Below are positions 1 through 64,000 of a stretch of DNA of 64,000 bases, in pieces. The notes beneath the pieces were generated by a model. That model worked only from the letters and a program-made list of their open reading frames with translations. It did no database searches and was not told where the DNA came from. The DNA is from Wickerhamiella versatilis. Lineage: Eukaryota. The DNA lies in the NCBI GenBank assembly GCA_030867685.1, contig JAQOWU010000008.1, forward strand, positions 4,092,001 through 4,156,000. The letters run 5' to 3'. Numbering within the stretch: position 1 is the first letter of the stretch; every line of letters starts with the position of its first letter. Position numbers and translations under genes: made by a program.

Positions 1-1825
1 CTTTTGGTTCGTGCAACTTTAAGCTTGCCAAGTCTATAACTAGACCTTCACCCGGTTTCAGCTGTCCACTCGAAGCCTCTGGGCTTTTCTCATGCGAAGT
101 TCTAGGGCATTCAGGGGAATTGCTGATATCTGAGATAGGTGAAGACGACGAAGACGCTCCATCCCCGATAGTTTCATCAGTGTGGGGCAGTTCCGAGGCA
201 GGTTGAGATGCCTGTGCAGGGGGAGGGGGCGAGAGACACTCAATTGACTGGCTCAGGTCAAGAGGGCTCGGCATATTGTTTTCCAGCCTCTCAACTTCCG
301 AAGGCGATGGCGGACTATCAAGTAATCTTAGTTCATGGGTTTCAGTGCTTGACACATACAACGCGTTAACCGGTCCGGTGTCTGCATATTTTTTCAATTG
401 TGATATGACAGGATAATGCATAATTTCTGTTGATAACAGGCTCCTCGAAGATATAAAAAAAGGTAACCCTTCATATGCCTTGTTTACCCTTATATAGACA
501 CTGACTGGATCTTCCGGCACCTCATATGCAACCAAATAGTCATTTTTATCTATAGATTCAGCTAGCAATGCGGAATCCGGGAATTCATTGTAAATTTTGT
601 GTTGCCAAATATCCGTGACCTTTAAATTACCTGAAATCCCTGTAAGCCGCTGTACTTGCATCTTAAGGTCTTCGACAGTGTCAAGGGGCTCGAGTACAAC
701 ATCGAGGGACAGGATACCACCATTGAAAGGCAATACTGTGACGTGATGCATCCACACATTGGAGCTGGGTAGAGGCAACGTAAGATTCAGGAATGGGTCG
801 AAGGTGATAGAAACTTTATCACATTCGGGGCAGACTAGTGTGGATTTATACATACCAGTGAAAAGATCTTGGATAGCAGAATCATTTCTCAAGCAGTGTG
901 ACTCCCAGCATTTCTTTGCTAAATCCGAAACTTCTTCAGTGGTCGCACGCGAATCTTCAGGGAGTTCTGGTTTGGTTGTCGCTGGCTTGTCTACGACTCG
1001 ATTGAGATCCTCATGCAGGCTGTCCAGCAACCACGAGAAAAATTCTTGAGAGTCTTGCTGAAAATATCCAGCAAATGCTCTGTTATAGTGCCCTATTGTA
1101 GCTTTAAACTGGAGAGGCGAGACTCTATATGCATCAGAGTTGCCATATAAATCCTTGAGAAGATCTGCAAACACTCGGGCAACATTGCCACCATAGCCTA
1201 TAGGGTTAGATGGATTCACATCTTTCTCATAGTGCCCACTCAAAAAGTAAGCAACGAGCTCATTAACATGGGATATACATTGTAGAGCAGAGTTCATATA
1301 GCACGTGTTGCCCAAATTAGATAGTCCTTTGCATCCAGCTGGTTCAATATTCACGGACATTACACCGTGAACCGTTTCCTGGGTTGGATCATTTACACGT
1401 CTCCCATCAATATACAAGATATCACCAGGATTTCTTGTAATCAATTCATCAAGGGTGCGCCCCGGTGTGCTCGTGATAATAGTTTTCTTGAGCCCATTGT
1501 CTAAAGTGCAATGAACTACTGCAACGTCCTCCGCCAAACCATACCAATCTTTCAGTTGTGAGAATGCAAAGTCAGAGACTTCTGGTCCCTGCCCAAGTCT
1601 AAGCGGTTCCATTGGGGTGGTTCGATCTGGGTTTTTGAACGCGTCCCACCAAGGCTGAGATACTCGAAGAGAATTTACACCATCAGTGACAGGTTCGATA
1701 GCGACTCGACGGTCCTGTTCAATAGAGGCACTATTTTCTAAGTGGTTTGTTGCCTCACCCCCTGCATCTTGTGATGGTGGTGGATCTATGCGGGAGAAAC
1801 GTCGTTTGCTTCCCGCGGAATCCAT
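1..1825 (-). CDS. UBP12: Ubiquitin-specific protease (USP/UBP12 family), 3' end runs off the window start
   Basis: Missing from the ORF track because there is no stop inside the window. Manual minus-strand translation from ATG at 1825 gives MDSAGSKRRFSR..., the Cys box GCKGLSNLGNTCYMNSALQC, NPSNPIGYGG, QQDSQEFFSWLLDSLHEDLNRV and CPECDKVSITFDPF. Confidence 0.85.
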   Translation of the reverse strand, partial: MDSAGSKRRFSRIDPPPSQDAGGEATNHLENSASIEQDRRVAIEPVTDGVNSLRVSQPWWDAFKNPDRTTPMEPLRLGQGPEVSDFAFSQLKDWYGLAEDVAVVHCTLDNGLKKTIITSTPGRTLDELITRNPGDILYIDGRRVNDPTQETVHGVMSVNIEPAGCKGLSNLGNTCYMNSALQCISHVNELVAYFLSGHYEKDVNPSNPIGYGGNVARVFADLLKDLYGNSDAYRVSPLQFKATIGHYNRAFAGYFQQDSQEFFSWLLDSLHEDLNRVVDKPATTKPELPEDSRATTEEVSDLAKKCWESHCLRNDSAIQDLFTGMYKSTLVCPECDKVSITFDPFLNLTLPLPSSNVWMHHVTVLPFNGGILSLDVVLEPLDTVEDLKMQVQRLTGISGNLKVTDIWQHKIYNEFPDSALLAESIDKNDYLVAYEVPEDPVSVYIRVNKAYEGLPFFISSRSLLSTEIMHYPVISQLKKYADTGPVNALYVSSTETHELRLLDSPPSPSEVERLENNMPSPLDLSQSIECLSPPPPAQASQPASELPHTDETIGDGASSSSSPISDISNSPECPRTSHEKSPEASSGQLKPGEGLVIDLASLKLHEPK

Positions 1826-1955
1826 GCTTACGAATCGTGAATGCTGGTGTGTGTGTATCTTTAAAATTGTCACCGGCTGCTAATTCATAACTTTTCTAAT
1901 GACTAATTTTCATATCCAGCTAAATGTACTGGAGATGTGGTATTGTCCTAAGGGC

Positions 1956-3272
1956 TTAGCGTAGTACCATCATTTTTGGCGTATTTGACATCAAGGGAGG
2001 AGGGGGTGGTGCAGAGAAAAGACGCCAGAATTTCAGGTTTTCATCCGTGGCACATGTGGCCAGCATCTCACCATCAGGACTTAAAGCAGCATGCAGAATG
2101 CGAGTATCGTGTGCTTCAACATCGGCCACTCGACTTAGACTTGGATAGGACCACACAGATAAGTAATTAGTCGGGTAGCCATGGCAAGAAGCTAACTCGC
2201 GTCCGTGAGGATTCCATCTTAGAGCAGTAACCTGGGATCCAGTGTCTATGCTATTCATTCGCGCACCGGTGGTGGTGTTCCATAAATGAATTTGTCGATC
2301 CAGCGAGCCACCCCCAGTTGCCAGAAGACTTGTTTGCCACGGGCACCATGCCAGCGCTTTTACCGCTGCTGTGTGATTGGTCTTAGAATGTCGAGGTACT
2401 GATGTAGTCCTAGCATCCCAAATATTTACAATATTGTCATTGCCACCGCTAGCCAGCTGACTGCCATCTGCACGCCAAGTTAGACCACAAACTTCGCCTG
2501 TGTGGTTGGATAGCTCGGCTGATTTATGCTGAGCAATGCGAACATCGTGGTGCCAAATATTTCCGTCACGTGCACCACTACTCAGGATATGCTGATTCCA
2601 TGCCAAACTTGATACTCGGCTAATCCGTCCCCTCATGGTACGGAGCCGTTTCTCTGCCTCGACGTCCCAAATTTGAATATCACCTGTGCTGGAACCTATT
2701 GCCAAATAACCGTCGTTTGACCACTTTACACTAGACACATAGTCACCGTCGGGTAGCTCTGCAGCAGCAGATACATCACCAGTGGATGCATTCCATACAT
2801 AAACTGAATTTTCAAGTCCAATTGCCACCTTGTTTTGCTGAGACCAATCCAGCAAGTTCAGATAATAATCATCGAGAATCCCAGGTGCGTCAAGGATACG
2901 TTCAGGGACAGAGGATATCTTGCGAGCCGGTTTTACGCGTGCTGGCTTTTGAGTTAAATACTGTGCTCGCAGATCTGCTGGGAGCATCGATTGTGGTGCA
3001 GGTGCTCGATATTCTAATATTCGGGTGGCTCGAGCCCCGCATGCTTCTGCCAAAGCCTGGGCTTCACTTCCCAGTACTGGAGCACTAAGGGAGTGCGACG
3101 CTGGAATGAACCTATCTGCGCCCTTTTTTCGGGGGCTTCTGTTCGTTCCACCTGACCGCGGTCTCTCGAAAATTGAGGCGTCTGTGAGCATAGTTGCTTC
3201 ACGGCAGCTCAAATTTGCGCGCATCGAAGATCGGTATACATGTGCTGGAGAATAGGCACATTGTGATGCCAT
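1956..3272 (-). CDS. CDC20: APC/C activator Cdc20 (WD40)
   Basis: C-box DRFIP, RILEY Mad2-binding-like segment, PERILDAPGILDDYYLNLLDWS and WD40 repeats. ATG at 3272 preferred over the track start at 3410. Confidence 0.92.
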   Translation of the reverse strand: MASQCAYSPAHVYRSSMRANLSCREATMLTDASIFERPRSGGTNRSPRKKGADRFIPASHSLSAPVLGSEAQALAEACGARATRILEYRAPAPQSMLPADLRAQYLTQKPARVKPARKISSVPERILDAPGILDDYYLNLLDWSQQNKVAIGLENSVYVWNASTGDVSAAAELPDGDYVSSVKWSNDGYLAIGSSTGDIQIWDVEAEKRLRTMRGRISRVSSLAWNQHILSSGARDGNIWHHDVRIAQHKSAELSNHTGEVCGLTWRADGSQLASGGNDNIVNIWDARTTSVPRHSKTNHTAAVKALAWCPWQTSLLATGGGSLDRQIHLWNTTTGARMNSIDTGSQVTALRWNPHGRELASCHGYPTNYLSVWSYPSLSRVADVEAHDTRILHAALSPDGEMLATCATDENLKFWRLFSAPPPPPLMSNTPKMMVLR

Positions 3273-3334
3273 GACGAGGCCTGCTGTGGTGGGTTGGGAT
3301 TGAAGATGGTTTTGGCGTGGACTAATAAGTATTA

Positions 3335-3360
3335 TGTTTATTGGTATCCTAGTTGGGTAT
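3335..3360 (-). promoter_or_regulatory. Putative Mcm1 (CC-N6-GG) plus forkhead (ATAAACA) composite element upstream of CDC20
   Basis: Minus strand reads ATACCCAACTAGGATA-CCA-ATAAACA, 63-88 bp upstream of the ATG. It resembles CLB2-cluster Mcm1/Fkh2 sites. Confidence 0.5.
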
Positions 3361-3703
3361 ATTAGTAATGTATCGTGTGACCTGCAGGTCCACTGGTTAA
3401 TACAGATCATAGTTCGATTTGCCAGAGTTGATTGGAGGTCAATGCTTTTTTCCTATAGCTATTGGGCAACCATTGACCGATAGAACCTTTTTTCGGAATC
3501 GGTATGTGGCTTAGAGTGGTGCATACAGTATTTTAAACGGGTAACCAGATATTGGAGCGATATTTAGACTCCCTATACACACTACAAACAGGAATTATTT
3601 TGAAAGGACTCTGCGTTTTCCTAGCAACTTTGAATTCTGCCTATCGCGTGCTGATCATGGCTTTTGGGCAAAAAAGCCTGCCAGTGGTACCCTTGCCCTG
3701 CCC

Positions 3704-3735
3704 CACGTGCCTGGATCTAATGATTTCCTCACGTG
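3704..3735. promoter_or_regulatory. Two E-boxes (CACGTG) upstream of the bHLH gene
   Basis: CACGTG at 3704-3709 and TCACGTG at 3729-3735, within 70 bp of the ATG at 3772. Confidence 0.5.
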
Positions 3736-3771
3736 CCTGTCTGTCCAATTCCTCGCATCATTCTATCGATC

Positions 3772-4185
3772 ATGCTTCCCACGCCGCCATCTTCAGAATT
3801 CCTTAAGAAGGATGACGCAAATGAGGTTACAAGCATGGTTTTGCCGGAGCCTATGGTAGCCACTCCACGTATAGGAGGGAGCGGTGTTGGCAAGAGGAGA
3901 CAAACGCACAGCGAAATCGAAAGACGCAGAAGAAATAAACTTAACGAGAAATTCGATGAGTTGCGTGAACTCATTCCCTCCTGCGCTGATTTCCGCTTTG
4001 CCAAACGCGGTGGAGACACCGGATTGCACAAACTGGATATTTTAACGGAAGCAGTCGATTATATTCGATTCCTACATGATAATAACAATAACGAAAAACC
4101 CGATCCCAAGAAAACTTCCCCAGATACCATAACCCCTACCAATTCTAAGAGGGACGTTACAAGGATATCGTTTTTGATCAATTGA
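3772..4185 (+). CDS. Small bHLH transcription factor
   Basis: Basic region RRQTHSEIERRRRNKLNEKFDELRELIP and helix 2 LHKLDILTEAVDYIRFL. The H-E-R pattern is typical of CACGTG binders. First in-frame ATG is at 3772. Confidence 0.85.
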   Translation: MLPTPPSSEFLKKDDANEVTSMVLPEPMVATPRIGGSGVGKRRQTHSEIERRRRNKLNEKFDELRELIPSCADFRFAKRGGDTGLHKLDILTEAVDYIRFLHDNNNNEKPDPKKTSPDTITPTNSKRDVTRISFLIN

Positions 4186-4395
4186 CAGCCAGCACGTGAG
4201 CTCAACTTTTTCCTGATAGCTAGCTAATGTGCATACGTCCACCTACAATAGAAACGATTCCTAATATATGATAGATTTTCAATATAATATTTGCTTTTAA
4301 TATACGTCTAGGTTTGCATCGTATTGCAAAACGTTAGGTACAGTTTGTACCAACCCGATCTCAATTTTATCAAGTGTCAATTGTTTTTCTAAATC

Positions 4396-6132
<1,737 letters not shown>

Positions 6133-6185
6133 TCAATCGGATGAAAAACTCTATTCCCACTAACATGTGACCTCACGCAATAATC

Positions 6186-6192
6186 CACGTGA
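6186..6192 (-). promoter_or_regulatory. Cbf1-type TCACGTG site in the MET3 promoter
   Basis: CACGTGA at 6186-6192, about 72 bp upstream of the MET3 ATG, with a variant CATGTGA at 6164-6170. TCACGTG is the canonical MET-regulon element. Confidence 0.6.
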
Positions 6193-6546
6193 CACGCTCG
6201 ACATTCATGACAAATGCAGATTGTACCCTAACCATGAAAGACAATGTATATAATTACATTGGATTCCCAATAGTGTTTTTTCTTAATCTCTTTGCCATCT
6301 GGCTAAGATCAAGTGTAGTATCTGTTCTTTTCAGTGTAACAGCTGAAATGGTGCCACGGCGCCTAATTTATCAAGTTACTTTTTAAAATTTTTGGATTTT
6401 GCGTTGGGTCCCCTGAGCTTGCTCATGATTTGACGTATTGTGTCGTTGCCCCTACACTGATGGCTTCCGATGCATGCTCGATTTAAGAGGCAGGGTTGCG
6501 TCTTGAGCCGAGCTGTGGTAGTTGCTCAGTGATCATATATAGGTAT

Positions 6547-6574
6547 AGGTCGTGCAGGTCGCGCAGGTCGCGCA
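6547..6574 (+). repeat. 9-bp tandem repeat x3 (AGGTCGYGC) just upstream of the PP2C gene
   Basis: aggtcgtgc aggtcgcgc aggtcgcgc a. Confidence 0.7.
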
Positions 6575-6604
6575 TAAAGTCGTACTAGATTTGAGCCTTG
6601 ATTC

Positions 6605-7405
6605 ATGCTCCCATTTGTAGCCTTCGAGGCACAATGTAAATCCCAGGGGGGTGAGGATAGATACTCTGCCAGGCGCATAGGGGACCACATCACCTTTGCT
6701 GCAGTTTTTGATGGCCATGCCGGTTCGGCGGCTGCGGAATGGTGCGCGCGTAATATGGCCGATCTTGTCACAACGGAACTTGTCCATACGAGTGCTGTTG
6801 ACGCCCTTGCACGAGCATTTGTGCGGGGTAATCAGAGATTGAGTTCAGTATCTGCTGGCACTACGGCTAGTGTGGTTCTGGTCATCGACAATTGGTACCT
6901 CGTAACTGCCAATGTTGGAGACTCGAAGGTGATCTTGTGTGATGGGGGAAGAGCCTTGGAGCTAACGGCTGGGCATCGTACAAGCCTGGCATCAGAGGCG
7001 GATCGGATAAAGAAACACGGCGGGTCAATCATAGGGGACCGTATCAATGGCATTCTCGCGGTGACCAGAAGTCTGGGAGACACTGAATTTGGTGATGTGG
7101 TGACTGCATATCCCACAGTTACCGACTGCCTAGTGGGACCGTCCACAGAGTTCGCAGTTATAGCCAGTGACGGCCTGTGGGATGTGTGCACCCCCGCTCA
7201 AGCTGTTCGCTTGGTTCGCGGGTCCTATGTACCAGGCGAAATGGCAGAATTACTGGTCGAGTACGCCGCCCGGCAGTATAGAGAAAAGGGGGAAAAAGCT
7301 GACGATATTACCGTGGGCGTTATTCAGTTTAAAAGGCCTAATATCCAAGAGTGGTCATTTGAAAGCGAAATGGAGCGCGAAATTGGTAATAAATATCTAG
7401 ATTAG
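6605..7405 (+). CDS. Protein phosphatase 2C (PPM family), Ptc1-like, catalytic domain only
   Basis: EDR, AVFDGHAG, AGTTA, TANVGDS, LAVTRSLGD, IASDGLWDV and DDITV motifs. Confidence 0.9.
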   Translation: MLPFVAFEAQCKSQGGEDRYSARRIGDHITFAAVFDGHAGSAAAEWCARNMADLVTTELVHTSAVDALARAFVRGNQRLSSVSAGTTASVVLVIDNWYLVTANVGDSKVILCDGGRALELTAGHRTSLASEADRIKKHGGSIIGDRINGILAVTRSLGDTEFGDVVTAYPTVTDCLVGPSTEFAVIASDGLWDVCTPAQAVRLVRGSYVPGEMAELLVEYAARQYREKGEKADDITVGVIQFKRPNIQEWSFESEMEREIGNKYLD

Positions 7406-7407
7406 AC

Positions 7408-8337
7408 TTATCCTTCCAGTAAGTAACGAAGAATGTCACAAAGACTAACCACGCCCTTCAAGAAATTATTCCCGTCCACAACAAATAGACGAAGCAGACG
7501 GGATCGGCGGATTGTCTCCATTATATCTGCTACGGTATCTGTCTCAGCACATGTTAAAACTCCCTCAAAGTCCGGCGGCCGCCGCATCAGTGCCTCCCCC
7601 ACAGTCATATTGAGATCCGAGTGGCCGTTTGATTTTATTAGCGTCAGCACGTCAAAAGTCTCATACATGTTCATGAGCCTTCCCTGCTCGTCCACAATAG
7701 GCAGACTGCTAATGGCCCGCTCACTGAAAAGAGAAACAACCTCCTTAAGAGTGGTATCTATGCTTGCAGTTACAAGGTTATCCCTTGTTATGATGCCCAA
7801 ATCTCGGATTATTCCCCTCAAATGGTTGGTTTCCTTGCAGTTGAGGGCAACGAACCTCAGGATACGGTACTGGGTCAGGACACTCACAACAATTTCCCGT
7901 TCACATCCGGGGTCCAGATCCACCAGAGGAAGACGATGTGCTTTAGACCTGGCAGTTTCCTGCGCAGCCTCTTGCAGATTAGTGAATGGGTTGATAGAGC
8001 GGGTTTGCAATGGATCCGTGCCAACGCTAATTTCAATGTCCTTGAGATCGTCAAGAGTTACATTGGCAAGTTCATCAAGTATTTTGGGTTTGTTAATGAA
8101 GTACCTAATTACATTCAAAAAGTCAGATGCAGTTAAAAGCCCCGCAAATCGCGACTGGCTACTATTCCACACCGGCGCACTAACGACCCCATTCTGAAGT
8201 AGCGTAAGAAGCGAACCTTTCAAGCTCAGAGTGGAGTCCAAAACTACCAGTTTGAAGCTGACCGGTAGAACATCATAGGACGTCTTAGTCTTCAAGAAGT
8301 CCCGGATAGCCCTTAATGCCTTCTCTTGCCCCTCCAT
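7408..8337 (-). CDS. SNF4: Snf1/AMPK gamma subunit (CBS domains)
   Basis: TSYDVLPVSFKLVVLD, FAGLLTASDF, VVSVLTQYRILRFVALNC, TVGEALMRRPPDFEGV. Confidence 0.95.
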   Translation of the reverse strand: MEGQEKALRAIRDFLKTKTSYDVLPVSFKLVVLDSTLSLKGSLLTLLQNGVVSAPVWNSSQSRFAGLLTASDFLNVIRYFINKPKILDELANVTLDDLKDIEISVGTDPLQTRSINPFTNLQEAAQETARSKAHRLPLVDLDPGCEREIVVSVLTQYRILRFVALNCKETNHLRGIIRDLGIITRDNLVTASIDTTLKEVVSLFSERAISSLPIVDEQGRLMNMYETFDVLTLIKSNGHSDLNMTVGEALMRRPPDFEGVLTCAETDTVADIMETIRRSRLLRLFVVDGNNFLKGVVSLCDILRYLLEG

Positions 8338-8681
8338 CTTGCTGAGTCACCCGAGTGCGGTCGGGGAAGATCACATGCATCAGGTTGACACAGGTTGAGA
8401 ATACCAACCAATGAAAAAAAGGGAGAGAAAAATCCCAAGCTTCTGAATTATTCAGAACCTGCTTCTCCTGTAAGCCTACTTAATGCAAACAATATGCATA
8501 GGACGCGGGGGTCTTAAAAATAAGACAAATGATCAGGAAACTTGCAAAAGTACCCCCACTATCTTATCACAAGCATCTGTTACTTTAAAAACCTTCTAAA
8601 CATAGATTTAACGCGGCCAAACTAAGTACGAAACGGTGGCGTCTTACCTTCAGTAGCCCTAACCCGTGGACATAAGAGCGC

Positions 8682-8688
8682 CAGCGTG
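8682..8688 (+). promoter_or_regulatory. UPRE-1 core (CAGCGTG), putative Hac1 site upstream of PDI1
   Basis: CAGCGTG 40 bp upstream of the PDI1 ATG, the same core as the KAR2 UPRE. PDI1 is a classic UPR target. Confidence 0.5.
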
Positions 8689-8727
8689 TATATTACTTAT
8701 TGCATTGTTAGCTTATTACCTTCAGCT

Positions 8728-10167
8728 ATGAATCTTTTCAATCTTCTAGCTGTAGCTACACTCGCTGCTGCAAGCGATGTTGTTGAGCTTGGTTCCAGTA
8801 CATTCCCTAGCCATATTCAGAAGAATGGCCTAGTCCTGGCCGAATTCTTTGCCCCCTGGTGCGGCCATTGCAAGAACTTGGCACCTGAGTATGAAAAAGC
8901 GGCCACATCGCTTAAGGATAAGAATATCAGTCTTGCTAAGGTAGACTGCACAGAAAACCAGGATCTCTGCCAGGAGCTGGACATCAAGGGATTCCCCACT
9001 ATGCTTATCTTTGAGGACGCTGAGAAGACTGGTCGTTACGAAGGTGGCCGTAAAGCAGACGACATTACCAAATTCATGGTTCATAGGTCCCTGCCTGTTG
9101 TCACAGATGTGAAGGAAGAATCAGAAATCGGCTTTTTCTCCGATGAGGGTGGTGTTGTCGCGTTCCTTCCAGCCAAGGGCGATGAAAAGTTCTCAGAGGA
9201 TCTTAAGACTCTCGCCAAGAAGCTTCGTGAAAAGACCTCCTTCGCCCAGACAACAAACCAGGACCTCGCCAAAAAGTATGGTGCTAAGCCGCCTCAAGTT
9301 GCTGTGTTCAAGGAAAGTGAAGAGAAGCCTGCTTTGACCAGCGACCTGAATCCTGAGCATCTCGAGAAGTTCATCAACGTGGAAAGCTTCCCGTCTTTTG
9401 GCGAGCTGAGCGCAGATACCTATGTAAACTATATGACTTCCGGCATCCCGGTTATGATCGGCTTCTACGAAAGTGATGACGATAAGGACTTGCTTCGTGA
9501 CTCCCTCAAGCCATACCTTAAAGACTTGAAGGGCAAGGCTAACATCGCATTCCTGAATGCTAAGGCCTATGGACGTCATGCTGAGAATGTCAATCTCAAA
9601 CCAGAATTCCCTGCCCTTGTTGTACATGATGCGGAGACTAATTTGAAGTATATCCATCCTCAAGGCGAACCATTGACGCCAAAGTCCATTGGCAAATATG
9701 CTAAGGACTACGCGGCCGGGAAGATCGAGCCAACTGTAAAGAGTGCACCTGTGCCTGAAACACAGGACGGTCCAGTATATATCCTGGTTGGTTCTGAATT
9801 TGACAAGGTGGTGAAAGATTCAGATAAAGATGTTTTGGTAGAGTTTTATGCACCCTGGTGCGGACACTGCAAGAGGCTGGCCCCAACATATGATGAGCTT
9901 GGAGAGCTTTACAAGGGCTCTGACAATGTTCTCATTGCCAAGGTCGACCACCAGGAAAATGAAGTATCCGAGCGTATTGATGGATATCCCACCATTAAGC
10001 TCTATTCTGCTGGGAAGAAGGATGAGCCTGTCAACTATCGCGGAAACCGGGAGCTCAAAGATTTAGTGGCCTTTATCAAGGAGAATGGCGCACATGCGGA
10101 GGACGGATTTGAGCGACCCCAAAAGGATTCAGCCGAAGACTCTGAAAATGCAAAGGAAGAGCTGTAG
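8728..10167 (+). CDS. PDI1: Protein disulfide isomerase
   Basis: Signal peptide MNLFNLLAVATLAAA, two APWCGHCK sites, C-terminal KEEL. ATG at 8728; the track start is a GTG. Confidence 0.95.
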   Translation: MNLFNLLAVATLAAASDVVELGSSTFPSHIQKNGLVLAEFFAPWCGHCKNLAPEYEKAATSLKDKNISLAKVDCTENQDLCQELDIKGFPTMLIFEDAEKTGRYEGGRKADDITKFMVHRSLPVVTDVKEESEIGFFSDEGGVVAFLPAKGDEKFSEDLKTLAKKLREKTSFAQTTNQDLAKKYGAKPPQVAVFKESEEKPALTSDLNPEHLEKFINVESFPSFGELSADTYVNYMTSGIPVMIGFYESDDDKDLLRDSLKPYLKDLKGKANIAFLNAKAYGRHAENVNLKPEFPALVVHDAETNLKYIHPQGEPLTPKSIGKYAKDYAAGKIEPTVKSAPVPETQDGPVYILVGSEFDKVVKDSDKDVLVEFYAPWCGHCKRLAPTYDELGELYKGSDNVLIAKVDHQENEVSERIDGYPTIKLYSAGKKDEPVNYRGNRELKDLVAFIKENGAHAEDGFERPQKDSAEDSENAKEEL

Positions 10168-10243
10168 GCCTAACACTTTTTTATGCTTATCGTTTTTAAA
10201 GTAGAATGTCATTCTTAGTTGAGCTACTGTTGTAAAAAAGACA

Positions 10244-11332
10244 TTACTTAGTTTCTACCTTTTCTTGTTCCTTTGGAGCCTCATCCTCCTGGGCCTCATC
10301 ATGAGTAGTATCTGGATGACTCTGTTGATCTTCCTTTGGATGACTCGGCGGGGGTAAAACATTGCTTTTAGGCTTCGAGGACGGTCGATCTATCTCCCGG
10401 GATAGGGCACTTTGTTCGGCAAAATACGAATCTAAATCTTGTGATTGATGCTTTTGTGCACTCTTATGGTGTCTGTGACTCGGTGGTTGTGCAATTGTAT
10501 CACCATTACCTGCTGCCTCTATATTTGGAGTCGCTGCTGGCATTGGCGGTGCTGCCGCACTATCCAGAGGCGAATTGTGTAAAGGCTCACCTTCATCGAA
10601 CAGGGTATGTCCAGGTGGCATTTTTTTACTTCTAGCAGGTAGCCGGTGCAAAAGGCCGTAGCCAACACCACAACCTAACAGCAGTGCCCCAGTACGTTCA
10701 TCTCGCCGGGGGACTATCCTAACAGGTCGGAGCGTATCGTAGTCGTGATTATAGACATAGAGCGTAATGCCGCCATCATCAGATGCACCGGCAACATGAG
10801 TTACAACTCTTGCTAGCAGATTTTCTCCACCTTGTTCAAGAAGACCACGCTCGGCCCCCACAATATAATCAGAATGAGAAATTAGCCCTGCATGATCGGC
10901 CGGGCTGTGCGGGGTGGTATCGAGTATATGCCAAACATGTTCTGCAGCTTCGATTGGAGTCCACTGCACGACTGCCCCTAGGCCGTAGTCCTCAGCTGAT
11001 GGTGCGATGCGCACGTTGACAGTTCGAGTTTCAGACCCTTTCATCGACCACACCTCAAGTTGGGCCAACGAGGACGAACGAATCAGTTGGTCAAGCTTTT
11101 CGAGAGGTACATGGGTTGGCTCCACGTCAATGGGGTTCTGCGTCTTAGGTGGCTCGAAAGTCTCGCCATTCACGCCCACAATATAATCGAATAACGGTTC
11201 CAGCCCCGCAGCCACCGCCTCACTACCTGCCTCAGTGTACAATACACGGAATCCATATTCCGGATGCGTACTAGGCTCTGGGGCTATAATGCCCTCGGCT
11301 TGTTTGACCAGCCGACGCGCGAAGCCAAGCAT
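10244..11332 (-). CDS. GRH1: GRASP55/65 homolog
   Basis: N-terminal amphipathic MLGFARRLV, YGFRVL, GLEPLFDYIVGVNG, WHILD...SPADHAGL, LYVYNHDYDTLR, LGCGVGYGLLHRLP. Confidence 0.9.
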   Translation of the reverse strand: MLGFARRLVKQAEGIIAPEPSTHPEYGFRVLYTEAGSEAVAAGLEPLFDYIVGVNGETFEPPKTQNPIDVEPTHVPLEKLDQLIRSSSLAQLEVWSMKGSETRTVNVRIAPSAEDYGLGAVVQWTPIEAAEHVWHILDTTPHSPADHAGLISHSDYIVGAERGLLEQGGENLLARVVTHVAGASDDGGITLYVYNHDYDTLRPVRIVPRRDERTGALLLGCGVGYGLLHRLPARSKKMPPGHTLFDEGEPLHNSPLDSAAAPPMPAATPNIEAAGNGDTIAQPPSHRHHKSAQKHQSQDLDSYFAEQSALSREIDRPSSKPKSNVLPPPSHPKEDQQSHPDTTHDEAQEDEAPKEQEKVETK

Positions 11333-11720
11333 TGTCAGCACTTACGCCCTCAGGGCTCTCCAATATTGGATGATACTATACAACGTTTGTAACAAAATAA
11401 ATTGTGTGTCTGTTATTCTTACATTACCGTAGAATATCTACCTTGGAATATTGCCTGCATTAAACTTCAGCTAAGATCCCGTTCGTCTTAGGCTTATCTC
11501 CGCTAAAGGATCGATGACTCGAATTCTGCCATGATTAACGGGTTAACTATTTGGAAAAATCATAATTAAATGGGATCTGCTGGTATAAATAGACTGCTAG
11601 TGTCTCCTAGTCGCAAACCAAGGCAAAATTGCGTTATCTATAATCTCCTTTGGCTAGCTGACTCACTCTGTTTTACCGGGAACAGTGGAGTCGTTGGAGA
11701 TTGAAGACCAGCCTAGGGCC

Positions 11721-13526
11721 ATGGAGAGTCTTTCTTTAAGCACAACGGCCGTAGGCCTTGCTGTTGGCTCTTTAGTCCTATGCGCAAACTTTCAATTTGG
11801 CCTACAAACCGGTTGGGTCAGTATGATGAGCATGCCGGCCGCCTTGTTAGGTTTTGCGTGGTTCAAGATGGTACGAAGTGGCATCACCCCCCAAGAAAAT
11901 GTATATGTTCAAAGCTTGGCTGTTGCGGTTGGTACAGGTCCACTGAGTTTTGGCTTCGTTGGTGCGATCCCGGCCATCGAAATGCTAATCACTGATGAAG
12001 AGGGTAGAATTCACCTCGCAGTACCCCAGTTATTGCTGTGGAGTGCTGCAATTAGTTTTGTAGGTATATTTACTGCAGTTTTACTGCGTAATTATATTAT
12101 ATCAAAACGAGAAATGACATTTCCTAGTGGGAGAGCCGCTGCGGCCCTAATTGGTGTTCTTCACGACGTTCCGGTTGAATCTGAGGAGCTTCCCGTTACG
12201 ATTTCGGAAAATTCGAATGATACTACTTATTATCGTAATATAGTTGCGTTAATTGTTACATTTTTTGTTTCCTCAGCATACACGGGGGTTTCTAGATTGA
12301 TCCCCATACTGAGAAAACTACCTATTTTCGGCTCGTTTGCGGCTAGCTTCATGTGGACCTTTGAGCCTTCTCCAGCATACATTGGTCAAGGTATCATTAT
12401 GGGTCTGCCAACCACGGCTTCTATGTTAGGTGGAGCCATTTTAGGTTGGGCAATTTTGGGACCATTCGCCCGAAGCCAAGATTGGGCACCTGGACCTATT
12501 GGAGATTGGCAAACTGGTGCTCAGGGGTGGATTATGTGGGTTTCGCTAGCTATAATGGTGGCCGATACATCTGTATCGTTTATAATTTTAGTGGGAAGTT
12601 GGATCATCGATGCTGTTCGACGAACCAGGTGGTCTAAAATACCCCAAAATGTTATTCGAAGCGGAAGTAGGACACTTAGCGAACCGCCTCGTCCACCGCA
12701 TGACATAGAGGATGCTTCAGATCAACGGAAGCTTGGAACTTACGGGTTGATAGTGACTGCAATCATCTGTGTTGTTACTGTGCGTCTATTGCTTGGTGTA
12801 CCCTTGCTTGAACTTACTACAGCAGTTGCAATATCTCCATTCTTGGCTCTGCTGGGAGTACGAGCCTTGGGCGAAACTGATCTCAATCCTGTGAGTTCGA
12901 TTGCGAAATTAACACAGCTTGGCTTTGGCATGGCAATGCGCGGTAGACCTCAGGCCATACTCCTTAACATTATTGCAGGCGCAATTACTGAGGCTGGAGC
13001 ACAACAGGCGGGAGATCTAATGCAAGATTACAAGACGGGATCCCTCCTTGGAGCCGCAACCACCCCGCAGACGGTAGGGATGGCCCTAGGGACCCTCTGG
13101 AGTTCCATCCTCAGTGCAATCATATACACCCTCTATAAAGCTGTATACGAGATTCCAGGCGATGAATACCGAATTCCTACCGCATACATTTGGGCAGACT
13201 GTGCACGGCTTATGACGGGTGAAGGGCTGCCCCCCTATGCAGGACCTATTTCATTGGCATTTGGTGGGATATTCGCCATCCTGGCAGTCATCAAGCATTT
13301 CACCCAGTCCCCCTGGGTACCCAGTGGTGTGGGGGTAGGAATTGGAATGTATAATGTCCCTTCATTCACCCTTGCAAGGTTTTTGGGAGGAGTCGTATCT
13401 TCCGTGTATAAAAATTACTTTACGGAGCCTGGTGATTCTGTCTATCTCGTAATTTTATCTTCTGGGCTAATATTAGGTGAAGGAATCGTTTCCGTTCTTG
13501 CGCTTTTCGTGACAGCAGTGTTCTAA
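11721..13526 (+). CDS. OPT/YSL-family oligopeptide transporter (YGL114W-like)
   Basis: FGLQTGWVSMMS, TPQENVYVQS, FPSGRAAA, PSPAYIGQGIIMG, GVRALGETDLNPVS, AQQAGDLMQDYKTG, plus many TM segments. Confidence 0.9.
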   Translation: MESLSLSTTAVGLAVGSLVLCANFQFGLQTGWVSMMSMPAALLGFAWFKMVRSGITPQENVYVQSLAVAVGTGPLSFGFVGAIPAIEMLITDEEGRIHLAVPQLLLWSAAISFVGIFTAVLLRNYIISKREMTFPSGRAAAALIGVLHDVPVESEELPVTISENSNDTTYYRNIVALIVTFFVSSAYTGVSRLIPILRKLPIFGSFAASFMWTFEPSPAYIGQGIIMGLPTTASMLGGAILGWAILGPFARSQDWAPGPIGDWQTGAQGWIMWVSLAIMVADTSVSFIILVGSWIIDAVRRTRWSKIPQNVIRSGSRTLSEPPRPPHDIEDASDQRKLGTYGLIVTAIICVVTVRLLLGVPLLELTTAVAISPFLALLGVRALGETDLNPVSSIAKLTQLGFGMAMRGRPQAILLNIIAGAITEAGAQQAGDLMQDYKTGSLLGAATTPQTVGMALGTLWSSILSAIIYTLYKAVYEIPGDEYRIPTAYIWADCARLMTGEGLPPYAGPISLAFGGIFAILAVIKHFTQSPWVPSGVGVGIGMYNVPSFTLARFLGGVVSSVYKNYFTEPGDSVYLVILSSGLILGEGIVSVLALFVTAVF

Positions 13527-13578
13527 GAATATACGTATATACATTGATCGATAGATAGTGAGAAACATTAATTTGATA

Positions 13579-14391
13579 TCAATTCTTACGATGAGACCTG
13601 ATATCCTCGCCCATCTTATGTTCAACCCTAGCCAGGAAGCCCTGTTTGTCCAGATATCCGTTTCTATTATGCTTTTTCAAATCATCCTGGATACCTTCCT
13701 TATCGACAAATCCAAGCCAATCGAGTCGAGACTTCTCTAATGTATTGACCTTCCGCGCCTTCCCTGCCTCATACTCTTCCAGGAGACTCATCTTGCGCTT
13801 CCGAGGACGAGGCTTCGACTTCGTCTTGGGCTTTGAGTCGCTCTTATCCTCACTCTTATCCTCCGGTACTACATCATCATTATGAAGCGATTTGAGGTAC
13901 TCCTGGGCCTCAGCACTTGATCTAGGGACCCGCTTAGTCTCTGTCTGGACCTTACCTGCAAATTTCAGGGTGCGTTTGATATCAATATAGTCCTCTCTCG
14001 TGTCGGTCTGCTTTCGTGTTTCACCGGCATTCATTTCTTTCCATAGAGCATCTACATCCACCGTTTGTGAACCAACAACGGATGCTTGCTTCTCCCGCGG
14101 TTCTGACTTGGCAGCAAGGCGTTGAGAGCGCGTCTTGATAAGACCCGAGCCTTGTACACCCTTATATTGCTCAGTCTCGTTTGAAAACTCAGCATCTGCC
14201 TCCTTATCAGATTCACTTTCTACTCCTGGCTCAAAATCCTCATCCTCGCTTTCATGATATTCATTATCTAAATCCTTGGGTGGCGCCGCCTTTTCAGCAG
14301 GTAAGGGCTCGGCTGGAGTTTTGCGCTCTGCCGCTGTCTCAATTTTGGGTTCATTCCCCGCCGGTTCGACGCCCTCGGGCTCCTTCGACAT
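13579..14391 (-). CDS. SWC5: SWR1 complex subunit Swc5 (BCNT domain)
   Basis: Acidic N-terminus YHESEDEDFEP, GLIKTRSQR, and BCNT domain KVNTLEKSRLDWLGFVDKEGIQDDL...GYLDKQGFLARV. Confidence 0.92.
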   Translation of the reverse strand: MSKEPEGVEPAGNEPKIETAAERKTPAEPLPAEKAAPPKDLDNEYHESEDEDFEPGVESESDKEADAEFSNETEQYKGVQGSGLIKTRSQRLAAKSEPREKQASVVGSQTVDVDALWKEMNAGETRKQTDTREDYIDIKRTLKFAGKVQTETKRVPRSSAEAQEYLKSLHNDDVVPEDKSEDKSDSKPKTKSKPRPRKRKMSLLEEYEAGKARKVNTLEKSRLDWLGFVDKEGIQDDLKKHNRNGYLDKQGFLARVEHKMGEDIRSHRKN

Positions 14392-14689
14392 TTGTCAAAG
14401 ACGTAAATTCAAAAGTTCCACCTCTTCTGAGATTACCTGTCAGAGATTATGTAATATTTGCGACCAGTTCAATCGACAAAATGAAACTTAAAAAATAAAT
14501 AAATAATACATTTAATTTATTCATAGTGCAGACTGAAACCGTTCGTCTAAATCGAATACAAAAAAAAACAAATTCTGCTAAATTTAGGTAAACCCTTGAC
14601 ATATTTCATGTCATGCTGTCGTTATGTAACCAACCGGACCCTGGTCCCTCCACACTTATTCTGGAGGATTATTTTCAGTAAGGGGGCAA

Positions 14690-15718
14690 ATGGCAGAGCT
14701 GCCAAAACGTGAAAGAAGCATGCGGCAGCTTCCAGAGGATTCGCGCAAACGACGAAGTCCTGATACATCTAGAATTGGGAGCGATGAAGTTTCCAGCCTA
14801 CAGGTGAGGTGGTTACTCGAGTCGTCATTATGCCCCAGGATATTAGGACACGGTGGAAGAACCTTGCAAAAAATGCGTCAGTCCTCTGCCTGTGACTCCT
14901 GGATTTCACCAAAGGTTTCAGGGGCAGAGTACCGAGTTATGCATGCTAAAGGGACGCCCTCGTCAGTTGCCAAATTCGCTGGATATCTTGTACGAGAGCT
15001 CTTCAATGAGCCTATGGACAAGCCTAGCTCTTCTAGTTCTCGTGTGTACAACGTTATGCTTTTAGTACCTCACCCCTTGGTAGGGAGGATAGTTGGTCGG
15101 CAGATGTCAAACATGCAGATGTTCCGAGAAAAAAGTGCGGCAAATCTCAATTTAGAGCGGGAGAAGCTACAAGGATGTGATGACCGTATACTACATGTAT
15201 CTGGTGTGGCAGATGCCGTTCATATTGCTATCTACTACATTGCTCAAGAAATGCTAGAGGGGCAATCCCAACTTCAAGGCTCAGGAATGGGTACGCCACG
15301 CCAATACTGTCCTGGTTCAGGCCCTCTGAATATAATGCCCGTAAAAAACGATATCAAATCCACATATTTATCGCCCACCTTAGATCCCGTAAGGTCTGGT
15401 GCGGCGTCGGCCTCTTCCCTGAGTCCACCGTCGATAGATGAAAATGCTCCCCAAGCCATTCGTACTGCATATTGCATGGCGCAACAGAGTTTGCGTCCAA
15501 ATTTACGTCAATTAGTTTATGTGCCTCAAAGTCCTGGTCTTGACATCCTTCTGGATAATATTTCGAGAGTCACAACAGCTAACACCAACGTTCTCAAAGA
15601 TTTCGACATGGACACAGAGGATGCTGTCGTAGAAATCAATGGGGCACCGGAAGAAAATGCGCTGGCGCTGTATCTTGCATATCGCTACGTTAAAAATATG
15701 AAATCCTCTAACGCTTAG
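14690..15718 (+). CDS. PBP2: KH-domain RNA-binding protein (Pbp2/Hek2, hnRNP K-like), divergent
   Basis: ILGHGGRTL, VPHPLVGRIVG, DRILHVSGVADAVHIAIYYIAQ, INGAPEENALAL. It is divergent from SWC5, as PBP2 is in S. cerevisiae. Confidence 0.7.
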   Translation: MAELPKRERSMRQLPEDSRKRRSPDTSRIGSDEVSSLQVRWLLESSLCPRILGHGGRTLQKMRQSSACDSWISPKVSGAEYRVMHAKGTPSSVAKFAGYLVRELFNEPMDKPSSSSSRVYNVMLLVPHPLVGRIVGRQMSNMQMFREKSAANLNLEREKLQGCDDRILHVSGVADAVHIAIYYIAQEMLEGQSQLQGSGMGTPRQYCPGSGPLNIMPVKNDIKSTYLSPTLDPVRSGAASASSLSPPSIDENAPQAIRTAYCMAQQSLRPNLRQLVYVPQSPGLDILLDNISRVTTANTNVLKDFDMDTEDAVVEINGAPEENALALYLAYRYVKNMKSSNA

Positions 15719-18389
15719 AACCTAAAAAGTTTACAAGATCGATAAACATACCGGGCATCATCTGGTTTTTCTTGCTTGTGTACCAAGACACCAGTGATTC
15801 CTGGTAAATGTTAGTAACTTGGTTAATTAACGCCGCATCACGACTAACTAATAGTTTCGTCAAAAACACACCGAGTTGATTACATGCAAGACTTTGCAGT
15901 TTTGAATTCGAGTTAGAAGCAATGTTATGCACTCGTCGTAGCAGCTGAAGTACATCATCTACCTGATCGCTCGATAGCTCGTAGCTTGTACGACGACACA
16001 GGCGCGACCGAACAAGCTCGCGAGACTTATCTGCAAGTTGCCTATCCTTCGTCTGAGCAATGAGGTTCACAACTGGCTCCACCACTACCAGAGCTATAGA
16101 ATTGTTTGGTTGCCGCTGCACAAAAATATCCAGAAGATCAAGAACCCTCGATTTCAAAAGAGTCACGTTTCTCTTAGCCCTTGCTACTTCCTTCCGTTGA
16201 ATCTGTCCTTTAGTCTGTTGGAGCTTCCTCTCCCGGAATATCACGGACAATTGGCCATCTAAGGCGGTCATTTGTTCGTCGTCCATCGACTCTGAATCAC
16301 TTCCTGAAGCTCCAAGAGTTTCACGGAGCCTTTCAGTCTCCTCCTCATCTAGTCCGTCATCGACGTCACTGAACTCAGAGTCAGATCCAGGATTGGATGA
16401 TCCACGGTTGTTGGCCGACTTCTTTTTGGCGTTTGCAGAGTCTATGGCATCCTCATCCTCGTCCATCTCATCTTCATTATTATCTTTGTCGTCATCATCA
16501 TCGGAAATCATAAATAGAGACTCTTGGCCCTCTTCAGTTTCCGGTGTTTGTAAAATGTCTCCGAGAAGAACTAGTGACGCAGCAGATATCTGATCCGCGA
16601 AAGATCCCCAAACGTCTTCAACTAACTTCCTTAAGAGGGCACTTTGCTGAGACAAAAGAGAGACCATAATTTCAGTGAATACTTGAGAGGCATCATCCGA
16701 TTCGGTAGAATCTTCGCCAAGCGCGATTCGGTGATAGCATACTTGCAATTCGTCCAACATAGATACTGCATCTGCATGGCCCGTATATACTTGCAACAAC
16801 ACCATGGCAAACAAAAGCTCAAATGCCTGAAGCTGTTTCGAATCGACGTGCTTCGAAGACATTCGTTTCGTATGGATCTTATCGACAGTGCTTTCGGCCT
16901 TGGCGGTCGCTTTTCTGATGTCATCTTCAAAATCTACCCGCAGTGTTGAAGTATCGACCTTCTTGAGAACAAGATAAGGCCATGAGTCGCCAGGATCAGC
17001 AGCGCTTCCCATTGTTGAAGACAATATAGACATGATTCGTTCTTGCACGAGCTTGGCCACTGCTTCTGGTGCACCTTCCTGATAAGCCAATGGGACCAGA
17101 CGATCGAGGATTATATGATTGGTGGGTCCATGTGGTTTAATACGTACAAGTTGAAGAATGAAATCAAGCATAGTTTGCTTGCGAGGAAGCTCAGTTTCTC
17201 GCTCAAAATTATCTAAAAGGGTCTCGGCAATACGATCCTGCCCTTCAGTCACATTATCCATTAATGTATGCAAGAGTCGTGACTTCGAAATTCTATCAAA
17301 AATTGGAACAACATTGAGAATACCAACCACAATGTCTGATGCTTTGGGTCCTGGCTGTTTTGCAGCTTCAATCATCTCATTTGCGACCTTTTGGGCCATT
17401 ACATGCAGGTTTCTATCATGCTGAGCAAGTTGATTAGCAAGTGAGTGCACTAAGTGGGGGCTCAATAGTGCTCGTACATCAGGAAGCTCCTTTAACCATC
17501 TCAAAAAGATTTGGAACCCCCACATTTTACGTTCAGAGGACGCAGTATGTGAGAAGAATCCCTCATCGATTACTGCCTTCCAGAATTCAGGTAGCCTTAT
17601 GTATTTATGGCTGTGCTTTTTGACCTTCTTTTTTGGTGGTGCTTCAGTGTTTGCTTCCTGTGACCTGAAGTATGATAAAAGTTTATCCCACACAAAATGT
17701 ACCTTCCAATTAGATCGTGGAGCATTGTCGCCATGAACAGGCAAATCCCGTAAAATTTTTGAAAGTTTTTCCAACTCCTTGGATCGTAAAGGGTCCCAGT
17801 CACGAAACGCTGCTGGTACTGTCAATGACACGGCAAGACCCTCCTGGGTTTGAAGAAGACCCGCCTTAGATAGGTCCGAGAGCAGGAATTCCACGGTATC
17901 TTTATCATCAGCTACCTTCTGAAGTACATCACAGAGAGCAAAAAAGCTTGGTTCACGGAGCCAGGACTTTTTCTGTGCAAGTTCAATGCACTGTTGAAAA
18001 AACCTTTTTCTGTCCTCTGTGGACGCAGAATCCCAAAGTGGACTTGCTGCCAATGTCTGTAATGCGAAAAGTTTACCAAGAAGCAGCCCCCTCTCCTCAG
18101 CACCTTTCATGCTACCAGTAACAACAAAGGCTTCCGCTGTACGATCAAGATATTGCTGTATATTTATATCATTCTTGCGGGCCTCGAGCACACCAGCAAG
18201 TGCTACAGAGAATCCCAATCGTGCGCTACCTCGGCTAGAGCTAAGGCCGGTAATCAGGCGGTTGAGGGCATAGTCCCAATCCTCCTCGCTCTGCTTCTGC
18301 TCCAATCCTTTGATCAGAGCTTCTGCAGCGGTAAGACGTTCCCCAGCATCATTGCTAGCGAGCGCCCAATAGTGGTCTAGTAGGCTCAT
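15708..18389 (-). CDS. POL5: Pol5 / MYBBP1A ribosome biogenesis factor
   Basis: YWALAS...ERLTAA, YALNRLITGLSSSRGSARLGFS, SSERKMWGFQIF, MDDEQMTALDGQLSVIF. Confidence 0.92.
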   Translation of the reverse strand: MSLLDHYWALASNDAGERLTAAEALIKGLEQKQSEEDWDYALNRLITGLSSSRGSARLGFSVALAGVLEARKNDINIQQYLDRTAEAFVVTGSMKGAEERGLLLGKLFALQTLAASPLWDSASTEDRKRFFQQCIELAQKKSWLREPSFFALCDVLQKVADDKDTVEFLLSDLSKAGLLQTQEGLAVSLTVPAAFRDWDPLRSKELEKLSKILRDLPVHGDNAPRSNWKVHFVWDKLLSYFRSQEANTEAPPKKKVKKHSHKYIRLPEFWKAVIDEGFFSHTASSERKMWGFQIFLRWLKELPDVRALLSPHLVHSLANQLAQHDRNLHVMAQKVANEMIEAAKQPGPKASDIVVGILNVVPIFDRISKSRLLHTLMDNVTEGQDRIAETLLDNFERETELPRKQTMLDFILQLVRIKPHGPTNHIILDRLVPLAYQEGAPEAVAKLVQERIMSILSSTMGSAADPGDSWPYLVLKKVDTSTLRVDFEDDIRKATAKAESTVDKIHTKRMSSKHVDSKQLQAFELLFAMVLLQVYTGHADAVSMLDELQVCYHRIALGEDSTESDDASQVFTEIMVSLLSQQSALLRKLVEDVWGSFADQISAASLVLLGDILQTPETEEGQESLFMISDDDDDKDNNEDEMDEDEDAIDSANAKKKSANNRGSSNPGSDSEFSDVDDGLDEEETERLRETLGASGSDSESMDDEQMTALDGQLSVIFRERKLQQTKGQIQRKEVARAKRNVTLLKSRVLDLLDIFVQRQPNNSIALVVVEPVVNLIAQTKDRQLADKSRELVRSRLCRRTSYELSSDQVDDVLQLLRRVHNIASNSNSKLQSLACNQLGVFLTKLLVSRDAALINQVTNIYQESLVSWYTSKKNQMMPGMFIDLVNFLGSKR

Positions 18390-18560
18390 AAAACCTGGCA
18401 GAAATATATCGCCTTATTACTGACCTAATTTTTTTCGGCCGCTTTGTCTGACTTCTCAATATTGCATGTGCCAATTAGTGATATGTGGCTTAGGGTTCAG
18501 AATGGTCGAGGTGATTGGTCATCGGCCACTGTTCTCCCTCCACTGCCCTCACACTACAAC

Positions 18561-18758
18561 ATGCCCAAGCCATCTGGTGTAACTTTCAACCGCTACGCTG
18601 CTATTGCAGGACGTGTTTTGCGGAAGGCTCTGAAGGAAGACAAGCGCGTGAATGCCCAGCGTGCCGACGTTTTCGAGCTAAGGATGGCCTCGTGGAAAGA
18701 CGGCCAACAGGGCGAACCCAAAGTGCTGAATGTCCCACTCAAGTCAGCCTCTGAGTAG
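18561..18758 (+). CDS. ATP15: Mitochondrial F1-ATP synthase epsilon subunit
   Basis: 65 aa, GVTFNRYAAIAGRVLRKALKEDKR...WKDGQQGEP. ATG at 18561 in good context (CAACATG). Confidence 0.88.
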   Translation: MPKPSGVTFNRYAAIAGRVLRKALKEDKRVNAQRADVFELRMASWKDGQQGEPKVLNVPLKSASE

Positions 18759-18886
18759 TATGCAAATTATATCGGGTAGTCTTTTAGGTTAGATCAAAGC
18801 CGCTGCGCGGTAAAAATGGTATATACGACATATATGTAGCTGTCTATGCAGTGTTAAACACCATTGGTTTGATTAGTAACCACAAG

Positions 18887-20944
18887 ATGCTCCGAACACA
18901 TGTCGGGGTGGTTCGAGCGGCGTGCTCACCATTTCGCTGTTTTTCCCCCGGCCTTGCATTTCGACGCACATTTGCCAGTTCATCAATTAATGGACAAACA
19001 AAGCGTGCACAGGCAGCACAAGTGTCAAATATGCGTTCACAGTTAACATCAGCACCTGCTGAGAGCTCCAACCGAGAATTTCGCCGACTGTTTGGTTTAG
19101 TTAGACAGGAGAAATGGCAGCTGGCTGCAGCATTATCCCTCTTGGTAATTTCAAGTGGTATCGGCTTAAGTCTTCCAGCAGTCATAGGTAAACTTCTGGA
19201 TGTGGTGAATGACCCAAGTCCGGACAAATCGATCTGGGGCATACCCTTGAATAATTTTTTGTTGGGTCTTACAGGGGTGTTTGTGCTCGGCTCCTGTGCA
19301 TCATATTTCCGAATCGTTTTACTCAGGTCAATTGGGGAGCGGCTTGTGACCAAGTTACGGGCGCGGACCTTTCGCAACCTGGTGCTCCAGGATGCAGAAT
19401 TTTTTGACGCAAATCGTGTTGGTGACCTTATTTCAAGACTGGGTACCGATGCTAATGTTGTATCGCGCTCAGTAACCCAAAATGTCGCAGAGGGCCTACG
19501 TTCAGTATTGACTGCGGGAATGGGTGTTGGTATGATGTGCTATGTATCCCTCCATTTGACAGGCATGATCACACTAATTCTCCCGCCAGTTCTCATCTCA
19601 ACATGGTTATATGGGCGCAAGGTGCGGCAGATTTCCCGTGGATTTCAGCAGTCAATAGGTGACCTTTCGCGTGTTGGGGAGGAGCGGCTTAACAACATTA
19701 CCACTGCCAGAGCGTTTGGAAGCGAAAGACAGGAAGTTCGTTTATACAATAAGCGGTTGCGCAATGTGTTTGCTATAGCAATGCAAGAGGCCAGAGCAAC
19801 AGGCTTGTACGTCGGCATAATGCAAATTACTGGTAACTCAATGATTATTGGCCTTTTAGCACTTGGTGCTAGTCTAGTCAGTGCAGGAAATATGACCTTT
19901 GGCGAGCTTTCAAGTTTTATTATGTACACGGCTTACTCTGGCTCTGCTATATCAGGACTAGGTAATTTCTATTCCGAACTGATGAAAGGTGCAGGGGCCG
20001 CGTCCCGACTGTTTGAGATAGACGACCAGAAGCCACAAATCCCGACACACCAAGGCCAGCACTTGCTAAACCCTCGAGGAGGTATCAGATTTGACCACGT
20101 TGCATTTAACTATCCAACAAGACCTCAAGTTGAAATCTTCAAGGACTTGAACGTTGACATTAGGCCTGGCCAACATGTTTGTATTGTGGGTCAAAGTGGT
20201 GGCGGAAAGTCTACAGTTTTGAGCCTCTTACTGCGATTTTATGATCCAGTAAAGGGGAAGATTTCCATAGGTGGCCAGGATTTGAAAGATGTCAGTCCTT
20301 GGTCCTTAAGACAGAACATTGGTGTTGTCTCTCAAGAGCCAGTGCTTTTCAGCGGTTCAATTGCTAGCAATATAGCTTATTCGCGACCCAATGCATCGCG
20401 TGAAGAGGTTTTTGAGGCAGCGAAGCAAGCGAACTGTACCTTTTTGGCCGACTTCCCCGATGGAATTGATACACAAGTAGGCCCTCGTGGAACTCAGCTT
20501 AGTGGTGGTCAAAAGCAAAGGATTGCTATTGCAAGAGCCATAATTACCCGGCCAGCAATTCTTGTCTTGGATGAGGCAACATCGGCTCTTGATGGGGAGT
20601 CAGAAATGCTAGTTAATGCTGCACTTGCAAAACTAATCAAACAATCATCTACCACAATTAGCGTTGCCCATCGCATCTCGACCATCGCACGGTCTAATGA
20701 AGTTATTGTTCTTGGGAGCAATGGTACCGCTGTAGAACACGGCTCGTTCCGAAAATTGTACGATGATCCCAATAGTGCATTAAGCGACCTTTTGAGGCGG
20801 CATACAGCTGAGCCTGCGCAGGTAGTGTCAAAACAGGAGGAGCATATGTCAGACGAAGAAATCTCCAACGAGGCAGAAGAGGAAGACGATGATATGAGAA
20901 GTGCTGTTGACAGGTTTGAAAAACCAATAAAAGAGTCGCCTTAG
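18887..20944 (+). CDS. MDL2: Mitochondrial half-size ABC transporter (Mdl1/Mdl2 family)
   Basis: Mitochondrial presequence, FFDANRVGDLISRL, FYSELMKGAGAASRLF, Walker A GQSGGGKS, LSGGQKQRIAIARA, LDEATSALD. Position after ATP15 matches MDL2, but MDL1 is not excluded. Confidence 0.85.
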   Translation: MLRTHVGVVRAACSPFRCFSPGLAFRRTFASSSINGQTKRAQAAQVSNMRSQLTSAPAESSNREFRRLFGLVRQEKWQLAAALSLLVISSGIGLSLPAVIGKLLDVVNDPSPDKSIWGIPLNNFLLGLTGVFVLGSCASYFRIVLLRSIGERLVTKLRARTFRNLVLQDAEFFDANRVGDLISRLGTDANVVSRSVTQNVAEGLRSVLTAGMGVGMMCYVSLHLTGMITLILPPVLISTWLYGRKVRQISRGFQQSIGDLSRVGEERLNNITTARAFGSERQEVRLYNKRLRNVFAIAMQEARATGLYVGIMQITGNSMIIGLLALGASLVSAGNMTFGELSSFIMYTAYSGSAISGLGNFYSELMKGAGAASRLFEIDDQKPQIPTHQGQHLLNPRGGIRFDHVAFNYPTRPQVEIFKDLNVDIRPGQHVCIVGQSGGGKSTVLSLLLRFYDPVKGKISIGGQDLKDVSPWSLRQNIGVVSQEPVLFSGSIASNIAYSRPNASREEVFEAAKQANCTFLADFPDGIDTQVGPRGTQLSGGQKQRIAIARAIITRPAILVLDEATSALDGESEMLVNAALAKLIKQSSTTISVAHRISTIARSNEVIVLGSNGTAVEHGSFRKLYDDPNSALSDLLRRHTAEPAQVVSKQEEHMSDEEISNEAEEEDDDMRSAVDRFEKPIKESP

Positions 20945-21029
20945 CATGCCACATAACGACGAGAATGAATTAGTAGATAGAAAAAAAGAACTATAAACTA
21001 ATAGATGAGCAATCTATACTTAATTTTTT

Positions 21030-21872
21030 TCATGAAGAAATCATCCGCCTCGTGCTTAGATCGTCTGCCGAGACAACACGGACCTCCGTTTCTACTGCAC
21101 TGTCCAGTATCAACGTGGCTGAGTATTTTCCCGGCTTGTGTGGCTTTCCCCAAGCTAAAGGACCATTATTAAAACCTTCAACATGCATTACTGCCCACGA
21201 TTCATCGCATAGTGATTTCCATAATTCCCGGAGGGTCTGAGGTTCAAACACACCACTTGCACTGGCTCTCGCCACCAGCTCTATGTCTCCAGGTCGTGCA
21301 AGTGAACATATTGATGGGTCCAATTCGATATTGGGATGCAATATTGGTGCATCTACTATGCATAGGCCAACCCATTCAAGAATCTCATTAATCTCGTCTT
21401 GAGATTCCTCCGAATTATCATTAGTATGCTGTAGCAGTGGCTTGTATAGCTCATTACTATTCCAAACAAGCTTTTCGGGATCCGATTTCACTATGAATTC
21501 GTACTCCCCGGTCAAAGTATGATCGAAAGCCCAATAGAGTCGCATGAGCCTCCTTCCGGTGGTCTCCTCCAAATTATATACGCCAACATAACGATCATCC
21601 CGCCGCTCAGCCTCTATTCCAGCCTTAAAATAAGTAGTTTGCGATAACGATACAGTCAAAATCGATCTGTAAATTAAGAACGAGTCGTCGCCTTCGCATA
21701 TCGCTATGTCCCGTTGGCAAGCCTGGCGAAGGGTTAATTTCTCAACCTTCGATGTGGGTAAAGTAAACTCTCGTGGTTTAGGCAATACAAAATGGACCTT
21801 CCGAGCCGGTCCAAATTTCTCCAAGGCCTTGGATCCACGGCCAACGAATGCTTGGTCAACTCTAAGAGGCAT
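21030..21872 (-). CDS. RNase P/MRP subunit Rpp40-like protein
   Basis: C-terminal EILEWVGL...P...DPSIC, SGVFEP and WAVMHVEGF...PLAWG match the recalled Ribonuc_P_40 pattern. Also SLSQTTYFKAGI. Confidence 0.6.
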   Translation of the reverse strand: MPLRVDQAFVGRGSKALEKFGPARKVHFVLPKPREFTLPTSKVEKLTLRQACQRDIAICEGDDSFLIYRSILTVSLSQTTYFKAGIEAERRDDRYVGVYNLEETTGRRLMRLYWAFDHTLTGEYEFIVKSDPEKLVWNSNELYKPLLQHTNDNSEESQDEINEILEWVGLCIVDAPILHPNIELDPSICSLARPGDIELVARASASGVFEPQTLRELWKSLCDESWAVMHVEGFNNGPLAWGKPHKPGKYSATLILDSAVETEVRVVSADDLSTRRMISS

Positions 21873-21954
21873 GTGACTCTTGCTCCGATTGCGTCATCCT
21901 CGTGATTTCTCTAAATTTTGGCGCACATTGGTAGCTCCACAGGAACCACAGTAG

Positions 21955-23319
21955 ATGAATATATGTCGGTTTTCCAAATTGCTGTTACCTCAACTATCAG
22001 TGGGATTTAATATGGGCCGTCGGCGATGCCTTAGTCAACTAATGAATCATAATGCACAAAATCCATTCTTCTCACTGGTGAAGGACCAGCATGTAATTAT
22101 CCTGCCGCGATTGGAGCTGGAATGTGGGGACACTCTTGTCGATTTCCCTGTCGCTTACAAGACATGGGGCAAACTGAACGCAAAGGCCGACAATGCTATG
22201 GTAGTTTGTCACGCATTATCGGGATCTGCGGATGTCAGTGATTGGTGGGGCTCTTTGTTAGGCGCTGGACGAGCATTAGACCCTACTCGGTTTTTCATTA
22301 TCTGTATTAATTCACTGGGATCACCATATGGCTCTGCATCTCCTGTTACGATTAATCCCCAGACAGGTAGGCTCTGGGGTCCCGAATTTCCCTTGACAAC
22401 AATCAAAGACGATGCCAAGGTAAATAAGATGGTTCTCGATAGACTTGGTGTGAAGAGTGTTGCGTCAATCATTGGAGGCTCGATGGGAGGCATGTTGGCA
22501 CTGGAGTTTGCATATCTCGGTCCAGAGTATGTTCGTTCTGTTGTCCTTCTGGCAACCTCGTCTTATCACTCCGCCTGGGGAATCAGTTGGGGTGAAGCTC
22601 AACGCCAATCAATTTATGCGGACCCTAACTTTCAGGATGGGTACTACCCTTTCGACCATCCACCTTTAGCAGGATTAGGCGCAGCTCGTATGTCTGCGTT
22701 ATTGACCTACAGGTCAAGAAATTCCTTCGAGTCTAAATTCGGAAGGAAGCCTCCAAACCCAAGCCAACATAAGGGAAGTGACACCCCTCAAGTTAGCAAG
22801 ATCCCTGCAAGTGAGGAGGCATGGGCAGTCAACAACCATGGGCTTATCCGAAACAAACCAGTCCCGTACCGCCCAAAGCCAGCAGGAAACTATTTCACCG
22901 CACAATCCTACCTCCGCTATCAGGGTGACAAGTTCGTTCATCGCTATGATGCAAATTGTTATATAGCTATTACTCGCAAACTTGATACACATGATGTGAG
23001 CCGGGGAAGAGCTTCTAGTATACCTGAGGCTCTTGCTCAGTTAAAGCAGAAGATTTTGATCATCGGTATCGCATCTGATGGCTTGTTTACTTTTGCTGAA
23101 CAACAGTATATGGACGAACACATATCTCATACCGAATTAATTGAAATTGAGTCACCCGATGGTCATGATGCTTTCTTATTGGAATTTGCCCAGATCAACC
23201 ATTACATCTTAAACTACTTTTCTGAGCAATTACCTGATATCATGCAAGGCTTCGAGCGCAAGCCAATTGGAGATGCGGGAAATAGTATGTTTGGTGAGGC
23301 AGACGTCACCACATGGTAA
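21955..23319 (+). CDS. MET2: Homoserine O-acetyltransferase
   Basis: CHALSGSADVSDWW, GGSMGGM nucleophile motif, AWGISWGEAQRQSIY, FTAQSYLRYQG, SPDGHDAFLLE. The true start may be a downstream ATG (e.g. 22042, MNHNAQNPF). Confidence 0.95.
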   Translation: MNICRFSKLLLPQLSVGFNMGRRRCLSQLMNHNAQNPFFSLVKDQHVIILPRLELECGDTLVDFPVAYKTWGKLNAKADNAMVVCHALSGSADVSDWWGSLLGAGRALDPTRFFIICINSLGSPYGSASPVTINPQTGRLWGPEFPLTTIKDDAKVNKMVLDRLGVKSVASIIGGSMGGMLALEFAYLGPEYVRSVVLLATSSYHSAWGISWGEAQRQSIYADPNFQDGYYPFDHPPLAGLGAARMSALLTYRSRNSFESKFGRKPPNPSQHKGSDTPQVSKIPASEEAWAVNNHGLIRNKPVPYRPKPAGNYFTAQSYLRYQGDKFVHRYDANCYIAITRKLDTHDVSRGRASSIPEALAQLKQKILIIGIASDGLFTFAEQQYMDEHISHTELIEIESPDGHDAFLLEFAQINHYILNYFSEQLPDIMQGFERKPIGDAGNSMFGEADVTTW

Positions 23320-23413
23320 TAAATTTACTTGTAGATATATATACTAGCTTCAACAGCATTCCCAAGCTTAGGTTACAGTGTGTATTAGTAATTTGTAGTT
23401 TGTTTACTTGCAT

Positions 23414-24490
23414 ATGCGAGAACTTGTGGAGGCAGTTGGCTGCCTCCTAAGACAGGTACCACCTCCTCACTCAATGAACACCAAGGGATCAGCCTTATCT
23501 TTACTGAGAGAAGCGTATGGAACGATTTCAGAATTAGGTAGAAGACTTCACGAAATATTGAAATTGAATCCTGGTCCCCTTGATATCTTTGATTGTCGTA
23601 AACAATTGAATTTATTGTTTAGAAAGTTGGCTGCTGTATATTTGTGGGCAGAAAAACTTTTGGAGTTGCCAGGAAGTCGGGCGGGGGGATCCGGTCATGC
23701 AACAGCGTTACGTCTGGTTAAAAAAGCCACAGAGCTCAGAGAGCTCGTCAAAAACCTTGAAAATCGCCTCGAAATTGCCGTTGAATATCATGAACTTCAC
23801 ACTGTTGTCATTGGGGGGATTAAAGAATATCATACAGACCTCGTGAACGTTTCAACGACAGCGGCTAGGCGAGACCTTCATGCTGCGTCTCAGTCGTTAT
23901 CTGCAGCAATGGAAGCTTTAAATTCCCGAATAGCATCATTTAGTAGCTGGACGGCAGATGCACATCCTGGCCCAGCGGCGGAACTCGAAGCTGAGGCTGG
24001 TAATTTGGCAAAGACAGTTAATAACTTCGTGGAGTTGATGGCACCCAGTCCCAGTCGTGGCCTGTCATCACTACGTATATCTGAAGGCGTCAAGGAAAGC
24101 CCTGTTCGACCGAAGTTTCCGCCGTTAAGAGGGATTCACAAGCCAACAAGATTGAGACCCAGAGACAGTAAAGAGAATCATAACATACGAGCCACGAAGT
24201 CTCGGTTGAAACCTCCCACGCTCATCGAAAATTATAAGATCAAACCAAATTTAGATTCTCGTAATGGCCCTTCTCTCAATTCTGAACCACGACCCCAATC
24301 GAGAATTATGCGTCCAACCCGAATATCACTCTCTGGCGTAGAGGAACCCTTAAGACCACTCCCCACAACTTCGTCAGTGCTAAGGCCCAAAAGTAGTCGC
24401 ATAATGCGCCCAACTCCCCTTAAACCCCGGCTTTCCCTAGACTCAGATGTTTCTGTATTGGAAACACCAGTTCCTGTGCGTAGACGTTAG
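23414..24490 (+). CDS. KAR9: Kar9-like spindle-positioning protein (short)
   Basis: Helical N-half with RLEIAVEYHELHTVVIGGI (Kar9-like) and a basic Ser/Pro-rich tail with repeated SRI/L motifs. Syntenic with ATP15-MDL2-DIM1. Confidence 0.65.
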   Translation: MRELVEAVGCLLRQVPPPHSMNTKGSALSLLREAYGTISELGRRLHEILKLNPGPLDIFDCRKQLNLLFRKLAAVYLWAEKLLELPGSRAGGSGHATALRLVKKATELRELVKNLENRLEIAVEYHELHTVVIGGIKEYHTDLVNVSTTAARRDLHAASQSLSAAMEALNSRIASFSSWTADAHPGPAAELEAEAGNLAKTVNNFVELMAPSPSRGLSSLRISEGVKESPVRPKFPPLRGIHKPTRLRPRDSKENHNIRATKSRLKPPTLIENYKIKPNLDSRNGPSLNSEPRPQSRIMRPTRISLSGVEEPLRPLPTTSSVLRPKSSRIMRPTPLKPRLSLDSDVSVLETPVPVRRR

Positions 24491-24629
24491 GGCTCGGACC
24501 CACCTCTTATTTATTAAAATTTTGCTCAGATATAATTTGATATACCGAGAATTAGATTTTGTTTTTTTTTGGCGACTTAATTCAGCCCTGAGCCACCTAT
24601 TTATTGTCAGTGGAATGGTTCCACCACAT

Positions 24630-24938
24630 TCACTTTTCGGTGCCGAAAATTCGGGTAAGCCATGACTTTCTATCCCTTTCCTCTTTTTCAGCCTCATTGA
24701 ACATGCGCAATCCGCCGTCCGGTGTATACTCACCAACTTGTACTTTCTTCTCATTTCCTTGGTAAACCCGTTTGTACAAAACGACTGAAGTAGTCAAAAA
24801 AAGAGGGATCCCGACCATAAGAAGAAATGCACTTCTAATGTTCAATTTGGGGACCGTCTGCTGGTTTGGTGGCACATCTACTGGCGTTTTTTTCGCACTT
24901 GCCGTTGGTCTTATTCTCCTTCTTTGTGGAGGAGCCAT
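24630..24938 (-). CDS. Small single-pass membrane protein of unknown function
   Basis: 102 aa: basic N-terminus, one TM segment (AFLLMVGIPLFLTTSVVLY), then KRVYQG. Confidence 0.7.
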   Translation of the reverse strand: MAPPQRRRIRPTASAKKTPVDVPPNQQTVPKLNIRSAFLLMVGIPLFLTTSVVLYKRVYQGNEKKVQVGEYTPDGGLRMFNEAEKEERDRKSWLTRIFGTEK

Positions 24939-25141
24939 GTGGTTTAGGGTTATACAAGTGTCGCTCCTAAAAGGCTAAAATCTAGGTGTTCACGACATAA
25001 TCAAAAACAATTTACATATTATAGCCTGGAAAAATACCTTCTTAGATCTTCGACTAGTAAACTTCAAGCGAGCTCCATTAGCATTGTGTATCTGTTCAAC
25101 CTAGAAAAGATAAATTATATAATTTTTTTCCACTAACTACA

Positions 25142-26062
25142 ATGCCGAAGGCCCAAAAGAAAAGCGATGTCAGGACAAGCGTATTCAAAATGAATACTGA
25201 TCTAGGACAGCATATTCTCAAGAATCCAAAAGTGGCAGAGGCTATTGTGGAAAAGGCAGATATACGCCCGAGCGATGTCGTTCTGGAGGTTGGTCCCGGT
25301 ACCGGTAACTTGACGATGCGTATCCTTGAGAAAGCACGAAAAGTTTTTGCGGTGGAGATGGACCCACGAATGGCTGCTGAACTTACGAAGCGCGTACAGG
25401 GCAGACCAGAGGAACGCAAATTGGAAATTATATTGGGAGACAGTATAAAAGTCGAGTTTCCCTACCATGACATTTGTATATCAAATACACCTTATCAGAT
25501 CTCTTCTCCTCTTGTATTCAAGATTTTGAATATGCCAAAACCTCCACGAGTATCTATTCTAATGTTTCAGCGAGAATTTGCACTTCGGCTTGTTGCAAAA
25601 CCCGGAGATCAGCTTTATTGCCGGCTTTCTGCTAACGTTCAGATGTGGGCGACTGTAACGCATATAATGAAGGTGGGAAAAGGAAACTTTAGGCCGCCGC
25701 CGCAGGTCGAGAGTTCCGTGGTACGAATAGAGGTAAAAAACCCTCGGCCACCCATAGAGTATCCAGAATGGGATGGTCTGTTGCGCATATGTTTTGTTCG
25801 TAAAAATAGAACTGTGTCGGCAGGATTCAAATCAAGCGCGATTCTAGCTATCCTGGAAAAAAATTACCAGACTTTTGTGTCACAATTTGGACCCAATCGC
25901 CTAGGATCACAGTCTGATGATCCTGGGGTCGCTGTCAAAGAAAAGATTGATTATGTTCTCCAGGAGACTGGCCTAGGTGAAATGCGTTCAAATAAGTGTG
26001 GTCAGAATGACTTTTTACGCCTTCTCTATGCTTTTCACCAGGTTGGAATCCATTTCGCATAA
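25142..26062 (+). CDS. DIM1: 18S rRNA dimethyladenosine transferase
   Basis: [47 protein letters not shown]-terminal GIHFA. Confidence 0.97.
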
Positions 26063-26341
26063 AGTCTTTGTTGAGGCTATGGTTTGTAGTGTACTTTATT
26101 TATGTAACGTTAATTCACAATATTAATGGTCTTGTTCAGTTATTAGGAACGAGGTTCTGACAAGAGAGTGCTTTGCACCTATTTCTGAAAACCTCTCTAT
26201 ATATCATGCTCATCTTTTTTTTTCATTAGGAGCCACAGTCAGTGTGGCACCTGTGCCATTCAACTCTTGGTGTAGCAAAGATGCACTACCAGGAGAGTCT
26301 GTTATACTCATCGAGGTAGACGGGAGTTGCATCCCCCTCTA

Positions 26342-27874
26342 TTATATGTCTGCTCCTGGTGGTGGAGGGGGAGCTTCATCTGGTCCTGGCGGTGGAGGTG
26401 GTAATACTGTCTCGCTTGCATCTACCCCTGGAGGAGGTGGGGGAGGAGCTTCATCTGGTCCTGGCGGTGGAGGTGGCAATCCTGGCTCGCCTGCATCTAC
26501 CCCTGGAGGAGGTGGGGGAGGAGCCTCATCTGGTCCTGGCGGTGGTGGTGGTAATAATGTGTCGTTTGTGCCCACTCCTGGTGGTGGTGGTGGTGGTGGA
26601 GCTGCATCTGTCCCCCGTGGTGGTATTACCGTCTCACTTGTACCAACTCCTGGCGGTGGAGGAGGAGCTGTATCAAGTATTTCCGGACCAGATGATGGCG
26701 GTATCGCCGCTTCACTTTTGTCTACACCTGGTGGTGGAGGCGGAGGCGCCGAGTTAACAATATTCAACCCTGGTGGGGGTGGAGGTTGAATTCCAGGTGG
26801 GAACGGAGCATGGGGTAGTTCCCTTTGGGGAACACCAGAGGGCGAAGACAAATGTTGATAATTATCAGTCTCTTGCACACCCATATCCACCACATGATCT
26901 GAGGGTGTCGCTGTTCCATTCGTATTGCCCGGTTGATGTACAATCGCAGCTATCTCAGGTGGAGCGGCTGGGGCACTTGGAGAATTAACAGTTGGAGAGC
27001 TCTCACGATAGATAGTTCCCATTCTATCATTACTTTTAGAAGGGATCGAATGCTGAGGAAGTTTGCAGTCTCTTGCAAAATGTCCATCCATACCACAGTT
27101 TCGACAAGTGACAGCATAATCCTTTTTGTCTCTGTTTGGACAGTCATATTTTCGATGGCCAATCTTACCACATGCTGTACAAGGGAGCCCCTCGAGATCT
27201 CTTAAAGTTCCATTAAGTTGAGCTAACTCTCTCAATTGAGAGCGTTTTAAATCGTTTTGATGCTCAGGAGACGTGATAGCTTTCTGTACAACGTCTTCTA
27301 TAAGCTCAACAGCTTTCTGTAAGCCAATCTCATTCGGGGCATGAATGACACAATGGAGAGGCTCCTCACTTGAGCCTCCTTGGCCCTCCTTGGTGGACCC
27401 CCTACCGCGAAGTCCAATAGTAGAGCCAGATTCCCTTCTAATTCGACTAAGAGTGTTTCCTCGTGGTCCCAAGAGAAGTCCCATAAAATTTATTTGTGGA
27501 TACTCTTGTACTGGTAAATAGTAGCGTCGCTCAGTAGTCTCTCGACGAACAAATTTCCGTGGCGGTAGGTATCCTTTTATAGAACGCAGAGCAATATCAA
27601 CGTACTTAGTTTGCTCTGCCTCGACCTCTGCACGGTACCGCTGCTCTCTCGTGTTTGTTCGCTGGCCCCTACTATCATATTGTGGTGGCGGTGAGGGAGA
27701 ACGTTCAGCAGAGGATGGAACATAATTACGTGACTCCAGACGTCGCGAACAATCATCAATAGCAAGTTCAAGCGCATATGCATCTAACTGCTCAGGAGTG
27801 AGCGCTCCACGTAAGATATAACGGGATGCATCTGGTACTTTGGGTCCCAGTTTCCAAGGCTGTCCAGCAGCCAT
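26342..27874 (-). CDS. MSL5: Branchpoint-bridging protein BBP/SF1
   Basis: RSPSPPPQYD...RTNTREQRYR, KH domain INFMGLLLGPRGNTL, QUA2 NDLKRSQLRELAQLNGTLR, two CCHC knuckles, Pro-rich tail. Confidence 0.93.
   Translation of the reverse strand: MAAGQPWKLGPKVPDASRYILRGALTPEQLDAYALELAIDDCSRRLESRNYVPSSAERSPSPPPQYDSRGQRTNTREQRYRAEVEAEQTKYVDIALRSIKGYLPPRKFVRRETTERRYYLPVQEYPQINFMGLLLGPRGNTLSRIRRESGSTIGLRGRGSTKEGQGGSSEEPLHCVIHAPNEIGLQKAVELIEDVVQKAITSPEHQNDLKRSQLRELAQLNGTLRDLEGLPCTACGKIGHRKYDCPNRDKKDYAVTCRNCGMDGHFARDCKLPQHSIPSKSNDRMGTIYRESSPTVNSPSAPAAPPEIAAIVHQPGNTNGTATPSDHVVDMGVQETDNYQHLSSPSGVPQRELPHAPFPPGIQPPPPPGLNIVNSAPPPPPPGVDKSEAAIPPSSGPEILDTAPPPPPGVGTSETVIPPRGTDAAPPPPPPPGVGTNDTLLPPPPPGPDEAPPPPPPGVDAGEPGLPPPPPGPDEAPPPPPPGVDASETVLPPPPPGPDEAPPPPPGADI
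26356..26790 (-). repeat. Coding minisatellite in MSL5 (75-bp / 25-aa polyproline units)
   Basis: GAGCYTCATCTGGTCCTGGCGGTGG recurs at 26371, 26446 and 26521 (period 75 bp), with more degenerate units up to about 26790. Confidence 0.85.
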
Positions 27875-28222
27875 TTTGCTGAGTCACGGAAATTTTTCCT
27901 GGAGAACTACCAAGAAAATTGCAAACCAGATACCAGGATAATAATTAAAATTTCATTTTATTCGAGATCAATTTGCATCTGAGAGCATGAACTATACTAA
28001 AGTGACAGCAAATGCCATTACCTATATCTTATGATCCTTATTTTTGAATTGTAAAAACCACATTTTGTCAACTTTTCACGAGAGAATTTCTCTTGAAAAG
28101 CAAGATCTGGGAGATCTTTGTCGCAAGCTCAGCCCCAGATTCTCGAATTTTTTTGTAGCAAACAGGATTAGAGATATCTGAAAGTGAGCTGCAATTCAAT
28201 ATAAGACTATGATAACGATAGC

Positions 28223-28741
28223 TTATAATCCAGGAGAATTGAATGCAGGCTTAGACTTAGCCCAGACGTATTCTTCCGATTTATTTGTTGAGCCTGATTG
28301 TGACGCACATCCAGAACCGACGGTTTTTTCCTCATCAAACTGACTTCGAGACTGATAATCAGGAACATTGTCCTCCTCATCATTCTCATCAGGCTCTAGA
28401 TACTTCATAAAATCAAGGACAAGGAGGATCACTGAAATGACGAAGGAAAGATACAAGAATGCAGACAGTGCCTGTCCAACTCGAAACTGGGACCGGGGCC
28501 TTATGGCAACAGCTGCTGTTGAGGTTAAAACGGTGAGAATAATATCGAGTATAAGCCCGGTATGGTGCTTGTCGTAGAAAACCAACATTGTTTGCGCGCC
28601 AATGGCAAGTACACTCACAACGGTGGCATATTGCATTGACGTGCTATTCCTTGAATAAACACTATAAGCGCCAAGAATAAGAGCAACCACTACAATTAAA
28701 ATCTCTGACAATCTGAGCAAACGCGCCGAGTTCAAGATCAT
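28223..28741 (-). CDS. Four-TM membrane protein, MARVEL/Nce102-like
   Basis: Four hydrophobic segments, LLRLSEILIVVVALIL start, LILDIILTVLTSTAAVA, QALSAFLYLSF, acidic tail. Confidence 0.55.
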   Translation of the reverse strand: MILNSARLLRLSEILIVVVALILGAYSVYSRNSTSMQYATVVSVLAIGAQTMLVFYDKHHTGLILDIILTVLTSTAAVAIRPRSQFRVGQALSAFLYLSFVISVILLVLDFMKYLEPDENDEEDNVPDYQSRSQFDEEKTVGSGCASQSGSTNKSEEYVWAKSKPAFNSPGL

Positions 28742-28814
28742 GTAATAAACTCAATGTGGGACTCCCCTAGCCCAAATGTGGCATAAATTTAAAGGGTCGA
28801 GGAAATCATATGGT

Positions 28815-31800
28815 CTAGCTCGACTTGAAGAAATTCACAGTAAGGCCCTCCGTTCCTATTGACTTTACGAGGTCTGTAGCAATAGTCCCGAAATCTTTCT
28901 GCTTCTGCAGTCCGAAACGGCCTATTTCAGTCAGACGAGACGAATAAGAATGGGTCCGATTAACTTTCGCACGCTTCTCTGTAACTGACTTCGCGTATCC
29001 GAGCTCGCGGTATATTGTAACGATTGCGCTTTTCACCCCAAACTCGGATCTGATATTTCGACCTGCAGACAGAGCCCGAGAAATCATCTGGTCATCAGTT
29101 GTGGCCTTAACCAACGCATCGCAGAGAGATCGGGTATTTAAATCCTTAACATTGATCCCAACCCCCATCTCAACAACTCTATTAGCATAAAAAAACTGAT
29201 CCCCAAAAAATGGTTTGATAATAGTTGGAATACCTGCCCTTAATGATGCACCAGTAGTTCCTGACCCTCCATGATGAGCCACTGCATCTACTCGTGGGAA
29301 AAGCCAGTCATGAGGTATTTGAGAAACTTCAAATATACTCTCGGAAGTGATTTCGGGACCAGTGTCGCCTTTGTTGTCTCTCCTAGACCAACCTCGTGCG
29401 AGTATGCACCGCACGCCAGCTTGTTTCACTGCGTCAACCACAGTCTGGGTCATTAGCTCAGGGTCGTCCACAACAATTGACCCAAATCCAACATAAACTA
29501 GTTTTTTGGCATCATCCCGCGCCTTTTTAATGAAGTTAGAGAGGTCAGGATCTGGTTTGTATGACTCGACATCTTCATTCATGAACCAATAACCGGTATA
29601 AGTGATCCAATCTGGTTGATCAACAGGCGGCACCAAAACTGTGGGTGAAACGCAGTACATGAATGGTACTTCTTGTTGACGCATTCCCTCCAGCGATGTA
29701 GATTCCAACTTCAAGGTGGACCTTCTCCAATGGTTGACTTGTTTCGAGATACCCATCCATAACAAGACATCAAATATTGCATAAGAATAATAATTATAGG
29801 AACCACCCATATGTCTTTCAGGCACAATAAAGGCATGCGGATACCTTCTGGTCCGAGTCCAAGGCATTGTGAAAGCTCGGAAGTAGGGGATGTTTAACGC
29901 TTCCGCGATATGTATGCCAGCCATGGCAGATGGTGACTCTATTAAGATATCCGTATCGTCCTTTACGGCAAGCCAAGCAGTTTCCAGTAGTTCGCGAATC
30001 CAAACCCTGAACTTTGGGACAGCATCCTTGATAAAGCTCATCGTGAAGCCACCGTGCTTTATCATGATTTTCATTAGATCTCCAGGATCACCTGCAACTG
30101 GTTTGAATTCAATATTATGCTCTTTGACCCAGTCACCAAATTCAGTATGGGTCACTATTCGGCATTTATGGCCCTCTGATTGCAATCCCTGTGCTAGAGC
30201 AATGTAAGGCTGTACGTCCCCACGACTCCCAATGGTCAGCATTGTAATTCGCATTTGTTTGATGGGCTTGATCGTTGAAAGGTTGCTAACCTCGGCTAAC
30301 GACGGATCAAATATGATTGGTGGTACTTTGCTAGAGTCAATGTCACTATATTTATCCTGTAGTGCGAAAATCTTCCTGGAGTTACTCATTAATTGCTCCA
30401 AAAATTCCTCCTCAGTTGGGACCTGATTAAATCTCAGCTTGTTATTTTGTTCCTCACTACACCAATCCTGCGCTGTTTCACCAAGACAATTCCAAGTGGC
30501 TTTCATTTCATTTGACGCTGAGAACTCAAACGATATATTGTCTTGAATCGCCGTGGCGCTAATGGTGAATCCCACTCGATTCAGCAAGCTAGAATCAAGC
30601 GGTTTTATAGACTGAATATCTGCTAAGGGCATAATCATGATTGATTCGTCCCCAATAGTGGATTCGTGTAAGAAGCATAAATAAACATTTGTGATGTACA
30701 TCGTACCCCAATGAGGTACAGTTTTCCTAACAATGTAGCATTTCACCGTGCGTATTAGTTGGATATCCTCTGAAAGTCCAAACAGGGTTCTGAAGTCAAT
30801 TTTATCAGGATCATTATGGTCTTCATTTTTGCTAGTCTTGGTCAATCCTTGAGCCAATTGAGCAGGAAGTTTTGTGGCCATCCCCAAAGTTACCAGAGGA
30901 AGACGTGCTACGGTTGTCAATCCCGCTATTGGCGTTTTAAACGGCGTGAAAAAATTTTGCTCTGACTGACTAGCGTCGGTATCTGGGTCAGTATCATCGT
31001 CAGAGTCATCCTGAGGAGCTTTACTGCTTTCATCAGGCTGTTGCAATTGCAGTTGACTTTTGGGAGTCGTGTCGTAAATTTCACGTGTCCTAACAGTAGA
31101 ACGTGAGTCACGAATATGCTGTTGAATGGTTTCTATCTTTTGACGTGTGTGATGGTCAGATTTTCCCGGAAGATTTGAGTCTTCATTAAATGCCAATTGG
31201 TACTCCGATACAGACTGGTTCCCTTTATCTGTATACGCTTTGATTTTTATTGAAGCGAAGCAATCCAAGTAAGTCGATGGATTAGCCTCTTTCACATTTT
31301 CAAGCGGTATGCGGACAACTGCGTACGCACCGACCGTGCCACATCGGAATATTTCTCGTTTGAGGTCACGTACCCACCCAACTGCATGATGGGAATTATC
31401 AGCTCGCAATTTGATCCTTTTTCCATCTTTTAAAACCAGGTTGAATCCTGCATTGCGCTTTGAGCCTTTGCGTAGCTCGGCAGTCTTCAAACTTGAGAGA
31501 TAGATAAAGCCTTGTGGAAAATAAATATCATCTGGACGATTATACCAAGTCAGTGTGGACTGACGAAGTACAAACCAATTTCGTACAAAGCCTTTGCGAG
31601 GAAGGAAGCCTTTCTCTCGGCTAAGTGCTGACGTGCGTATGACTCCTGAACTATCCACTTTCATAGGCGTAATGAAGAGTAACGTGTCCGGGGTGAGATA
31701 CATCTTGCCCTGCAATAATATATCTGTAACTAGCCATGAAGTATAAAAGATAACATGCTGCTCTGTATCGTCATCATCTAGATTGAGTAGTCGCCGGAGT

Positions 31801-32045
31801 TTGGAAGGCATGTCCTCTAAGGGAACATCAGTTCGTGTCATAACGCTATTCAATTCCTCCTGCATACTGCTGGTTAAGCTTTCTGTTCGCGAAAGAGTAT
31901 CCTTTTTCTCGTTAGAGTCATTTTCGTCCGAGTTTGTAAAGGCAGAGGGGGTTTCGTCAATTGATACATCATCGTCACTATTGGCGTCTCCTTCCCTGCT
32001 AGTTGCTTCTGCAGTAGCCGCCAGGAATTGAAGATAGGATTGCAT
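28815..32045 (-). CDS. ATG26: Sterol 3-beta-glucosyltransferase (GRAM-PH-GRAM-GT)
   Basis: LQGKMYLT, PH domain RNWFVLR...YFPQG, TIGSRGDVQPYIAL, ESPSAMAGIHIAEAL, HHGGSGTTGASLRAG, PFFGDQ. First ATG at 32045. Confidence 0.95.
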   Translation of the reverse strand: MQSYLQFLAATAEATSREGDANSDDDVSIDETPSAFTNSDENDSNEKKDTLSRTESLTSSMQEELNSVMTRTDVPLEDMPSKLRRLLNLDDDDTEQHVIFYTSWLVTDILLQGKMYLTPDTLLFITPMKVDSSGVIRTSALSREKGFLPRKGFVRNWFVLRQSTLTWYNRPDDIYFPQGFIYLSSLKTAELRKGSKRNAGFNLVLKDGKRIKLRADNSHHAVGWVRDLKREIFRCGTVGAYAVVRIPLENVKEANPSTYLDCFASIKIKAYTDKGNQSVSEYQLAFNEDSNLPGKSDHHTRQKIETIQQHIRDSRSTVRTREIYDTTPKSQLQLQQPDESSKAPQDDSDDDTDPDTDASQSEQNFFTPFKTPIAGLTTVARLPLVTLGMATKLPAQLAQGLTKTSKNEDHNDPDKIDFRTLFGLSEDIQLIRTVKCYIVRKTVPHWGTMYITNVYLCFLHESTIGDESIMIMPLADIQSIKPLDSSLLNRVGFTISATAIQDNISFEFSASNEMKATWNCLGETAQDWCSEEQNNKLRFNQVPTEEEFLEQLMSNSRKIFALQDKYSDIDSSKVPPIIFDPSLAEVSNLSTIKPIKQMRITMLTIGSRGDVQPYIALAQGLQSEGHKCRIVTHTEFGDWVKEHNIEFKPVAGDPGDLMKIMIKHGGFTMSFIKDAVPKFRVWIRELLETAWLAVKDDTDILIESPSAMAGIHIAEALNIPYFRAFTMPWTRTRRYPHAFIVPERHMGGSYNYYSYAIFDVLLWMGISKQVNHWRRSTLKLESTSLEGMRQQEVPFMYCVSPTVLVPPVDQPDWITYTGYWFMNEDVESYKPDPDLSNFIKKARDDAKKLVYVGFGSIVVDDPELMTQTVVDAVKQAGVRCILARGWSRRDNKGDTGPEITSESIFEVSQIPHDWLFPRVDAVAHHGGSGTTGASLRAGIPTIIKPFFGDQFFYANRVVEMGVGINVKDLNTRSLCDALVKATTDDQMISRALSAGRNIRSEFGVKSAIVTIYRELGYAKSVTEKRAKVNRTHSYSSRLTEIGRFGLQKQKDFGTIATDLVKSIGTEGLTVNFFKSS

Positions 32046-32392
32046 CTTCGTGCCCCCCACCAAAAAAGCCCTTAATTGTAACCATTGATGACTACACCTT
32101 CCTACCAACGCTAAATGTGTTAACAAACTCTTATTCGCCTACTTAATCACATAGAAGAGGGACGCGCTATCCAATTTGAATCATATTATAGGATGAAAAC
32201 TCATAACTTCAGCAATTAGAGGTTTAAATAATTTTGACAAAGCTAAATTTACTTTCCTGTATGAAAGAGCTAAATCATTGTGGCGAAAGCTTAATCAGTA
32301 GACTGACTATTCACCAGGTTATTACTGTGAAGAAGTCGATGGGCCACCTCCTTTGCTGATTTTTTCCTCCAATAAGTATCAACACCGCAAGC

Positions 32393-33172
32393 TTAGAGCC
32401 AGATACTAATAATAATTACGAGAGCGATTACCAGTAAAACTAGCAAAAAGCATAATTGACGACCAGAGGAGCTGCGCTGCCATCTGGCTGCTCTATTCAG
32501 CTGACTGGATCCATCTCGAGTGGCAGACGCCACTGAATAAATATTCGACTCAATATTATCGAGAACCGTACCTTGCTCTGTCACAATCGTGCTCAGGTTG
32601 GTAAAAATCTCGTTTAGTTCATTAATGCCTTCTTCAATGCCTTGTATCTCTTGCTCTCTTTCCAGAACCAACCCCCTCTGATACGCAACTTCATCCTGTC
32701 TCAGCTGATCCTCGAAGGCTTGGCTTTGGAGTTGCTCGGGTGTGGACTCCTCAGGCGACATCACCTCAGGCTGCGCCGTATGGGGTAATTCGATCGACTG
32801 GGATGTTCTCCGTGGTACCATAGCAGCTTGCAAGTCTTCCTTTTCCACTTCAGCAAGTCGCCTTTGAATCCTCTGAAATTCGGTGAGTGCACTGCCGAAT
32901 TCACGGGAGATACGATGCTGTGTAAACTGCTGCGACGGCTCTGGCTCATCCCAATACTGAAGCCGCTCCATATCGTTCTTCAGTTGCCGAAACTCTCTGC
33001 GTGTGCGAGTGGCGAGGTCCACTGCTCCTTCTCTTTGATTCGTACGCAGCATGCTCCAGATGCGCCCGTTGGTGGCACTGATATCAAAAAGCTGATCCGC
33101 AACATGATCACTCAAGGAATCAAATTCAGGGTCATCCTTGTAGCCTCCACCTTGCGCCTCTATATCAGACAT
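32393..33172 (-). CDS. PEP12: Endosomal/vacuolar Qa-SNARE syntaxin (Pep12/Vam3 family)
   Basis: EREQEIQGIEEGINELNEIFTNLSTIVTEQGTVLDNIESNI and a C-terminal TM anchor. Confidence 0.8.
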   Translation of the reverse strand: MSDIEAQGGGYKDDPEFDSLSDHVADQLFDISATNGRIWSMLRTNQREGAVDLATRTRREFRQLKNDMERLQYWDEPEPSQQFTQHRISREFGSALTEFQRIQRRLAEVEKEDLQAAMVPRRTSQSIELPHTAQPEVMSPEESTPEQLQSQAFEDQLRQDEVAYQRGLVLEREQEIQGIEEGINELNEIFTNLSTIVTEQGTVLDNIESNIYSVASATRDGSSQLNRAARWQRSSSGRQLCFLLVLLVIALVIIISIWL

Positions 33173-33578
33173 AAGAAATATTGTGATTAATCAGGGAACC
33201 GGCAGTTTCAAAGCCACCACCCCACACACACCATTGAACGTTAATTATCCTAATCGTGAGTTCTCTCCTTTAAAAAGAATTAGCTATGGTATCCAAAATT
33301 TGCTGTATTTACTCCATAGCTCAATAGCGGCTGAATTATACCGGCCTGTCTCGCATCGTGTAAACCAGTCACTGATGATGTAATCTAATATGTCAGAGTT
33401 ATCTGTGTTGGATAAATGAGCAAGCAGGCTGGCAGTCCTATGGTGAGGGGCATTGCTTTTGGACATTGCTGTGATAAAATGTATAGCGAAAGAATATTTC
33501 ATAATAAAAAAGGAGTCAAACAATAGATAATCTCGATAATGCTACGTAAGGTGAAGTCATAAGAAGATCTTCATGTGT

Positions 33579-34025
33579 CTATGAATTTGAGGCACCGGAT
33601 GTCGTGGTAGGGAGGCCTTGATCAAAGAAGAGACCTGGCTGCCCGGGCCCGCTAGTTAACCCGCCAAGTTCCTCGTCGCCACCAAATGAGCCAGTGGCCT
33701 TACGGGAGGACCGCCGTTTCACAGAGACAGAGGACCTTCTGCGCTCAATATGCTGATGCGGCTCCAATTCGGTTTCATGCTCGGTGCGTGCGGCACCAAT
33801 TCCTGCTGAGGACATGTCAGGTCGTTCGTCCTTATGGTGGGTATCGGTTAGCCGACGTTCAACGTGCGGGGGAATATCTGACCCTACAGGCTTAAATTCA
33901 GAGTCATTGGTATATGTTGATGCGTCGTGGGAAAGATCATAGGAAAATACACTTGAATTGTCATCAACTACTGTCTCATTGGACAATGATATAATTTCTT
34001 CTTTCCGTTCCTGGTCAAGCGACAT
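33579..34025 (-). CDS. Hypothetical hydrophilic protein, 148 aa
   Basis: ATG-initiated ORF filling the PEP12-TFC3 gap. Disordered composition, RRxS motifs, no recognised family. Confidence 0.6.
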   Translation of the reverse strand: MSLDQERKEEIISLSNETVVDDNSSVFSYDLSHDASTYTNDSEFKPVGSDIPPHVERRLTDTHHKDERPDMSSAGIGAARTEHETELEPHQHIERRRSSVSVKRRSSRKATGSFGGDEELGGLTSGPGQPGLFFDQGLPTTTSGASNS

Positions 34026-34127
34026 TGATACGGCGTAACCGCAATGTCATGACGTAAGCTTTAATATTGCAAGTGGAGTTGGATTACATAACCAAAAAAC
34101 ACCGCCTTGCCGACTATACCACGCACA

Positions 34128-34137
34128 GGTTCGAATC
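34128..34137 (+). promoter_or_regulatory. Isolated Pol III B-box (GGTTCGAATC), ETC-like TFIIIC site abutting the TFC3 start
   Basis: GGTTCGAATC ends 3 bp before the ATG at 34141. The flanks do not form a T-stem, so it is not a tRNA. Confidence 0.6.
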
Positions 34138-34140
34138 GCG

Positions 34141-37100
34141 ATGGATCCTGGGCAGGTGGTCAGCGACATTGTTCGTAATACGGCTCTTCAGGGGAATTTA
34201 GGAGCATCCCTTGACGAATTACTGAAGTTTGCTGAAGATTCTGCGCAGCAATCGCTCGATCAATTTTTTCAGCACGCGATCTGGCGATGGCTCCGCACCA
34301 GTGATCTACGAATAACGGACAATGGCCGCAGCTTGACTCCCGAAGAACTGGAGGAGCCCTTTGAAAAAATCCAGAAAGAGCGGAGTTTACGCTTTTTCGC
34401 ACCTGAGAATACACAATGGGTAACGCTGACCGGTAGGCCCAAGTATGACAACAACCTAGGACAATATCCTTTCGAACTACTCTGCGCTGTGTCACGGGCT
34501 CGAGCCCGTGGTATCACAACGGTGGAGCTCTCTAAAGTGACAGGGCAGGACCCGCGGTCCATTTTCAGCCGAATCAATACACTGATGGAAAATCACCTGG
34601 TAACAAAACAGCCTGTGGTTGAATCTGGGACGCATACTCATCGAATGGTGTTCCATCAGTATATTTCTGAGAACGCTGCACAGCAATCTCAAAAGGTAAC
34701 CAGTGAAGGGTTCAATAAGTCTCAGGTAGCCAAGAAGCTTGTGGAGCTGGTAAAATCCGCACCAAATGGATTGAGGCTCTGCCGCGACCTAACAAATGAA
34801 TTGGGCTTCGAGGATTTCAAGCGAGGCTATCCGATGTTCAGAAGGCTGGTTAAAAAGCTGAGTGTGAAGGGCATAGTTCGGCGCGTGGACGTATATGAGC
34901 CAGAGGATCCAGGGATGCGTTATAGGTGTGTCCAGTATCTGCAAGACTACCGTGAGGACGATGTTCGTGACGAGGAGGAGCTCTCCGATGATGAAGAGGA
35001 TGACACCACTGATGAGCCTGCAGGCCAGGCCCCTGATTTTTCCAAAGTAGTGGTAGCCGAGCAGGCGCTAGCAAATCTTTATTACCCTCTAAGTACACAA
35101 TTATGGGATCTGGTTGCTTCCAGTGGATCGCAGGGTGTTTCGGCAATGCAAATCCATTGCCAGTTGACTGGAACAAGTTACGCCAAGGTTTTCTCCAGGC
35201 TCATAGATGCTGTAGTTCAAGGAAGTGCAAAGCAACCAGCTTATAGGGGACATCTTTCACTTGTGAGGGCAACAGATTTCCAGGCACGGGTGAAGTTCTT
35301 TCGATACTTTCTACCCTCTCCACCAAAGCCTCAATGGGGCGAGTTCTCTCCCCAGAAGTCATGCAATGGCCGTACTTCATTACTGGAAATTGAAAGAAAG
35401 GCGCATACCCCCTTACCGACTCCTCCTAATGTAGGCCAGCTTCCCGATGGTTACGAGATACCAATTTTTCATGGGGACAAGCCCGGAAAAGACGTTAAAA
35501 TTATTCTTTCCGGTTCTACTTCCGCAGCAGCGACGACCAAGAAACGCGGCAGACCGCGTAAAGATGCGCCAAAGCAGCCCGTGCGTCCCCCGAGCCCTGA
35601 GATACCAATGACAAGTGACTCCTGTGTGCCTATCGGGTCTCGAGTCTGGGAAGGAGGCCATCCAGCAAATTCACAGCATACTGCCTCATATTTGCTCTCG
35701 CGTAGCGAGACAGGCTTGTCAACCCCTGCGTCCTCGCGCGGTGCACAAGCAGAGACTGCACCTGAACCAATGTCATCGAAAAATCAGGCTAAATCGAAGA
35801 AAAAGGGGGCTTCAACGAGTAAATCAGAAGTACCAAAACCATCCTCGCCAAAGCCATCGATGTCACCCTCCACCGCAGATCCAAATGCCCCACCTCTTTC
35901 CCTGGCGCTGCAGAAGCGCACAGATATTATAATTGACTTGGTGCGGGCCAGTGGCGGCGCAGCAGAGGGTAAATTCTCGATGTTGAAACGCTTGAATGAC
36001 GTTTATGCGCCACAGAACGGTGGCTCCTTAATAGATCGAAAGACGTTCGAGCGGACTGTTCACATCATGGTTGCACTAGGTAAAATATGTCAACAGTTCA
36101 TTGGTTCACGTCTAGAAGTTACCGGCTCACCTCCTTATGTTCTTCATCTCCCAGAGATAAGTGCTGATGATCCGGTGGTGAAGGAAGCGACCCAGCGCAT
36201 CCTTGACAACGATCATTCGAAGCGTGCGAATCGGCCAAGCGAAGCAGCCCCTGTGATGTCGGGACAAATTTTTACGTTGAGTGGACAAGCCCCGCTCAAA
36301 CGTATACGTCGGCTTAGGGAACCTCAGCCAGTACCTAGTGTTGTCACCTCGGTAGCGAATGCGTCGCCAAGACCAACCTCTCAGCCTGAGCGCCGCGTTT
36401 TTGGTCCAAGAGCATCCGAAGTGGCGAGCTGGTCTGTCTCTACCGCAGCAACTAATTTAAGCACGCAAGCCGCGCGGAAACGACCCCAGCCGGTGGAAGC
36501 GGCACCAGAAAAACGACAAAAGGAAGATGTAGAGGTCGACACAGAACTACTATGGCGTTATGCCATCATCTCGAAGGTTCTTAATGGGAAAAGTCAGTTA
36601 ATTGACTGGGGTACAGTTGTTCGCAACCTCGGCGTGCCAGCTACAAAGCTGAAAAAACTATGGCCTAAAATTCGCGACTTCAAGGGTGGCAAGACCGCAC
36701 AACTAAAAGCGGAGCATGAGTTTGAACGTGCGTTCCTGCTCGGGTACTCGTTGGGGCATTTGGTCTACAATGCGCAGCAAGCTTCTTTGGAGCCGTATCT
36801 TGACTGGTGGGTCTCGCATGCTGATGATGCATCTACCGAGAAGCTTGGAAGCCGTTCCGAGTTTGAAAGTGTCTATGGAAAGATTAAAAGCAATACTAAT
36901 AACTATCCGCTGGATTCCGTTTACACGATGCCATCTATGGTGCGCATGGAGGAATTGCTGGCAGCAACGCCCTTTGGTGTGGAGCATAAAGTTGAAATGG
37001 AGGAAACCGATTTTTCTGATGACGAGAAGGTACTGAGATCCGTTATAGCAGCAGATGAAGATGGATATGATCCGGTGGATGCCACTCGGTTTATTCATGA

Positions 37101-37794
37101 AGCAGGGTTTGATGATGAGCGCCTCAAGCAGACCCTGGATGTTCTCATTGCCAAAAGATTTACTGTGCCCATAGCCAAAGATATGCAGCGGTCAAATCCC
37201 GGCCGCACACATGCACTTCATGATAGAATACACCAGTTTTTATCTTGTAAACTTGAGCCCGTGGATTTGGTGAACGCTACGCATTTTCGAGCCAGTCTTC
37301 TAAACGAACCTCAGTTCCTAGGACGCAATATTGTGGAGCATCAGATGGTTGCATTGATAGAGCTTGCGTCACGTGGCTTTATTGATATAAAACGCGATGC
37401 ACAAGCCACGGGACGACTTCTGCAACATGACTATCGATCGAGGCTGATATCGAAGGACATATTTGATTGCGATGTATATACAGAGCCATCAGCCAACATT
37501 CCCGATGAACCCAGTCCTGTCCCGTCCCCCATACCTTGTGGACATCGATATATCTGGGAGGGTCCAAATGGCGTATGCTCCAGTGCGCTTTGGCGGCAAC
37601 TGCTGGCAAAAATGGGGTTTACTCTTCTTTTACGGCCCCAAATAACTCATGAACGCTTGGCTACTTTATTTTCCTCGGTTTTGACAGTCGATGAGGTTGA
37701 TGCGGTTGTCAACTACTTTGCTGTTTCGAATGCAATACAGCCCGGTGGGCGCTTAACGCCAAACTGGTATTCACAAATAATCATATCTATTTAA
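34141..37794 (+). CDS. TFC3: TFIIIC B-box-binding subunit tau138
   Basis: QWVTLTG...FELLCAVSRARARGITTVELSKVTGQDPRSIFSRINTL (B-block binding winged helix), AT-hook KKRGRPRK, IDRKTFERTV, YIWEG..G.....W near the C-terminus. Confidence 0.88.
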   Translation: MDPGQVVSDIVRNTALQGNLGASLDELLKFAEDSAQQSLDQFFQHAIWRWLRTSDLRITDNGRSLTPEELEEPFEKIQKERSLRFFAPENTQWVTLTGRPKYDNNLGQYPFELLCAVSRARARGITTVELSKVTGQDPRSIFSRINTLMENHLVTKQPVVESGTHTHRMVFHQYISENAAQQSQKVTSEGFNKSQVAKKLVELVKSAPNGLRLCRDLTNELGFEDFKRGYPMFRRLVKKLSVKGIVRRVDVYEPEDPGMRYRCVQYLQDYREDDVRDEEELSDDEEDDTTDEPAGQAPDFSKVVVAEQALANLYYPLSTQLWDLVASSGSQGVSAMQIHCQLTGTSYAKVFSRLIDAVVQGSAKQPAYRGHLSLVRATDFQARVKFFRYFLPSPPKPQWGEFSPQKSCNGRTSLLEIERKAHTPLPTPPNVGQLPDGYEIPIFHGDKPGKDVKIILSGSTSAAATTKKRGRPRKDAPKQPVRPPSPEIPMTSDSCVPIGSRVWEGGHPANSQHTASYLLSRSETGLSTPASSRGAQAETAPEPMSSKNQAKSKKKGASTSKSEVPKPSSPKPSMSPSTADPNAPPLSLALQKRTDIIIDLVRASGGAAEGKFSMLKRLNDVYAPQNGGSLIDRKTFERTVHIMVALGKICQQFIGSRLEVTGSPPYVLHLPEISADDPVVKEATQRILDNDHSKRANRPSEAAPVMSGQIFTLSGQAPLKRIRRLREPQPVPSVVTSVANASPRPTSQPERRVFGPRASEVASWSVSTAATNLSTQAARKRPQPVEAAPEKRQKEDVEVDTELLWRYAIISKVLNGKSQLIDWGTVVRNLGVPATKLKKLWPKIRDFKGGKTAQLKAEHEFERAFLLGYSLGHLVYNAQQASLEPYLDWWVSHADDASTEKLGSRSEFESVYGKIKSNTNNYPLDSVYTMPSMVRMEELLAATPFGVEHKVEMEETDFSDDEKVLRSVIAADEDGYDPVDATRFIHEAGFDDERLKQTLDVLIAKRFTVPIAKDMQRSNPGRTHALHDRIHQFLSCKLEPVDLVNATHFRASLLNEPQFLGRNIVEHQMVALIELASRGFIDIKRDAQATGRLLQHDYRSRLISKDIFDCDVYTEPSANIPDEPSPVPSPIPCGHRYIWEGPNGVCSSALWRQLLAKMGFTLLLRPQITHERLATLFSSVLTVDEVDAVVNYFAVSNAIQPGGRLTPNWYSQIIISI

Positions 37795-38133
37795 ATTAAA
37801 GACATTATGTCCAAAGTTCTTAGGAAGCCACACATTTATAAAATCTGTAGATGCGGGCTGAAACGGAAAATTGGTTGAGTTTTGCTCTCCCGGCTAAGGA
37901 ATAGACCTGACGATCAAGTGCAAATGATGCCAGTGGCAAAAAGCCGGGTGTTTCTAACTAAGATTCTTCCTCGAAGTAACAGAAGCAGCCCTGCTCTGAA
38001 GCCTCGAGAAACTTTCTCGCTCGAAAGAACGATGACTAATTTGTCAGGGTACGACAAGTCATATGTATTTTATTATAGCCTCCATATTTTTAAAGATCTG
38101 AGAAACTGACGAACGCTATTTAGGCTTCTATCA

Positions 38134-39528
38134 CTAAAGATCAAATTCTACATCGTCATCCTCTAAATCAGTTCCTTCCTGTATCTCCGTTAGCAATTCC
38201 TTTTCCCGCTCCCTCGCCTCTTGGGCATCTTTCAGGTCGTCACGATGATCATTGGAGACATAGCGCATCGACTTCACACTATCATCATGTAGAGCCATAC
38301 AGAAACTGATCCTCTCATGGAACGTCTGTTGGGGCTCTCTCGTTGAGTAAACGTTGGTGACCTCACGCGACTGCATGTATCCGCGCTGGTGGTCAAGCTC
38401 CGCATCAATTACACCATCCCTAATTGCCTTAGCAACGATGTACTCCGCACTCTCCTCGCCATCGAGCCGGAGTTTTATGCAGATGTCCTTGAGGCTGATT
38501 CGCGAATAGGCGAGCGATATTGCGCGAACACCGGTTTTAATGACATTTTGGCGCAACCTGCGCGCCAGGGAAAGATTGTGGTCGGCCTCCAACTGCGGGG
38601 TCACTTCGGCTAATACTGACCCAAAATGTGCCACATCACCAGCACGCACCGCTCGGGTGAGATCCAGATAAGGCCTCAGCGGTTCCTGCAACTCAGGCTT
38701 TGTGAATATTTGCCGATCAGGTATATCTCCCATCAGCAGTTCAATAAGTACACTAAGTTTGTATGCAGTCTGTAAGAAACCTACTGCAGCACTAGTTTGT
38801 GGGACCTTCCGGATGGCAGCTGTAATTTGATCAAATGCAGTCGAATAGTCCAACTGGATTGAGTTGATCCTGCTCAAATAATAACAGTATCGTGCCGTCA
38901 CTGCATTGGATACGTTCTCAGGCCAGGTTGTTTTCGACACAATCTGCGCCGCTTGCGCATACTGGTTGCAGAGAATCAAGTTACGCAGCAAAAGAGTAAT
39001 TACGACACCCTGTGTTTCATTGTCACGTCTCAAACTGGCTGTTCTCAGCGCCCCCATAAGCTCAGGCCTTACAGTCTCAAGTTCTCCCTTGAGCTCCGCA
39101 ACCCTAACATAGTAAAACCAAATCTTGGCAGCCAGATAGTCTAGCGATCTTCTATTATAGCCTCGAAGACGCTTTACAGCCTCTCGAGACACATCGAAAC
39201 ACGCATCTATCTTGCCATCGTGAAGTAGCCAAACTTGACACAACAAATGAACATAGGCATCAACTTCTGCACTGGGCGGTGAGTTTCGCTCAGGAACTGT
39301 CTTCGGACGGGTTATCTCCGCACGTTTGAACAAAAACTCTGCGGGTTCTGATGATCCCCATGCGCGGGCAACAATTTCTCCAAGAGATTCAGCATCCAGC
39401 TGTTTGCGGAAAGTTGGCAAGGTACGCCATACGCGCAGCGTATGACGAGGATCAAATGTTGAAACTGCCTTGTCCAGGTAGCCGAAGTTCTGGACGGCCT
39501 GCTCGACAGTTGTGGCAGTGGTGGCCAT
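38134..39528 (-). CDS. RPN3: 26S proteasome lid subunit Rpn3
   Basis: YNRRSLDYLAAKIWFYY, IELLMGDIPDR, RLRQNVIKTGVR, EYIVAKAIRDGVIDA, YSTREPQQTFHERI. First ATG at 39528. Confidence 0.96.
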   Translation of the reverse strand: MATTATTVEQAVQNFGYLDKAVSTFDPRHTLRVWRTLPTFRKQLDAESLGEIVARAWGSSEPAEFLFKRAEITRPKTVPERNSPPSAEVDAYVHLLCQVWLLHDGKIDACFDVSREAVKRLRGYNRRSLDYLAAKIWFYYVRVAELKGELETVRPELMGALRTASLRRDNETQGVVITLLLRNLILCNQYAQAAQIVSKTTWPENVSNAVTARYCYYLSRINSIQLDYSTAFDQITAAIRKVPQTSAAVGFLQTAYKLSVLIELLMGDIPDRQIFTKPELQEPLRPYLDLTRAVRAGDVAHFGSVLAEVTPQLEADHNLSLARRLRQNVIKTGVRAISLAYSRISLKDICIKLRLDGEESAEYIVAKAIRDGVIDAELDHQRGYMQSREVTNVYSTREPQQTFHERISFCMALHDDSVKSMRYVSNDHRDDLKDAQEAREREKELLTEIQEGTDLEDDDVEFDL

Positions 39529-39555
39529 GTTGTGATTAATCAGCGACAATGGTCC

Positions 39556-39564
39556 TGTGGCAAA
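39556..39564 (+). promoter_or_regulatory. PACE-like Rpn4 site upstream of RPN3
   Basis: TGTGGCAAA, one mismatch to GGTGGCAAA, about 28 bp upstream of a proteasome subunit ATG. Confidence 0.55.
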
Positions 39565-39872
39565 ATGTCTTTATTCTCATCTAACGCTATTATATTTTGT
39601 TAAATAGTTTTTAATGTTTTTCTGATTCTTTTATGATTTACTGAATCATAGGACATCGGTATTCTGCCAATTCCAGGCCCTCTACGAGGCTAATCGTTAT
39701 CAGGCCTGCTCGCTCTGAGTTCAGTGTAATATGGGACAGAAAAGGTCAAATTAAGATACCTGTTTGCTTTAATATATGTCCCCACGTTGCCTAGTCGGTG
39801 CATTTACTGGACCATCTGTGATTCACGAAATGGCGTAAGCAGCCATCCATCAATTTATTTATTTCACCACGC

Positions 39873-41255
39873 ATGGTCGTCAACCTAAATACTCTAAAGA
39901 GGGGCAACAAGCCCCGATTTGTGAGCAAAGCGAAGCGGAAAGCTATTGGCTCGACCCTTTCACGGGCTATAAAAGAATCACATCAGGTAGAAACACCTGC
40001 CTCTCCCATCAAGAAAGAGGTGGACATACCTGCATGGAGATATGAAAGAGAACAATCGACTAGTGACAACCAAGGCCTCGAAGAAGACTTAGGCAAATCT
40101 TGGTTACAAAAAACCAAGTCAGAGATGACGAGGCGTGACTGGCGCATAATGCGGCATGATCTTGGTATTGTGGAGCTAGGTTCAGATCATCTACCTCTGC
40201 TTTCCTGGGATGACATTAATATCGGGTTGCTGCCCCCTACATGGAAAGAACCGACACCAATACAGAGGGCAGCGATTCCGGTAGCACTGACTGGTCACGA
40301 TCTCATTGGTATAGCCCAAACTGGTTCAGGAAAAACAGGCAGTTTTGCCGTACCTATAATGCTGAAGCAGCTTCCTACACTGGCATTGGCTCCGACACGC
40401 GAGCTTGCTGATCAAATAGCCGGTGAACTTCGCTCCTTAAGGCTGGAAGTGGTTACCCTGGTAGGAGGCCATGCAATCGATGACCAGCTTGAACAGCTCG
40501 AAAAGCATTGGCAAGTTATTGTAGCAACTCCAGGCCGTCTAATTGACTGTATAGAAAAAGCAGGACTTTCCCTCAACGATATTGGCATTGTGGTGCTGGA
40601 CGAAGCTGATAAAATGGTTGACATGGGATTCGAGTCCCAAATAAATATGATTTGGGAGCATTTAGAGAACCCCCAAGTTTTAATGTATACTGCTACCTGG
40701 CCCCCTCATATTCAACAACTTGCGGAACGGTTAGCGCCAAATGCCGAAAAGGTGGTTATAAGAAGAGAGTTGTTGAGTATTAGGCAGCTGATAGAACAAC
40801 CAGTTGCTAAAATATCACGGCTTCGAGAGTTGCTGCGATTTACTGATGGCCGGACAATCGTATTTGCCAATCGTCAGTCCGAAGTTGATGCTATTACGTC
40901 GGAGCTTTCTGGCGCAGCCGGAATGCATGGAGGTAAGTCTCAGACGGATCGTGAATATGTTCTACAGGGTCTTAGAGATGGTTCAATACACTGTCTGGTG
41001 GCAACTGATGTTGCCGGTCGAGGAATTGATGTGCCTGACGTTAAGTTGGTGGTAAATTTCGATATGCCCCAGACAATTGATGCGTATGTTCATCGAATTG
41101 GACGTACTGGACGGGCAGGTAAGAGCGGTAAAGCTGTTTCGTTCGTATCTGAAGCAGATGCTTATCTGTTCCCCGAGTTGGTGAGAGTATTACGCGAGTC
41201 TGGAAACAACGTTCCAACTTTCCTTCTCCCCAATCATGATGCAATTCGCGAATAG
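39873..41255 (+). CDS. PRP28: DEAD-box splicing helicase Prp28 (shortened)
   Basis: KPRFVSKAKR, W..K...EMTRRDWRIMR, PTPIQRAAIP, AQTGSGKT, DEAD, YTAT, ATDVAGRGIDVPDV, HRIGRTGRAG. Confidence 0.85.
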   Translation: MVVNLNTLKRGNKPRFVSKAKRKAIGSTLSRAIKESHQVETPASPIKKEVDIPAWRYEREQSTSDNQGLEEDLGKSWLQKTKSEMTRRDWRIMRHDLGIVELGSDHLPLLSWDDINIGLLPPTWKEPTPIQRAAIPVALTGHDLIGIAQTGSGKTGSFAVPIMLKQLPTLALAPTRELADQIAGELRSLRLEVVTLVGGHAIDDQLEQLEKHWQVIVATPGRLIDCIEKAGLSLNDIGIVVLDEADKMVDMGFESQINMIWEHLENPQVLMYTATWPPHIQQLAERLAPNAEKVVIRRELLSIRQLIEQPVAKISRLRELLRFTDGRTIVFANRQSEVDAITSELSGAAGMHGGKSQTDREYVLQGLRDGSIHCLVATDVAGRGIDVPDVKLVVNFDMPQTIDAYVHRIGRTGRAGKSGKAVSFVSEADAYLFPELVRVLRESGNNVPTFLLPNHDAIRE

Positions 41256-41416
41256 AAACTCATAGCATTCATCAAGTCCCATATTGATGTTAGGGCTATC
41301 CTGTATTGACTTAGTGGGTTATGCTATATTGACTTATCTCTAGGGTTAGGGATTATTTATTCACAAGTAACGTCTTAGTTAGTATCGCGCCACTTCTCCT
41401 GTTCATTCGGCCAAAA

Positions 41417-42898
41417 ATGAAGCCGCAATCACAGAACCTAGATAGTTTCTTGTCAGAGGAAGCGCGTAGGCGTCCTATGCCGAATCTAAAGCAGTTATAC
41501 GGAGTCATCAATCGCCCTGGAATGGTGAGTATGGCAGGTGGTATGCCGATGCCTCAAAATTTCCCTTTTGATGACGTTCGAGCGGTATCTTTGCGGCCGC
41601 CATTCAATCATGGTGTAGCAGAAGATATTTTGGGAAGTAGTGACCCCATTGAGACAGAAGTTATGAAGTTTGGTAGTAAGGATGCGGGAGATATATTGCT
41701 TTCTTCCTCTCTGCAGTATGGTTTGGGTGGTGGTGACACCAAACTGGTAGACTTTATGAAAGAGCATACGTGCAGAGTGCATGATATAGGGTTTCATGAT
41801 TGGAACTTGACCATGACTGTGGGCAACACTTTCGCCTGGGATGCGGTTCTGCGAACATTCACAAATCCAGGTGATATCATTTTAGCGGAAGAGTACTCTT
41901 TTCCAAGTGCTCTTGACAATGCCGTAACAGCAGGCTGTGGGATTGAGAGTGTTGCCATGGATTCTTTTGGTGTGATACCAGAGAAATTGGAAGAGCAGCT
42001 ATGCTCTTGGCCTGCGAAAAAGCCACTTCCGAAACTGTTATACATTATACCCACAGGACAGAATCCCACTGGCTCCTGCTTGAGTGCAGCCCGTCGGAAG
42101 GCTATATGGAGTATTGCACACCGCTATAACTTCCTAATTGTTGAAGATGAGCCGTATTATTACCTTCAGATGCCTCCATTTGGCACTAAAGATCCTGTTA
42201 AGAATCCGGAAGATCTTCTATCAAACTTTGTCCCCTCATTCCTACACTTTGACCAGGATGGTCGGGTCATAAGGCTTGATAGCTTTTCGAAAATTATGGC
42301 ACCAGGAATAAGACTTGGATGGATTACAGCACAGAAGCGATTTGTGGCTCAAATAACTCGATGTATCGAGACTTCTTCGTCGAAACCTAGCGGTTTTGCC
42401 CAGAGCCTTGTGTATGGTGTTCTCAGGCGGTGGGGCCAAGAAGGCCTATTGCACTGGCTCATCAAGCTTCGTCGGGAATACACAATGCGTCGAAATGTGT
42501 GCTGTAAGACTATTCGTGAAGTTTTTCCTAAGGGTCTATACGAAATGAAGGACCCCGATGCAGGTATGTTCTTCTGGCTCAAACTGGATGCAAGAAGGCA
42601 TCCGAAATGGAATGAACTCGGAAGAGACGCTGCGAAAGTTGAGGAGGCTATGTTCATGGAGGCAATAGATCGCAATGTCATCTTGGTCCCTGGGCATTGG
42701 TGCGTCAGTCGTAAGGAGGGAAATGGCGAGCCTTGGATGTATTATCGTGGTACCTTCGCTGCATCAAGCACTGAAGATGTTGTGGAAGGTGTCAAACGCC
42801 TGGCAGCAACAATTGAATCTGCGGAAAACAACACCTATGTACAGATTGCCTGCGAGGATTCCATGGATGATGTTCTTTACTCTTCCAAGCCAGAATAA
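41417..42898 (+). CDS. ARO8: Aromatic/2-aminoadipate aminotransferase (PLP class I)
   Basis: SMAGGMP, LQYG, YIIPTGQNPTG, IVEDEPYYYLQ, GRVIRLDSFSKIMAPG, AGMFFW, RGTFAA. Confidence 0.88.
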   Translation: MKPQSQNLDSFLSEEARRRPMPNLKQLYGVINRPGMVSMAGGMPMPQNFPFDDVRAVSLRPPFNHGVAEDILGSSDPIETEVMKFGSKDAGDILLSSSLQYGLGGGDTKLVDFMKEHTCRVHDIGFHDWNLTMTVGNTFAWDAVLRTFTNPGDIILAEEYSFPSALDNAVTAGCGIESVAMDSFGVIPEKLEEQLCSWPAKKPLPKLLYIIPTGQNPTGSCLSAARRKAIWSIAHRYNFLIVEDEPYYYLQMPPFGTKDPVKNPEDLLSNFVPSFLHFDQDGRVIRLDSFSKIMAPGIRLGWITAQKRFVAQITRCIETSSSKPSGFAQSLVYGVLRRWGQEGLLHWLIKLRREYTMRRNVCCKTIREVFPKGLYEMKDPDAGMFFWLKLDARRHPKWNELGRDAAKVEEAMFMEAIDRNVILVPGHWCVSRKEGNGEPWMYYRGTFAASSTEDVVEGVKRLAATIESAENNTYVQIACEDSMDDVLYSSKPE

Positions 42899-43320
42899 TA
42901 AAGCAAGGAATTTCATATTATATTTTATTATTATTGGAGCTTATATAGTATTAGATATAATATTGAGTGCATCTAGCTGTTGTTGCATTGTGGTGAATAC
43001 TTGCTTGGTCCTTGTCTTCTTTCACGTAATTTAAGTTGAAACTACACCTATTGCAATTTTTTACAGCGTAATTAAAATTATCATTAAATTGTATAAAAGA
43101 ATATCTGGTGAACTTTTCCGGATTATTCTGTCGTGAGTAAACGCGTCTGAAAGACATCACCCTAGCATCCTCTTTTACACATCTTTTTTTGCTTTAAGAG
43201 TTCATAAATTTAATCTGAGATCAAAAAATTATTCTAAAGAGACCTGGGTCAGCCTCCAAAAGTCTAATGCTGACGAGCCCAACACACTCGCTGTCTGCTG
43301 ATACTGCTGATACTGCTGAC

Positions 43321-45033
43321 ATGCTGAGTCTGAGAGCGACGTGGCCACCTGCGCCCACCACGCAGCGCAGCCGCCGCACGGCCCTTAGTTATGATCCGAA
43401 GAGTAAAACACTTGCATACGCCGCAGGTAAAGTTGTCGTCTTACGATCGGTGACCGATACAGCTAAGAGCGCTCTGTACACGGAACATCTCCATAACGTG
43501 ACATCTGTTGCTTTCGCTCCCAGTGGTCAATGGATCGCTAGTGGTGATGCTGCTGGTCAAGTACGTATCTGGGCATTGCAAGATGATGGCGAGTTCATCA
43601 CGAAGGGTCCATTTGCCGCAACATCATCGCAGATTGTAGGCCTAAGTTGGGACTTCGAGTCGAAACGATTGGCCGCGGTTGGTGACGGAAAGGAAAGATT
43701 TGGCCATATTTTTATGTGGGATTCTGGAAATGGTGTAGGAGAGATCTCAGGGCACAGTCAACAGATAAATTCAGTTGCGTTTAGGCCTTCGCGCCCGATG
43801 CGTGCCGTAACTGTTGCTGATGATGGTACTGTTGGTTTCCATGAAGGCCCTCCCTTTAAGTTTTCAAAGTCACTAGAAAGGCATCGCCTGGAAGCAAATG
43901 ATGTTGCCTACTCCCCGGATAGTAATTTCTTCGTGACTGTGGGTAACGATCGCAAAATAGGATTGTATGAGGGAAAAACTGCGGAATTTCAGGGATGGAT
44001 TGAACCTGGTCATACCGCATCTATTTATGCTGTTGATTGGATGACGCCAACAAAGATATTAACCGCTTCTGGGGACGGTACACTCAAGGTTGTCGATGTG
44101 ACCTCGAAGGAGGTTGTAAAGACCTGGAAGGCGTCAGATGATCAGCAAGTGGGTGTAGTGGCCTTGGGAGAGTCAAATGCAGTGTCTCTAAATCTCTCTG
44201 GGTATCTGTTTTTCTGGTCTCTGGAGAGCGACGAACCAGAAAAGGTTATATATGGCCATCAGAAGGGAATTACCGCGCTGAATGTCTCTGATGAGGATGT
44301 ATTCACAGGATCATCTGATGGATCCGTTTTAAAGTGGACCTCAGATGGCATCGCTTCGAGACTGCCGAGTCACGAAGGGCGTGTTGTATCCATTACCCCA
44401 ACCTTGGTCAGTGCTGGATGGGATGCCCGTATCTCCTCCCTCACAGGCACAGAGACTAAGACACAACTTTCGGAACAACCAGTGCAAGTTTCGGCCTTTA
44501 AGGATCTCGTCGTGTCAATTTCGGAATCGTCGATAGAAACGTCGAAGAAAGATTCGGTGAAGCTCTCAGGTCCTGGTGGGACAGTCGATGTATCATCAAA
44601 GTATATTGTTGCTGGCTTTGGCAATGAGGCTGCAATCTATAGCCATTCACTTGAGTTGGTGCACAAGTTCCCGCCACATCGTTCGGCAGTGTCCTGCGTT
44701 CGCCAGAGCCCTGACTCGTCACTACTGGCAGTTGGAGAATCAGGGGGTAAGATCACACTCTACAAATTGTCAGGGGACTATGCGATGGTCACCAGTCGTT
44801 GGGCATTCCACACGTCTAGGGTCACATCGATCGACTGGCATGCTGATGGTAACCGAGTAGTGACAGCCAGTCTGGATACGAACCTCTATATCTATAGGGT
44901 TGACACACCGGGTCGCAACACAAAGGTGCTTGGTGTGCACAAGGACGGTGCTACTGCTGCCGTCTGGTGGGGCCCGAATAAAGTGGTATCCGGTGGTGCC
45001 GAAGGTGCAGTTAAAGTTTGGTCTGTTGAGTAA
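43321..45033 (+). CDS. AIP1: Actin-interacting protein 1 (WD40)
   Basis: PAPTTQR, WDFESKRLAAVGDGKERFG, WDSGNGVGEISGH, GPPFKF, TSRWAFHTSRV, SLDTN. An alternative in-frame ATG is at 43267. Confidence 0.93.
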   Translation: MLSLRATWPPAPTTQRSRRTALSYDPKSKTLAYAAGKVVVLRSVTDTAKSALYTEHLHNVTSVAFAPSGQWIASGDAAGQVRIWALQDDGEFITKGPFAATSSQIVGLSWDFESKRLAAVGDGKERFGHIFMWDSGNGVGEISGHSQQINSVAFRPSRPMRAVTVADDGTVGFHEGPPFKFSKSLERHRLEANDVAYSPDSNFFVTVGNDRKIGLYEGKTAEFQGWIEPGHTASIYAVDWMTPTKILTASGDGTLKVVDVTSKEVVKTWKASDDQQVGVVALGESNAVSLNLSGYLFFWSLESDEPEKVIYGHQKGITALNVSDEDVFTGSSDGSVLKWTSDGIASRLPSHEGRVVSITPTLVSAGWDARISSLTGTETKTQLSEQPVQVSAFKDLVVSISESSIETSKKDSVKLSGPGGTVDVSSKYIVAGFGNEAAIYSHSLELVHKFPPHRSAVSCVRQSPDSSLLAVGESGGKITLYKLSGDYAMVTSRWAFHTSRVTSIDWHADGNRVVTASLDTNLYIYRVDTPGRNTKVLGVHKDGATAAVWWGPNKVVSGGAEGAVKVWSVE

Positions 45034-45144
45034 ATAGCGTTGTTGATTAAAACTAAGGCATTGTTTAAAAATTGAGAGAAGATCGTACAAGCCTTGATCT
45101 CTCAAAAGTTCAACTACGGGCTTGTTACATAAGCACTAATTGTC

Positions 45145-45477
45145 ATGTTCGGAGCTTTTCGAGGGTCGCCTCAGAGATGGGGCGGTTATCTATGGAAAAT
45201 TCCGTACAAGATGTCTCGTTTGCAGAAGGCCAGGCAGCGTAAGCGGCTGAGAGCGGTTGATGAGACTGTAAATACGGTTGGGCTTGGACTAGCCTCCCGT
45301 GGTGAAGGAATCAAGAAACTTCTGACTTTGCAAAAGACATTGCCCTCAGAGCAAAGCATGGCCGCAAGAGACAAATATTGGGTTTTTTCTCGATACGCCA
45401 GAAACTACAGGAAGGGAGCACACCGACAGCCAAAGTTCACGAAGATTTCCAACCGGGTACAGCCTGACGGATTTTGA
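45145..45477 (+). CDS. MRPL31: Mitochondrial ribosomal protein mL60
   Basis: MFGAFR...GGYLWKIPYKMSRLQKARQRKRLRAVD...DKYWVF...PKFTKIS.R..P.GF. Confidence 0.92.
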   Translation: MFGAFRGSPQRWGGYLWKIPYKMSRLQKARQRKRLRAVDETVNTVGLGLASRGEGIKKLLTLQKTLPSEQSMAARDKYWVFSRYARNYRKGAHRQPKFTKISNRVQPDGF

Positions 45478-45657
45478 AGCTGATACGCTTACCTGGTTGC
45501 TTTCTTTTTAATTGTATATATACTACTGGGGGAAGGGGTCGCGTTGACAAAGTCCGTAAATGATGGAAACTAACTAGCTAAATGGCAGTATATAAGAAAT
45601 AAATAGTATCTTCACACTTCACAACAACAGTTTTCGGTGCCTCTGGACTTCGACTGC

Positions 45658-46356
45658 TTACCGCTTCCGTACTTTATCCCACTTGTACGTTACCTTTCCA
45701 TCCTTGACTATTTTCCGTTTGTCACCTTTTTTCATTAACTCGCGCTGCAGATCGACTTCTTGCCTCAGCTCAGTAAGTTCCTGTTGTCTTTCAATTCTTT
45801 TCTTAAGATGTCTCAGATTATCGATACTCACCTCTGGTATATCGGTCGCTAAATTATCCGATAGCTGCGAATTCCTTAGCCTGTTCTCTCTGCGCTTCAC
45901 GAGCGAGGGGTCAGTGTCGAAATGTCGGGCAGGATTGAATGCTTTGGCTTCCTTCTCGTTATCTAAAAAAACAGTATGCTTTCCCTCACCAGGCATTACC
46001 AGTGATCCCTTCTGCCGATCCACCTTGTTCCTCTCGGTGCTTTCTAGAGCCCGAATATATCCCTCATCCTGAGTTTTCAACAATTTCACGGCATCATTAC
46101 TTAGCGCTTGGTTTCCTCGGTCAGCCACTCTTACACCGTCTTGAGTACGTGATCGAATCATCCCAAAGTTAAACTCATCTTCATTTGCCTGCTCAGCCTT
46201 CGTCCTCAGAAGTCGAAGATGCGCCTGTTTCTTATGATAATCCTCCGCCCGTAGCTTATAATCTTTCTTTTTTTCTAACAAACCATACTTTCGGCGGTTT
46301 GTAGGTTGAGCACGCTCACGGTGCTGTTTTTTGGCAATATCATGTGCTTTCCACAT
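45658..46356 (-). CDS. UTP11: U3 snoRNP protein Utp11
   Basis: KKQHRERAQP, YGLLEKKKDYKLRA, NEDEFNFGM, LLKTQDEGY, YKWDKVRKR. ATG at 46356; the longer track ORF overlaps MTC2. Confidence 0.93.
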   Translation of the reverse strand: MWKAHDIAKKQHRERAQPTNRRKYGLLEKKKDYKLRAEDYHKKQAHLRLLRTKAEQANEDEFNFGMIRSRTQDGVRVADRGNQALSNDAVKLLKTQDEGYIRALESTERNKVDRQKGSLVMPGEGKHTVFLDNEKEAKAFNPARHFDTDPSLVKRRENRLRNSQLSDNLATDIPEVSIDNLRHLKKRIERQQELTELRQEVDLQRELMKKGDKRKIVKDGKVTYKWDKVRKR

Positions 46357-46392
46357 TGACCTTCGAACCTGAAGAAAATTATGTAATCTGAT

Positions 46393-47274
46393 ATGGTCTA
46401 CGGGGAGGTCAAGGATGACGACCCAGATCCTGTCCATCTCGTAAAAGACTTGGTCAAGGCTATACTGATGACCCTGGTCGTACAAAAATCCGTGCTTCTA
46501 ACTAGTAAGTTTAATGCGCGTGCTGTGGAAAAGGAAGCGCTGTCTGCCCTGATGCACATAATTGGCCATATACCAGCTTGCATTACGTGCAAGGAGTCCA
46601 CTACCATTGAAATGCTTCACCATGATCTTTCTCAGTTGCCAGGGGAGATAATTCTTATTACCAGGATAAATGTGCTTTCACCGCGAGCCCAGCTGGCTTT
46701 GGCACGCGCCATAACTCTGAGGAAGGTCGCTGTGGATGGTCGCGAAAAGGCTACACCCAGCACATTTATACTGACTGGATCAAGGGAAGAAACCATCAGA
46801 AGACTGAAGAATCGGATTTTGATGTCCCGAAATATCGAAATTGACCCAGATACTTCTTATGTTGTTCCGAATCAGCTTGCATTTCACGATATTCTGTCTA
46901 ACTTCAAACGTCTAAGCGACCGCGTCGCTCAGGTTGTGATACATCACGAAATTTATCGATATATGCAAGATATAGTAACTTTCGTTCGCACACACAGATT
47001 AGTTCAGACAGGCGTGCATCCGACTACGATGCCCGACCTTCAATTAGTGGCACGCCTCCTATGTGTGTTTAACAATCAAGAATTTTTGACCCCTTTGCTT
47101 GCAGTAGAGGCAGCTCGACTAGTATTGCCTCTACGGATCGAACTCTGTGCCTCTTCTGACGAGCCAAGCACGGTGTACGGGGGGAACATTTCAACAATTG
47201 AGAAATGGTTGTCCCAGTGGGATGCTAACCTGATAGTGGACTCGATAATAGAAACTGTCCCAGTTCCAGTGTAG
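46393..47274 (+). CDS. MTC2: Mtc2-like protein (degenerate Mg-chelatase/AAA-lid type)
   Basis: VVIHHEIYRYMQDIVTFVRTHR, FLTPLLV-like segment, EPSTVYG, terminal ETVPVPV. Divergent from UTP11, as in S. cerevisiae. Confidence 0.72.
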   Translation: MVYGEVKDDDPDPVHLVKDLVKAILMTLVVQKSVLLTSKFNARAVEKEALSALMHIIGHIPACITCKESTTIEMLHHDLSQLPGEIILITRINVLSPRAQLALARAITLRKVAVDGREKATPSTFILTGSREETIRRLKNRILMSRNIEIDPDTSYVVPNQLAFHDILSNFKRLSDRVAQVVIHHEIYRYMQDIVTFVRTHRLVQTGVHPTTMPDLQLVARLLCVFNNQEFLTPLLAVEAARLVLPLRIELCASSDEPSTVYGGNISTIEKWLSQWDANLIVDSIIETVPVPV

Positions 47275-47390
47275 CTTCCAAAAATTTGCATAATATTAAT
47301 TCATTAACTTATTAGGCATGAAGTTTGTTGGTTTTTAGTCCTAACATATTCTTATTATATATTATTACATCACCACCATCTTGTTCTGGG

Positions 47391-47696
47391 ATGCCAGGGA
47401 AGAATACTCAGGGACAAGACGCCCCAATACCTTATTGGATTCTTGCATCTCACGAAGAGAAGGAGGTACTTAAACGATGCCAGGATCAAATGGAAATGAT
47501 GTGTGCCCCCAAGTTCATCGCATTTGGAGACTGTCTGAAGGACCACCAAGCTCTCTTCTGGTGGTCCTGTGCAGATCTCAAGAAGCAACTTGGGGACTGT
47601 GTCGCATTTTGGGGGAATTATGCCAAATGTGATGAGGTACGTGACAGCTATATCACGGAGAAAAAGGAGAAACTGAGGGAGGAAAAGAAGTTGTAA
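47391..47696 (+). CDS. CMC1: Twin Cx9C cytochrome oxidase assembly factor Cmc1
   Basis: IPYWILASHEEK, CAPKFIAFGDC and CADLKKQLGDC (two Cx9C), DEVRDSYITEK. Confidence 0.85.
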   Translation: MPGKNTQGQDAPIPYWILASHEEKEVLKRCQDQMEMMCAPKFIAFGDCLKDHQALFWWSCADLKKQLGDCVAFWGNYAKCDEVRDSYITEKKEKLREEKKL

Positions 47697-48055
47697 TGTT
47701 GTTATCACTGCATTATACTATGCTATACTACACGAAAAGCAGTAAGAGCTGTAGTCGAGAGTAGAATGAGGCTCGCTGCCGAATCAGAGTGCTAAATTTC
47801 TCTTGTCAACACGCCCTTTCACAACGTATTTAACCGATGGTATATATAACAAGTTTCTCGAAATTTAATGTATTGAATCAAATTGTGTACGCTAAAAAAA
47901 ATTTCACCTTTAAAATATACTTCTTAAACTATTTTTGCGAACCCAGTATACCAATCCTCGCCTGTTAAGCTCAAATATTCATGAAATACTTACAAAGCAC
48001 TGAACGGTCCCGTACCCAGCGGCCTTAGTGATCCAGCCACCCAATCGATAGCAAT

Positions 48056-51000
48056 ATGGGATTGACCAGACGCCCGGGCCGAAAGACTGGAGCAGGCGCT
48101 GTACAAAAAGATGGTGTTCGTAAAGCCACATTTGATGTCACCAGAAAGAGAGAAGTTGGTGTCTCAGATTTGACATTGTTGTCTAAAGTGAGTGAGGAAG
48201 CCATTCTGGACAACCTGAAGCAGAGATTTGAGAACGGGCTAATTTACACATACATTGGCCACGTACTAATTTCTGTGAACCCATTTAGAGATCTAGGGAT
48301 CTACACAGAAGCTGTTCGTCAGAGTTATGAGGGAAAAAATCGACTGGAGATGCCGCCACATGTGTACGCTATTGCCGAGAGCATGTACTACAATATGAAG
48401 AGCTACGATGAAAACCAGTGCGTAATTATCAGTGGTGAGTCTGGTGCAGGTAAGACAGAAGCTGCGAAGCAGATAATGCAGTACATTGCCTCCGCCTCAG
48501 GCACTTCCAATGTTACAATTTCAAAAATCAAAGATATGGTCCTGGCGACAAACCCATTGTTAGAAGCATTTGGTTGTGCTAAAACATTGCGCAATGACAA
48601 TTCATCTCGGCACGGAAAGTATCTCGAGATTCTATTTAACCAGCAGTCGGAGCCTATCGGTGCACATATCACCAATTACCTCTTAGAAAAGCAGCGTGTT
48701 ATAGGCCAGTTAAGAGGTGAGCGTGACTTCCACATTTTCTATCAATATACAAAGGGCGCTCCGCAAAAATACCGTGAAATGTTTGGAGTTCAGGCACCGG
48801 AATCTTACACTTATACGTCGGCAAGCCGCACCACCTCGGTTTCTGGTGTGGATGATGTCAAGGAGTTTCAAGAAACTTTGCGTGTAATGGACATTATCGG
48901 ATTGTCTGAGACGGAGAAGGATGATATTTTCAAGCTTTTGGCGCTAATTCTTTGGGTCGGTAATATAGACTTTGTGGAAGGAGATGATACGTCGACCACA
49001 ATTGCGGACCCTTCAGTCCCAGCATATGCTGCATATTTGATGGGGGTTAATAACGAAGCGCTAGAAATGGCACTGACGCATAAGACCGTTGAATCTGGGT
49101 TTGGCGCTAACAAGGAAGTGTTCGAATCCCCGCTTAATCGGGTTCAGGCCTTGGCCACTCGAGACACACTTGCCAAAGCTATATACAGTAATCTTTTTGA
49201 CTGGATCGTGACGCGCGTAAATCAGTCATTGAAGTCTCAAGGCGAAGCTAAGAAGTCTATCGGAATTCTTGATATCTATGGCTTTGAAATTTTTGAGAAC
49301 AATTCATTCGAGCAAATTTGTATCAACTACGTGAATGAAAAGCTACAGCAGATTTTTATTCAGTTGACGCTTAAGGCAGAGCAGGATGAGTACGTTTCAG
49401 AGCGTATCCAATGGTCTCCTATCGATTACTTTAACAATAAGGTGGTGTGTGATCTCATTGAGGAAGTCAGACCTCCGGGTATATTTTCTGTATTGAATGA
49501 TGCCTGTGCTACCGCATATGCTGATTCGGAGGCGGCAGACCAAAGTTTTGCAATGAAACTGAATATGCTAGATAGCAACAAGCACCTGCAGATTCATCCC
49601 CCGAAATTTGTCATAAAGCATTATGCTGGTGATGTCGAGTACGACATTGACAATATGACTGATAAGAATAAGGACCAGATGGGTAAAAGCTTAACACGAC
49701 TTATAGCATCTACCCAAGACCCATTCCTTGCTTCTATATTCCCTGATGCATTTGAGGCAGAGGACTCCGGTGCAGGCAAGCGGAAGCGTAGGGCGACAGC
49801 TTCAGATAAGATTAGGTCAAGTGCAAATGATTTGATGCAAACACTTGAGAGGGCCCGTCCTAGCTATATCCGAACAATCAAGCCTAACCAGAATAAGTCT
49901 CCATCTGAGTTCGACTCGCACGCTGTGTTACATCAGGTCAAATATCTGGGACTGAAGGAAAATGTGCGGATTCGCCGTGCTGGCTTTGCCTATCGTGCGC
50001 CGTTTGAGAAGTTTGTCGAGCGCTTCTATCTTCTGTCATCTTTGACTGGCTATGCTGGAGATTACATTTGGGAGGGTGATATTCGTGATGCAACATTGGA
50101 AATCATGAAAGCTGCTGGTGTCCCCCAGTCGGAGTTTCAGCTGGGAGTCTCGAAGGTTTTTATAAAAACCCCTGAAACCCTTTTCGCTTTGGAACACATG
50201 CGTGATATGTACTGGCATCGTATGGCTTCCCGCATCCAACGAGCCTGGCGCCGTCACTTCAAACGCCGAATGGAGGCTATTTTAGTATTGCAGCACGCTT
50301 CAAAAGTGTTTTTGGGTACAGAAGCGACGGTTAAGCTGCCCCCTGTCGATGATGCCTTCTTGGGAGGGCGCAAAGAACGCCGGCGGTTCTCATTGCTCGG
50401 TGAGCGAGGTGCCTATGGCGATTACTTGGCTTGCAATGACCCTGCTTCTGAAGGTGGATATCTCGTAGCATCTGTTGGGATCCAGGGCCCTGTAATATTC
50501 TCTTCACGCGGTGAGCAGCTTTTTTCGAAACTCGGTCGTAAGTCTCAAAGGCTGACGCGTACATTTGTGTGCACTGAACGTACATTCTACACCGTCCGGG
50601 GTGACTTCGTGCAGAATCGATTTGTGTACGTGATTGAGAGAACGCTTCCCATTTCAGCAATCACTGCGGTGTCTATATCTTGCTACCGTGATGATTGGAT
50701 AGCAATTCATAGTGCATCTCATCAGACTTCGGATCTATTACTCTGGACAATTTTCAAGACTGAACTGGCTTCAATTCTCCATCAGCATGGTAAGAGAGTT
50801 GTGATCGGCCAAACCATTCAATACGAAAAGAAACCTGGCAAGCAAGCGGTTGTCAAATTTGTCAAAGACCAGAATGGAATTCTTTTCGACATTTACAAGT
50901 CCGGACATGTTCACGTTGGACAAGGTTTACCTCCTAACTCACCACATGAGGACATACCTAAGCCAAAGCCGAGGTCTGCTTTGGCACCACCTGCAGGTGG

Positions 51001-51568
51001 CAAGCAGAAAGCACCGGTACCGAGAGCACCACCTCGAAGAGGTATACCTCAGGTTGATGAGTCGCATGTGCGAGTTTCAGGTATTCCGCCTTCTCATGGT
51101 GCGCGGGTCGGACCAATTGAAGCCCAGCGCAATCCTCAGGCTCAATCTGCATATAAACCAGCGAGTCAACCAGTCCAGCAACCGGCAGTCCAGCAACCGG
51201 CTACCCGGCCAGTGCCAACTGCACCTGCTGCACCACCGCCTCCACCCCCACCTGCTGCTGAACCTCAAGCTAAGGCTCTCTATGCTTTCCCTGGAACCAA
51301 CCCGAATGAGCTGCCTCTAGAGTATGGACAAATTATCTATGTTGATCAGGACTCAGGCACTGGCTGGACGTTGGCAACAAATGAGAGTACAGGCGCTAAA
51401 GGCTGGGTTCCCACAAATTACATTCAAAGATTAGCTGTAGGACCGACTGACCAAAATGCGGCTAATGGTGGCGGTCTTGCTGCAGGACTAGCACAAGCGC
51501 TTAACCAACAGGAAGAGCAAGGGCATGCAATGGCTAATGACCTAGCTAATGCACTGAAGGGTTTGTAG
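48056..51568 (+). CDS. MYO5: Type I myosin (motor-IQ-TH1-Pro-rich-SH3)
   Basis: GVSDLTLLSK, GESGAGKT, LEAFGCAKTLRNDNSSRHGKY, TEDS region VFESPLN, GRKERRRFSLLG, SH3 ALYAF...GWVPTNY. Confidence 0.96.
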   Translation: MGLTRRPGRKTGAGAVQKDGVRKATFDVTRKREVGVSDLTLLSKVSEEAILDNLKQRFENGLIYTYIGHVLISVNPFRDLGIYTEAVRQSYEGKNRLEMPPHVYAIAESMYYNMKSYDENQCVIISGESGAGKTEAAKQIMQYIASASGTSNVTISKIKDMVLATNPLLEAFGCAKTLRNDNSSRHGKYLEILFNQQSEPIGAHITNYLLEKQRVIGQLRGERDFHIFYQYTKGAPQKYREMFGVQAPESYTYTSASRTTSVSGVDDVKEFQETLRVMDIIGLSETEKDDIFKLLALILWVGNIDFVEGDDTSTTIADPSVPAYAAYLMGVNNEALEMALTHKTVESGFGANKEVFESPLNRVQALATRDTLAKAIYSNLFDWIVTRVNQSLKSQGEAKKSIGILDIYGFEIFENNSFEQICINYVNEKLQQIFIQLTLKAEQDEYVSERIQWSPIDYFNNKVVCDLIEEVRPPGIFSVLNDACATAYADSEAADQSFAMKLNMLDSNKHLQIHPPKFVIKHYAGDVEYDIDNMTDKNKDQMGKSLTRLIASTQDPFLASIFPDAFEAEDSGAGKRKRRATASDKIRSSANDLMQTLERARPSYIRTIKPNQNKSPSEFDSHAVLHQVKYLGLKENVRIRRAGFAYRAPFEKFVERFYLLSSLTGYAGDYIWEGDIRDATLEIMKAAGVPQSEFQLGVSKVFIKTPETLFALEHMRDMYWHRMASRIQRAWRRHFKRRMEAILVLQHASKVFLGTEATVKLPPVDDAFLGGRKERRRFSLLGERGAYGDYLACNDPASEGGYLVASVGIQGPVIFSSRGEQLFSKLGRKSQRLTRTFVCTERTFYTVRGDFVQNRFVYVIERTLPISAITAVSISCYRDDWIAIHSASHQTSDLLLWTIFKTELASILHQHGKRVVIGQTIQYEKKPGKQAVVKFVKDQNGILFDIYKSGHVHVGQGLPPNSPHEDIPKPKPRSALAPPAGGKQKAPVPRAPPRRGIPQVDESHVRVSGIPPSHGARVGPIEAQRNPQAQSAYKPASQPVQQPAVQQPATRPVPTAPAAPPPPPPPAAEPQAKALYAFPGTNPNELPLEYGQIIYVDQDSGTGWTLATNESTGAKGWVPTNYIQRLAVGPTDQNAANGGGLAAGLAQALNQQEEQGHAMANDLANALKGL

Positions 51569-51697
51569 ATTCAAGTATAGTAGATCATTAAAAGAGGAAC
51601 TTAAAACACTTTATTGCTACACAGTTGCATTTATCGAATATATAATGCTTCATCTAAATCAATATAAATAACAGAAATAGTCCAATTGATTTTCCCA

Positions 51698-53284
51698 TCA
51701 ATGCGCCGCCAACTCACCCGCGACCGTCTGCGCCGAATATCCGTGATCCAACAACGGGGATTCCTGCTTGGTCAATTGCAGAGATACCATCGCAGCCTGA
51801 ACATGTGGCTGTCGTTCGAGTTGCGAGAATAGTCTTGACTTTTCAGGAATTTCACGGGCTTGTACAAATTCGCGGACAAAATATGAAGCCCTATCTTCAA
51901 AGTCGCATGCATGACTTAATGCCAGCCAGTCGAAGTATTGCAAATGCGGACTGCAGTTCTTACGCGCTTCCCACCACTTAGTGATCTTCTCGAGTGGGAC
52001 AGACTGGTTCCGGCTACTACTCAGCAGGATACGGAGTGAGTCGAACCTTAGTGGGCTACCCCGGGATTCTAGTATATCCTGGAGGTTTAACACAAAGTTA
52101 CTCTCTGCCCACCTCTTGGCAACAGTACTCAATACAGTATTCATTGCGAGCATTGAATAGTTAGCTGCTTTCAATATCTCACCAAAAAGATCCTGAGCCT
52201 CAGGAGTTGGTAGAGGGTAATGCTGAGCAACTTTCCGGGTTGTCTCCGTGGTTAGAATTTGGCAATCCTTATCCAAAACACCCTGCTTCCTGAGCCTCTT
52301 CATTGCATCCCAATATATTTGTACGCATTTCACTGGGTCATGAAGAGCATCATAAGTGTGCCTAACATAGCCAGCAACAGCGCTCGGGTGTAGTGGTGTG
52401 GACGACTCAAACAGTTTCGTGGCGATGTCAATGTCAGGACATTCTGTCAGAATATGGTTGTGTAAACGTGTGATTGGCTGGTCCCATTTCTTCTCGTCAT
52501 AAAGCTTCCGCATATGACGATAGAGCAGGAGAGCCTTGGAGTACTCATTAAACCTCAAATATCCTTTAGCCAAAGCTTCATCCAGGAATATGTGGGGACC
52601 ATGACGCCCAACCGTATCCTCATAAATCTTCTCAATTTCGTGAACTGATATAGTGGACGGATCAGCAGCGCTCAGTACAGCACCAACAACCCTTGGGTCC
52701 TGCAATTTCTCAGGAACGTCCGGCAAATTTTTCTTGCTTTGGTTAAGTAGAAGCCACACCTGCGTAGCCTCTGCATGGCACTCCATGGTGTTTAGTGCAG
52801 TGAAAAGGTAAGTGAGCGCACCAGCACTAAGGTAACTCCGGTTGTGAACGACATCTTGCACAATTTCTTGGAGGTAAATGAGCAACTCGTCATTCTGGTG
52901 AGAGATGATTTGGGCCCGTACCCTTGAAATTACTGGCCTAAGCGTTATCATTCTTTGGCGAATCGTTTCGAGGATACAATGAACTGCTTCCGAGGCTGGC
53001 ACCCGAAGACCCTTTTCAGCGGCCTCATCACGATGTTTGCGATAAATTGAGATCATTTCTCGAACATCAACAAGCTCCTGACATCCCACAACGTTGGTCT
53101 GGCGCGGTCCTCTCACCAACCGACGAATTTCATTGTTCAATCCTTGGGCTACTGATGATGACCGACTAAGAGGATGGGGATGTCGTGGCTTGGGAACAGC
53201 CTCTGTCGCAGCCGAATAACTTACAAGCCTAGCTCGAGTAACAGGCGAGAATCCAGGCACCCTTCCGGTGCGAAACCTGTGCAT
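51698..53284 (-). CDS. RMD9: Mitochondrial PPR-type mRNA-binding protein Rmd9
   Basis: Presequence, then YLQEIVQDVV...LSAGALTYLFTA...W...LQDPRVVG, KALLLY, LHPSAV and SLRILLSS, which align with recalled Rmd9 blocks. Confidence 0.72.
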   Translation of the reverse strand: MHRFRTGRVPGFSPVTRARLVSYSAATEAVPKPRHPHPLSRSSSVAQGLNNEIRRLVRGPRQTNVVGCQELVDVREMISIYRKHRDEAAEKGLRVPASEAVHCILETIRQRMITLRPVISRVRAQIISHQNDELLIYLQEIVQDVVHNRSYLSAGALTYLFTALNTMECHAEATQVWLLLNQSKKNLPDVPEKLQDPRVVGAVLSAADPSTISVHEIEKIYEDTVGRHGPHIFLDEALAKGYLRFNEYSKALLLYRHMRKLYDEKKWDQPITRLHNHILTECPDIDIATKLFESSTPLHPSAVAGYVRHTYDALHDPVKCVQIYWDAMKRLRKQGVLDKDCQILTTETTRKVAQHYPLPTPEAQDLFGEILKAANYSMLAMNTVLSTVAKRWAESNFVLNLQDILESRGSPLRFDSLRILLSSSRNQSVPLEKITKWWEARKNCSPHLQYFDWLALSHACDFEDRASYFVREFVQAREIPEKSRLFSQLERQPHVQAAMVSLQLTKQESPLLDHGYSAQTVAGELAAH

Positions 53285-53678
53285 AGCTCTCAAAGAGTTT
53301 GTGTGAAAAAGACCGGTATTAGTAAAGCTCTCGCGTTGGGTTAGGATGACTGTCTAAATCCGCCATCAATACGATTGGCGAAACGCTGAGTTGTTGAGTA
53401 TCTCAATGGGATTTACCCTTATTCGTTTAGACAATATGTGCTTTTGATATGTAATTCATTCATTCGACTGTTATTCCTCTGGAAACATATAAACATTCCC
53501 CTCCGATTAATTTTTTTTTCCTTGGGTGAATTATCGAAAAAAAACAGTAGCACAAATCATCAGGAATTATCTATTTATGCGTTAAAAACTCCCCACGTAC
53601 GATACCAATGTGACCATCTCTAATTGACTGATAGGCTGGTGGGTATACCGAAATCTCGTATGATCACTAAGGTGGGGG

Positions 53679-55130
53679 ATGTCGAACCAGGTCACGGTAT
53701 ATGTTATAGATAGCAGCCCGGCAATGGCTAAACCAATGAACGGGCAAAGTGAGTCACCTTGTAAACAAGCTTCTGAGTATGTCATTGATAAACTTGAGAA
53801 CAGGGCTGTTTTTGCACGGAAAACTGACATTGTAGCCGTCTACGCAGGATCGCAACAGGTTCACCCATTTGGAATGCCAACAAAAAGCTCTATTATCGAA
53901 TGCCGTGAACTAATATATTCTGAGAAAAGTAAAGGTGCAGAGAATAGCATACTAGAATGTGCACACTATGCCATGGCGCAGCTTTTGAATTGGGTCCAGA
54001 GAAGGAAACCAGTGAAACGCGTTATAGTTTTGACAAACCAGGTTCAATACGACGAGGAGACCTCCATAAAGTTGTCCAAACGAGCGGTTGCTGATGGTAT
54101 TGACCTCGCATTCGCAATTGTTAATCCTAGAGGAGTCGAAGGGCTTGATGCTGTGAATTGGGATGATTTTGCTAATGCCGCGGCAGAAATTGGCCGCGCT
54201 GTGAAACTTGTCCAAGGAACATCGTCCTATAAGGGTGATCTTACTTTAGGTGGACCGGAATTTCCTCAATTGAGAATTGGTATACAATGTGTGAGTGCTA
54301 CGAGAACGACAAATCCACCTGTGGCGCACATGGTTCATGATGGCAAACCGGTGAAACGTGTATCTGAACGCAAAGTGGGAGACGAATTAGTTCCGGATGA
54401 CGAAATACAGGAAGCCTACGCTTATGGCTCTGGTTACGTTTTGGTGGATGACTATATTAAGAATCGTGCCCGAAAGAATGCTGAGCCCTGTTTTGAAATA
54501 TTGGGTTTTGTAGAAAGTCTTCCTCCTTGGTTCTCTCTAGGATCCATGGATTTTGTGGTGGCAACATCCACTCAGTCTAGTCTTATGCTCAGCGCTCTAG
54601 TGCAGGCATTAAGGCAGAGCGGTGGTCTAGCAATAGCTCGCATGGTTAATAGAAGCGGTACGCCCGAGCTTTGTGTACTGGAACCTCTACAATACTCACC
54701 AAGTACCGGCTCAATTATAGATTGCTTGTTGAAAACGACCATACCTTATGCTGATGATTGTCGCTCTGTTGATTTCTTGAAATTACACAATTCCCCAGAA
54801 GCACAGGGTGTCATGGATGAGGTGGTAGATCTGATGGAAATGGCCGATGGGCCTGGGTCCAATGGTGAGACCATTGAGAACTCTCTGAATTCACGAATTA
54901 TTACCTTTATAAAGAAGAAGGCTATTGATGATGTTGACGATATACCACCGCCCCCAGACCCTCCTAAGGTTCAGCTAAAAGGAGATCCTACGAGCCTTTT
55001 TGATACTTTGGTAAAGCTTTTACCCATAGAGAGTGAGGAAAGACCCATTGTTAAAAACGTCGAGCAACCGATATTAGCAACTGGGGGTGAACTTGACATT
55101 GATGCTATTTTGGGAGACAAATCTTCTTGA
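53679..55130 (+). CDS. YKU80: Ku80 (short)
   Basis: VYVIDSSPAM, RKTD, YKGDLTLG, AYAYGSGYV, EILGFV, LSALVQAL, AIARMV, IPYADDCR, LDIDAILG. Confidence 0.85.
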   Translation: MSNQVTVYVIDSSPAMAKPMNGQSESPCKQASEYVIDKLENRAVFARKTDIVAVYAGSQQVHPFGMPTKSSIIECRELIYSEKSKGAENSILECAHYAMAQLLNWVQRRKPVKRVIVLTNQVQYDEETSIKLSKRAVADGIDLAFAIVNPRGVEGLDAVNWDDFANAAAEIGRAVKLVQGTSSYKGDLTLGGPEFPQLRIGIQCVSATRTTNPPVAHMVHDGKPVKRVSERKVGDELVPDDEIQEAYAYGSGYVLVDDYIKNRARKNAEPCFEILGFVESLPPWFSLGSMDFVVATSTQSSLMLSALVQALRQSGGLAIARMVNRSGTPELCVLEPLQYSPSTGSIIDCLLKTTIPYADDCRSVDFLKLHNSPEAQGVMDEVVDLMEMADGPGSNGETIENSLNSRIITFIKKKAIDDVDDIPPPPDPPKVQLKGDPTSLFDTLVKLLPIESEERPIVKNVEQPILATGGELDIDAILGDKSS

Positions 55131-55393
55131 GACGAATAAATTTGGTGTTTTTTATATATTCTGAATACACAAAATTTCCTCATATATAGCATTGAATACT
55201 TTTAGTTTGTGTCACCTAATTAGCATCTGCATGTAGTATGGTCATACTCTTATGTTTGTAATTTTTTTATGTGAAATAGCGTTGAATTTTCTTAGAAGTT
55301 CAATGCATCTCAAATATAAAAACGAATCACACATTAATATAACGACTATTGAGGCATCAATCAGGTAGTAAAGTATTACTCATATAGTAATAT

Positions 55394-55750
55394 ATGAGAA
55401 GAGCGCGCGCTGCTGTCGATGCCTCAATTCTCGAGTGCAGCAGCAGAAAATCATCTGATGAGAGCGACTCAGAGTCTGAAAGTAATTCTTTTAATTGCGC
55501 CCCTTTTAGTTCAATTGACTTGGCGAGTCCAGTGAGTAGCGAAATTGCACATGGGAGGGAGGTGGATGCAGAGATATTGCGAACAACTCGGACACTAAAA
55601 GAAATCAGGAGAGAAACCCTGCAACTCAGCAGGAAATACGAGCTGGAGCGTAAAAATATTGAGGTTGAGATCAAGGCTTTGCATCGTCAGTTAGGACCAG
55701 GTGCTCTTTCCCTGGGCGTTGTTCGACAAACTGAAACGTGCCTACATTAG
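55394..55750 (+). CDS. Hypothetical protein, 118 aa, with predicted coiled coil
   Basis: ATG ORF of higher GC between AT-rich flanks. Acidic Ser-rich N-half and heptad-like LKEIRRETLQLSRKYELERKNIEVEIKALHRQL. Confidence 0.5.
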   Translation: MRRARAAVDASILECSSRKSSDESDSESESNSFNCAPFSSIDLASPVSSEIAHGREVDAEILRTTRTLKEIRRETLQLSRKYELERKNIEVEIKALHRQLGPGALSLGVVRQTETCLH

Positions 55751-55961
55751 TGAATCAATAAGAAATGGAAATACAAAGGCAAAGGGGCCAATATTATTGG
55801 AGTGGGATAAATAACTGGGCTTAATAGCATGAACATGAATATATATTAGTGCAGTGGACATGGGTCTGGCAGAAAGGTAGTGCTTTATTTATATATCTAT
55901 ATATCAGTTACTGAAGACATGAGAAATATGAATTATCAGATAATATACGAATACTAGTGTC

Positions 55962-57620
55962 TTACGTCTTTACTGTCGGCTCCTCCCTGCCAATGTACTC
56001 CTTCAGCTTAAGCAGGTCCACAACCGTCTTGATAGTTTCCTTAAGATATTCTCCAGCATCGAGATCAAACTTGGAGCTATCACCCTCGTAACGTTCAATG
56101 TAGACACGAATTGTGGCACCTGAAGAGCCAGTACCCGACAAACGGGCTACCAAACGAGTTCCGCCCTCAAAGGTAACATAGAGACCTTGGTGTTTAGAGA
56201 CAGAACCATCCAAATCAGTATAGCTGAAGTCACCCGTGCTTTCGACGGTAAGCGGTCCTACCTTTTTGCCGATGAAGCTTGGATCATCGACCAAAGATGA
56301 GAGGTGCGAAATGACCTTGTCCGCATCAGCCTTTTCACAACCTTCATAGTCATAACGGGTGAAAAATGTTCGACCGTAGGTATTCCAGAAATCGCGTTGT
56401 ATGTCACCAATCGAAGCAGGCTTCTTACGTTCTTCCGATACAGATGCCACTATGTTCAGCCATGCGCAAATCGCCCAAACACCATCCTTTTCACGAATGT
56501 GGTTCGAGCCAGTACCAAAAGACTCCTCACCACAGATGGACAACTTGCCTGCGTCAAAGAGATTGCAGAAAAACTTCCAACCAGTGGGCACTTCGTAACA
56601 GTTAAGCCCAAGTTTCTTGGCCACTCTATCCACAGCCCCTGATGTTGGCATAGAACGAGCCAAGCCCGCAACACCATTCTTGGCAAAGTATGGGATCCTC
56701 TTCGCGTGGTGCGCAATGATGGCGAGGGAGTCTCCAGGACTCACGAATGCACCAGCTCCGTAAATCATGTTGCGGTCACCATCACCATCACTAGCAGCAC
56801 CAAATGGGATATGATTAGCCTCTACTTTCTTCACGAGCCCCTCGGCATAAGTGAGATTGGGGTCAGGATGCATTCCACCGAAATCGGGAAGCGGCACACA
56901 GTGCTGAATACTTGACTCAGGCAACCCCAACGTGTCTACGAAGATTGCACGTCCATAGGGACCAGTTACTCCATTCATGGCATCAAAAAGCACGCTTGAT
57001 TCCGGGTGCTTGTGCAAATAGCTTCGGATAAGATCGAAATCGAAAATATCTTTCAGCATGTCCAAATAGTCTGCGACTGTATCAACAATCTCGACCTCTA
57101 GCGGGCCATAGGACTTCGTGCCCTTGGTGGCTAGGTCCAGCTCTGGCAAATCGAGTTGGTAGTATTCAGTCAATGACTGTGATATTTCGTATATTTTGTT
57201 GGTCAATGTCTCGGGCGCCGGTGCACCATTCGAAATATTGTACTTAAGACCGAAATCATTGTTGGGTCCACCAGGATTGTGGCTAGCAGTGAGAATGAAG
57301 CCGCCAGTTACCCCTTCCTTGGTACGCATCAAGTGTGAAGCCGCGGGCGTCGAAAGCAAACCATTTTGCCCAATAATCAACTTTTTAACCCCATTTGCTG
57401 CGGAAAGTCGGGCAATTACATTTACAACCTCCGTTGCAAGGTAACGTCCATCTCCTCCAACGACCAACGTGGCGCCTTTAGCACCCTCCGGAATTGCCTG
57501 CAACGCGGACTGCACGAAGTTTTCCACATAATGTGGCTGCTGGAATACCTTAACCTTCTTTCGCAAGCCAGAGGTTCCTGGTTTTTGATCGGTGAATGGC
57601 TTCGTCGCGACTGTGACCAT
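55962..57620 (-). CDS. PGM2: Phosphoglucomutase
   Basis: DQKPGTSGLRKK, TASHNPGG, DGDGDRNM, CGEESFGTG, RLSGTGSSGATIR. Confidence 0.97.
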   Translation of the reverse strand: MVTVATKPFTDQKPGTSGLRKKVKVFQQPHYVENFVQSALQAIPEGAKGATLVVGGDGRYLATEVVNVIARLSAANGVKKLIIGQNGLLSTPAASHLMRTKEGVTGGFILTASHNPGGPNNDFGLKYNISNGAPAPETLTNKIYEISQSLTEYYQLDLPELDLATKGTKSYGPLEVEIVDTVADYLDMLKDIFDFDLIRSYLHKHPESSVLFDAMNGVTGPYGRAIFVDTLGLPESSIQHCVPLPDFGGMHPDPNLTYAEGLVKKVEANHIPFGAASDGDGDRNMIYGAGAFVSPGDSLAIIAHHAKRIPYFAKNGVAGLARSMPTSGAVDRVAKKLGLNCYEVPTGWKFFCNLFDAGKLSICGEESFGTGSNHIREKDGVWAICAWLNIVASVSEERKKPASIGDIQRDFWNTYGRTFFTRYDYEGCEKADADKVISHLSSLVDDPSFIGKKVGPLTVESTGDFSYTDLDGSVSKHQGLYVTFEGGTRLVARLSGTGSSGATIRVYIERYEGDSSKFDLDAGEYLKETIKTVVDLLKLKEYIGREEPTVKT

Positions 57621-57943
57621 TGTGCTACGTAACTGAGACGGAATACTGATGACAAATGAGATCTCCGCTCATCGTAAAGGGCGCCGTACTCTTTTAAAAA
57701 AAGATTATACTAATATTAGGATGCTGTGAAGGCAGGATCCGAGTTAGGTGCAGAATAGTGAATTGGATCAAAAGATATACGCGATATATGTATGTATGCT
57801 CTATGTTAATTAATCCTGGCTCAATAGGACACAAGACTTATTAGCAGTAATCTCGGGTGCTCGATAAAAAAGAATGGAAGATCGTGCATGACCCAGGTTC
57901 TGCCTTTTTTTTTGGGACGAGGAGGAGGGCGAAGATCCATCAG

Positions 57944-58243
57944 CTATGACTTGGGTGAGCTGGTACGCAACTGCAGCCCATGCCACTTGGGAATTTCACT
58001 AGCGAGAATCTCATTGACTATACGATGCTGCTTCACCATAGGTTTACCTTTGAACTCTGGTGATACAACCTTAATAGCGAACATAGATCCACATCCGCCA
58101 CTCACATCTTGGACAAATAGATCAGTGGGGCTAAGTTTAGATGCTAATCGCTCCCAAATTTGACGCTCGTACTCACCATTCGGTGGAACTAGAGCATACG
58201 ATCGACGTGCAACGCCAACAAAACGACCAACGTTTCTCAGCAT
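57944..58243 (-). CDS. BOL3: Mitochondrial BolA protein
   Basis: Presequence, [30 protein letters not shown]. Confidence 0.92.
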
Positions 58244-58514
58244 ATGCTGCTGTCTAAGCTAGAATTGGTCAAAAGGACTACTCTTATTATTGTTTCGTCT
58301 GCTATTGGCTCACGGCTCATAGCAAAAGACAGTCACATGAGCGACTTATATCTTTCTTTTTTTTTGCGACCCTTAGCTAAATTAACTAACTAGTTTAGGA
58401 CCACAAGGGCTTAGATAAAACCCTTACAGATATATAATTTGGTATAGTCCAGGGAGATGAGTATAACTCCTTACACATGGATTAAGCGCAACATAACTAG
58501 GGAATAGATATCGT

Positions 58515-59081
58515 TTACTCGCCGCGAAGCAGAGCCTCACGCTTTTCCTCAAGACGCTGCTGGCGACGACCCCGAGCAGCCTTGTTACGGGCACGGCGGG
58601 CATCTGCCTCGTCCTTAAGGCTTCTCTCACGGACAACCTGGGCCTTGGCCTGGATAATGTGCTCAATGATCGCACGCTTGTGCTTGAATGTGTTACCCTT
58701 AGCAAGCTGGTACAGGTTGTGGTAGAGATGCTTGTCAATCTTGCCCTGCTCACGGTACTTAGAAAGAACCCGACGGAGAACTCTCTGTCGGCGCATCCAC
58801 AGGACGGCCTCAGGCATACGGGCATTGGCAGTACCCTTACGCTTACCGTAACCAGTGTGACGACCCGCACGGCGAGCCGCGTGGAACTCACGAGTCCGGC
58901 CACGAGAGTGTCCCTGAACAGGCTTTGCAATGATCAACCCATTTGAAACGAGCTTACGGATCTCCTGACGGCTGTTGGCCTCGCCAAGCTGCTTGGCCTC
59001 ATTAGGGTCCAACCAGATCTTGCGCTGACCTACGTTAAGGACGTCAGCCGCCAAACGCTTCTGCAAAGTAAGGTTCGGCAT
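58515..59081 (-). CDS. RPL19: 60S ribosomal protein eL19, intronless
   Basis: [51 protein letters not shown]. 188 aa from the ATG at 59081. Confidence 0.97.
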
Positions 59082-59491
59082 GTCGGTTGCTAGCTCTCCT
59101 GAGCGTCCCAACAGCTTACTCTTGGTGCTTGGTCATCTATTAAGCCCTGAAGCCCTGCTGACAAACAAGGAATGGGCTGTGCCGTGATCCGACCCTGGCC
59201 GGTAAGGAAGTGGTTTTGGGCAGAATTAACGCTAATAAATCTCGCAATGTCTCGGAAATGTTTCAATCAGCTGATATAGAATGCTTGGGATCTGCCTCAA
59301 TTGCATATAGGAGGGGTGATCTATAATAACTATCGTTTTCAAAGAAACTGAGAAGATATTCGCGTACAGGGGTGTTTCATTTTTGTCTACAGTTTATATC
59401 AATCGATTTTTAACAATATAGATATCAGGATCGCGCTTACATTGACTAGTTCTTAGCGCTTAATTGTCTTCGCAAAAAGTATTACCTCATC

Positions 59492-59788
59492 ATGGCAAAA
59501 TCTGTACGGTCACGTACTACCAAAACCAACCGCGACCGTAAGCGGGCCACTGGATTCTTCAAGAACCTTGCGGAAGAGCGGGAGTTGAAGATAGCCGAGA
59601 GACTGCACGGTTCTCTCGAGAAGGCTCTGGGAACTGCGCAGCCCGATGCGGAATCGTCGCAAAAAATGCAGACTGATGAGGACGGCTCCAGTACCAGTAA
59701 AGTTACGAAGGGATTGTCCACAGGAAATTCAAAGAAGAAGCGTGCGGCACTGAAGGCCAAGGCAAAACGGAAGAAGGGTGGAAAGTGA
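59492..59788 (+). CDS. Small basic pre-60S factor, YBL028C/DUF2423-like
   Basis: MAKSVRS...KR..FF....ERE.KIAERL...MQTDE...KGLSTG and a Lys-rich tail. Divergent from RPL19, like YBL028C/RPL19B. Confidence 0.8.
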   Translation: MAKSVRSRTTKTNRDRKRATGFFKNLAEERELKIAERLHGSLEKALGTAQPDAESSQKMQTDEDGSSTSKVTKGLSTGNSKKKRAALKAKAKRKKGGK

Positions 59789-60120
59789 GCCAATGTGCCA
59801 TGAACCGTCTGAATCCTGTTATTTATTTTTGAGGTCAAATGAGAGGAGGATGAACTGTGGCGGTATAACTGAACTGATAATATAGCTGTTACATGCAGTA
59901 TATCCTTTCTAGTAGTAGAAATTGAATAGTATTTTGGTTGTCCAATACCACCTCATGTGTCTTAGATTTAATGAGAAGTGAATTATAGCCCAAAGATAAA
60001 GTCTCTGATTACACGTATAAGCTTGACACTGCTGGATGCATTTGAATTTTGGCACGGGTAAGTCAAATAAGTGTCAAGTTCCACCGTCCGTGTCTGACTC
60101 AGAAGTGGGGGCCCCGTTTT

Positions 60121-61182
60121 ATGCCACGCCGAGCGAGGTCAGCGACCGGTGGATCGACGTGGTCAACGGGAACTGTGGCTCACCAGGATACAACTGATCC
60201 TATGGAGCCTTTAGACGTTGAATCCCTCATCGAGGAGGAGCCTGAGCCGCGCCCTCAAAGAAGGAGCCATGCATTGATCTACGTCCTGTTGTGGTATGCA
60301 TTTTCTATCTCTTTATCAGTATATAACAAATGGATGTTCGGGGGAAAAGGTCTCGATTTCCCATTCCCGGTACTCACCACTGCATTGCATCAGGCAGTAC
60401 AATCCTGTCTAGCTGCCCTGGCCCTGTGGATGTCTCGCCACTTCAGTGCAGGGCCAAAGGAGATTCGGCTCGATTGGAGAGAGGTCATTCCAACAGTTCT
60501 GGCAAGCTCTGGTGATATTGGACTTGCGAATACCAGCATGAAAATCGTGACATTGAGCTTTTACACTATGGTTAAATCGTCAGCTCTTGGGTTTGTCTTA
60601 TTCTTTGGTGTGGTATTCGGTGTTGAACAGGCCAGCTGGAGGCTGGCCGGAATTATCGCTGTTCTCAGTCTAGGCGTTACAATGATGGTTACTGGTACTG
60701 GCGCAGGCGAATTTCACCTGATAGGGCTTCTCATGGTTTTAGGTGCATCCGCATCATCTGGCCTTCGGTGGGCGCTTGTGAAACTAATGCTGGGGGGGAC
60801 CCGTAAAAAGGGGCACCCAATCCAAACCATTCTTGCTATATCACCGGGAATGTTTCTTTTGCTTTTCCTGTGGGGACTTTTATTAGAGGGACCTTCCAAG
60901 TTCACCAGTGCGGACCTTTGGAAAAGCGAGAGCGTTCTTTCCGGTAGCATTTTACTGCTGTTTCCCGGAGTATTAGCCTTTTGCATGACTTGGAGCGAGT
61001 TTGAGCTGCTTAATATAACAGGACCATTGACACTGGCAATAGCAGGAATATGTAAGGAGGTTGCGACCATCATAATTTCAGTGATTGCCTTCCATGATAC
61101 ACTCACGGTGGTAAATGTTATTGGGTTAGGTGTCACGATAGTGGCTATAGGCGCTTATCACCATCTCAGACATTCTGAGTGA
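60121..61182 (+). CDS. YMD8: Nucleotide-sugar/triose-phosphate transporter family protein (Ymd8/SLC35C2-like)
   Basis: WYAFSISLSVYNKWMF, FPFPVLTTALHQ, DIGLAN, FYTMVKSS, SGLRWAL, LTLAIAGICKEV. Confidence 0.8.
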   Translation: MPRRARSATGGSTWSTGTVAHQDTTDPMEPLDVESLIEEEPEPRPQRRSHALIYVLLWYAFSISLSVYNKWMFGGKGLDFPFPVLTTALHQAVQSCLAALALWMSRHFSAGPKEIRLDWREVIPTVLASSGDIGLANTSMKIVTLSFYTMVKSSALGFVLFFGVVFGVEQASWRLAGIIAVLSLGVTMMVTGTGAGEFHLIGLLMVLGASASSGLRWALVKLMLGGTRKKGHPIQTILAISPGMFLLLFLWGLLLEGPSKFTSADLWKSESVLSGSILLLFPGVLAFCMTWSEFELLNITGPLTLAIAGICKEVATIIISVIAFHDTLTVVNVIGLGVTIVAIGAYHHLRHSE

Positions 61183-61458
61183 AAAATACTAGCTAATATA
61201 GTTAAAATACGGAAGGAACTATATTTTGTCTTTATTATATATTTGAGCCACGATAAACATATGCGGTTTGCATAGTAACGAGTTTGGGACGGATATTCGT
61301 AATCATCGTACTATACATAGAAACAAGTTCATAGCAGGTGATTTTTTTCGCTGTAAAACGATTCCTTTCAGCGCCTTATTATTACTATATAGCTTTTCTA
61401 AAGCCTTACATCGACTGACTCAGATCCGGGTAGGCGGCGAGACCAAAATAGATATCAG

Positions 61459-61465
61459 CACGTGA
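61459..61465 (+). promoter_or_regulatory. CACGTGA E-box upstream of the STP-family gene
   Basis: GCACGTGATC in the intergenic region, about 170 bp upstream of the ATG at 61632. Confidence 0.35.
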
Positions 61466-61631
61466 TCGCGGATGGGGATTTATGCATCTTGTCGCTTCCT
61501 CGGGGAGCGGGATATGTATAATGGCTGTGTAGCGCGAGTCATTTTACTAAGTCCACTTTAAGATCACCGGAACTAGGGAATTTCCTTTGGATTCTTTGAA
61601 CCAAACGAATAAACGACTTAATCGGAGGCGG

Positions 61632-62702
61632 ATGAGCTTGAGTGAGGTAGAGGTTCAGCCCCCGCCTTTTACATTCGACTACAGAAAGTTATCAGTTGTA
61701 CCGGAAGTTGATAATAACATTCCATGTGGTGGCAGTGAATGTTATAATTCTGGCTTTCAAGAAGACATGTTTAACTATGGTGAAGGGGTATACCTACCAA
61801 ATTCGCTGGAATCTGTAACACCCGTCGGATCTCAGCCCGAAAGTGGTCAGATGTTCAATTCTCCTTTACAAAATTCCGGAAATATTTCGAGAGAGCTCGA
61901 TAAATATCTTATTGATCCTGGTTCCTCTAGGTATGATGATGGTTGGAATGGGGAAATTCCATCGCAGGCCTATGATCAACGTTGGGACCCAAAGTATGGA
62001 TCATACCAGGCTTATAGTCGACAAATGTACCGTGATATGCTACAACAATGGTCATTATTATCATCTGCTGATGGAAAGTATTTCTCTATGCCGTCACAGT
62101 CAGAGCCAGACGTGACAAAACAGGCAGCGGGCAGTGAGCCAAGTGAGTCAGGGAAAGTTAGCCGCGAATCGTACTGCGACCTGCAAATACCACCCAGGAT
62201 TTCGAGAGGAGAGAACTGTGCGGTTCCTAGGAGCCAGTGGGTCAAAGAAGACCCAGAGTATGAACAGGGACAAAAACCGGAAAAGGAACTGGATCAGGAG
62301 CAGGAAGAAGAAGCAGCGAAACCTACGGTATCAGTTGAGCGTTCAAGTAGAAAGGAAGTTCGTCGATTCAGATGCCCCCACTGCAAACAGGCCTTCCGAA
62401 TCAAAGGATATCTGACACGGCATGTCAAAAAACACGCGAAATATAAGCCCTATACATGCCCATACTGGTCAAAGAGCGATGATACCCCTTGCCATTCAAC
62501 AGGAGGATTCTCACGCAAAGATACGTACAAAATGCACTTAAAAGCCCGCCATTTTGTATATCCTCGTGGTGTGTTCTCTCGTGACAGACCCCGCTCCCGT
62601 GGCCGATGTGGAGGCTGTGGTCGCGAATTCGCCAATAATGAAGTATGGGTAGAGGGGCACATATTGCCTGGTGAATGCACTGGGCTTGCAGATTTCACCT
62701 GA
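61632..62702 (+). CDS. Stp-family C2H2 zinc-finger transcription factor (Stp1-4-like)
   Basis: CPHCKQAFRIKGYLTRHVKKH, CPYW...CHSTGGFSRKDTYKMHLKARH, CGGC...WVEGHI...C. First ATG at 61632. Confidence 0.85.
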   Translation: MSLSEVEVQPPPFTFDYRKLSVVPEVDNNIPCGGSECYNSGFQEDMFNYGEGVYLPNSLESVTPVGSQPESGQMFNSPLQNSGNISRELDKYLIDPGSSRYDDGWNGEIPSQAYDQRWDPKYGSYQAYSRQMYRDMLQQWSLLSSADGKYFSMPSQSEPDVTKQAAGSEPSESGKVSRESYCDLQIPPRISRGENCAVPRSQWVKEDPEYEQGQKPEKELDQEQEEEAAKPTVSVERSSRKEVRRFRCPHCKQAFRIKGYLTRHVKKHAKYKPYTCPYWSKSDDTPCHSTGGFSRKDTYKMHLKARHFVYPRGVFSRDRPRSRGRCGGCGREFANNEVWVEGHILPGECTGLADFT

Positions 62703-62737
62703 TCACACTGTATCCAACTAACGATGTCAATTTACGC

Positions 62738-62856
62738 AACTAATGATAAAAACCCAACACTTGTATGACTCCTGTCTAATAGTGATAACAATGTATGTAA
62801 CTAATGATAACAAAGTAACACCCGTATGACTACTCTCTACTGACCAGATTATGTAT
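62738..62856 (+). repeat. Degenerate 61-bp direct repeat x2 between the STP gene and the MRP RNA
   Basis: AACTAATGATAA at 62738 and 62799, each followed by AACAC-nn-GTATGACT-..TCTA...ATGTAT. Confidence 0.75.
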
Positions 62857-62924
62857 AAGTTACAAATCATGTTCCAGCTGGTCTCTAAAAGCGCGTTTGC
62901 TTACGTACCGGAGAGTTTTTCTCT

Positions 62925-63204
62925 GTGAAGTTTGCAGAGTTGCGTTCGAAGCTACTAACGATACTACAGAATGCTTCGGGGAAAGTCTCCGATCGCCGAG
63001 CAGAGATGCACCGAAATGGTGGTCAGAGCCTAGTTGTCTTGTTTCGACGATGAAAAGGCCTCCTCCAGGGGAGATTCTATGTGGAATGACTTGGCATTCT
63101 CTGGCCGGTGCGATAGCGACGGGATCCGCCGTCAAACGAAAGGTATGCAACGTGCTCCTCCGATATAGGGGAGTAACCCAACGGAGCTTACTGACGAACT
63201 TCAC
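62925..63204 (+). ncRNA. NME1: RNase MRP RNA
   Basis: CR-I GAAAGTCTCC (62981-62990) and CR-V AGTAACCCAACGGAGCTTACT (63172-63192) nearly match recalled yeast NME1. P1 GTGAAGTTTG/CGAACTTCAC, P2 GTTGCGT/ATGCAAC, P3 TCGAAGC/GCTTCGG, P19 GCTCCTC/GGGGAGT. Ends are approximate. Confidence 0.9.
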
Positions 63205-63635
63205 CATAAAATTTTTTCGCTCTCGTCTTTGGGATACGGTTATCAAGTCGTAGCGTGGTCGTACGCGCCGAGTGCTTTCGTCCAGTGATGATCTCCTTTA
63301 ATTATAGAGTCAAGCTCAGAAACTTGTATGTTGAGGCTCATGGAAAGATCCTGAGGACAGTATATATAAACGAAGCTTGCTCCGTGTCATCGGTGGTTTA
63401 AAAGGTTTCTTATGACCTCCCCGATATAGATTGACATAGGCAGTAATGTGATGCATAGGCATAGATATAGGTCTTATCAATTAATATTCTTGGCGATCTG
63501 TAGTCTAGGCTGGAATAGATTTACGCAGTGACCGCACTGTGCAGTGCTGTGCAGTGCTGTGGTGTGCTGTAGTGGCCGGGACCGCTGATATCATATGCAA
63601 ACATTCAATATACTAGCTTAAATAGAAAACAACAA

Positions 63636-64000
63636 CTAATTGTATTGCTGGTGCCGTTGACCAACGGGCATGTACTGTGGATACTCTGTCGGTAGGTACG
63701 CATCACCAGCGACCAAATGGGCCGCAGTGCCATCATCGTTTGCAGGCATGCCCATAAGCGGGTCGATATGGGGGGGCGCTCCAGCAACATATGCGCCTTG
63801 TGGGTGCACACCAGGGGCCACCACGGGGGCGGGTCCAGCAGTGGTGGGCACGGGGCCATGCTGCGGTGACTCGCCGCCACGCGCGCTGCCCTGGGAATCG
63901 CGATGCTTGGACTGCTCCTGCGGGCTGCCTGAAGGGTTATCTGGTGCATTCAAGCACGACTGAATCAATGTTTTGCCCTCGCTCTGGGTTACAAGGGGTT
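63636..64000 (-). CDS. MCM1: MADS-box transcription factor Mcm1, C-terminal part (5' end beyond the window)
   Basis: The frame is open to the window edge: PLVTQSEGKTLIQSCLNAPD matches the Mcm1/SRF post-MADS segment, followed by a Pro/Gln/Ala-rich tail. Confidence 0.85.
   Translation of the reverse strand, partial: PLVTQSEGKTLIQSCLNAPDNPSGSPQEQSKHRDSQGSARGGESPQHGPVPTTAGPAPVVAPGVHPQGAYVAGAPPHIDPLMGMPANDDGTAAHLVAGDAYLPTEYPQYMPVGQRHQQYN

Follow-up and report, generated by a model that had tools for sequence, protein, structure and literature searches.

TFC3 encodes tau138, the TFIIIC subunit that binds the B-box, and in Wickerhamiella versatilis a B-box stands directly before its start codon. 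The locus raises the question of whether this box is an accident, part of a Pol III unit, or a site through which TFIIIC acts on the gene for its own subunit. We examined it within a 64-kb stretch of DNA, hereafter the window, to whose positions unprefixed coordinates refer.

The 1217-aa ORF at 34141-37794 (plus strand), which has lost the ancestral intron 1, matches Pfam B-block_TFIIIC (E 1.2e-21) and DUF6581, as well as S. cerevisiae tau138 in the PDB (E 1e-36). By these matches, its product is Tfc3/tau138. The protein clusters with homologues starting in MDP, including a Starmerella bacillaris cluster (tree support 1.0). Its TGQDPRS stretch is unbroken, and among 39 homologues R139 is invariant and S140 nearly so. 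In S. cerevisiae tau138, residues numbered R139 and S140 read DNA bases (PMC11724288), and because the match is in register, those of the window's protein are probably their equivalents. The same source gives tauB a nanomolar affinity for the B-box, has the box alone governing TFIIIC residence time, and describes a tauB structure that spans ~40 bp (PMC11724288).

The B-box core, GGTTCGAATC, occupies 34128-34137 on the plus strand and agrees fully with tRNA positions 52-61. As the initial annotation stated, a spacer of 3 bp, GCG, separates it from the TFC3 ATG at 34141. Using a matrix built from the 28 distinct nuclear tRNAs of this genome, the core scored 14.3 bits, the highest value in the window (runner-up, 11.9 bits) and one that lies among those of the genome's own tRNAs (7.4-18.9 bits), as for the B-box of a type 2 Pol III promoter. 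The contig G000:C2, a 34-kb, A+T-rich sequence with many tRNAs that represents the mitochondrial genome, was kept out of the matrix. The box does not belong to a tRNA gene: ARAGORN reported no tRNA in the 64-kb window, searches of 33900-34400 against Rfam, including RF00005, yielded no credible RNA family, and G53-C61 is the only pair of a T-stem that could form. The same conclusion, no tRNA and no cloverleaf or T-stem, had been drawn by the initial annotation. Similarly, the region folded no better than shuffled sequences (z -0.97 and -0.16). The site resembles the extra TFIIIC (ETC) sites in having a B-box core that is not part of a Pol III gene, and it resembles ETC6 in that the gene whose 5' end it marks encodes a TFIIIC subunit.

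RNA reads place this box within the transcription unit. In run X21, five molecules start at 34109 (depth 11), where the depth climbs from ~3 to 28, and the assembled RNA contig of a close relative (organism B, X20) starts at 34114. With the TFC3 5' end near 34109, the B-box lies in the transcribed leader and not in the promoter, at ~+20 to +29 of the transcript. This leader, 34109-34140 (~32 nt), is intronless. We considered whether the CAG before the B-box might close a leader intron and ruled this out, as none of four runs contained a joint. The X20 contig is identical to the window over 34114-34421 and X19 shows no difference, so neither is informative on conservation of the B-box.

The leader faces a divergent gene. 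The two transcript starts, at 34031 (minus strand) and ~34109 (plus strand), are 78 bp apart and enclose an interval of 77 bp (34032-34108). The neighbour, an expressed 148-aa ORF at 33579-34025 (minus strand), reached an RNA depth of up to 160, several-fold above that of TFC3, and its start at 34031 was marked by 42 template-switch loose ends (X24). This main 5' end is just 6 nt upstream of the first ATG. By hand count, 10 of the 11 differences from X20 are at third codon positions, and the ORF is a real gene under purifying selection. Its protein is of low complexity, acidic and serine-rich, and a family search found no family for it. Between the divergent starts, at 34049-34056, stands TGACGTAA, which we take to be a CRE-like word and which may be an activator site shared by both genes.

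As a word alone, the 10-mer is at chance level. It has 31 exact copies in 9.88 Mb: 8 in Rfam tRNAs, 5 more in ARAGORN tRNAs, 1 in a tRNA-like element and 17 elsewhere. Those 17 non-tRNA copies compare with 17 for the reversed control, in agreement with the caveat of the initial annotation that similar 10-mers arise by chance and that the position is the evidence. The case is carried by position and conservation.

The position is rare. In an unselected survey comprising 40 evenly spread 10-kb stretches and the window (464 kb, 231 genes), one of the 230 other genes had an equal or better sense box between -50 and +10, and three had a box of at least 12.2 bits between -300 and +200 on either strand. 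Across the genome, GGTTCGANYC occurs at 150 sites; of the 134 examined, ~46 were of tRNA type and 88 were not, and only two besides TFC3 placed the motif in sense orientation within 50 nt before an ATG. These two precede a DUF3112 gene and a glycosyltransferase-like gene. Under the wider limits, an ATG fell within -300 to +200 at 29 of the 84 non-tRNA sites analysed (~31 ORFs). Taking a gene total of ~5,000, extrapolated from the 464-kb survey, the chance of such a box at any of six TFIIIC genes is ~0.3% for the narrow limits and ~4% for the wide ones, the limits and thresholds of these estimates having been set after the site was seen.

The surveys also revealed other boxes. All three boxes of at least 14.3 bits in the 464 kb are just 5' of ATGs: that of TFC3, a 15.0-bit box in the region L103:2708-2718 (minus strand), 25 nt before the ATG at 2693 of an ABP1-like gene, and a box in L109, 80 nt before an ATG in a divergent intergene. 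The L103 and L109 boxes are candidate further extra-TFIIIC sites. Non-coding GGTTCGANYC motifs scoring 14.6-16.2 bits are centred at ~1501 of L060, L146, L150, L164, L165 and L182, and the genes that follow them are unrelated (OST-like, TOM70-like, REI1-like, a kinase); these motifs represent either chance occurrences or extra-TFIIIC sites. Finally, right after a tRNA-Ala(CGC) gene, an element at L047:190-300 (minus strand; G000:C1, ~81890-82000) combines a perfect B-box with a good A-box and a T5 run and was called by neither ARAGORN nor Rfam; it is either a tRNA in decay or a Pol III RNA that is not listed.

We searched for the box at TFC3 in relatives. A metagenome scan provided one TFC3 locus (L034) among 121 pattern matches; prokaryote and viral collections held no further TFC3 relatives as DNA, and little was gained from word-based protein searches. 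L034 is Geotrichum-like, its Tfc3 being 31% identical to that of the window and 85% identical to a Geotrichum protein. The L034 gene has a first exon of 70 nt followed by a 155-nt intron (GTATGT, CTAAC, TAG), and splicing this intron out gives an N-terminus that can be aligned with those of the window and Blastobotrys. This intron contains GGTTCGATTC in sense orientation (12.2 bits) at L034:5552-5561, at a distance of 155 nt from the ATG. In Markov simulations, a box of such a score arose in 530 bp with a probability of 0.016-0.019.

The letters GAYCC 3' of the box are common to L034 and the window, and we set this likeness aside: agreement is limited to 4 of the 11 flanking letters, close to what chance would give, and the letters are impossible in the two proteins described below. 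A perfect 18.9-bit B-box at L034:13792-13802, non-coding and at the contig end, carries G22 and C23 of the ETC extension and has no Rfam match. The next gene after TFC3, at L034:10355-11773, is ESC2-like (Rad60-SLD); ETC6 of S. cerevisiae sits in the TFC6-ESC2 intergene (PMC3395662), and the correspondence is possibly a coincidence.

Stored proteins offered a second view of relatives, as gene callers at times start upstream and a leader is then translated as an N-terminal extension. Among ~180 stored proteins, six distinct Tfc3 homologues had an extension of at least 18 residues. In P0006, RFDS stands 10 codons before MDP; in P0024 and four members of its cluster, RVRT stands 11 codons before MDP. 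Both tetrapeptides can encode a sense GGTTCGANYC, and we infer that the underlying DNA would read GGTTCGAT(T)C in P0006 and GGTTCGAACC in P0024, ~30 nt before the ATG. Of the 13-codon stretches without a stop that lie upstream of genes in this genome, 1.9-2.7% contain a B-box-compatible tetrapeptide. Both extensions from the window's clade were compatible, against none of four from other lineages; over the full length of all six extensions, ~0.6 compatible tetrapeptides are expected, by which measure two are unremarkable. P0006 and P0024 are 25% identical and lie on opposite sides of the clade's first split. Residues 10-28 of P0006 could also be encoded by DNA that contains, successively, a GTATGT donor, a CTAAC branch point and a YAG acceptor whose end meets the B-box, and perhaps correspond to a short leader intron abutting it.

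The expectation of the initial annotation that the box be conserved at TFC3 was borne out in part. All three related cases within the wider clade agree with it, L034 as DNA and P0006 and P0024 as compatible peptides. Against it, the box of L034, the sole relative known as DNA, is not at a place homologous to that of the window, and the TFC3 introns of Saccharomycetaceae do not share it: in a supplement of PMC4202332, an intron at the codon position of the L034 intron is kept in 12 of 20 aligned TFC3 genes, and by eye none of the 12 introns contains GTTCRANNC. The Torulaspora intron in that supplement has an A53 variant on the opposite strand. Nine supplementary files of a Yarrowia intron paper contained no TFC3 term.

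Are these matches accidents? It is unlikely, in our estimate, that an unselected 10-mer happens to precede TFC3 and that its matches in relatives arose independently. The word frequencies and the estimate for the wide limits given above fit such an origin, as do the different place of the L034 box and the fact that the finding was chosen after the event. Equal boxes before unrelated genes, such as the ABP1-like gene, weigh against the feedback reading set out below. Nevertheless, for a chance origin three further coincidences are required, namely the L034 box (~0.02) and the two peptides (0.02-0.03 each), with a similar distance from the start in both peptides. On balance, 34128-34137 is probably a selected TFIIIC site.

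What such a site would do is suggested by ETC6. In S. cerevisiae, TFIIIC at ETC6 lowers TFC6 expression ~twofold, a negative autoregulation (commentary, PMC3334521). ETC6 and the window's site are alike in being a tRNA-less B-box at the 5' end of the gene for a tauB subunit, in a divergent intergene, and in the proposed negative feedback of TFIIIC on Pol II, which is shown for ETC6 and a candidate here. More generally, the window's box is isolated and has divergent neighbours, as have ETC1-8. The differences are of two kinds. Firstly, ETC6 is at ~-150 to -90 of TFC6, whereas here the gene is TFC3 and the box is within the transcription unit, in the leader or, in L034, in intron 1. Secondly, the core is a perfect tRNA-type box with an incomplete ETC 3' extension, unlike ETC6. 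Specifically, the eight S. cerevisiae ETC 23-mers share G19, G22, C23 and a pyrimidine at 13 (PMC3395662), and G19, G22 and C23 are read by tau91 (PMC11724288); in the window, G19 and C23 are present, position 22 is C and position 13 is G. Compared by eye, the 10-base extension is incomplete in the window and in L034, both with G19, C22 and C23; the minus-strand reading has none of the three shared letters, and the P0006 and P0024 peptides exclude G19. At tRNA position 62, the window has G, not C. In ETC4, ten letters equal the window core read on the minus strand. By analogy, the site is best described as ETC6-like in its putative working and not as an ETC member by sequence. The initial annotation had suggested that ETC6-style feedback may act on TFC3 in this lineage. 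Its placement of the box, where a gene for a tauB subunit begins, stands; unlike ETC6, the site is in a transcribed leader, or in intron 1 in L034, and not in a promoter, and the ETC 3' extension is missing.

The reading we favour, with somewhat more confidence than doubt, is that a conserved TFIIIC (tauB) site at the TFC3 5' end gives ETC6-like negative feedback on TFC3. Yeasts of the Dipodascomycetes type would have retained the site, with the Geotrichum-like yeast carrying it in intron 1 and the window's clade in the leader. Free TFIIIC would bind the TFC3 B-box and cover the start region; its place at +20 to +29 would make it overlap DNA on which Pol II start and escape depend, and in L034 intronic TFIIIC would act as an early roadblock to Pol II. 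More TFIIIC would then mean less Tfc3.

The same circumstances admit a real TFIIIC site that leaves TFC3 expression out of the loop, acting as a boundary or start-site guard between the divergent promoters, or as a positioner of the +1 nucleosome. This too we regard as unlikely. The 78 bp between the transcript starts would suit it, in S. cerevisiae six of the eight ETC sites are found in divergent intergenes (PMC3395662), and loss of TFIIIC leads to 5'-extended transcripts (PMC4228148). However, the box lies past the point where TFC3 transcription starts, outside the interval between the two starts, and nothing about a boundary would make it track TFC3 across lineages. An insulator of the divergent promoter, also raised by the initial annotation, is possible in the window and a poor fit to L034, because the upstream gene there is tandem and the box intronic.

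A weak A-box-like 12-mer at 34071-34082 (plus strand), between the two transcript starts and 46 nt upstream of the B-box, brings in a further alternative: a decayed tRNA-type unit of A-box and B-box that loads TFIIIB, and perhaps Pol III, on the shared promoter. Regulation would then come from TFIIIB, or from Pol III transcription that terminates in the T6 run at 34264. Precedents exist in ZOD1 and ETC9/YGR033C, A- and B-box-like remnants without a cloverleaf near a Pol II gene, as here (PMC5356446, PMC4228148); these are tRNA-derived, whereas tRNA ancestry is not demonstrable at the window's site. A second analogue is the MIR in intron 1 of mammalian Polr3e (PMC5358760), where, as at TFC3, a gene for the Pol III machinery carries a Pol III promoter element in its 5' part or first intron. 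According to that source, the MIR lowers expression of its host gene as proposed feedback, in parallel with the proposal here. The MIR is a full antisense unit transcribed by Pol III, whereas at TFC3 the box is sense and we saw neither a transcript nor a strong A-box.

The spacing of 46 nt falls in the type 2 range (31-93 bp), and the score of the 12-mer was equalled at 1 of 84 control sites. At 6.7 bits it is nevertheless below all 28 tRNAs (lowest, 9.4 bits), lacks T8, and would occur at ~0.001 per position, and its significance is marginal. The initial annotation saw no convincing A-box, a fair judgement on the score, if not an absolute one given the placement and the controls. The T6 run in the TFC3 coding sequence (34264-34269, plus strand) is the first possible Pol III terminator 3' of the B-box. 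RNA reads showed no excess of ends at this run and, in two RNA runs ill-suited to short RNAs, no excess of reads from ~34055 to it; depth was low over 34054-34114 and not raised up to 34269, in libraries that lose short RNAs. The L034 box has no A-box at tRNA spacing. A tRNA-Gln relic at the TFC3 B-box, striking by eye, was rejected after alignments as good were obtained in 17 of 84 controls and for 23% of random 65-mers, which makes the likeness to a tRNA 5' half an ordinary one. Overall, a Pol III remnant as the regulator is improbable.

Enzymes that modify the T-arm, such as Pus4 and Trm2, recognize a T-loop motif, and a signal of this kind in the leader or intron RNA would suit a site that is transcribed in sense in both the window and L034; we judge it very improbable, since neither has a T-stem, the region folds like its shuffles, and the L034 box is spliced out.

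If feedback through TFIIIC operates at TFC3, other genes of the machinery are of interest. In this genome, TFC1, TFC4, TFC7, TFC8, BRF1 and BDP1 had no box of at least 10 bits near their starts; a check of other TFC promoters had been suggested by the initial annotation. TFC4 was located by a TPR search (PDB E 6e-75) after a first candidate proved CTR9-like and a second was also another gene. TFC6 was not among 20 WD40 loci judged by their N-termini, nor beside BCP1, and the one WD40 gene with an upstream box was SEC31. ETC6 is itself degenerate, and the GGTTCGANYC survey would miss such a site.

We tentatively suggest, as a possible but doubtful extension of the feedback reading, that TFIIIC dosage feedback is an old and mobile circuit acting as a roadblock to Pol II on TFIIIC's own gene. 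In Dipodascomycetes-type yeasts it would act on TFC3 from within the transcription unit, lying in the ancient intron 1 wherever this is retained and having been re-created in the leader with the loss of the intron in the window's clade; in the Saccharomycetaceae it would have been handed to TFC6, as ETC6. The open full-text literature searched, including PMC3395662, PMC4228148, PMC6182151, PMC11346459, PMC5356446 and PMC3983031, described neither a B-box at TFC3 nor any ETC site in yeasts of this kind.

As far as that literature reached, TFIIIC autoregulation of a Pol II gene is represented by one site in one species. It is possible, though quite doubtful, that a COC site of fission yeast lies at the TFC3 orthologue sfc3; the choice of subunit would in that case not be new, and the circuit would be older. 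If the feedback reading is true, TFC3 would be a second case, at another subunit, maintained across lineages with 25-33% identity between their Tfc3 proteins, the site having moved between intron and leader. Limiting TFIIIC would then be under lasting selection, and the job of the site would be independent of the ETC extension and of a promoter position. It would also give a function to a class of sites of debated purpose, one that a single-base change could test in transformable yeasts.
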